DNA of 64,000 nt from Escherichia coli (lineage in GTDB: Bacteria > Pseudomonadota > Gammaproteobacteria > Enterobacterales > Enterobacteriaceae): the NCBI RefSeq assembly GCF_016026235.1, contig NZ_CP065613.1; one strand, 5' to 3'. Within the stretch, counting starts at the first letter, position 1, and every line of letters starts with the position of its first letter. The notes beneath the pieces are model-generated. The model was not told the DNA's origin, made no database searches, and saw only the letters and a program-made list of their open reading frames with translations. Both the position numbers and the translations under genes were made by a program. Of the stretch, positions 1 through 64,000 are shown in pieces.

Positions 1-12914: not shown

Positions 12915-14249
12915 TTATTTCTGCAATTCCATACGTTTAATGTCGCCAACTACGAAGAGGTAGCAGACCATCGCCATCAGCGCTGAACATCCCACGAAAA
13001 CCAGTGCTGCATTGAAGGAGTGCAGTTCACTTACCAGGTAGCCAATCACCAGTGGAGTGACAATGGAGGCAACATTGCCAAAGACGTTAAAGACGCCGCC
13101 GCAGAGGCCAACAATCTCTTTCGGCGCGGTGTCAGAAATTACCGGCCAGCCCAGCGCACCAAATCCTTTGCCAAAGAAAGCCAGCGCCATCAGCATGACC
13201 ACCAGCGTGGTGTTGTTGGTGTAGTTACATAAGATGATGGTGGAAGCCAGCAACATTCCCAGCACAATCGGTAGCTTACGTGCCAGGGTCAGGGATAAAC
13301 CGCGTTTGATCAGATAATCCGAGAAGACACCTCCCAGCACGCCGCCCGCAAAACCACACAGTGCTGGAATCGAGGCGACCAGACCCACTTTCAGAATCGA
13401 CATACCTTTTTCCTGCACCAGATAAATCGGGAACCAGGTGAGGAAGAACCAGGTGATGGTGTTGATAAAATATTGTCCGAAAAATACGCCCAACATCATG
13501 CGGTTAGAGAGCAATTGCTTGATGTAATGCAGTTTGGGTCCGCTTGCTGCCGCACTGCCCGGCTTTTTGTGGTCCATATCGACCACCGCGCCATTTTCAG
13601 AGATAAACTTCAGCTCTTCCGCAGACATACGTGGGTGATCTGTCGGGTTATGAATCAACTTGATCCACAGCGCCGTCAGCACAAAACCAATCACCCCCAT
13701 AACGGTAAAGACGTGCTCCCAGCCCCAGGCGAAAGTCAGCCAGCCAAGCAGAGGCGAAAAGAGCGCCAGCGAGAAATATTGCGCCGAGTTAAAGATGGCG
13801 GAGGCAGTACCACGTTCTTTCGTCGGGAACCAGGCGGCGACAATACGGGCGTTCGCCGGGAATGATGGCGCTTCCGAGAAGCCGAGCATAAAGCGCATAA
13901 AGAACATGGAGATCCCTGCCCAGGCCAGCGGGAACATATCAACAAAGCCTTGCAGGAAGGTGAATAGCGACCAGAAAAAGAGGCTATAGGTGTAAACTTT
14001 TTTCGAGCCAAACTTATCAAGCAGCCAGCCGCCGGGGATTTGCATCAGCAAGTAGGCCCAGCCAAAAGCAGAAAAGATGTAACCCATCGAAACCGCACTT
14101 AACTGCAACTCTTTTGCCACTTCGGTACCAGCAATAGACAGCGTTGCACGATCGGCGTAGTTAACGGCGGTAACAATAAAAATAATCAGTAATATTAAAT
14201 AGCGGGTATGCACGCCTTTCTTTTTTTCGTCAACGGTGTCCAGAATCAT
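12915..14249 (-). CDS. garP: galactarate/glucarate MFS transporter
   Basis: 444-aa polytopic membrane ORF. Confidence 0.85.
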   Translation of the reverse strand: MILDTVDEKKKGVHTRYLILLIIFIVTAVNYADRATLSIAGTEVAKELQLSAVSMGYIFSAFGWAYLLMQIPGGWLLDKFGSKKVYTYSLFFWSLFTFLQGFVDMFPLAWAGISMFFMRFMLGFSEAPSFPANARIVAAWFPTKERGTASAIFNSAQYFSLALFSPLLGWLTFAWGWEHVFTVMGVIGFVLTALWIKLIHNPTDHPRMSAEELKFISENGAVVDMDHKKPGSAAASGPKLHYIKQLLSNRMMLGVFFGQYFINTITWFFLTWFPIYLVQEKGMSILKVGLVASIPALCGFAGGVLGGVFSDYLIKRGLSLTLARKLPIVLGMLLASTIILCNYTNNTTLVVMLMALAFFGKGFGALGWPVISDTAPKEIVGLCGGVFNVFGNVASIVTPLVIGYLVSELHSFNAALVFVGCSALMAMVCYLFVVGDIKRMELQK

Positions 14250-14623
14250 TTTATTTACCTCGGGTACTTATGCTGATTTTTATTATTATGGGGAAGGTGT
14301 TATTTATGAGTTTCATTTATGCCGTAACGACAATGAACTCGGGAATTAGTATAAGCAGCGCGAGAATAATAATCATTGTGCAAATGCTAATTTAATTAAT
14401 GCTATTTAAATATTATTTTGAGCATATGCACATAAGGTTGCGCGCTAAAGCACAGATTTGCGCTTTACCTTGCCGGGCGGCACTGCAATCCCTGAAATGA
14501 TTGACATTGATCACATTTCTGCGTTTAAACTCCTGACATTCTTATTTCACCCAATGAAGTCATTTATTTTTAAATGAGACCAGGTCCTCATTTTAATAAC
14601 CCCTGGCTGGAGAATATTGCACA
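14250..14623. promoter_or_regulatory. divergent garPLRK / garD promoter region
   Basis: 374-bp AT-rich spacer between divergently transcribed gar genes; sites not resolved. Confidence 0.35.
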
Positions 14624-16195
14624 ATGGCCAACATCGAAATCAGACAAGAAACGCCAACTGCGTTTTATATAAAAGTTCACGACACAGATAATGTGGCAAT
14701 TATTGTTAATGATAATGGCCTGAAAGCAGGAACGCGTTTTCCGGATGGGCTGGAATTAATTGAACATATTCCCCAGGGGCATAAAGTCGCATTGCTGGAC
14801 ATTCCGGCTAATGGTGAAATTATTCGTTATGGCGAAGTGATTGGTTACGCCGTGCGTGCAATCCCACGCGGAAGCTGGATCGACGAATCAATGGTTGTAC
14901 TACCGGAAGCGCCGCCGTTACACACGCTGCCACTGGCAACCAAAGTCCCGGAACCCTTACCGCCGCTGGAAGGATACACCTTTGAGGGCTATCGCAATGC
15001 CGATGGCAGCGTGGGCACCAAAAACCTGCTCGGCATCACCACCAGCGTCCACTGTGTGGCAGGCGTGGTGGACTACGTAGTAAAAATCATTGAACGCGAT
15101 CTGCTACCGAAATACCCGAACGTCGATGGCGTGGTGGGGCTGAATCATTTGTACGGTTGTGGCGTGGCGATTAACGCACCGGCGGCAGTTGTACCTATCC
15201 GTACCATTCACAATATTTCGCTGAATCCTAACTTTGGCGGCGAAGTAATGGTGATTGGCCTGGGTTGTGAAAAGTTGCAGCCTGAGCGCCTGCTGACTGG
15301 AACGGATGATGTGCAAGCTATTCCAGTAGAAAGCGCCAGCATTGTCAGTTTGCAGGATGAAAAGCATGTCGGTTTTCAGTCCATGGTCGAGGATATTTTG
15401 CAGGTCGCCGAACGCCATCTACAAAAACTGAATCAACGTCAGCGAGAAACCTGTCCGGCTTCAGAACTGGTTGTCGGCATGCAGTGCGGTGGCAGCGATG
15501 CCTTTTCTGGCGTAACGGCAAACCCGGCGGTTGGGTATGCGTCTGATCTACTGGTGCGCTGCGGCGCAACGGTGATGTTCTCAGAAGTCACGGAAGTGCG
15601 TGACGCGATCCATCTGCTGACACCACGCGCAGTGAACGAAGAGGTCGGCAAACGGCTGCTGGAGGAGATGGAGTGGTACGATAGCTATCTCAATATGGGA
15701 AAAACCGACCGCAGCGCCAACCCTTCGCCGGGCAACAAGAAAGGCGGTCTGGCAAATGTAGTGGAGAAAGCGCTCGGCTCCATTGCTAAATCGGGTAAAA
15801 GTGCAATTGTTGAAGTGCTGTCGCCCGGTCAACGCCCGACTAAACGCGGATTAATTTACGCCGCGACGCCAGCCAGCGATTTTGTCTGTGGCACGCAACA
15901 GGTGGCTTCGGGTATTACAGTGCAAGTGTTTACGACCGGCCGTGGTACGCCGTACGGCCTGATGGCGGTACCCGTCATTAAAATGGCGACCCGCACCGAG
16001 CTGGCGAACCGCTGGTTTGATTTAATGGATATTAATGCGGGTACTATCGCTACCGGCGAAGAGACCATTGAAGAGGTGGGCTGGAAGCTGTTCCACTTTA
16101 TTCTCGACGTCGCCAGCGGGAAGAAGAAAACCTTCTCGGATCAATGGGGACTGCATAACCAGCTGGCGGTGTTTAACCCGGCACCGGTGACCTGA
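14624..16195 (+). CDS. garD: galactarate dehydratase
   Basis: 523-aa ORF. Confidence 0.9.
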
Positions 16196-16217
16196 TTTCT
16201 TTTGGAACGTCCCTCGC

Positions 16218-16245
16218 AAAACATGGCCTTAGTGCCATGTTTTTA
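16218..16245 (+). terminator. rho-independent terminator after garD
   Basis: hairpin acatggc-ctta-gtgccatgt followed by TTTT. Confidence 0.5.
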
Positions 16246-16335
16246 TTGTTTAAAGCCCCCACGTCCATTAATAATGCATTTGCATTACTTTGCTGAAGCT
16301 TATAATTTGAGCAGAAAACAGGCTGTAAAAGTACA

Positions 16336-16668
16336 GTGCCTAATGCCCGCTCTCACGCTGTACTGACCACTGAATCAAAGGTCACGATACGCGGACAAAC
16401 AACTATCCCCGCGCCAGTGCGTGAGGCCTTAAAACTGAAGCCAGGCCTGGACAACATTCATTACGAAATTCTGCCTGGTGGGCAAGTATTTATGTGCCGA
16501 CTGGGAGATGAACAGGAGGATCATACTATGAATGCATTTTTGCGTTTTCTGGATGCAGATATCCAGAACAACCCGCAAAAAACTCGTCCATTCGACATTC
16601 AACAAGGAAAGAAACTTGTCGCTGGCATGGACGTCAACATTGATGATGAGATTGGCGACGACGAATAA
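16336..16668 (+). CDS. prlF: type II antitoxin / transcriptional autoregulator PrlF (AbrB/SpoVT-like)
   Basis: 110-aa ORF with GTG start, acidic C-terminus DDEIGDDE; stop overlaps next ATG (TAATG). Confidence 0.85.
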   Translation: MPNARSHAVLTTESKVTIRGQTTIPAPVREALKLKPGLDNIHYEILPGGQVFMCRLGDEQEDHTMNAFLRFLDADIQNNPQKTRPFDIQQGKKLVAGMDVNIDDEIGDDE

Positions 16669-17132
16669 TGGATTTTCCACAAAGGGTTAATGGTTGGGCG
16701 CTATATGCTCATCCCTGTTTTCAGGAAACCTACGACGCTTTAGTTGCCGAAGTCGAGACATTAAAGGGAAAAGATCCTGAAAATTATTAGAGAAATGCCG
16801 CCACAAAGTTATTGGCAGCAGTTCACAAAGTGATTGAGGAGCATATCACGGTCAATCCATCATCACCGGCATTCCGTCATGGCAAGTCGTTAGGCTCTGG
16901 GAAAAATAAAGACTGGTCACGGGTAAAATTTGGTGCTGGTCGTTATCGTCTCTTCTTTCGTTATAGTGAAAAAGAGAAAGTCATCATTCTGGGATGGATG
17001 AACGATGAAAACACGCTGCGCACCTACGGTAAAAAAACAGATGCCTATACCGTATTCAGCAAAATGTTAAAAAGAGGACATCCTCCTGCCGACTGGGAAA
17101 CCCTCACCCGAGAGACAGAAGAAACCCATTGA
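16668..17132 (+). pseudogene. yhaV: YhaV ribonuclease toxin reading frame interrupted by in-frame TAG at codon 41 (16788..16790)
   Basis: ATG at 16668 gives MDFPQRVNGWALYAHPCFQETYDALVAEVETLKGKDPENY then TAG, then 113 further in-frame codons without stop. Confidence 0.7.
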
Positions 17133-17186
17133 TGGTGTTCACAATGCCCGCCGAACGCATTCGTGTTGACCAGCGGGCACCCTTTC

Positions 17187-17996
17187 TCACTCCCCGACCA
17201 GAATCACTTCAACCCCAGCCTTTCGCAGTCCTTCCAGACTATCCGCAGGAATGCCTTCATCAACAATGATCATGTCGATACGTTGAGTATCAATGATCTT
17301 ATGTAAACTGGAACGATTGAATTTACTGGAATCGGTGACCACGATGATCCGTTCCGCAACTTCGCACATCCGGCGGTTTAAACGGGCTTCATCTTCATTA
17401 TGTGTGCTGACGCCGCGCTCCAGATCGATCGCATCTACACCAAGAAACAGCATATCGAAGTGGTAATTTTGCAGCGATTGCTCAGCCTGATCGCCGTAAA
17501 AAGATTGCGACTGACGGCGCAAATGCCCGCCGGTCATCAGCAGCTCAACGCCTTCCGCTTCCAGCAACGCATTAGCCACGTTCATACCGTTGGTCATCGC
17601 AATTACGTCAGTGTGCTTGCGCATCAGACGAGCAATCTCAAAAGTGGTGGTCCCGGAATCGAGGATCACCCGATGACCTGGCTGAATCAACTCAACGGCA
17701 GCTTTCGCAACGCTGCGTTTCATCGCGGTGTTCAGTGCGCTTTTATCTTCCACTGATGGCTCGACTGACGGCGTCGTGCTATCGCAGATCAACGCGCCAC
17801 CATAGGCACGCACAGCGATCCCCTGCTTTTCCAGAAACGCCAGATCGTTGCGGATCGTCACAGTAGATACGCCATACAATGCCGACAGATCGTTAACCTG
17901 CACACTCCCTTGCTGTCGCAGACGCTGAATGATCTGTTCTCGTCGCTCGCTGGTGCCTGTCACTCGCTTCTCACCTGAAGCGTCGGTATTACTCAT
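17187..17996 (-). CDS. agaR: DeoR-family repressor of the aga regulon
   Basis: 269-aa ORF with DeoR HTH ([20 protein letters not shown]). Confidence 0.9.
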
Positions 17997-18244
17997 AGTA
18001 AGTCCTTTCGTAAAACTTTCGTTTCATTTCGTTTTGCCTATTAACGCCTTTCTATTAAGCAAATGCAAGCCCACCTTGCCCATTGACGCAAGCTACTCTC
18101 GTTTCAGTGACTTTCATTATGTTTCTTTTGTGAATCAGATCAGAAAACTATTATCTTTCGTTTTATTTTTATCTCACCATGACGCAGTATCAACTGAAAC
18201 AAAACGAAAGATTAATATCGCAGTAATCTGAACTGGAGAGGAAA
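17997..18244. promoter_or_regulatory. divergent agaR / kbaZ promoter with multiple CTTTCGTTT-type repeats (AgaR operator-like)
   Basis: Repeats visible: cctttcgtaaaactttcgtttcatttcgtttt, tatctttcgttttattttt, aaacaaaacgaaagatta. Confidence 0.6.
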
Positions 18245-19525
18245 GTGAAACATCTGACAGAAATGGTGAGACAGCACAAAGCGGGCAAAACAAATGGAAT
18301 TTATGCCGTTTGTTCCGCACATCCGCTGGTGCTGGAGGCTGCAATCCGCTACGCCAGTGCAAATCAAACGCCGTTACTGATTGAAGCAACCTCCAATCAG
18401 GTAGACCAGTTCGGCGGTTATACCGGAATGACGCCCGCCGATTTTCGCGGCTTTGTTTGTCAGCTCGCCGACTCGTTGAATTTCCCGCAGGATGCGTTGA
18501 TTCTGGGTGGTGACCATCTGGGGCCAAACCGCTGGCAAAACCTGCCGGCCGCTCAGGCAATGGCCAATGCCGATGATTTGATTAAAAGCTACGTTGCGGC
18601 AGGATTCAAAAAAATCCACCTTGATTGCAGCATGTCCTGTCAGGACGATCCAATTCCCTTAACTGATGACATCGTGGCTGAACGCGCCGCCCGTCTGGCG
18701 AAAGTGGCGGAAGAAACCAGTCTTGAACACTTTGGCGAAGCCGATCTGGAGTATGTCATTGGTACCGAAGTGCCGGTACCTGGCGGCGCGCATGAAACCT
18801 TAAGCGAGCTGGCGGTCACCACGCCGGATGCCGCCCGCGCCACGCTGGAAGCCCATCGTCACGCCTTTGAAAAGCAGGGTCTGAATGCCATCTGGCCACG
18901 CATCATTGCCCTGGTGGTTCAACCCGGCGTCGAATTCGATCACACCAACGTTATTGATTATCAGCCCGCCAAAGCGACCACCTTAAGCCAGATGGTCGAA
19001 AACTACGAAACGCTGATTTTCGAAGCGCACTCTACCGATTATCAAACGCCGCAATCGCTGCGCCAGCTGGTGATTGACCACTTTGCCATTCTGAAAGTTG
19101 GCCCGGCGCTGACCTTCGCCCTGCGTGAAGCTCTGTTCTCTCTGGCGGCGATTGAAGAAGAACTGGTGCCAGCAAAAGCCTGTTCTGGTCTGCGTCAGGT
19201 GCTGGAAAACGTGATGCTCGACCGCCCGGAATACTGGCAAAGCCACTACCACGGTGACGGCAACGCGCGTCGTCTGGCGCGTGGTTATAGCTACTCGGAT
19301 CGCGTGCGCTATTACTGGCCGGACAGCCAGATTGATGACGCTTTCGCTCATCTGGTACGTAATCTGGCGGATTCACCAATTCCGCTGCCGCTGATCAGCC
19401 AGTATCTGCCGCTGCAGTACGTGAAAGTTCGCTCCGGCGAGCTGCAGCCAACGCCACGGGAACTCATTATCAACCATATTCAGGACATCCTGGCGCAGTA
19501 CCACACAGCCTGTGAAGGCCAATAA
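18245..19525 (+). CDS. kbaZ: tagatose-1,6-bisphosphate aldolase non-catalytic subunit
   Basis: 426-aa ORF, GTG start with SD ggagagg. Confidence 0.9.
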
Positions 19526-19547
19526 GCAAAACAAAGAGGAACACGCT

Positions 19548-20021
19548 ATGCCAAATATTGTTTTAAGCCGGATTGATGAACGCTTGATTCACGGTCAGGT
19601 CGGCGTTCAGTGGGTCGGATTTGCGGGGGCAAATCTGGTGCTGGTAGCCAACGATGAGGTTGCCGAAGATCCGGTACAACAAAACCTGATGGAAATGGTA
19701 CTGGCAGAAGGGATCGCCGTACGTTTCTGGACGCTGCAAAAAGTTATCGACAACATTCATCGCGCCGCCGATCGACAGAAAATCCTGCTGGTTTGTAAAA
19801 CACCCGCCGATTTCCTGACGCTGGTGAAAGGTGGCGTTCCGGTGAATCGCATTAACGTTGGCAATATGCACTACGCCAATGGCAAGCAACAAATCGCCAA
19901 AACGGTTTCTGTGGATGCGGGCGATATCGCAGCATTTAACGACCTGAAAGCCGCTGGGGTGGAATGCTTCGTTCAGGGCGTCCCGACAGAGCCTGCTGTG
20001 GACCTCTTTAAATTACTTTGA
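19548..20021 (+). CDS. agaV: PTS N-acetylgalactosamine-specific EIIB
   Basis: ORF track 19512..20021; ATG at 19548 gives 157 aa, MPNIVLSRIDERLIHGQ. Confidence 0.85.
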   Translation: MPNIVLSRIDERLIHGQVGVQWVGFAGANLVLVANDEVAEDPVQQNLMEMVLAEGIAVRFWTLQKVIDNIHRAADRQKILLVCKTPADFLTLVKGGVPVNRINVGNMHYANGKQQIAKTVSVDAGDIAAFNDLKAAGVECFVQGVPTEPAVDLFKLL

Positions 20022-20031
20022 GGGATTCATC

Positions 20032-20811
20032 ATGGAAATCAGTCTGTTGCAGGCATTCGCGTTGGGCATTATCGCCTTTATCGCTGGCCTGGATATGTTT
20101 AACGGCTTAACCCATATGCACCGCCCGGTGGTCCTCGGCCCGTTAGTCGGGCTGGTACTTGGCGATCTGCATACCGGTATTTTAACCGGCGGTACGCTGG
20201 AACTGGTGTGGATGGGGCTGGCCCCGTTGGCGGGCGCACAGCCGCCTAACGTGATTATCGGTACTATCGTCGGCACGGCGTTTGCCATTACTACTGGCGT
20301 GAAACCCGATGTCGCAGTCGGTGTCGCCGTACCTTTCGCTGTCGCAGTACAGATGGGGATTACCTTCCTGTTCTCGGTGATGTCTGGCGTGATGTCTCGC
20401 TGCGACCGGATGGCGGAGAACGCCGATACTCGCGGCATTGAACGCGTAAACTATCTGGCACTGCTGGCACTCGGCACTTTCTATTTTCTCTGCGCTTTCC
20501 TGCCTATCTACTTCGGCGCGGAACATGCAAAAACCATCATTGATGTCCTGCCGCAACGATTAATCGACGGCCTCGGCGTCGCAGGCGGCATCATGCCAGC
20601 AATCGGTTTTGCCGTGCTGCTGAAAATCATGATGAAAAACGTCTACATCCCCTACTTCATCCTGGGCTTTGTTGCCGCAGCCTGGCTCAAGTTACCGGTG
20701 CTGGCTATTGCTGCCGCCGCGCTGGCGATGGCGCTGATCGATCTGTTGCGTAAATCTCCTGAACCGACTCAACCTGCGGCACAGAAAGAGGAATTTGAAG
20801 ATGGCATCTAA
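20032..20811 (+). CDS. agaW: PTS N-acetylgalactosamine-specific EIIC (full length)
   Basis: 259-aa membrane ORF. Confidence 0.85.
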   Translation: MEISLLQAFALGIIAFIAGLDMFNGLTHMHRPVVLGPLVGLVLGDLHTGILTGGTLELVWMGLAPLAGAQPPNVIIGTIVGTAFAITTGVKPDVAVGVAVPFAVAVQMGITFLFSVMSGVMSRCDRMAENADTRGIERVNYLALLALGTFYFLCAFLPIYFGAEHAKTIIDVLPQRLIDGLGVAGGIMPAIGFAVLLKIMMKNVYIPYFILGFVAAAWLKLPVLAIAAAALAMALIDLLRKSPEPTQPAAQKEEFEDGI

Positions 20812-21679
20812 TCAAACCACCCTGCCGAACGTCAGTGAAAACGAAGAAACATTGCTGACTGGCGTCAATGAAAACGTGTATGAAGATCAGAGCATTGGCG
20901 CGGAGCTGACGAAAAAAGATATCAACCGCGTCACCTGGCGTTCCATGCTGTTACAAGCGTCTTTTAACTACGAACGTATGCAGGCTTCTGGCTGGTTGTA
21001 CGGTCTGCTGCCTGCTCTGAAAAAGATCCACACTAATAAACGCGACCTAGCGCGCGCCATGAAGGGGCATATGGGTTTCTTCAATACCCATCCGTTTCTG
21101 GTGACATTTGTTATCGGCATTATCCTTGCGATGGAGCGTTCTAAGCAGGACGTTAACAGTATTCAGAGCACCAAAATTGCCGTCGGTGCGCCGCTCGGCG
21201 GGATTGGCGATGCAATGTTCTGGCTAACGCTACTGCCGATTTGTGGCGGGATTGGAGCCAGTCTGGCATTGCAAGGCTCCATTCTTGGCGCAGTCGTCTT
21301 TATTGTGCTGTTCAACGTGGTACACCTGGGGCTGCGTTTTGGTCTGGCGCATTATGCTTACCGCATGGGCGTGGCGGCGATTCCACTCATTAAAGCGAAT
21401 ACCAAAAAAGTCGGCCATGCTGCGTCTATCGTTGGGATGACGGTAATCGGTGCGCTGGTGGCAACCTATGTTCGTTTAAGCACCACGCTGGAAATCACAG
21501 CGGGCGACGCAGTGGTTAAGTTACAGGCTGATGTTATTGACAAACTGATGCCTGCCTTCTTACCGCTGGTCTATACCCTGACCATGTTCTGGCTGGTACG
21601 TCGCGGCTGGAGTCCGCTACGCCTGATTGCGGTTACCGTGGTTCTCGGCATCGTCGGTAAATTCTGCCATTTCCTTTAA
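20801..21679 (+). CDS. agaE: PTS N-acetylgalactosamine-specific EIID
   Basis: ORF track 20795..21679; ATG at 20801 gives 292 aa; overlaps agaW stop. Confidence 0.85.
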   Translation: MASNQTTLPNVSENEETLLTGVNENVYEDQSIGAELTKKDINRVTWRSMLLQASFNYERMQASGWLYGLLPALKKIHTNKRDLARAMKGHMGFFNTHPFLVTFVIGIILAMERSKQDVNSIQSTKIAVGAPLGGIGDAMFWLTLLPICGGIGASLALQGSILGAVVFIVLFNVVHLGLRFGLAHYAYRMGVAAIPLIKANTKKVGHAASIVGMTVIGALVATYVRLSTTLEITAGDAVVKLQADVIDKLMPAFLPLVYTLTMFWLVRRGWSPLRLIAVTVVLGIVGKFCHFL

Positions 21680-21696
21680 ATACAATGAGGTATTAG

Positions 21697-22131
21697 ATGT
21701 TAAGTATTATTTTGACAGGGCATGGCGGGTTTGCCAGTGGCATGGAAAAAGCAATGAAGCAAATCCTCGGTGAGCAATCGCAGTTTATCGCCATCGATTT
21801 TCCGGAAACCTCAAGCACCGCGCTGCTTACATCGCAGCTTGAAGAGGCCATCGCCCAACTGGATTGTGAAGATGGCATTGTTTTTCTGACGGATTTGCTG
21901 GGCGGCACGCCGTTTCGCGTAGCTTCAACGCTGGCGATGCAAAAACCGGGCTGTGAAGTGATCACCGGCACCAATTTGCAACTGCTACTGGAGATGGCGC
22001 TGGAGCGCGAAGGGTTAAGCGGTGAAGAATTCCGTGTACAGGCGCTGGAGTGTGGACATCGTGGGCTGACCAGTCTGGTGGACGAGTTAGGCCGCTGCCA
22101 TGAAGAATGTCCGGTCGAGGAAGGGATATGA
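21697..22131 (+). CDS. agaF: PTS EIIA component (mannose family)
   Basis: 144-aa ORF; stop overlaps agaA start (ATGA). Confidence 0.85.
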   Translation: MLSIILTGHGGFASGMEKAMKQILGEQSQFIAIDFPETSSTALLTSQLEEAIAQLDCEDGIVFLTDLLGGTPFRVASTLAMQKPGCEVITGTNLQLLLEMALEREGLSGEEFRVQALECGHRGLTSLVDELGRCHEECPVEEGI

Positions 22132-23261
22132 CACACGTTCTGCGCGCCAGAAGGCTGCTGACTGAAGAGGGATGGCTCGATGACCATCAGTTGCGTATTG
22201 CTGACGGTGTCATCGCAGCAATCGAACCGATTCCAGTGGGCGTGACTGAACGCGATGCGGAACTGCTCTGCCCCGCTTACATCGACACCCATGTACACGG
22301 TGGTGCGGGCGTTGATGTAATGGATGACGCGCCGGATGTGCTCGACAAGCTGGCAATGCACAAGGCACGCGAAGGTGTCGGCAGTTGGTTACCGACTACC
22401 GTAACCGCGCCGCTTAATACCATTCATGCGGCGCTGAAACGTATTGCGCAACGTTGCCAACGCGGCGGACCTGGTGCGCAAGTGCTGGGGAGTTATCTCG
22501 AAGGACCGTACTTCACGCCGCAGAATAAAGGCGCGCATCCGCCGGAGTTGTTTCGCGAGCTTGAAATTGCCGAGCTGGATCAATTGATTGCCGTTTCTCA
22601 GCACACCTTACGCGTGGTAGCGCTGGCACCGGAAAAAGAGGGGGCATTGCAGGCCATCCGCCATCTTAAACAGCAAAATGTACGAGTGATGCTGGGGCAT
22701 AGCGCGGCGACCTGGCAACAAACTCGCGCCGCGTTTGATGCTGGTGCCGACGGCCTGGTGCATTGCTATAACGGGATGACAGGTTTACATCACCGCGAAC
22801 CGGGAATGGTTGGCGCGGGATTAACGGACAAGCGCGCCTGGCTGGAACTGATAGCCGATGGTCATCATGTGCATCCGGCGGCGATGTCGCTGTGTTGTTG
22901 CTGTGCGAAAGAGAGAATCGTGCTGATCACCGACGCGATGCAGGCAGCCGGGATGCCGGATGGTCGCTATACGTTATGTGGCGAAGAAGTGCAGATGCAC
23001 GGTGGCGTTGTCCGTACCGCGTCCGGTGGGCTGGCGGGCAGTACGCTGTCTGTTGATGCGGCAGTGCGCAATATGGTCGAGTTGACGGGCGTAACGCCTG
23101 CGGAAGCCATTCATATGGCATCGCTGCATCCGGCGCGAATGCTAGGTGTTGATGGTGTTCTGGGATCGCTTAAACCGGGCAAACGCGCCAGCGTCGTTGC
23201 GCTGGATAGCGGGCTGCATGTGCAACAAATCTGGATTCAGGGTCAATTAGCTTCGTTTTGA
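22128..23261 (+). CDS. agaA: N-acetylgalactosamine-6-phosphate deacetylase (full length)
   Basis: ORF track 22107..23261; ATG at 22128 gives 377 aa, MTHVLRARRLL. Confidence 0.85.
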   Translation: MTHVLRARRLLTEEGWLDDHQLRIADGVIAAIEPIPVGVTERDAELLCPAYIDTHVHGGAGVDVMDDAPDVLDKLAMHKAREGVGSWLPTTVTAPLNTIHAALKRIAQRCQRGGPGAQVLGSYLEGPYFTPQNKGAHPPELFRELEIAELDQLIAVSQHTLRVVALAPEKEGALQAIRHLKQQNVRVMLGHSAATWQQTRAAFDAGADGLVHCYNGMTGLHHREPGMVGAGLTDKRAWLELIADGHHVHPAAMSLCCCCAKERIVLITDAMQAAGMPDGRYTLCGEEVQMHGGVVRTASGGLAGSTLSVDAAVRNMVELTGVTPAEAIHMASLHPARMLGVDGVLGSLKPGKRASVVALDSGLHVQQIWIQGQLASF

Positions 23262-23335
23262 TGGTTTGCTCCATTATTGGGCCTTCACTTCCCCCGTAAG
23301 GCCTTTCTTTTTCTTTCGTTTTGATCTGTGCAGCG

Positions 23336-23393
23336 GTGTCGGATGCGACGCTAACGCGTCTTATGCGACCTACGGTACGCCGCATCCGGCAAT
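23336..23393. repeat. REP-like palindromic element
   Basis: gtcggatgcgacgctaacgcgtcttatgcgacctac ... gccgcatccggc, REP-like dyad. Confidence 0.5.
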
Positions 23394-23399
23394 CGGTGA

Positions 23400-23611
23400 A
23401 CATAGCGACGTCATTACGCAATTCTTTAATCTTCCCTTGTCTTTTCTTTCAATGATCGCAGATTTCGTTTTATTTCCTTTTTCTCCATTGAACTTTCGGT
23501 TTCTTTTCTATAGATTTTAATCAACGAAAGACATCACCAAGTGAAATGAAACGAAAGGCAAGTGAAAGCGACAACGCCCGACGTCAAGTTCATCAGACTA
23601 AGGATTGAGTT
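23400..23611 (+). promoter_or_regulatory. agaS promoter region with CTTTCGTTT-type repeats (AgaR operator-like)
   Basis: Repeats: gatttcgttttatttcc, aactttcggtttcttttc, aacgaaagacatc, gaaatgaaacgaaaggcaagtgaaagc. Confidence 0.55.
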
Positions 23612-24766
23612 ATGCCAGAAAATTACACCCCTGCTGCCGCCGCATCCGGTACATGGACTGAAGAAGAGATCCGCCATCAGCCTCGCGCATGGATCCGTTC
23701 ACTCACCAACATCGACGCGCTACGTTCCGCGCTCAATAACTTCCTTGAACCGTTACTGCGCAAAGAGAATCTGCGGATCATCCTGACCGGAGCCGGAACC
23801 TCGGCATTTATCGGTGACATCATCGCGCCGTGGCTCGCCAGCCATACCGGTAAAAACTTCAGCGCCGTACCAACCACCGATCTGGTCACTAATCCGATGG
23901 ACTACCTGAACCCAGCTCATCCGCTGCTGTTGATCTCCTTCGGTCGATCCGGCAACAGCCCGGAAAGCGTCGCTGCCGTGGAACTGGCAAATCAATTTGT
24001 ACCGGAATGCTATCACCTGCCGATTACCTGCAACGAAGCGGGCGCTCTTTACCAAAACGCGATCAACAGCGATAACGCGTTTGCCCTGCTGATGCCCGCA
24101 GAAACGCACGATCGCGGCTTTGCGATGACCAGCAGCATTACCACCATGATGGCCAGCTGCCTCGCGGTTTTCGCACCTGAGACGATCAACAGCCAAACCT
24201 TCCGCGACGTGGCGGATCGTTGCCAGGCGATCCTGACCTCACTGGGCGATTTCAGCGAAGGTGTGTTTGGTTACGCACCGTGGAAACGGATCGTTTATCT
24301 CGGCAGCGGTGGCTTACAGGGCGCAGCACGCGAGTCGGCGCTGAAAGTGCTGGAACTGACGGCGGGTAAACTGGCGGCCTTTTATGATTCTCCAACCGGA
24401 TTCCGTCATGGACCAAAATCGCTGGTCGATGACGAAACGCTGGTGGTGGTATTTGTCTCCAGCCACCCTTACACCCGTCAGTATGATCTTGATCTGCTGG
24501 CTGAACTCCGCCGTGACAACCAGGCAATGCGCGTAATCGCCATCGCCGCGGAAAGCAGCGACATCGTCGCTGCCGGTCCACATATCATCCTACCGCCGTC
24601 ACGTCACTTTATCGACGTTGAGCAGGCATTTTGCTTCCTGATGTACGCCCAGACGTTTGCACTGATGCAGTCGCTGCACATGGGCAATACGCCGGATACC
24701 CCATCAGCCAGTGGCACCGTTAACCGCGTGGTGCAAGGCGTAATCATTCATCCGTGGCAGGCATAA
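23612..24766 (+). CDS. agaS: galactosamine-6-phosphate deaminase/isomerase (SIS domains)
   Basis: 384-aa ORF, SD aaggattgag. Confidence 0.9.
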   Translation: MPENYTPAAAASGTWTEEEIRHQPRAWIRSLTNIDALRSALNNFLEPLLRKENLRIILTGAGTSAFIGDIIAPWLASHTGKNFSAVPTTDLVTNPMDYLNPAHPLLLISFGRSGNSPESVAAVELANQFVPECYHLPITCNEAGALYQNAINSDNAFALLMPAETHDRGFAMTSSITTMMASCLAVFAPETINSQTFRDVADRCQAILTSLGDFSEGVFGYAPWKRIVYLGSGGLQGAARESALKVLELTAGKLAAFYDSPTGFRHGPKSLVDDETLVVVFVSSHPYTRQYDLDLLAELRRDNQAMRVIAIAAESSDIVAAGPHIILPPSRHFIDVEQAFCFLMYAQTFALMQSLHMGNTPDTPSASGTVNRVVQGVIIHPWQA

Positions 24767-25639
<873 letters not shown>

Positions 25640-25733
25640 TCATTAGTTTTTTATGATTTATCCCAATGTACTTCCCGATTAATATCGGGGAGTGCCTTAA
25701 TGGAAAAGGAGATGACTAAACCTTAATAAATAC

Positions 25734-25742
25734 ATCAGTACA
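25734..25742. repeat. left copy of 9-bp target-site duplication ATCAGTACA
   Basis: Identical 9-mer directly abuts both IS1 ends. Confidence 0.9.
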
Positions 25743-25757
25743 GGTAATGACTCCAAC

Positions 25758-26261
25758 TTATTGATAGTGTTTTATGTTCAGATAATGCCCGATGACTTTG
25801 TCATGCAGCTCCACCGATTTTGAGAACGACAGCGACTTCCGTCCCAGCCGTGCCAGGTGCTGCCTCAGATTCAGGTTATGCCGCTCAATTCGCTGCGTAT
25901 ATCGCTTGCTGATTACGTGCAGCTTTCCCTTCAGGCGGGATTCATACAGCGGCCAGCCATCCGTCATCCATATCACCACGTCAAAGGGTGACAGCAGGCT
26001 CATAAGACGCCCCAGCGTCGCCATAGTGCGTTCACCGAATACGTGCGCAACAACCGTCTTCCGGAGACTGTCATACGCGTAAAACAGCCAGCGCTGGCGC
26101 GATTTAGCCCCGACATAGCCCCACTGTTCGTCCATTTCCGCGCAGACGATGACGTCACTGCCCGGCTGTATGCGCGAGGTTACCGACTGCGGCCTGAGTT
26201 TTTTAAGTGACGTAAAATCGTGTTGAGGCCAACGCCCATAATGCGGGCAGTTGCCCGGCAT
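25758..26261 (-). CDS. insB: IS1 InsB (transposase C-terminal part, made as InsAB' by -1 frameshift)
   Basis: 167-aa [25 protein letters not shown]... Confidence 0.9.
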
Positions 26262-26455
26262 CCAACGCCATTCATGGCCATATCAATGATTTTCTGGTGC
26301 GTACCGGGTTGAGAAGCGGTGTAAGTGAACTGCAGTTGCCATGTTTTACGGCAGTGAGAGCAGAGATAGCGCTGATGTCCGGCGGTGCTTTTGCCGTTAC
26401 GCACCACCCCGTCAGTAGCTGAACAGGAGGGACAGCTGATAGAAACAGAAGCCAC
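26180..26455 (-). CDS. insA: IS1 InsA (transposition inhibitor / transposase N-terminal part)
   Basis: 91-aa [43 protein letters not shown] (zinc-finger + HTH). Confidence 0.9.
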
Positions 26456-26510
26456 TGGAGCACCTCAAAAACACCATCATACACTAAATCAGTAAGTTGG
26501 CAGCATCACC

Positions 26511-26519
26511 ATCAGTACA
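26511..26519. repeat. right copy of 9-bp target-site duplication ATCAGTACA
   Basis: Identical to 25734..25742. Confidence 0.9.
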
Positions 26520-26582
26520 ATATCGCAACAATAATATATTTAAAAAAATTATATTATTCAACTTTATGGTGAGGATTACACA

Positions 26583-27059
26583 ATGAGCAGTCCAAATATT
26601 CTCTTAACCCGTATTGATAACCGTCTGGTTCACGGTCAGGTTGGCGTGACCTGGACATCCACCATCGGTGCGAATCTGCTGGTAGTCGTGGATGATGTTG
26701 TCGCTAACGATGATATTCAACAGAAATTAATGGGTATTACCGCAGAAACCTACGGCTTTGGCATTCGTTTCTTTACTATCGAAAAAACCATTAACGTCAT
26801 CGGCAAAGCTGCACCGCATCAGAAGATCTTCCTGATTTGCCGTACGCCACAAACGGTACGTAAATTGGTAGAAGGTGGCATTGACCTGAAAGATGTCAAC
26901 GTCGGCAATATGCATTTCTCGGAAGGGAAAAAGCAAATCAGCAGTAAAGTTTATGTCGATGACCAGGATCTCACGGACTTACGTTTTATTAAACAACGTG
27001 GCGTGAATGTTTTCATTCAGGACGTCCCTGGCGATCAAAAAGAACAAATCCCTGACTAA
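26583..27059 (+). CDS. agaB: PTS galactosamine-specific EIIB
   Basis: 158-aa ORF, paralogous to agaV (LTRIDNRLVHGQVG). Confidence 0.9.
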   Translation: MSSPNILLTRIDNRLVHGQVGVTWTSTIGANLLVVVDDVVANDDIQQKLMGITAETYGFGIRFFTIEKTINVIGKAAPHQKIFLICRTPQTVRKLVEGGIDLKDVNVGNMHFSEGKKQISSKVYVDDQDLTDLRFIKQRGVNVFIQDVPGDQKEQIPD

Positions 27060-27097
27060 ATCTAAAATCGCCTTAATATTGGTTTGAGGTAATAAAA

Positions 27098-27901
27098 ATG
27101 CATGAAATAACCCTACTTCAGGGATTATCCCTGGCGGCGTTAGTTTTCGTTCTGGGGATTGATTTTTGGCTGGAAGCCTTATTTTTATTCCGCCCGATAA
27201 TCGTTTGTACCCTAACTGGCGCTATTCTCGGTGATATTCAGACTGGCTTAATTACCGGTGGTCTGACAGAGTTGGCTTTCGCCGGATTAACCCCTGCAGG
27301 TGGTGTTCAGCCGCCCAACCCGATTATGGCGGGTCTGATGACCACCGTCATTGCATGGTCTACGGGCGTTGATGCCAAAACAGCAATTGGTCTTGGCCTG
27401 CCGTTTAGTTTGTTAATGCAGTACGTCATTCTGTTCTTCTATTCCGCTTTCTCATTATTTATGACCAAAGCCGATAAATGCGCGAAAGAGGCGGATACGG
27501 CAGCGTTTTCCCGGCTTAACTGGACAACGATGCTCATCGTCGCTTCAGCGTATGCGGTGATTGCGTTCCTCTGTACTTACCTGGCACAAGGGGCGATGCA
27601 GGCGCTGGTGAAAGCGATGCCCGCCTGGTTGACCCACGGCTTTGAAGTGGCTGGCGGTATTCTGCCTGCCGTTGGTTTTGGCTTGCTGCTGCGCGTAATG
27701 TTCAAAGCGCAATATATCCCTTACCTGATCGCCGGTTTCCTGTTTGTTTGCTACATCCAGGTCAGCAACCTGTTGCCGGTTGCCGTACTGGGCGCAGGCT
27801 TTGCGGTGTATGAGTTTTTCAATGCGAAATCCCGGCAGCAAGCGCAACCGCAGCCCGTTGCCAGTAAAAATGAAGAAGAGGACTACAGCAATGGGATCTG
27901 A
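27098..27901 (+). CDS. agaC: PTS galactosamine-specific EIIC
   Basis: 267-aa membrane ORF. Confidence 0.9.
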   Translation: MHEITLLQGLSLAALVFVLGIDFWLEALFLFRPIIVCTLTGAILGDIQTGLITGGLTELAFAGLTPAGGVQPPNPIMAGLMTTVIAWSTGVDAKTAIGLGLPFSLLMQYVILFFYSAFSLFMTKADKCAKEADTAAFSRLNWTTMLIVASAYAVIAFLCTYLAQGAMQALVKAMPAWLTHGFEVAGGILPAVGFGLLLRVMFKAQYIPYLIAGFLFVCYIQVSNLLPVAVLGAGFAVYEFFNAKSRQQAQPQPVASKNEEEDYSNGI

Positions 27902-28682
27902 AATCAGTAAAAAAGATATCACCCGTCTGGGCTTTCGTTCGTCGCTGCTGCAAGCGAGCTTTAACTACGAAAGGATGCAGGCGGGCGGTTTTACCTGGGC
28001 GATGTTGCCGATCCTGAAAAAGATTTATAAGGACGACAAACCGGGCCTAAGCGCGGCGATGAAAGATAACCTCGAATTTATTAATACCCACCCGAATCTG
28101 GTCGGATTCCTGATGGGGTTATTAATTTCGATGGAAGAAAAAGGAGAAAACCGCGACACCATTAAAGGCCTCAAAGTGGCACTGTTTGGCCCAATCGCCG
28201 GGATTGGCGATGCGATTTTCTGGTTTACTTTGTTGCCGATTATGGCGGGAATTTGCTCATCATTTGCCAGCCAGGGAAACCTGCTGGGGCCGATTCTATT
28301 TTTCGCCGTTTACCTGCTTATCTTTTTCCTGCGCGTCGGCTGGACCCACGTCGGTTATTCAGTCGGCGTGAAGGCGATCGATAAAGTGCGAGAGAACTCG
28401 CAGATGATTGCTCGCTCGGCAACCATCCTCGGGATCACGGTAATCGGGGGGCTGATCGCTTCGTATGTGCATATTAACGTGGTGACATCGTTTGCCATCG
28501 ACAGTACCCACAGCGTCGCACTGCAACAGGATTTCTTCGATAAAGTCTTCCCGAACATTTTACCGATGGCCTACACCCTGCTGATGTATTACTTCCTGCG
28601 GGTGAAAAAAGCGCATCCGGTGCTGTTAATCGGCGTGACTTTTGTGCTCTCTATTGTTTGTTCCGCATTCGGCATTTTGTAA
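27891..28682 (+). CDS. agaD: PTS galactosamine-specific EIID
   Basis: ORF track 27744..28682; ATG at 27891 gives 263 aa (MGSEISKKDITRLGF); overlaps agaC end. Confidence 0.85.
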   Translation: MGSEISKKDITRLGFRSSLLQASFNYERMQAGGFTWAMLPILKKIYKDDKPGLSAAMKDNLEFINTHPNLVGFLMGLLISMEEKGENRDTIKGLKVALFGPIAGIGDAIFWFTLLPIMAGICSSFASQGNLLGPILFFAVYLLIFFLRVGWTHVGYSVGVKAIDKVRENSQMIARSATILGITVIGGLIASYVHINVVTSFAIDSTHSVALQQDFFDKVFPNILPMAYTLLMYYFLRVKKAHPVLLIGVTFVLSIVCSAFGIL

Positions 28683-29438
28683 ATGGAACGAGGCACTGCG
28701 TCTGGCGGTGCCTCTTTACTTAAGGAATTTCATCCTGTGCAAACCCTTCAGCAAGTTGAAAACTATACGGCGTTAAGTGAACGTGCCAGCGAATATTTAT
28801 TGGCCGTGATCCGTAGCAAACCGGATGCCGTGATTTGCCTGGCGACCGGAGCCACGCCATTACTGACGTATCATTATCTGGTAGAAAAAATCCACCTGCA
28901 GCAGGTTGATGTCAGCCAGCTCACCTTCGTCAAGCTCGACGAATGGGTGGATCTGCCATTAACGATGCCTGGCACCTGCGAAACTTTCCTGCAACAGCAT
29001 ATCGTGCAGCCGCTGGGGCTACGTGAAGACCAGCTCATCAGCTTTCGCTCCGAAGAGATAAATGAGACAGAGTGCGAACGGGTAACGAACCTGATTGCGC
29101 GCAAAGGCGGTCTGGATTTATGCGTTCTCGGATTGGGGAAAAACGGTCATCTTGGGCTGAACGAACCGGGAGAAAACCTGCAACCGGCCTGCCATATCAG
29201 TCAACTTGATGCCAGAACACAGCAACATGAGATGTTAAAAACCGCGGGTCGCCCCGTGACTCGTGGGATCACCTTAGGCCTGAAGGATATTCTCAATGCC
29301 CGCGAGGTTTTGTTACTGGTGACTGGCGAAGGAAAGCAGGATGCGACAGAACGTTTTCTCACGGCTAAAGTCTCTACCTCTATCCCGGCTTCGTTTTTGT
29401 GGCTGCACAGTAACTTTATTTGTTTAATTAATACCTAA
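28683..29438 (+). CDS. agaI: galactosamine-6-phosphate isomerase/deaminase-like (NagB family)
   Basis: 251-aa ORF. Confidence 0.85.
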   Translation: MERGTASGGASLLKEFHPVQTLQQVENYTALSERASEYLLAVIRSKPDAVICLATGATPLLTYHYLVEKIHLQQVDVSQLTFVKLDEWVDLPLTMPGTCETFLQQHIVQPLGLREDQLISFRSEEINETECERVTNLIARKGGLDLCVLGLGKNGHLGLNEPGENLQPACHISQLDARTQQHEMLKTAGRPVTRGITLGLKDILNAREVLLLVTGEGKQDATERFLTAKVSTSIPASFLWLHSNFICLINT

Positions 29439-29838
29439 CCAGATGAAAAATTTGCTCAAAATGTTTAAATTAACTTATTCAACAGTCACGCATTATATTA
29501 AATAACATTTGACTGGGTTGAACATAACGCCAATAGCAAAAGGAGTTATGTTCAACAATTTAATTTTAGATATACATATAACTTGTTCTATTAATAAACC
29601 ATCTCGTATTCTGACTCGCCCCTTGGCCCAGCAAAGTCAGGCATTTATACTCTTTTTAACACATAGAAAATTCATATAAATATAATAAAAACATCAAATA
29701 TTTGCATATAAATATAATCTTAAAGTTTAGCCTATTTAATGTTCAATGAAATATTTCTACCTGTATAATCTTTAAAGATGTTGAACATATATTCACATTA
29801 AATATGATTATGTACTTGTTACAAGGATAAGGTTATAA
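29439..29838 (+). promoter_or_regulatory. AT-rich upstream region of yraH fimbrial operon with direct and inverted repeats
   Basis: 400 bp strongly AT-rich; direct repeat catataaatataat twice; inverted repeat ttgaacataac...gttatgttcaa. Confidence 0.4.
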
Positions 29839-30423
29839 ATGAATAAAGTTACAAAAACAGCTATTGCGGGCTTACTTGCGCTTTTCGCAGGTAATGCCGC
29901 TGCAACCGATGGTGAAATAGTTTTTGATGGCGAGATTTTAAAATCCGCTTGTGAAATCAATGACTCTGATAAGAAAATTGAAGTTGCTCTTGGTCACTAT
30001 AATGCCGAACAGTTTCGTTCTGTAGGCGATCGTAGCCCAAAAATTCCATTCACTATTCCTTTAGTTAACTGCCCAGTGACTGGGTGGGAGCACGATAACG
30101 GCAACGTTGAAGCGTCTTTCCGTTTATGGCTGGAAACGCGGGATAATGGTACCGTCCCTAACTTCCCTAACTTGGCAAAAGTGGGCTCTTTTGCTGGCAC
30201 AGCAGCAACAGGTGTGGGTATCCGTATTGACGATGCGGAAAGCGGAAACCTTATGCCACTAAATGCTATGGGCAATGATAACACAGTTTATCAGATCCCT
30301 GCGGACTCCGCTGGAGTTGTTAATGTTGACCTCATCGCTTACTACGTATCAACCGTTGAAGCATCAGAAATCACCCCAGGGGAAGCAGACGCTGTCGTTA
30401 ACGTAACGCTGGATTACCGTTAA
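29839..30423 (+). CDS. yraH: fimbrial major subunit-like protein
   Basis: 194-aa ORF with signal peptide MNKVTKTAIAGLLALFAGNAAA. Confidence 0.85.
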   Translation: MNKVTKTAIAGLLALFAGNAAATDGEIVFDGEILKSACEINDSDKKIEVALGHYNAEQFRSVGDRSPKIPFTIPLVNCPVTGWEHDNGNVEASFRLWLETRDNGTVPNFPNLAKVGSFAGTAATGVGIRIDDAESGNLMPLNAMGNDNTVYQIPADSAGVVNVDLIAYYVSTVEASEITPGEADAVVNVTLDYR

Positions 30424-30502
30424 TACGTTACGGCGTTATCTGACCTTTCAGATAACGCCCTTTTCCTTCCTCTTTCTCGTTGTATCAGGTTGAAAAATAA
30501 CT

Positions 30503-31198
30503 ATGTCAAAACGAACATTCGCGGTGATATTTACCTTGTTGTGTAGCTTCTGTATCGGCCAGGCGCTTGCAGGGGGTATCGTTTTACAGCGAACGCGAGT
30601 GATCTATGATGCCAGCCGCAAAGAGGCTGCGTTACCTGTCGCAAACAAAGGCGCAGAAACACCTTATTTACTGCAATCATGGGTAGATAATATAGATGGT
30701 ACAAGCCGTGCCCCATTTATTATAACCCCACCGCTATTTCGTCTTGAAGCTGGCGATGATTCATCACTGCGAATTATTAAAACAGCTGATAACCTGCCTG
30801 AAAATAAAGAGTCGCTGTTCTACATTAATGTTCGTGCCATTCCAGCAAAGAAAAAATCAGATGATGTTAATGCTAACGAGTTGACGCTGGTATTTAAAAC
30901 ACGGATCAAAATGTTTTATCGCCCCGCACACTTGAAGGGGTTGGTCAACGATGCGTGGAAATCACTGGAATTTAAACTTAGTGATCATTCACTCAATATA
31001 TATAACCCAACTGAATATTACGTCGTATTTGCCGGACTGGCAGTCGATAAAGCCGATCTCACAAGCAAAATTGAATATATCGCGCCCGGAGAACATAAAC
31101 AGTTACCACTTCCAGCATCTGGCGGAAAGAACGTGAAATGGGCTGCAATCAATGATTATGGCGGCAGTTCCGGGACAGAAACTCGTCCACTGCAATAA
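30503..31198 (+). CDS. yraI: periplasmic fimbrial chaperone (PapD-like)
   Basis: 231-aa ORF with signal peptide. Confidence 0.85.
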
Positions 31199-31226
31199 CA
31201 AATATAAAAACACAGGTCATCAGGGA

Positions 31227-33743
31227 ATGCCACAACGACACCACCAGGGACATAAACGCACACCGAAACAGTTGGCGCTCATTATCAAACGCTGTTTGCC
31301 GATGGTGCTCACTGGCAGCGGCATGCTTTGCACTACCGCTAACGCCGAAGAGTATTATTTCGACCCCATTATGCTGGAAACCACAAAAAGTGGTATGCAA
31401 ACAACCGATCTGTCACGTTTTTCAAAAAAATACGCACAACTACCAGGAACTTATCAGGTTGATATCTGGCTGAATAAAAAGAAGGTTTCACAGAAAAAAA
31501 TTACATTTACCGCCAATGCAGAGCAACTTCTGCAGCCACAGTTTACGGTAGAACAACTACGTGAGCTGGGTATTAAGGTGGATGAAATCCCGGCGCTGGC
31601 TGAAAAAGATGACGATAGCGTGATCAACTCGCTTGAACAAATCATTCCCGGTACAGCTGCTGAATTTGATTTCAATCATCAGCGACTTAATTTGAGCATT
31701 CCCCAAATTGCACTGTACCGTGATGCAAGAGGTTACGTCTCCCCTTCTCGTTGGGACGATGGTATACCAACGCTGTTTACCAACTACTCGTTTACAGGTT
31801 CTGATAACCGTTACCGCCAGGGCAATCGTAGCCAACGACAGTACCTGAATATGCAAAATGGTGCTAATTTTGGCCCCTGGCGATTACGCAACTATTCCAC
31901 ATGGACACGCAACGATCAGACATCAAGCTGGAATACCATCAGTAGTTATTTACAACGTGATATCAAGGCATTGAAGTCTCAGTTGCTTCTGGGAGAAAGC
32001 GCCACCAGCGGCAGTATTTTTTCCAGCTACACCTTTACTGGCGTGCAACTCGCTTCCGACGATAATATGTTGCCAAACAGCCAGCGCGGATTTGCCCCAA
32101 CGGTACGCGGTATCGCAAACAGTAGTGCAATCGTGACTATCAGGCAAAATGGTTATGTGATCTATCAAAGCAACGTGCCAGCGGGTGCCTTTGAAATTAA
32201 CGATCTCTACCCCTCTTCCAACAGCGGCGATTTAGAAGTCACGATTGAAGAAAGTGACGGTACGCAACGTCGCTTTATCCAGCCTTATTCTTCATTACCC
32301 ATGATGCAGCGACCTGGGCATCTAAAATATAGCGCGACCGCTGGACGCTATCGCGCTGATGCAAACAGTGATAGCAAAGAACCCGAATTTGCTGAAGCCA
32401 CGGCAATATATGGTTTGAATAATACTTTTACGCTGTATGGCGGCCTGCTCGGTTCTGAAGATTATTATGCGCTGGGGATCGGTATCGGCGGCACACTTGG
32501 CGCACTGGGCGCGTTGTCGATGGATATCAACAGAGCTGACACCCAATTCGATAACCAGCACTCTTTTCATGGCTATCAATGGCGTACGCAGTACATCAAA
32601 GATATCCCGGAAACCAACACCAATATCGCTGTCAGCTACTATCGCTATACCAACGATGGCTATTTTAGTTTTGATGAAGCCAATACCCGCAATTGGGACT
32701 ATAACAGTCGCCAAAAAAGTGAAATTCAATTCAACATCAGCCAGACAATATTTGATGGGGTAAGTCTGTATGCCTCCGGTTCACAGCAAGACTATTGGGG
32801 CAATAACGAGAAAAACAGGAATATCTCTGTTGGGGTTTCCGGCCAGCAATGGGGAATTGGTTACAGCCTGAATTATCAATACAGCCGCTACACTGATCAA
32901 AATAATGACCGCGCACTCTCTTTGAATCTCAGTATTCCGTTAGAACGCTGGTTACCGCGTAGCCGGGTTTCCTATCAGATGACCAGCCAGAAAGATCGCC
33001 CAACCCAACATGAAATGCGTCTTGATGGCTCACTGCTGGATGATGGTCGCCTGAGCTATAGCCTGGAACAAAGTCTGGATGACGATAACAACCATAACAG
33101 TAGCCTGAACGCCAGTTACCGTTCACCTTATGGAACCTTCAGTGCCGGATACAGTTACGGTAATGACAGCAGCCAATACAATTACGGCGTTACCGGCGGC
33201 GTGGTTATCCATCCTCATGGCGTGACGCTCTCGCAATATCTGGGCAACGCTTTTGCGCTTATCGATGCTAACGGGGCATCTGGCGTGAGGATACAAAACT
33301 ATCCGGGGATTGCTACCGATCCCTTTGGCTATGCAGTGGTTCCTTATCTCACAACTTATCAGGAAAACCGTCTCTCGGTAGATACTACGCAGCTGCCCGA
33401 TAACGTCGATCTTGAACAAACAACACAGTTTGTGGTGCCCAACAGAGGTGCAATGGTAGCGGCGCGTTTCAACGCCAATATCGGTTATCGCGTACTTGTT
33501 ACAGTCAGCGATCGCAACGGTAAACCGTTGCCCTTTGGCGCTCTTGCCAGCAACGATGATACGGGGCAACAAAGTATCGTCGATGAGGGCGGCATACTAT
33601 ATCTCTCTGGGATATCGAGTAAATCACAAAGCTGGACTGTACGCTGGGGAAATCAGGCAGATCAACAATGTCAGTTTGCTTTTAGTACACCGGGTTCAGA
33701 ACCAACAACCTCTGTATTACAAGGCACAGCGCAGTGCCATTAA
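31227..33743 (+). CDS. yraJ: outer-membrane fimbrial usher
   Basis: ORF track 31152..33743; start placed at MPQRHHQGHK (838 aa). Confidence 0.8.
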   Translation: MPQRHHQGHKRTPKQLALIIKRCLPMVLTGSGMLCTTANAEEYYFDPIMLETTKSGMQTTDLSRFSKKYAQLPGTYQVDIWLNKKKVSQKKITFTANAEQLLQPQFTVEQLRELGIKVDEIPALAEKDDDSVINSLEQIIPGTAAEFDFNHQRLNLSIPQIALYRDARGYVSPSRWDDGIPTLFTNYSFTGSDNRYRQGNRSQRQYLNMQNGANFGPWRLRNYSTWTRNDQTSSWNTISSYLQRDIKALKSQLLLGESATSGSIFSSYTFTGVQLASDDNMLPNSQRGFAPTVRGIANSSAIVTIRQNGYVIYQSNVPAGAFEINDLYPSSNSGDLEVTIEESDGTQRRFIQPYSSLPMMQRPGHLKYSATAGRYRADANSDSKEPEFAEATAIYGLNNTFTLYGGLLGSEDYYALGIGIGGTLGALGALSMDINRADTQFDNQHSFHGYQWRTQYIKDIPETNTNIAVSYYRYTNDGYFSFDEANTRNWDYNSRQKSEIQFNISQTIFDGVSLYASGSQQDYWGNNEKNRNISVGVSGQQWGIGYSLNYQYSRYTDQNNDRALSLNLSIPLERWLPRSRVSYQMTSQKDRPTQHEMRLDGSLLDDGRLSYSLEQSLDDDNNHNSSLNASYRSPYGTFSAGYSYGNDSSQYNYGVTGGVVIHPHGVTLSQYLGNAFALIDANGASGVRIQNYPGIATDPFGYAVVPYLTTYQENRLSVDTTQLPDNVDLEQTTQFVVPNRGAMVAARFNANIGYRVLVTVSDRNGKPLPFGALASNDDTGQQSIVDEGGILYLSGISSKSQSWTVRWGNQADQQCQFAFSTPGSEPTTSVLQGTAQCH

Positions 33744-33753
33744 GGATAAAAAA

Positions 33754-34845
33754 ATGAAAAGAGCGCCTCTTATAACAGGACTTTTGTTGATATCCACATC
33801 CTGCGCTTATGCCTCCTCAGGAGGGTGTGGAGCCGACAGCACTAGCGGTGCGACAAATTACAGCAGTGTGGTTGATGATGTTACGGTGAACCAGACAGAT
33901 AACGTGACAGGACGGGAGTTTACCTCTGCAACGCTAAGTAGCACTAACTGGCAATACGCCTGTTCCTGCTCTGCGGGTAAGGCAGTTAAACTTGTCTATA
34001 TGGTCAGCCCCGTACTTACCACCACTGGACATCAGACAGGATATTACAAACTCAATGACAGCCTGGATATTAAAACCACATTACAGGCAAACGACATTCC
34101 AGGACTCACAACCGACCAGGTTGTCTCTGTTAACACCCAATTCACACAGATAAAAAGCAGCACCGTATATTCTGCTGCAACCCAAACGGGTGTTTGCCAG
34201 GGTGACACGTCTCGTTATGGACCCGTTAATATTGGTGCAAATACCACCTTTACCCTGTATGTCACCAAGCCATTTCTCGGCTCGATGACCATTCCGAAAA
34301 CGGATATTGCCGTCATTAAAGGCGCGTGGGTCGATGGAATGGGAAGCCCGTCTACAGGTGACTTCCATGATTTAGTCAAGTTATCGATTCAGGGAAATCT
34401 CACCGCCCCACAGTCGTGCAAAATTAATCAGGGCGATGTTATTAAGGTTAATTTTGGATTCATCAATGGTCAGAAGTTTACCACCCGCAATGCCATGCCA
34501 GACGGTTTTACTCCAGTAGACTTTGATATCACTTATGACTGTGGTGATACTTCAAAGATTAAAAACTCGTTGCAAATGCGCATCGACGGTACAACTGGGG
34601 TAGTAGACCAGTACAACCTGGTCGCCAGGCGAAGAAGTTCAGACAATGTGCCCGATGTCGGTATTCGTATTGAAAATCTCGGCGGCGGAGTTGCAAATAT
34701 TCCTTTTCAGAACGGTATCCTTCCCGTTGATCCTTCCGGGCATGGCACCGTCAATATGCGCGCCTGGCCAGTTAATCTGGTCGGTGGTGAGCTGGAAACA
34801 GGAAAATTTCAGGGCACAGCCACCATTACCGTCATCGTGCGGTAA
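33754..34845 (+). CDS. yraK: fimbrial adhesin-like protein
   Basis: ORF track 33496..34845; ATG at 33754 gives MKRAPLITGLLLISTSCAYA signal peptide, 363 aa. Confidence 0.8.
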   Translation: MKRAPLITGLLLISTSCAYASSGGCGADSTSGATNYSSVVDDVTVNQTDNVTGREFTSATLSSTNWQYACSCSAGKAVKLVYMVSPVLTTTGHQTGYYKLNDSLDIKTTLQANDIPGLTTDQVVSVNTQFTQIKSSTVYSAATQTGVCQGDTSRYGPVNIGANTTFTLYVTKPFLGSMTIPKTDIAVIKGAWVDGMGSPSTGDFHDLVKLSIQGNLTAPQSCKINQGDVIKVNFGFINGQKFTTRNAMPDGFTPVDFDITYDCGDTSKIKNSLQMRIDGTTGVVDQYNLVARRRSSDNVPDVGIRIENLGGGVANIPFQNGILPVDPSGHGTVNMRAWPVNLVGGELETGKFQGTATITVIVR

Positions 34846-34852
34846 AAGAAGA

Positions 34853-34876
34853 CGTTGCGTTTTGATTAACGCAACG
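34853..34876. terminator. bidirectional hairpin between convergent yraK and rsmI
   Basis: cgttgcgtt-ttgatt-aacgcaacg hairpin with flanking A-run. Confidence 0.5.
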
Positions 34877-34887
34877 CTTCGGCACTG

Positions 34888-35748
34888 TTACTCCTGCTGC
34901 TCCAGCGCATACTTATACAGCGCATTTTTCTTCACGCCGTGAATTTCTGCGGCCAGCGCCGCCGCTTTTTTCAGCGGCAGTTCTGCCTGTAGCAGAGCCA
35001 GCGTGCGCAGGGCATCAGCAGGCAGGTCTTCTTCCTGTGCTTTATGACCTTCGACAATCAGCACCATTTCGCCTTTGCGACGGTTTTCATCTTCCTTTAC
35101 CCACGCCAGCAGCTCGCCAACGGGCGCGCCGTGAATGGTTTCCCAGGTTTTGGTCAGCTCACGCGCCAGAACCACGTAGCGGGATTCGCCTAATACCGCA
35201 ACGATATCTTCCAGGCTATCTAACAGACGGTGGGTAGATTCATAAAAAATCAGCGTGCGCGGCTCCGCTTCAATGGCTTTTAGCGCATCACGGCGGCCTT
35301 TTGATTTGGCAGGTAAAAAGCCTTCGTAACAGAAACGGTCAGAGGGTAAACCCGCGGCGCTTAACGCAGTGATAGCAGCACACGGTCCGGGTAGCGGCAC
35401 CACACGAATCCCCGCTTCACGGCAGGTACGCACCAGATGGTAGCCAGGATCGTTAATTAGCGGCGTTCCGGCATCGGAAACCAGCGCAATGTTTTGCCCC
35501 TCTTGCAGCTTCGCCAGCAACGTTTCGGCTTTTTGTTGTTCGTTATGGTCGTGCAGCGCAAACAACCGGGCATTAATCCCAAAATGTTGCAGCAATAAAC
35601 CGGTGTGACGAGTATCCTCGGCGGCAATCAGATCAACGGCCTGTAATACCTCTAACGCACGCTGGGTGATATCCGCCAGATTGCCGATTGGCGTCGGTAC
35701 AATGTAAAGCTGGCCCTGAGAATTATCCGCCGATTGGTGTTGTTTCAT
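34888..35748 (-). CDS. rsmI: 16S rRNA 2'-O-ribose C1402 methyltransferase
   Basis: 286-aa ORF. Confidence 0.9.
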
Positions 35749-35812
35749 TGTGTCGTCCGTATTGCCGATTTAATATTGAGCATTGCGTAAAAAAAATATC
35801 ACTGGATACATT

Positions 35813-37849
35813 ATGGTACCCTCAACATTTTCTCGTTTGAAAGCCGCGCGTTGTCTGCCTGTTGTTCTGGCAGCCCTGATTTTCGCCGGTTGTGGCACCC
35901 ATACTCCCGATCAGTCCACTGCTTATATGCAGGGCACGGCGCAGGCTGATTCTGCCTTTTATCTTCAGCAGATGCAGCAAAGCTCTGATGATACCAGGAT
36001 CAACTGGCAATTACTCGCCATTCGTGCACTGGTGAAAGAAGGTAAAACCGGGCAGGCGGTTGAGTTGTTTAACCAACTACCGCAAGAACTGAACGATTCT
36101 CAGCGTCGCGAGAAAACACTGCTGGCGGCAGAGATTAAACTGGCGCAGAAAGATTTTGCTGGCGCGCAAAACTTGCTGGCGAAAATCACACCTGCCGATT
36201 TAGAACAAAACCAGCAAGCGCGTTACTGGCAGGCAAAAATCGATGCCAGCCAGGGGCGTCCTTCCATTGATTTACTGCGCGCGTTAATTGCTCAGGAACC
36301 GCTGCTTGGCGCGAAAGAAAAACAGCAGAATATTGATGCCACCTGGCAGGCGCTCTCCTCCATGACTCAGGAACAAGCGAATACGCTGGTGATCAACGCC
36401 GACGAAAATATTCTGCAAGGCTGGCTGGATCTGCAGCGCGTCTGGTTTGATAACCGTAACGATCCCGACATGATGAAAGCCGGGATCGCCGACTGGCAGA
36501 AACGTTATCCGAACAACCCGGGCGCGAAAATGCTGCCAACGCAGTTGGTTAACGTAAAAGCGTTTAAACCAGCCTCGACCAACAAAATCGCCCTGCTGTT
36601 GCCACTGAATGGCCAGGCAGCGGTATTTGGTCGCACTATTCAGCAAGGCTTTGAAGCGGCGAAAAATATCGGCACTCAGCCAGTGGCAGCTCAGGTAGCT
36701 GCCGCACCTGCCGCAGACGTAGCAGAACAACCTCAACCGCAAACCGTGGATGGCGTTGCCAGCCCGGCACAAGCCTCGGTTAGCGATCTGACCGGTGAAC
36801 AGCCTGCAGCCCAGCCGGTGCCTGTAAGCGCCCCGGCGACAAGCTCCGCAGCGGTAATCGCACCCGCAAATCCATCCGCAGAGCTGAAAATCTACGATAC
36901 CTCATCACAACCACTTAGCCAGATCTTAAGCCAGGTTCAGCAGGATGGCGCGAGTATTGTGGTCGGTCCGTTGCTGAAAAATAACGTTGAAGAGTTGCTG
37001 AAGAGCAACACTCCGCTGAACGTACTGGCACTGAACCAGCCGGAGAATATCGAAAATCGCGTCAATATTTGTTACTTCGCGCTTTCACCGGAAGACGAAG
37101 CGCGCGATGCAGCGCGTCATATTCGTGACCAGGGTAAACAAGCGCCGCTGGTGCTGATCCCACGCAGTTCATTGGGCGATCGCGTAGCCAATGCGTTTGC
37201 ACAAGAGTGGCAAAAACTGGGCGGCGGCACCGTTCTGCAACAAAAATTTGGTTCCACCAGCGAATTACGCGCGGGTGTTAACGGCAGTTCTGGTATTGCT
37301 TTAACGGGTAGCCCGATTACTCTCAGAGCGACAACCGACTCCGGCATGACGACCAACAATCCAACACTGCAAACCACGCCAACCGATGACCAGTTCACCA
37401 ATAATGGCGGTCGTGTCGATGCGGTGTACATTGTGGCAACGCCGGGTGAAATCGCTTTTATTAAACCGATGATCGCCATGCGTAACGGTAGCCAGAGCGG
37501 TGCAACGCTGTACGCCAGCTCCCGCAGTGCGCAAGGGACCGCTGGCCCGGATTTCCGACTGGAGATGGAAGGCTTGCAGTACAGCGAAATCCCGATGCTG
37601 GCAGGCGGTAATCTACCGTTAATGCAGCAGGCACTCAGCGCGGTGAATAACGATTATTCACTGGCTCGCATGTATGCGATGGGCGTCGATGCCTGGTCGC
37701 TGGCAAATCATTTCTCACAAATGCGCCAGGTTCAGGGTTTTGAAATCAACGGTAATACCGGAAGCCTGACGGCTAACCCGGATTGCGTGATTAACAGGAA
37801 GTTATCATGGCTACAGTACCAACAAGGTCAGGTAGTCCCCGCCAGTTAA
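35813..37849 (+). CDS. lpoA: outer-membrane lipoprotein activator of PBP1A
   Basis: ORF track 35783..37849; start at [10 protein letters not shown], lipobox AGC, 678 aa. Confidence 0.9.
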
Positions 37850-38202
37850 CCACCAAACAGACCGGCGATGCGTGGGAAGTACAAGCGCGTCGCTGGCTGG
37901 AAGGCAAAGGACTGCGATTTGTCGCCGCTAACGTGAACGAGCGTGGCGGCGAGATCGATCTGATAATGCGTGAAGGCCGGACCACCGTTTTTGTCGAGGT
38001 GCGTTACCGCCGTTCTGCGCTTTATGGCGGCGCGGCAGCCAGTGTGACCCGCAGCAAACAACACAAATTATTACAGACTGCCCGCTTGTGGCTCGCGCGT
38101 CATAATGGGAGTTTTGATACTGTGGATTGCCGGTTCGATGTGGTAGCCTTCACCGGGAATGAGGTTGAGTGGATTAAGGATGCCTTTAATGACCACTCAT
38201 AA
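37807..38202 (+). CDS. yraN: UPF0102 protein YraN (endonuclease-like)
   Basis: 131-aa ORF overlapping lpoA 3' end. Confidence 0.85.
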
Positions 38203-38221
38203 TTAAGGTTTAAGGATTAGC

Positions 38222-38812
38222 GTGCAAGAAAGAATTAAAGCTTGCTTCACTGAAAGCATTCAAACTCAAATTGCGGCGGCAGAGGCGCTTCCGGATGCCA
38301 TCTCCCGTGCGGCCATGACGCTGGTTCAGTCTCTGCTCAATGGCAACAAAATCCTCTGTTGTGGTAATGGAACTTCCGCTGCCAATGCACAGCATTTTGC
38401 TGCCAGCATGATCAACCGTTTCGAAACGGAGCGGCCCAGCTTACCTGCCATTGCACTAAATACTGATAATGTTGTCTTAACGGCGATTGCCAACGATCGC
38501 TTACATGATGAAGTGTATGCAAAACAGGTGCGGGCGCTGGGTCATGCGGGAGATGTATTGTTAGCCATTTCTACCCGTGGCAACAGCCGCGATATTGTAA
38601 AAGCGGTAGAAGCTGCCGTTACGCGTGATATGACCATTGTGGCATTGACCGGCTATGACGGCGGTGAACTTGCAGGTTTGTTAGGGCCACAGGATGTGGA
38701 GATCCGCATTCCTTCGCATCGTAGTACTCGCATTCAGGAAATGCATATGCTGACGGTAAATTGCCTGTGCGATCTGATCGATAACACGCTTTTCCCTCAC
38801 CAGGATGATTAA
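38222..38812 (+). CDS. diaA: DnaA initiator-associating protein (SIS domain)
   Basis: 196-aa ORF. Confidence 0.9.
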
Positions 38813-38821
38813 GGAGAATAC

Positions 38822-39397
38822 ATGAAGGCATTATCGCCAATCGCAGTCCTTATTTCCGCGCTGCTGTTGCAAGGTTGTGTTGCCGCTGCCGTAGTGGGTA
38901 CCGCTGCTGTGGGTACCAAAGCCGCAACTGACCCACGCAGTGTCGGCACCCAGGTGGACGATGGTACCCTGGAAGTGCGCGTGAACAGCGCATTGTCGAA
39001 AGACGAACAGATTAAGAAAGAAGCGCGCATTAATGTAACGGCCTATCAGGGCAAAGTGCTGCTGGTTGGGCAGTCACCAAACGCTGAACTTTCGGCTCGC
39101 GCCAAACAGATTGCTATGGGCGTAGACGGTGCCAACGAAGTGTATAACGAGATTCGTCAGGGCCAGCCGATTGGTCTGGGCGAAGCGTCTAATGATACGT
39201 GGATCACCACCAAAGTGCGTTCGCAGCTCTTAACCAGCGACCTGGTGAAATCGTCCAACGTGAAAGTGACCACCGAAAACGGTGAAGTGTTCCTGATGGG
39301 GCTGGTGACTGAACGTGAAGCGAAAGCGGCGGCAGATATTGCCAGCCGGGTGAGCGGCGTGAAGCGGGTAACTACGGCGTTTACGTTTATTAAATAG
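38822..39397 (+). CDS. dolP: dual-BON-domain outer-membrane lipoprotein
   Basis: 191-aa ORF, lipobox LLQGC. Confidence 0.9.
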   Translation: MKALSPIAVLISALLLQGCVAAAVVGTAAVGTKAATDPRSVGTQVDDGTLEVRVNSALSKDEQIKKEARINVTAYQGKVLLVGQSPNAELSARAKQIAMGVDGANEVYNEIRQGQPIGLGEASNDTWITTKVRSQLLTSDLVKSSNVKVTTENGEVFLMGLVTEREAKAAADIASRVSGVKRVTTAFTFIK

Positions 39398-39404
39398 CAG
39401 CCCC

Positions 39405-39500
39405 TTGTAATGCCTGATGCGACGCTTGCCGCGTCTTATCAGGCCTACAACGATGCAAACCGTAGGTCGGATAAGGCGTTTACGCCGCATCCGACATGTT
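39405..39500. repeat. BIME composed of two REP elements
   Basis: gcctgatgcgacgcttgccgcgtcttatcaggcctac and gtaggtcggataaggcgtttacgccgcatccgacat. Confidence 0.7.
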
Positions 39501-39510
39501 TTCCCTCAAA

Positions 39511-40551
39511 TCAGAACAACAGCGCCAGCCCGCCGACAATCACACCAGACACTGCCACCATCGCCCCTGTCAGCCATAAGGCTTTCGCCGGGAACGCTTT
39601 GCGCAGCATAATCAGTGACGGCAAACTCACTGCCGGGAGCGTCATCAACAATGCCAGCGCCGGAGCGGTTCCCATACCTGCCAGCATCATCGTTTGTACA
39701 ATCGGAATTTCTGCTGCCGTGGGAATGACAAACAAGCATCCTGCTACCGCCATCGCCACCACCCACATCAGGCTGTTATCGACAGCACCATCGGCATGGG
39801 GGAATAACCAGACGCGAGCGGCACCCAACACCAGTACTGCAAGGATGTAAACCGGGATCGTACTCCAGAAAAGCGTCCATAGCGCCCTGCCCCAGCGGCT
39901 AAAAAATCCGCCCTGTGCTTCCGGTATGTCAATTTCGACCGGTGCTTGCGTTTGCGGTGTTTCACGCACCCATTTTTGCACCAGCGTCGCAATCAGCAAC
40001 ACCATCACCAGCCCCGCCACCAGACGAATCGCCACAAACCCCCAGCCGAGGACGAACCCCATAAACACCAGCGTCGCCGGGTTTAACAACGGATTGCCCA
40101 TCCAGAATGCCAGCGCACCGCCCATCGACACCTGTTGGCGACGCATTCCCGCCGCGACCGGAGCCGCACAGCAGGTACACATCATGCCCGGCAGCGAAAA
40201 CAGCGTTCCCAGCAGCGTGCCGCGAAAGCGCGATTGCCCAAGCGTACGCAACAACCAGTCACGCGGGATCAGCACCTGAATCAACGAACCGAGGATCACC
40301 CCCAGCACCGCCGCTTTCCATACTGCGAGGAAATAGATCATCGCGTAATCCAACGCCGCTTGCCACGGATTAGCATCCGCCTGCGCAAGGATAGATTTAC
40401 CGATACTGTGGGTTTCGGCAGCAGTAAACGCTTTGCCGTAGTAAGGTTGCCATTTCACATACCAGAGACCGGCAATGACAACGAGAAAGAAAAGCGCGGG
40501 TTTCCACCACTGAATGGGCGTTGCCGCCTGAGATGAAGACTGACCAGTCAT
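39511..40551 (-). CDS. yraQ: putative permease YraQ
   Basis: 346-aa membrane ORF. Confidence 0.85.
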   Translation of the reverse strand: MTGQSSSQAATPIQWWKPALFFLVVIAGLWYVKWQPYYGKAFTAAETHSIGKSILAQADANPWQAALDYAMIYFLAVWKAAVLGVILGSLIQVLIPRDWLLRTLGQSRFRGTLLGTLFSLPGMMCTCCAAPVAAGMRRQQVSMGGALAFWMGNPLLNPATLVFMGFVLGWGFVAIRLVAGLVMVLLIATLVQKWVRETPQTQAPVEIDIPEAQGGFFSRWGRALWTLFWSTIPVYILAVLVLGAARVWLFPHADGAVDNSLMWVVAMAVAGCLFVIPTAAEIPIVQTMMLAGMGTAPALALLMTLPAVSLPSLIMLRKAFPAKALWLTGAMVAVSGVIVGGLALLF

Positions 40552-40623
40552 AGCATTCCCCAGGAATAAGTTATGATAATTGAGCGCGTGAATATTACGC
40601 TCACTATCAATCCTTGGGAATAA

Positions 40624-41348
<725 letters not shown>

Positions 41349-41349
41349 A

Positions 41350-41884
<535 letters not shown>

Positions 41885-41905
<21 letters not shown>

Positions 41906-42328
41906 GTCGCGTAGCCAAATCATTTTTTTACCAAAGCCCAGCGTGTTGTCGGTGAATTTGATTTCATCGAGCCGGATTTCCCACACCGGGGCCGACAGCA
42001 TTCTGGCAACCGGAAAGCGACGATTGTACGCCTTGCGCGCGAGGTCGCTTTCCTCACCTTCCAGCCTGCGGATCTCACCTTTAAACTGCACACCGCGAAT
42101 TAACGCTACCGTTTTCGGCTGACCGTTTACCGTTCCGGCAACCGCAGCCTGCGGCCCACTCATCTGCGCGTGGCGCGTTTTTTCTTCCGTCAAAATGTAG
42201 AAGGCGACTTTCTGCGCATCAAACAGATAAAAAGCATTAGCGCACCACAGTTCCCCTTCCTGCTGCACACACCAGGTGACAACATGTTGTTTTGCCAACC
42301 AACGGCTGATGGTGATGAGTGTTTCCAT
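41885..42328 (-). CDS. yhbP: UPF0306 protein YhbP
   Basis: 147-aa ORF. Confidence 0.85.
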
Positions 42329-42378
42329 TGCTGTTCTCTTTTATACTGTGGGCCTGACCTTAACATGCGACGCAGACG

Positions 42379-42681
42379 ATGACACCCTGGTTTCTTTACT
42401 TGATCCGTACCGCCGACAATAAGCTTTATACCGGGATCACCACGGATGTCGAACGCCGCTATCAGCAGCACCAAAGCGGCAAAGGGGCGAAAGCACTGCG
42501 CGGGAAAGGAGAACTGACGCTGGCGTTTTCTGCGCCAGTGGGCGACCGTTCGCTGGCACTACGGGCGGAATATCGCGTTAAGCAACTGACCAAACGGCAA
42601 AAAGAGCGTCTGGTAGCGGAAGGCGCAGGGTTTGCAGAACTGTTGAGCAGCCTGCAAACCCCGGAGATTAAAAGCGATTGA
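42379..42681 (+). CDS. yhbQ: GIY-YIG domain protein
   Basis: 100-aa [31 protein letters not shown] motif. Confidence 0.85.
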
Positions 42682-43171
42682 AATGCTCGTGATACTCAAC
42701 CAGACCGGTTACGCCATTCAGCGCGTCATCCGCTAAACGATGTACCTGGAAGGCGCTTTCAGTGCCCGGCCAGCGGCAACGCAGATCGTGATGCGCCGCC
42801 AGTTCAAAGCCGAAACGACTGTACAGCGCCGGATCGCCCAGCGTCACCACTGCGGCATAGCCGAACTCATTAAGCGAATCGAGTCCTTCATAGACCAGTT
42901 GGCGTGCCAGCCCCTGTCCACGGTATTTTTCATCAACCGCCAACGGTGCCATGCCGACCCATTGCAGGTCTTCGCCCTGCACATCAACCGGACTAAATGC
43001 CACATAGCCAATGACCTGACCTTCGTCATCTGTCGCCACCAGTCCCAGCGTCAGAAAGCCATCTTCACGCAGATCGTGAACCAGCTTCGCTTCCGCATCA
43101 CTTTCGAATGAGCGACGCAGCAGGGCATCAATACCCGGCGCATCAATGGGAATTTCTACTCGAATTAGCAT
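42668..43171 (-). CDS. yhbS: GNAT acetyltransferase
   Basis: 167-aa ORF. Confidence 0.85.
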
Positions 43172-43689
43172 GGTTCACCTACCGATGTCTGTTTGGTTTC
43201 AGGCGCGGTTTTCATTCCCGCCTCAACAAAATCCGCCAGTTGCAGCAGCATCATGCGTAAGGCTTTCGGCATTTGCTCCAGTTCAATGGCGTCCATCAGG
43301 TTTTTCACATACAGCCCCAGCTCCGTATCGCCTTCAATCACCAGCCGACGCTGGAAGAAGAGCGTATCTGGATCTTGTTTACGCGCCGCAATCATCAGCA
43401 GATCGCTGGCGTCGGCACTAAAACTCACATCAGCTTGCGCGTTCTGGCTGACCACCAGTTTGCCATTCACCACCGAGGTAAACCATTGCAGGTCAATATC
43501 ACGCACATGAATACTTAACCAGCGGCCTTCAAGAAACTCCAGCTCGCCATCATCCAGCGCCTGACGGAATTGCCAGCTTAAGACCTGCTCAAGAACCTGG
43601 CGTTTTAGCGCAAATGGCGTCAGTTTTACCGGTACACTCAACAGAGATGGCCCCAAATGCACAATACGGGAACGCAGTTTATCCAACAC
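43165..43689 (-). CDS. ubiT: SCP2-domain protein, O2-independent ubiquinone biosynthesis accessory factor
   Basis: ORF track 43165..43713; GTG start giving 174 aa. Confidence 0.8.
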   Translation of the reverse strand: MLDKLRSRIVHLGPSLLSVPVKLTPFALKRQVLEQVLSWQFRQALDDGELEFLEGRWLSIHVRDIDLQWFTSVVNGKLVVSQNAQADVSFSADASDLLMIAARKQDPDTLFFQRRLVIEGDTELGLYVKNLMDAIELEQMPKALRMMLLQLADFVEAGMKTAPETKQTSVGEPC

Positions 43690-43897
43690 GAGTTTTACTC
43701 CCTGTTTCAACAATCATCCTATTTTGCCATATCAGAAAAATAACATAGCGGTATAAATCAACAATTCCATATGAAATTGCTGCTACCACCAATACAACTT
43801 TAACTGCCTTAAATCAAAAATTGTCGCAGCAAGGTTAACTAAAATCCCAGTTCGTTAACATTTTTGCGTTTTGATAGCGCAACCTTCAGGAAAAATT

Positions 43898-44893
43898 ATG
43901 GAGCTGCTCTGCCCTGCCGGAAATCTCCCGGCGCTTAAGGCGGCCATCGAAAACGGCGCAGATGCTGTTTATATCGGGCTAAAAGATGATACCAATGCCC
44001 GTCACTTCGCCGGCCTTAACTTTACCGAGAAAAAATTGCAGGAAGCGGTGAGTTTTGTCCATCAACATCGCCGCAAACTTCACATCGCGATTAACACTTT
44101 TGCGCATCCGGACGGTTACGCCCGTTGGCAGCGCGCCGTGGATATGGCGGCGCAGCTGGGTGCCGACGCGCTGATCCTCGCCGACCTCGCCATGCTGGAA
44201 TACGCCGCCGAGCGTTATCCGCATATTGAGCGCCACGTATCGGTGCAGGCTTCGGCGACCAATGAAGAGGCGATTAACTTTTATCATCGCCATTTTGACG
44301 TTGCCCGCGTGGTGCTGCCGCGCGTGTTGTCGATTCATCAGGTGAAACAGCTGGCACGGGTCACACCTGTACCACTGGAAGTGTTTGCTTTCGGCAGCCT
44401 GTGCATTATGTCGGAAGGCCGTTGCTATCTGTCGTCGTATCTGACGGGTGAGTCGCCTAACACCGTGGGCGCGTGTTCTCCGGCCCGTTTCGTGCGCTGG
44501 CAACAAACGCCGCAGGGGCTGGAATCCCGCCTGAACGAAGTGCTGATCGACCGTTATCAGGACGGCGAAAACGCAGGTTATCCGACGCTGTGTAAAGGGC
44601 GTTATCTGGTGGACGGCGAGCGCTATCACGCGCTGGAAGAACCAACCAGTCTCAATACCCTGGAACTGCTGCCGGAGTTAATGGCGGCGAATATTGCTTC
44701 GGTGAAAATTGAAGGCCGCCAGCGTAGCCCGGCGTATGTCAGCCAGGTGGCGAAAGTCTGGCGTCAGGCTATCGACCGTTGTAAGGCCGATCCGCAAAAC
44801 TTCATACCGCAAAGCGCGTGGATGGAGACGCTCGGGTCGATGTCCGAAGGCACGCAGACCACCCTTGGCGCGTATCACCGTAAATGGCAGTGA
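43898..44893 (+). CDS. ubiU: peptidase U32-family protein, O2-independent ubiquinone hydroxylation
   Basis: ORF track 43871..44893; start at MELLCPAGNL, 331 aa. Confidence 0.85.
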   Translation: MELLCPAGNLPALKAAIENGADAVYIGLKDDTNARHFAGLNFTEKKLQEAVSFVHQHRRKLHIAINTFAHPDGYARWQRAVDMAAQLGADALILADLAMLEYAAERYPHIERHVSVQASATNEEAINFYHRHFDVARVVLPRVLSIHQVKQLARVTPVPLEVFAFGSLCIMSEGRCYLSSYLTGESPNTVGACSPARFVRWQQTPQGLESRLNEVLIDRYQDGENAGYPTLCKGRYLVDGERYHALEEPTSLNTLELLPELMAANIASVKIEGRQRSPAYVSQVAKVWRQAIDRCKADPQNFIPQSAWMETLGSMSEGTQTTLGAYHRKWQ

Positions 44894-44901
44894 GAAGAGC
44901 A

Positions 44902-45780
44902 ATGAAATATTCCTTAGGGCCAGTGCTGTGGTACTGGCCAAAAGAGACGCTGGAAGATTTTTATCAGCAGGCCGCCACCAGCAGCGCCGACGTGATTTAT
45001 CTTGGTGAAGCGGTATGCAGCAAGCGCCGGGCAACCAAAGTTGGCGACTGGCTGGAGATGGCAAAATCGCTCGCAGGAAGTGGCAAGCAGATTGTGCTCT
45101 CCACGCTGGCGCTGGTGCAGGCATCCTCTGAACTGGGCGAACTGAAACGCTATGTTGAGAACGGTGAGTTTCTGATTGAAGCCAGCGATCTCGGCGTGGT
45201 GAATATGTGCGCTGAACGCAAACTGCCGTTCGTCGCCGGGCACGCGCTGAACTGCTACAACGCGGTGACGCTGAAAATATTGCTCAAACAGAGCATGATG
45301 CGCTGGTGTATGCCGGTGGAGCTTTCCCGCGACTGGCTGGTGAATCTGCTTAATCAGTGCGATGAGCTGGGCATTCGCAACCAGTTTGAAGTGGAAGTCC
45401 TGAGCTACGGTCATCTACCGCTGGCCTACTCCGCTCGCTGCTTTACCGCGCGTTCGGAAGACCGCCCGAAAGATGAGTGTGAAACCTGCTGCATTAAGTA
45501 TCCGAACGGGCGCAACGTGCTGTCGCAGGAAAACCAACAAGTGTTTGTACTCAATGGCATTCAGACCATGAGCGGCTACGTTTACAACCTCGGTAACGAG
45601 CTGACATCCATGCAGGGATTGGTTGATGTGGTCCGCCTGTCACCGCAGGGTACTGACACTTTCGCGATGCTCGACGCCTTCCGCGCTAATGAAAATGGCG
45701 CTGCGCCACTATTGTTGACGGCAAACAGCGACTGTAACGGCTACTGGCGGCGGCTGGCAGGACTGGAGCTGCAAGCCTAA
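44902..45780 (+). CDS. ubiV: peptidase U32-family protein, partner of UbiU
   Basis: ORF track 44884..45780; start at MKYSLGPVLWYWPKE, 292 aa. Confidence 0.85.
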   Translation: MKYSLGPVLWYWPKETLEDFYQQAATSSADVIYLGEAVCSKRRATKVGDWLEMAKSLAGSGKQIVLSTLALVQASSELGELKRYVENGEFLIEASDLGVVNMCAERKLPFVAGHALNCYNAVTLKILLKQSMMRWCMPVELSRDWLVNLLNQCDELGIRNQFEVEVLSYGHLPLAYSARCFTARSEDRPKDECETCCIKYPNGRNVLSQENQQVFVLNGIQTMSGYVYNLGNELTSMQGLVDVVRLSPQGTDTFAMLDAFRANENGAAPLLLTANSDCNGYWRRLAGLELQA

Positions 45781-45910
45781 GTAAATATGCTCGTCATACT
45801 TCAAGTTGCATGTGCTGCATCTGCATTCGTTCACCCCAGTCACTTACTTATGTAAGCTCCTGGGGATTCACTCTCTTGTCGCCTTCCTGCAACTCGAATT
45901 ATTTAGAGCA

Positions 45911-45983
45911 CAGCTCACTTTGTTAACAACTTTAACTACTCTTTAATGCAGTATTAAAGATTAATCGGTAACAAAGTGAGCTG
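45911..45983 (+). promoter_or_regulatory. nested inverted repeat immediately upstream of yhbW start codon
   Basis: 15-bp perfect arms CAGCTCACTTTGTTA (45911..45925) / TAACAAAGTGAGCTG (45969..45983) enclosing inner hairpin ctttaat-gcagt-attaaag; ATG at 45986. Confidence 0.5.
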
Positions 45984-45985
45984 TT

Positions 45986-46993
45986 ATGACTGATAAAACC
46001 ATTGCGTTTTCGCTACTCGATCTGGCCCCCATTCCCGAAGGTTCTTCAGCGCGAGAAGCATTCTCCCACTCTCTCGATCTCGCCCGTCTGGCTGAAAAGC
46101 GCGGCTATCATCGCTACTGGCTGGCAGAACACCACAATATGACTGGCATTGCCAGTGCTGCCACGTCGGTATTGATTGGCTATCTGGCGGCGAATACCAC
46201 CACGCTGCATCTGGGGTCTGGCGGCGTGATGTTGCCTAACCACTCACCGTTGGTCATTGCCGAACAGTTCGGCACGCTCAATACACTCTATCCGGGGCGA
46301 ATCGATTTGGGGCTGGGTCGTGCGCCAGGTAGTGACCAACGGACAATGATGGCGCTGCGTCGCCATATGAGCGGCGATATTGATAATTTCCCCCGCGATG
46401 TCGCGGAGCTGGTGGACTGGTTTGACGCCCGCGATCCCAATCCGCATGTGCGCCCGGTACCAGGCTATGGCGAGAAAATCCCCGTGTGGTTGTTAGGCTC
46501 CAGCCTTTACAGCGCGCAACTGGCGGCGCAGCTTGGTCTGCCGTTCGCGTTTGCCTCACACTTCGCGCCGGATATGTTGTTCCAGGCGCTGCATCTTTAT
46601 CGCAGCAACTTCAAACCGTCGGCACGACTGGAAAAACCATACGCGATGGTGTGCATCAATATTATCGCCGCCGACAGCAACCGCGATGCTGAGTTTCTGT
46701 TTACCTCAATGCAGCAAGCCTTTGTGAAGTTGCGCCGTGGCGAAACCGGGCAACTGCCGCCACCGATTCAAAATATGGATCAGTTCTGGTCGCCGTCCGA
46801 ACAGTATGGTGTGCAGCAGGCGCTGAGTATGTCGTTGGTAGGTGATAAAGCGAAAGTGCGTCATGGCTTGCAGTCGATCCTGCGCGAAACCGACGCCGAT
46901 GAGATTATGGTCAACGGGCAGATTTTCGACCACCAGGCGCGGCTGCATTCGTTTGAGCTGGCGATGGATGTTAAGGAAGAGTTGTTGGGATAG
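45986..46993 (+). CDS. yhbW: luciferase-like (flavin-dependent) monooxygenase
   Basis: 335-aa ORF. Confidence 0.85.
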
Positions 46994-46999
46994 TGTGTC

Positions 47000-47105
47000 T
47001 TAACGCGGGAAGCCTTATCCGAGCTGGCAACGCTGTCCTACGTAGACCTGATAAGCGAAGCGCATCAGGCATTGTGTAGGCAGCAGAAATGTCGGATAAG
47101 GCACC
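47000..47105. repeat. REP/BIME-like palindromic elements
   Basis: gccttatccgagctggcaacg, cctgataagcgaagcgcatcaggc, tgtcggataaggcaccgc. Confidence 0.55.
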
Positions 47106-47110
47106 GCTGA

Positions 47111-48355
47111 TTACTGATACACCGGCAGTAAATTAAAGCTCGATAAAATATGGACCAGTGCGTTGCCAACGCCAAACACCAGAATCAGCGTAATCATCGG
47201 CTTGCCGCCCCAGACGCGGAATTTCGGGCTGCCAAAGCGTTTACGCGATGCGCGGGCTAACAGCGCCGGAACAATTGCCGCCCAGATGGTAGCTGCTAAA
47301 CCAGCATAACCAATGGCGTACAGGAATCCGTTCGGGAACAGTAGACCACCCACAACAGGCGGGGCAAAGGTCAGCAATGCCGTTTTCAAGCGCCCCAGGG
47401 CTGAGTCATCGAAACCAAACAGATCTGCCAGATAGTCAAACAAACCCAGCGTTACGCCAAGGAACGAACTCGCTACCGCAAAGTTTGAGAACACGACCAG
47501 CAGAAGGTCCAGGCTACGGCTGTTCAGCACGCCGCTTAATGCCTGTACCAGCACATCAATATTACCGCCCTTCTCTGCAATACCGATAAACTCCGGACGC
47601 GGGATGTTACCCATCGTCGCCAGCAACCAGATGGTATACAGCGCCAGTGCCATCAGCGTACCGTACACCAGGCATTTCACGATGGTTTTCGGATCTTTGC
47701 CGTAATACTTCATCAGGCTTGGCACGTTACCGTGATAACCAAACGACGCCAGGCAGAACGGCAATGTCATCAGCAGATACGGCGCATAAGATGCATTGCT
47801 TTCTGCAACGTTGAACAATGTCGCAGGCTGCACATGCCCCAACAGGCTGCCAAAGGTGAGGAAGAAGGTAATGACTTTCGCCCCCAGCACAATCGCCGTC
47901 ATGCGGCTGACGGCCTTAGTACTCAACCACACCACAAACGCTACCAGCAGTGCAAAACCAAAACCCGCCGCCCGTGCCGGGACGTTTAGCGACATCTCTG
48001 CGAAGGTGTGATGCAGAATTGAACCACTGGCAGAAATATAGGCATAGGTCAGGATATAGAGCACAAAGGCAATGGAAATACCGTTGACCACGTTCCAGCC
48101 TTTGCCCAGCAAATCTTTGGTGATGGTGTCAAAACTCGAACCGATTCGGTAATTCAGGTTAGCTTCCAGAATCATCAAGCCGGAATGCAGCATACAGAAC
48201 CAGGTAAAGATCAGCGCCGCCATTGACCAGAAAAACCACGCCCCGGACATGACCACTGGCAGAGAAAACATCCCTGCGCCAATAATGGTGCCGCCGATAA
48301 TCACCACGCCGCCAAGCAGCGACGGTGACGTTTGGGTGGTGGTTAGTGTTGCCAT
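47111..48355 (-). CDS. mtr: tryptophan-specific permease
   Basis: 414-aa membrane ORF. Confidence 0.9.
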
Positions 48356-48399
48356 GAGGGCTTCTCTCCAGTGAAAAATAGTGCGACTGCGTTGTTATG

Positions 48400-48430
48400 C
48401 ATTGCACTGTACCAGTACACGAGTACAAAA
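48400..48430 (-). promoter_or_regulatory. mtr promoter region with trp-operator-like dyad
   Basis: actgtaccagtacacgagtacaaaag contains GTAC-spaced dyad; mtr is known to be TrpR/TyrR controlled. Confidence 0.3.
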
Positions 48431-48431
48431 G

Positions 48432-48456
48432 ACAAAAAAAAAGCCCCGATGGTAAA
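48432..48456 (-). terminator. rho-independent terminator after deaD
   Basis: agccccgat-ggtaaaa-atcggggct hairpin with A9 run (T-run on minus strand). Confidence 0.6.
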
Positions 48457-48508
48457 AATCGGGGCTGTATATATTATTTTACAGATTGTGTTCGCTGTTC
48501 AGCGATGA

Positions 48509-50398
48509 TTACGCATCACCACCGAAACGACGACGACCGGTAGAGTCATCACGACGCGGAGCGCGGCCTTCACGACGTTCGCCGCTAAAACGACGACCAT
48601 CACCACGGCCACCTTCACGGCGTTCACCGCTGAAGTTACGACCGCCTTCACGACGTTCGCCACCGAAACCACGACCACCGCCACGACGCTCACCGCCAGT
48701 ATGCGGCTGTGCATCGCCCAGTAACTGCATGTTCATCGGCTTGTTGAGAATGCGAGTGCGCGTAAAGTGTTGCAGCACTTCACCCGGCATACCTTTCGGC
48801 AGTTCGATGGTGGAGTGAGAAGCAAACAGCTTGATGTTACCAATGTAACGGCTGCTGATGTCGCCTTCGTTAGCAATCGCACCAACGATATGACGAACTT
48901 CAACACCATCATCGCGGCCCACTTCAATGCGGTACAGCTGCATATCGCCAACATCACGACGTTCACGACGCGGACGATCTTCACGGTCACCACGCGGGCC
49001 ACGGTCGTTACGATCGCGCGGACCACGGTCATCACGGTCACGGAATTCACGTTTCGGACGCATCGGCGCATCTGGCGGTACGATCAGAGTACGTTCACCC
49101 TGTGCCATTTTCAGCAGTGCCGCAGCCAGAGTTTCGAGATCCAGCTCTTCACCTTCAGCAGTCGGCTGAATTTTGCTCAGCAGTGCGCGGTATTGATCCA
49201 GATCGCTGCTTTCCAGCTGCTGCTGTACTTTAGCGGCGAATTTTTCCAGACGGCGTTTGCCTAGCAGTTCTGCGTTCGGCAGTTCTACTTCCGGAATAGT
49301 CAGCTTCATAGTACGTTCAATGTTGCGCAGCAGACGACGCTCGCGGTTCTCAACGAACAGCAGCGCGCGGCCAGCACGACCCGCACGACCGGTACGACCG
49401 ATACGGTGAACGTAAGACTCAGAATCCATCGGGATATCGTAGTTAACTACCAGGCTGATACGCTCAACGTCCAGGCCACGGGCTGCAACGTCGGTCGCAA
49501 TCAGGATGTCCAGACGACCATCTTTCAGGCGTTCCAGTGTCTGTTCACGCAGCGCCTGGTTCATGTCACCGTTCAGCGCGGCGCTGTTGTAGCCGTTACG
49601 CTCAAGAGCTTCAGCCACTTCCAGAGTCGCGTTTTTGGTACGAACGAAGATAATCGCCGCATCAAAATCTTCCGCTTCCAGGAAACGTACCAGTGCTTCG
49701 TTTTTGCGCATACCCCAGACAGTCCAGTAGCTCTGGCTGATGTCAGGACGGGTAGTCACGCTGGACTGAATGCGCACTTCCTGCGGCTCTTTCATAAAGC
49801 GGCGGGTAATGCGACGAATCGCTTCCGGCATGGTTGCAGAGAACAGAGCGGTCTGATGACCTTCCGGGATCTGCGCCATAATGGTTTCAACGTCTTCGAT
49901 GAAGCCCATGCGCAGCATTTCGTCAGCTTCATCCAGAACCAGACCGCTCAGTTTAGAGAGGTCCAGAGTGCCACGTTTCAGGTGGTCCAGCAGACGGCCC
50001 GGAGTACCGACAACGATCTGCGGCCCCTGACGCAGGGCGCGTAATTGCACGTCATAACGCTGGCCGCCGTACAGAGCAACCACATTTACGCCGCGCATGT
50101 GTTTAGAGAAATCCGTCATTGCTTCAGCAACCTGTACCGCCAGTTCGCGGGTCGGTGCCAGCACCAGAATCTGTGGTGCTTTCAGCTCAGGATCAAGATT
50201 CTGCAACAGAGGTAAAGAGAATGCTGCAGTTTTTCCGCTCCCCGTCTGGGCCATACCCAGAACGTCGCGGCCATTCAGCAGATGTGGAATACACTCTGCC
50301 TGAATTGGAGATGGTTTTTCGTAACCCAGATCGTTAAGGGCTTCAAGGATAGGAGCCTTCAGGCCCAGATCTGCAAAAGTGGTTTCGAATTCAGCCAT
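48509..50398 (-). CDS. deaD: DEAD-box ATP-dependent RNA helicase (CsdA)
   Basis: ORF track 48509..50464; start at [13 protein letters not shown], 629 aa; DEAD motif and RG-rich C-terminus. Confidence 0.9.
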
Positions 50399-50577
50399 GT
50401 AGTACGTGTGCCTCAAAATTAATGGCGGCCAGTCTACATAACTCATCATGAAATTGATCAGCAATTTTCATTGAAAAGTGTGAACCGGCTCAAAGTAGGT
50501 GTATTAACGAACAACAACGCCCTCACCCGTTAAGGTGATGGCAATCAAAAAAGATTACGGGCTGATGTGTACGTCAG

Positions 50578-51462
50578 CTATTGCTGGTCCGATTCTGCCA
50601 GGTCATCTTGGTCCTGGCCCAGGAGCGATAATTCCAACAATGCGTATCGGTGCTCAACAAAGTTATGAACGTTGTTGGCAACCGCCAGTTTGAACAGTGC
50701 CGTGGCGCTGTCCAAATCCCCCAGACTTAGGTAGTACTTACCTAAATAGAAGTTGGTTTCACTGAGATGCTCAGCGAGCGAGGTGTTATCCGTTGCGTCC
50801 GCCTTGAGCCTTTCCATTAACGTTTGTTCGCTAATGTTGCCCAGGTAGAACTCGACAATGTTCCATCCCCACTGTTCCTTATCCGATTTTTCGAAGTGCT
50901 GTTTCAACACTTCTTTAGCCTGCTTCTCATCGAGCTTCTGCTCGGCGAGATAAAGCCACAGACTACGGAAAGGATCATTGGGATCGTCTTGATAAAACGC
51001 CAGCAGATCATCTTGCGCTAACTTGTCACGACCGCCGTAATATAATGCGATCCCGCGATTCAAGTGCGCGTAGTTGTAAGTTGGATCAAGCTCAAGTACA
51101 GAATCAAACGCTTCATAGGCAGCATCAAAATTGCCTGCCTGCGTTAAATATATGCCTAAGTAATTGAATACTTCAGGCATATCCGGTCGGATTGCCAGCG
51201 CTTGCGAAAAATCGTTACGCGCTAATGCCCTCAGACCGAGACTATCATACAACACTCCGCGCTCATATAAAAGCTGTGCGCGTTCGTCATCGGTTAAAGC
51301 CCGACTGGCAAGGATTTGTTCCATACGTGCCAGAATCACTTCCTGCTGTAAAGTCGGTTGCAATGGTACCGCGAGGACTTCACTTTTACGCCAGGAAGTA
51401 TTACTGCATCCTGCAAGCGTAAGTGCTGTCGCAACGAAACACCAGCGCAAAAAAGGCTTCAT
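50578..51462 (-). CDS. nlpI: TPR-repeat outer-membrane lipoprotein
   Basis: 294-aa ORF, lipobox LAGCS. Confidence 0.9.
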
Positions 51463-51570
51463 TTCCCACTCCCGAAGACCACGGTTGAATGAACGTCCTG
51501 TTCCCGGTTGCTAACAAGGCGTCCTGCCCGGTTAAAAGCCCCCCGCCGCAGCGGAGGGCAAATGGCAACC

Positions 51571-53706
51571 TTACTCGCCCTGTTCAGCAGCCGGAGCTTC
51601 CGGTGCTGCAGCAGGTTGAGACTGCTCAGTCGCTTCTTTAATGCTCAGACGGATACGGCCCTGGCGATCAACTTCCAGAACTTTCACCGGTACTTCCTGA
51701 CCCATCTGCAGGTAATCGGTCACTTTCTCAACGCGTTTGTCAGCGATTTGAGAGATGTGGACCAGACCTTCTTTACCGCCGCCGATGGCAACAAATGCGC
51801 CAAAGTCAACGATACGGGTCACTTTACCAGTGTAGACGCGGCCCACTTCGATTTCTGCAGTGATCTCTTCGATACGACGAATAGCATGTTTCGCTTTCTC
51901 GCCGTCGGTCGCTGCGATCTTCACAGTACCGTCATCTTCGATTTCGATGGTAGTGCCAGTTTCTTCGGTCAGGGCACGGATAACAGAGCCGCCTTTACCG
52001 ATAACGTCTTTGATCTTATCCGGGTTGATCTTGATGGTATGGATACGCGGTGCGAACTCAGAGATATCGCCACGCGGCGCGTTGATCGCCTGTTCCATTA
52101 CGCCCAGGATATGCAGACGCGCACCTTTAGCCTGGTTCAGCGCAACCTGCATGATCTCTTTGGTGATACCTTCAATTTTGATATCCATCTGCAATGCAGA
52201 GATACCCTCGCGGGAACCCGCAACTTTGAAGTCCATATCGCCCAGGTGATCTTCGTCGCCCAAAATGTCAGACAGTACAACGTAGTTGTCGCCTTCTTTC
52301 ACCAGACCCATTGCGATACCCGCAACGGCAGCTTTGATCGGCACACCTGCGTCCATCAGCGCCAGAGACGCGCCGCACACGGAAGCCATAGAAGAGGAAC
52401 CGTTGGATTCAGTGATTTCAGACACAACACGTACGGTGTACGGGAATTTGTCCATATCCGGCATGACTGCCAGCACGCCGCGCTTCGCCAGACGACCGTG
52501 ACCAATTTCACGACGCTTCGGAGAACCGACCATGCCGGTTTCGCCTACGGAGTACGGAGGGAAGTTGTAGTGGAACAGGAAGGTATCGGTACGTTCGCCC
52601 ATCAGTTCATCAAGAACCTGCGCGTCACGAGCAGTACCCAGCGTTGCGGTAACCAGCGCCTGCGTTTCACCACGGGTGAACAGCGCAGAACCGTGAGTAC
52701 GCGGCAGCACGCCAGTACGCACATCCAGACCACGGATCATATCTTTTTCACGACCGTCGATACGCGGTTCGCCTGCCAGTACGCGGCTACGAACAACGTT
52801 TTTCTCGATAGCGTGCAGAATTTCACCCAGTTCGTTTTCGTCCAGGGTTTCGTCTTCAGCAAGCAGCGTCGCGATGGTTTCAGATTTGATGACATCAACC
52901 TGCGCATAACGCTCTTGTTTGTCGGTGATGCGGTAAGCATCGCTCAGGCGAGCTTCAGCCAGTGCAGCAACGCGCGCGTTCAGCGCTTCGTTTACCGGCT
53001 CCGGCTGCCAGTCCCAACGCGGTTTACCGGCTTCTTTCACCAGTTCATTGATGTTCTGAATAACAACCTGCTGTTGTTCATGACCGAACACTACTGCGCC
53101 CAGCATCTGGTCTTCGCTCAGCAGTTCAGCTTCAGATTCAACCATCAGTACAGCGGCTTCAGTACCCGCAACAACCAGATCCAGTTTGCTCTCTTTCAGC
53201 TCGTCCTGAGTCGGGTTCAGTACGTACTGGTCATTGATGTAACCTACGCGGGCAGCACCAATCGGGCCATTGAACGGAATACCAGACAGAGACAGTGCTG
53301 CGGAAGCACCAATCATCGCGACGATATCCGGGTTAACCTGCGGGTTAACAGAAACCACGGTGGCGATAACCTGAACTTCGTTGACGAAGCCTTCCGGGAA
53401 CAGCGGGCGAATCGGGCGGTCAATCAGACGCGCGATCAGGGTTTCGCCTTCGCTTGGACGACCTTCACGACGGAAGAAGCTACCCGGGATACGACCAGCA
53501 GCGTAGGTACGCTCCTGATAGTTAACGGTCAGTGGGAAGAAGTCCTGACCTGGTTTGGCTTTTTTCTGGCCAACAACGGTAACAAATACCGCGGTGTCAT
53601 CCATGCTAACCATAACAGCGGCAGTAGCCTGACGAGCCATCATGCCGGTTTCCAGAGTCACGGTGTGTTGGCCGTACTGGAATTTACGAACGATCGGATT
53701 AAGCAA
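51571..53706 (-). CDS. pnp: polynucleotide phosphorylase
   Basis: ORF track 51571..53793; TTG start giving [16 protein letters not shown], 711 aa. Confidence 0.9.
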
Positions 53707-53762
53707 TGTAATATCCTTTCTCTTTCTTAGACAGTACCTTACGGCACTGGTGTTAATACCCG

Positions 53763-53936
53763 ATCTTCTGCGCATCCTCGCGACTAATGACAACCCTAAC
53801 CCAGCTCTATGTGGGTAAAGCCTCTCATTAGCCGCGCGAACCTCTGCAACGGAAGATCATTCATAGCAACAATACATTAGTTTCCAGTGAATTGCTGCCG
53901 TCAGCTTGAAAAAAGGGGCCACTCAGGCCCCCTTTT
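53763..53936 (+). ncRNA. sraG: small RNA SraG (PsrO), antisense to the pnp leader
   Basis: Position between rpsO and pnp on opposite strand, recalled from K-12 annotation; + strand hairpin ggggcc-actca-ggcccc followed by T-run at 53915..53936. Confidence 0.4.
53909..53936. terminator. bidirectional rho-independent terminator (rpsO on minus strand)
   Basis: aaaaaaggggccactcaggcccccttttct. Confidence 0.7.
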
Positions 53937-53952
53937 CTGAAACTCGCAAGAA

Positions 53953-54318
<366 letters not shown>

Positions 54319-54370
54319 TTAAGCGGCAGTATTCTACTCGTAGCGACCTGTTATCGCAAGACGGTTAACA

Positions 54371-55315
54371 TTACGCCGGGTATTCAACCACCAGGCGACG
54401 AGGCGCAACGCGGCCTTCATCGTCAATTTCGCCCATACCGATAAATTTGCCGTTCTCACCTTCCGTGACGCGAACCAGTCCTTCCAGCGGCGCACCAGAT
54501 GTACGAACCGGGTTACCATTTTTGAAGTAAACAGAAGACGTTAACGGAAGATTCACCACCGGATAGTCCGAAGCTGGACTGTCCATTGGCATCAGTAATG
54601 GATCAAGTAACTCCGCAGCCGGAATATCCTGCTGTTCAGCTTGCTCAACAAGTTCACGCAGGTGCTCCAGGGTCACCATCCGTTCAACCGGATATTTACT
54701 TACCGCCAGACGGCGCAGGTAAATAACATGCGCGCCACAACCGAGTTTTTCACCCAGGTCATCAATGATGGTGCGGATATAAGTGCCTTTTGAGCAGTGA
54801 ATTTCCAGCTCCAGCTCATTGCCTTCATGGCGAATAAACAGCAATTCATAAACGGTAATCGGACGCGCTTCACGCGGAACTTCAATGCCCTGACGCGCAT
54901 ATTCGTACAGTTTTTTGCCCTGGTATTTCAGTGCTGAATACATCGATGGGATCTGTTCGATATCGCCACGGAAAGTATCCAGTGCCACCGCCAGTTGTTC
55001 TGCACTAAAGGTTACCGGACGCTCTTCAACGATTTGTCCGTCGGCGTCAGAAGTATCAGTACGCTGTCCAAGACGCGCAATGACCCGATAGCGTTTGTCG
55101 GAGTCCAGCAGATACTGGGAAAACTTCGTCGCTTCCCCGAGGCAAATCGGCAACATGCCGGTCGCCAGCGGGTCCAGCGCACCGGTATGACCGGCACGGT
55201 TGGCGTTATAAATCCGTTTCACTTTTTGCAGCGCATCGTTGCTGGACATACCCTGAGGTTTATCCAGCAACAAAACGCCGTTAATGTCGCGACCGCGACG
55301 ACGAGGACGACTCAT
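54371..55315 (-). CDS. truB: tRNA pseudouridine-55 synthase
   Basis: 314-aa ORF. Confidence 0.9.
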
Positions 55316-55716
55316 TAGTCCTCCTTGCTGTCGTCCGGGTTAACACGACGTTCTTCGTCATGTTTGACCACGCTGGTCACCAGGTTTGACATGCGCATCC
55401 CTTCAACCAGAGAGTTGTCGTAGAAGAAGGTCAGTTCCGGCACGATACGCAGGCGCATCGCTTTCCCCAGCAGGCTGCGGATGAAACCAGAAGCTTCTTG
55501 CAACGCTTTGATGCCCGCTTTAACCGCGTCTTCATCTTTGTCGTTGAGGAACGTCACATATACTTTGGCATACGCCAGGTCGCGAGACATTTCGACACCG
55601 GAAACGGTGGTCATCATGCCCAGACGAGGATCTTTAATTTCACGCTGCAGGATGAGAGCGATCTCTTTTTGCATTTCCTGCGCTACGCGCTGCGGGCGAC
55701 CAAATTCTTTCGCCAT
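55315..55716 (-). CDS. rbfA: ribosome-binding factor A
   Basis: ORF track 55315..55734; start at [14 protein letters not shown], 133 aa. Confidence 0.9.
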
Positions 55717-55737
55717 AATAAATTCTCCTGACAAAAA

Positions 55738-55754
55738 AGGGGCTGTTAGCCCCT
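55738..55754 (-). terminator. hairpin between infB and rbfA (attenuator/partial terminator)
   Basis: aggggctgttagcccct hairpin with flanking A/T runs. Confidence 0.4.
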
Positions 55755-55789
55755 TTTTAAAAATTAATTTCAGGTGGAAGGGCTGTTCA

Positions 55790-55875
55790 CGTTGGCCTGA
55801 TAAGACGCGCCAGCGTCACATCAGGCAATCCATGCCGGATGCGGCGTAAACGCCTTATCCCGCATGGAACCCTAA
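55790..55875. repeat. REP-like palindromic elements
   Basis: ggcctgataagacgcgccagcgtcacatcaggc and gccggatgcggcgtaaacgccttatcccgcatgg. Confidence 0.6.
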
Positions 55876-55880
55876 AAACC

Positions 55881-58553
55881 TTAAGCGATGGTACGTTGGA
55901 TCTCGATGATTTCGAATACTTCGATCACATCGCCAGTGCGGACGTCGTTGTAGTTCTTAACGCCGATACCACATTCCATACCGTTACGGACTTCGTTAAC
56001 GTCATCTTTGAAGCGGCGCAGGGACTCCAGCTCGCCTTCATAGATAACCACGTTGTCACGCAGAACGCGGATCGGGTTGTGACGTTTAACCACACCTTCG
56101 GTAACCATACAGCCTGCGATGGCACCAAATTTCGGCGATTTGAACACGTCACGAACTTCCGCCAGACCGATAATCTGCTGTTTCAGTTCCGGAGACAGCA
56201 TACCGCTCATCGCCGCTTTCACTTCGTCGATCAGGTTATAGATGACGGAGTAGTAACGCAGATCCAGGCTTTCCGCTTCAATCACTTTACGTGCAGAGGC
56301 ATCAGCACGTACGTTGAAGCCAACCAGGATGGCGTTGGACGCCGCAGCCAGGGTGGCGTCGGTTTCGGTGATACCACCTACGCCAGAACCGATGATCTTC
56401 ACTTTAACTTCGTCAGTAGACAGTTTCAGCAAGGAGTCGGAGATCGCTTCCACAGAACCCTGTACGTCTGCCTTCAGGACGATATTCACTTCGTGAACTT
56501 CGCCTTCGGTCATGTTGGCGAACATGTTCTCGAGTTTAGATTTCTGCTGACGCGCCAGTTTAACTTCGCGGAATTTACCCTGACGATAGAGTGCAACTTC
56601 ACGCGCTTTCTTCTCGTCACGTACAACGGTAACTTCATCACCCGCAGCCGGAACACCGGATAAGCCGAGGATTTCCACCGGAATGGACGGACCCGCTTCC
56701 AGCACTTCCTGACCCAGTTCGTTACGCATCGCACGAACACGACCGTATTCGAAGCCACACAGAACGATATCGCCCTTGTGCAGAGTACCTTCACGTACCA
56801 GAACGGTAGCAACCGGACCACGACCTTTATCGAGGAAGGATTCGATAACCGCACCGCTCGCCATACCTTTACGTACCGCTTTCAGCTCCAGAACTTCCGC
56901 CTGCAGCAGGATAGCGTCCAGCAGTTCATCGATACCGGTACCCGCTTTCGCAGATACGTGTACGAACTGGCTTTCACCGCCCCACTCTTCCGGCAGGATG
57001 CCGTACTGGGAGAGTTCGTTCTTAACGCGATCCGGATCGGCTTCTGGTTTATCGATCTTGTTCACTGCAACCACCACCGGTACCTGCGCCGCTTTCGCGT
57101 GCTGGATTGCTTCGATGGTCTGCGGCATTACGCCGTCGTCGGCAGCAACAACCAGGACTACGATGTCAGTTGCCTGCGCACCACGTGCACGCATTGAAGT
57201 AAACGCAGCGTGCCCCGGGGTGTCCAGGAAGGTGATCATGCCGTTTTCAGTTTCAACGTGGTATGCACCAATGTGCTGGGTAATGCCGCCCGCTTCGCCA
57301 GAGGCCACTTTCGTTGAGCGAATGTAGTCCAGCAGAGAGGTTTTACCGTGGTCAACGTGACCCATGATGGTCACAACCGGCGCGCGCGGTTCAGCCGCAG
57401 CACCCGTGTCACGGTCGCTCATTACCGCCTCTTCCAGCTCGTTTTCACGACGCAGGATAACTTTGTGGCCCATCTCTTCAGCAACCAGCTGTGCGGTTTC
57501 CTGATCGATAACCTGGTTGATGGTTGCCATTGCGCCCAGTTTCATCATCGCTTTGATGACCTGAGAGCCTTTAACCGCCATCTTGTTCGCCAGTTCGCCA
57601 ACGGTGATGGTTTCGCCGATCACAACGTCACGGTTAACGGCCTGAGCTGGCTTCTGGAAGCCTTGCTGCAGGGAAGAACCTTTACGTTTTCCGCCTTTAC
57701 CGCCACGTACTGCTGCGCGTGCTTCTTCACGATCAGCTTTTGATTCAGCGTGTTTGTTGCCTTTCTTCGGACGCGCTGCTTTCGCGTTACGACCACGGCC
57801 ACGGCCGCCTTCGACTTCACGATCGCTTTCGTCTTCTGCCTGGCGAGCATGTTGAGAAGTAGTGACGTGATAATCGCTGGAATCTTCAGTCGGTTCCGCG
57901 TTATCAGTCCATTTGTTTTCTTCCGCCATACGACGTGCTTCTTCAGCAACGCGACGTGCTTCTTCTTCGAGTTTACGACGCGCTTCTTCTTCGGCTTTAC
58001 GCTTGAGCTCTGCAGCTTCCTGCTCACGGCGGGCTTTTTCAGCTTGGGCGTTTTTAGTCATATCGTCTTGTTGATTGCTCACTTTGTCTTTTTCCGCAGC
58101 TTCACGTTTCGCTTGTTCAGCAGCTTCACGCTTAGCTTGTTCTGCGGCCTCACGTTCAGCTTTTTGTTGCGCCTCGCGTTTAGCCGATTCTTCTGCCTCA
58201 CGACGGGCTTGCTCTTCCGCTTCACGCTGCGCTTGCTCTTCCGCTGCAAGGCGTTCAGCCTCTTGCGGATCGCGTTTCACAAAGGTGCGTTTCTTGCGGA
58301 CTTCGATTTGTACCGATTTGCTTTTTCCACCGGTACCAGGAATGTTAAGGGTGCTGCGTGTTTTACGTTGCAGCGTCAATTTGTCCGGGCCTGAATTTTT
58401 CTGATTCAGGTGGTCAATCAAAGTCTGTTTCTCTTGTGCAGACACAGAGTCGTCAGCAGACTTCCGGATACCTGCATCAGCAAATTGCTGTACCAGGCGT
58501 TCCACGGAGGTCTGTCGCTCTGCGGCCAGCGTTTTAATCGTTACATCTGTCAT
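55881..58553 (-). CDS. infB: translation initiation factor IF-2
   Basis: 890-aa ORF with GTPase motifs [12 protein letters not shown] / DTPGH. Confidence 0.95.
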
Positions 58554-58577
58554 GCTGTTCCTTCCTGCTACAGTTTA

Positions 58578-60065
<1,488 letters not shown>

Positions 60066-60092
60066 CGCGGGCTTTTCACCTCATCCAGACTA

Positions 60093-60545
60093 TTAAAAGT
60101 GGGGAACCAGGTTCGCCTTCTGGATATTACTCAGCGCGAACACTTCATCTTTACCTTCGACGGTAACTGTGATCATTTCACCGTCTACCGCTTTGATAAC
60201 GCCCTGCCATTTACGACGGTTTTGTACCGCCATACGGAGAACCAGAGTCACCTCTTCTCCGACAAAACGGGCGTAGTGTTCAGCCGTGAACAGTGGGCGA
60301 TCGAGACCCGGTGAGGAGACTTCCAGGTTATAAGCAACGGTGATGGGATCTTCAACATCCAGCACAGCACTTACCTGGTGGCTCACATCAGCACAATCAT
60401 CAACATTGATGCCATCTTCACTATCAATATAGATGCGCAGTGTGGATGTGCGACCGCGAATAAATTCGATGCCAACCAGTTCAAAACCCAGGGCCTCAAC
60501 TGGCGCAGTAATCATCTCTGTTAATTTTTGCTCTAATGTGGACAA
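60093..60545 (-). CDS. rimP: ribosome maturation factor RimP
   Basis: ORF track 60093..60557; TTG start at 60545 giving 150 aa. Confidence 0.85.
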
Positions 60546-60606
60546 GCCCACCCCCAAGACATAAAAAAAGGGCCTAAAGCCCAGTTATTCTGTAGTCAGA
60601 TAACAA

Positions 60607-60631
60607 AAAACCCCGATAAATCGGGGCTTTA
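60607..60631 (-). terminator. hairpin between metY and rimP (operon leader attenuator)
   Basis: ccccga-taaa-tcgggg with A6 run (T-run on minus strand). Confidence 0.5.
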
Positions 60632-60751
60632 TATAACTGAACCCTATAACCGCAACTGCGGTCTGGAGCACTTTCCAGAAGGATTTTTTCAAATCCCACT
60701 ACGAAGGTCGAAGTCTTCACAGTATATTTGAAAAAGGACTCTAAGGGAAAG

Positions 60752-60828
<77 letters not shown>

Positions 60829-61087
60829 CCTGAAACGTGGCAAATTCTACTCGTTTTGGGTAAAAGATGCAAATACTGCTGGGATTTGGTGTACCGAGAC
60901 GGGACGTAAAATCTGCAGGCATTATAGTGATCCATGCCACATTTTGTCAACGTTTATTGCTAATCACGTGAATGAATATCCAGTTCACTTTCATTTGTTG
61001 AATACTTTTGCCTTCTCCTGCTCTCCCTTAAGCGCATTATTTTACAAAAAACACACTAAACTCTTCCTGTCTCCGATAAAAGATGAT

Positions 61088-61126
61088 TAAATGAAAACTC
61101 ATTTATTTTGCATAAAAATTCAGTGA
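61088..61126 (+). promoter_or_regulatory. putative ARG box (ArgR operator) upstream of argG
   Basis: tgcataaaaattcagtg resembles TGAAT-N4-ATTCA ARG box consensus; argG is ArgR-repressed in E. coli. Confidence 0.35.
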
Positions 61127-61160
61127 GAGCGGAAATCCAGGCTCATCATCAGTTAATTAA

Positions 61161-62519
<1,359 letters not shown>

Positions 62520-62540
62520 TATCATAGCTTTCGTGCTAAA

Positions 62541-62563
62541 GGCCGCAAATGCGGCCTTTTTTT
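62541..62563 (+). terminator. rho-independent terminator after argG
   Basis: ggccgcaaatgcggcc followed by T7. Confidence 0.7.
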
Positions 62564-62702
62564 ACGGCTAAGAGAATGTGACTGCGTTTAGGGGCCACCA
62601 TGTCCGAATTCGGAATTAAAGTAAAAGTTAAATGAAATAAAGTAAATTTCAGCGCATTCTATTTTTGCTTTATGTTTTTATGCTCAGTAAAAGGAATGAC
62701 CG

Positions 62703-64000: not shown

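Follow-up and report, generated by a model that had tools for sequence, protein, structure and literature searches.

The closest described system is sraG of Escherichia coli K-12 (b4449, RF00082), the gene of an RNA that appears in print as 'SraG (PsrO)' (PMC4676190) and 'PsrO/SraG' (PMC6735904). Fontaine et al. (2016, RNA 22:1560, PMC5029454) used cRT-PCR and Northern blots to map its primary transcript, which is 216 nt long. The RNA has a defined, reproducibly seen 5' triphosphate end, starts 42 nt upstream of the 174-nt form from 2001, and has its major 3' ends, with some read-through, at the bidirectional terminator that is also rpsO T1 (PMC5029454). RNase III cleaves both pnp and SraG at mirror sites of the stem-loop, and Hfq is not needed and has almost no effect on SraG (PMC5029454).

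The same study describes the action of SraG on pnp (PMC5029454). A mutation in the -10 box, near the pnp Shine-Dalgarno (SD) sequence without overlapping it, abolished the 216-nt RNA and raised pnp mRNA and PNPase about 1.3-fold, and overexpression of SraG led to less pnp mRNA with a shorter half-life and to less PNPase. With full-length SraG in vitro, the 30S toeprint on pnp was lost and new RNase III cuts arose in the duplex, whereas with a 5'-truncated RNA starting 42 nt downstream the toeprint stayed and pnp was not repressed; the 5' 42 nt are essential for repression. The same -10 box is the site of a mutation, described earlier, that makes autoregulation defective. The abundance of SraG is low, and the promoter mutant showed no phenotype in growth, cold shock, motility or biofilms. 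The SraG signal that remains in this mutant may come from a second start, which is predicted 339 nt upstream of PSraG.

With GadY/gadXW and SymR/symE, SraG shares perfect complementarity to its target, independence of Hfq and a duplex that is cut by RNase III (PMC5029454), but its target is a housekeeping exoribonuclease and its action is fine-tuning rather than on/off switching or toxin control. Listeria RliD and Enterococcus ref41 are likewise transcribed opposite pnpA, RliD from the same position as SraG, between pnpA and rpsO (PMC5029454). Two further elements, the pnp RNase III stem-loop and rpsO T1, occupy the same DNA as SraG but act on the minus strand transcript.

The sraG gene of the window

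The window is a stretch of 64,000 nt of E. coli DNA (assembly GCF_016026235.1, contig NZ_CP065613.1). Over the 24 kb from 40000 to 64000, FDAARGOS_943 is the only E. coli strain at 100% identity and the next-best genomes are about 99.3-99.4% identical; the window is non-K-12 E. coli, although its sraG spacer matches K-12 exactly. An 801-bp query around the spacer is found at 99% identity or more in 5406 of the 5425 complete E. coli genomes. The features of the locus, and the other RNA elements found in the window, are as follows.

51571..53706, minus strand: pnp coding sequence (PNPase, 711 aa from a UUG start), from the ORF list and the K-12 annotation
53704..53720, minus strand: pnp translation initiation region, with the SD GAAAGGA at about 53714-53720 and the UUG start at 53706-53704
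53709..53714, plus strand: putative sraG promoter -10 box TAATAT, ending 7 nt before the start at 53721
53721..53936, plus strand: SraG (PsrO) primary transcript, 216 nt, K-12 b4449 mapped through a 100% identical alignment
53762..53858, minus strand: stem-loop R of the pnp leader, where RNase III acts in autoregulation, from the MFE fold
53765..53936, plus strand: Rfam RF00082 SraG match (cmscan), close to the older 174-nt 'SraG-S'
53909..53914, minus strand: U6 tract of the rpsO terminator (A6 on the plus strand), from the sequence
53915..53931, both strands: intrinsic terminator hairpin (rpsO T1 and sraG terminator), from the terminator scan and the inverted-repeat search
53932..53936, plus strand: C and UUUU tract where SraG ends, the K-12 annotation ending at 53936
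53953..54222, minus strand: rpsO coding sequence (ribosomal protein S15), from the ORF list and the K-12 annotation
9558..9934, minus strand: RNase P RNA (rnpB), RNA family match
60563..60663, minus strand: rimP leader, RNA family match
60755..60828 and 63734..63817, minus strand: two tRNAs, RNA family matches

The rpsO gene ends at 53953 and pnp starts at 53706, so the spacer between them runs from 53707 to 53952; with the gene ends recomputed it has the 246 bp given in the preliminary description. That description had also given SraG of K-12 as lying in this spacer opposite pnp, and had named an alignment to K-12 sraG as the check. We ran this alignment, and it bears this placement out: all 301 bases of 53680-53980 are identical to K-12 MG1655 (NC_000913.3), and the K-12 ncRNA b4449 ('small regulatory RNA SraG', 3311183..3311398, opposite pnp and rpsO) maps to 53721..53936 on the plus strand, with both neighbouring genes on the minus strand. 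The identity extends over the 216 nt of the mapped transcript, including its 5' 42 nt, and over the whole spacer. Neighbours, strands and terminator are also the same, leaving no sequence-level difference between the two sraG genes. The Rfam model independently matches the plus strand over its full length (model positions 1-177 of 177; 164.3 bits against a gathering threshold of 50; E 6.8e-31), and we found no RF00082 match on the minus strand of the locus. What the spacer contains is the already described sRNA SraG/PsrO, along with the terminator of rpsO and the leader of pnp.

In the coordinates of the window SraG starts at T53721, adjoining the pnp SD. The TAATAT between this SD and the UUG start codon is probably the sraG -10 box, an assignment made because of its spacing to the mapped start and the published description of the promoter (PMC5029454), with the exact hexamer being our choice. 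The sraG promoter was not picked up by a scan for the sigma-70 consensus, and we found no convincing -35 box, TTTACG standing 20 bp from TAATAT. Among 107 distinct Enterobacterales spacers the exact TAATAT is present in 36, and a lenient search for TANNNT near the pnp start finds a -10-like hexamer in 90, a count of no diagnostic value, as the AU-rich spacer between SD and start codon of pnp occupies the same stretch. The second start predicted in K-12 (PMC5029454) would fall at about 53382 on the plus strand, inside pnp in the antisense direction.

SraG covers hairpin R at 53762..53858, and its complementarity to the pnp 5' leader continues without a break to the ribosome-binding region. Its 5' end, next to the SD, is consistent with the loss of the toeprint. 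In the mechanism that we propose, T53721 would be the first transcribed base, with the -10 box of the promoter placed between the ribosome-binding site and the UUG codon of pnp. Transcription would run antisense through the pnp 5' leader with its RNase III stem-loop R and stop at 53915..53931, at the hairpin by which rpsO transcription, coming from the opposite side, is ended as well. As its complementarity to the pnp leader is perfect, SraG would pair with the pnp and rpsO-pnp mRNAs as far as the SD. This pairing would prevent loading of the 30S subunit, and the duplex would be cut by RNase III at new sites; by these two effects pnp mRNA and PNPase would be modestly lowered, and SraG would form a fine-tuning layer on RNase III/PNPase autoregulation and CsrA control. 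The claim of the preliminary description that SraG affects pnp mRNA is experimentally documented for the identical K-12 sequence (PMC5029454), and the reported lowering of pnp and PNPase and the 30S block are expected to carry over to this locus. By its sequence, the source strain probably expresses SraG as K-12 does. We are highly confident that 53721..53936 on the plus strand is the SraG/PsrO gene, encoding a cis-encoded antisense RNA that modestly lowers pnp mRNA and PNPase.

Two other assignments in the spacer were considered and rejected. On the plus strand, a single ORF of 20 aa or more begins within SraG (53809..53880, 23 aa). It is not credited with a coding role because it spans the variable hairpin loop, in which the species carry different indels, several of a length not divisible by three. 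For the pnp P2 start, the published RNase III sites at +39 and +77 together with the hairpin geometry point to about 53865 +/- 3 on the minus strand, where there is no clear -10/-35 pair.

Other RNA elements lie nearby. A full-length ribosomal S15 leader (RF00114, 117.6 bits, 54166..54280, minus strand), the rpsO autoregulatory element, is found just upstream of rpsO, and it is also present in 19 of the 20 other genera scanned. The infB-rbfA spacer contains a match to naRNA4/CssrE (RF02564) at 55794..55864, with 75.6 bits on the minus strand and 39.2 bits on the plus strand; its paired-hairpin sequence resembles a REP/BIME-type repeat element.

The terminator shared with rpsO

The preliminary description placed a bidirectional GC hairpin, flanked by an A-run and a T-run, at 53915..53931, and here the sequence, the terminator scan and the inverted-repeat search agree. 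The hairpin consists of GGGGCC (53915-53920), an ACTCA loop and GGCCCC (53926-53931), i.e. a perfect stem of six G-C pairs with a 5-nt loop. On the plus strand the order is A6-GGGGCC-ACTCA-GGCCCC-C-T4, which is the layout of a bidirectional terminator. The terminator scan found five terminator-like sites in 1.1 kb, this one among them, against 1.0 +/- 1.0 in shuffled sequences. The further statement that the plus strand transcript ends in an appropriate intrinsic terminator also stands, since the hairpin is followed by CUUUU, with the refinement that there are just four U's after an extra C.

The T-tract is thus asymmetric, with six uninterrupted T on the rpsO strand against C and T4 on the SraG strand. 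The hairpin is genuinely two-sided, and its plus strand U-tract is the weaker one. The asymmetry extends beyond E. coli: in Enterobacteriaceae the uninterrupted T-run after the core has a mean length of 6.0 on the strand of rpsO, against 2.3 on that of SraG, which favours the rpsO direction. The core GGGGCC..GGCCCC itself is present in 102 of the 107 distinct Enterobacterales spacers. A strict finder had returned 'none' for most Erwiniaceae, a result of its search window rather than of a real absence, and a looser search for the core motif finds it in 16 of 16. Downstream of the rpsO stop codon and ahead of the terminator, the motif GAGTTTCAG (rpsO sense; 53939..53947 on the plus strand) is nearly invariant in 67 Enterobacterales spacers. 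This motif probably corresponds to the region of rpsO mRNA, upstream of T1, that RNase E cleaves.

The strand that carries the conserved structure

The SraG stem-loop is the mirror image of stem-loop R, and the whole spacer folds better than its shuffles on both strands (z = -3.75 on the plus strand and z = -5.37 on the minus strand). For the comparison across species, 120 Enterobacterales loci were collected with a degenerate pattern of the PNPase N-terminus. Of these, 110 gave spacers, with lengths from 201 to 535 bp and most at 241-250 bp; the other ten (including Salmonella L048 and L057 and Klebsiella pneumoniae L118) were dropped because the upstream sequence was too short to find rpsO. 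The strand test was carried out on an alignment of 67 distinct spacers of E. coli-like length, across which the AAGGA of the pnp SD is kept.

In this alignment the consensus structure computed with RNAalifold has an energy of -30.0 kcal/mol in the pnp sense and about -4.6 to -4.9 kcal/mol in the SraG sense. The 21 conserved pairs of hairpin R contain 220 G.U cells and no A.C cells in the pnp sense; therefore the hairpin R core (53771..53848), which also shows compensatory changes, is 99.8% paired when read on the pnp strand and 84.1% paired when mirrored as SraG. Covariation in the pnp sense amounts to 65 double-change cells against 23.3 +/- 3.5 in shuffles, a value reached in none of 500. The pnp-sense structure is 98.8% paired, compared with 43-60% when the partners are slid by one to three columns. 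In the same 67 spacers we did not find the pattern of a fold selected on the SraG strand, with pairs kept, and G.U tolerated, on the plus strand. The selected structure lies on the pnp/rpsO strand, i.e. the minus strand. The lack of a plus strand fold signal limits the claim of a selected SraG fold, and the identity of SraG is unaffected by it.

Of 20 representative Enterobacterales genera, 19 have a full-length RF00082 match above threshold, and in each of them it lies antisense to pnp. A full SraG match is also found in the Salmonella locus L048, which had been dropped from the spacer set. The one genus of the 20 without a match above threshold is represented by the Sodalis endosymbiont of Henestaris halophilus (L058), in which the S15 leader is present; in a Sodalis MAG (L068) most of the hairpin R core is lost in the alignment. 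These two cases may reflect a decay of pnp autoregulation in reduced genomes. Some spacers exceed the usual length of about 245 bp by 100-290 bp, namely those of Hartigia (L035, 535 bp), Providencia (L045, 397 bp), an Enterobacteriaceae MAG (L059, 398 bp), and Kluyvera and Pseudocitrobacter (L016, L037 and L117, 346-357 bp). The extra length points to insertions in the leader. The RF00082 match in L016 is extended to 269 nt.

On the minus strand, the SraG terminator is rpsO T1, the SraG fold mirrors stem-loop R, and the putative -10 box lies within the pnp initiation region. Since each feature of SraG overlaps a minus strand element in this way, expression of SraG in other genera cannot be deduced from sequence conservation. 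The conservation of the SraG family is explained by constraints on the opposite strand, and it neither supports nor refutes a function outside E. coli.

The same overlaps could be read to mean that only the rpsO terminator and the pnp leader matter, and that the plus strand RNA is incidental antisense transcription without a selected function, arising where an AT-rich initiation region mimics a -10 box and a terminator happens to work both ways. Much of the comparative evidence is in line with this: the conserved structure is specific to the pnp sense (99.8% against 84.1% pairing, 220 against 0 cells, -30.0 against -4.6 kcal/mol), the T-run is optimised for rpsO (6.0 against 2.3), and the -10 box is variable. 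The weak effect in vivo and the low abundance of the RNA (PMC5029454) fit it as well, as does one RNA-seq study in which the homology-annotated PsrO/SraG of Dickeya dadantii went undetected (PMC6735904). The experiments in K-12, however, describe a discrete 216-nt RNA that is reproducibly seen with a 5' triphosphate, and a -10 mutation that abolishes this RNA and is followed by a rise of pnp mRNA and PNPase (PMC5029454). Moreover, it is the full-length and not the 5'-truncated RNA that blocks the 30S toeprint and lowers pnp expression, and the earlier autoregulation-defective mutation lies in the same -10 box (PMC5029454). We consider an incidental origin of the RNA in E. coli to be very improbable.

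That SraG might act mainly in trans on distant mRNAs, with pnp as a side target, has a precedent in Yersinia pseudotuberculosis, where SraG was reported to repress the YPK_1206-1205 operon, with no report of an effect on pnp (cited in PMC5029454). This operon is, however, without homologs outside Yersinia, computational and transcriptomic searches in E. coli gave no trans targets, and SraG is almost unaffected by Hfq (PMC5029454); we give this explanation a negligible chance. Our preferred reading stays with a cis-encoded antisense RNA of pnp.

Implications for annotation and for the SraG family

The locus is of little value as a discovery, being a characterised sRNA gene that was recognised correctly from sequence alone. 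Its practical value is in annotation: in the one PGAP-annotated RefSeq record that we inspected (NZ_AP018488.1), sraG is not annotated. The Rfam model spans approximately the 5'-truncated form, which is inactive on pnp (PMC5029454).

The result added by this analysis is the comparison of the two strands in 67 spacers. The strand asymmetry calls for caution, as homology alone is no evidence for an expressed sRNA in other genera. Tentatively, and with less than even confidence, we suggest that the Rfam SraG family may largely detect mirror images of the rpsO terminator and of the RNase III hairpin in the pnp leader. Many homology-annotated sraG genes outside Escherichia and its close relatives might then be unexpressed or non-functional, and SraG would represent a lineage-restricted co-option of antisense transcription from the AT-rich pnp initiation region.
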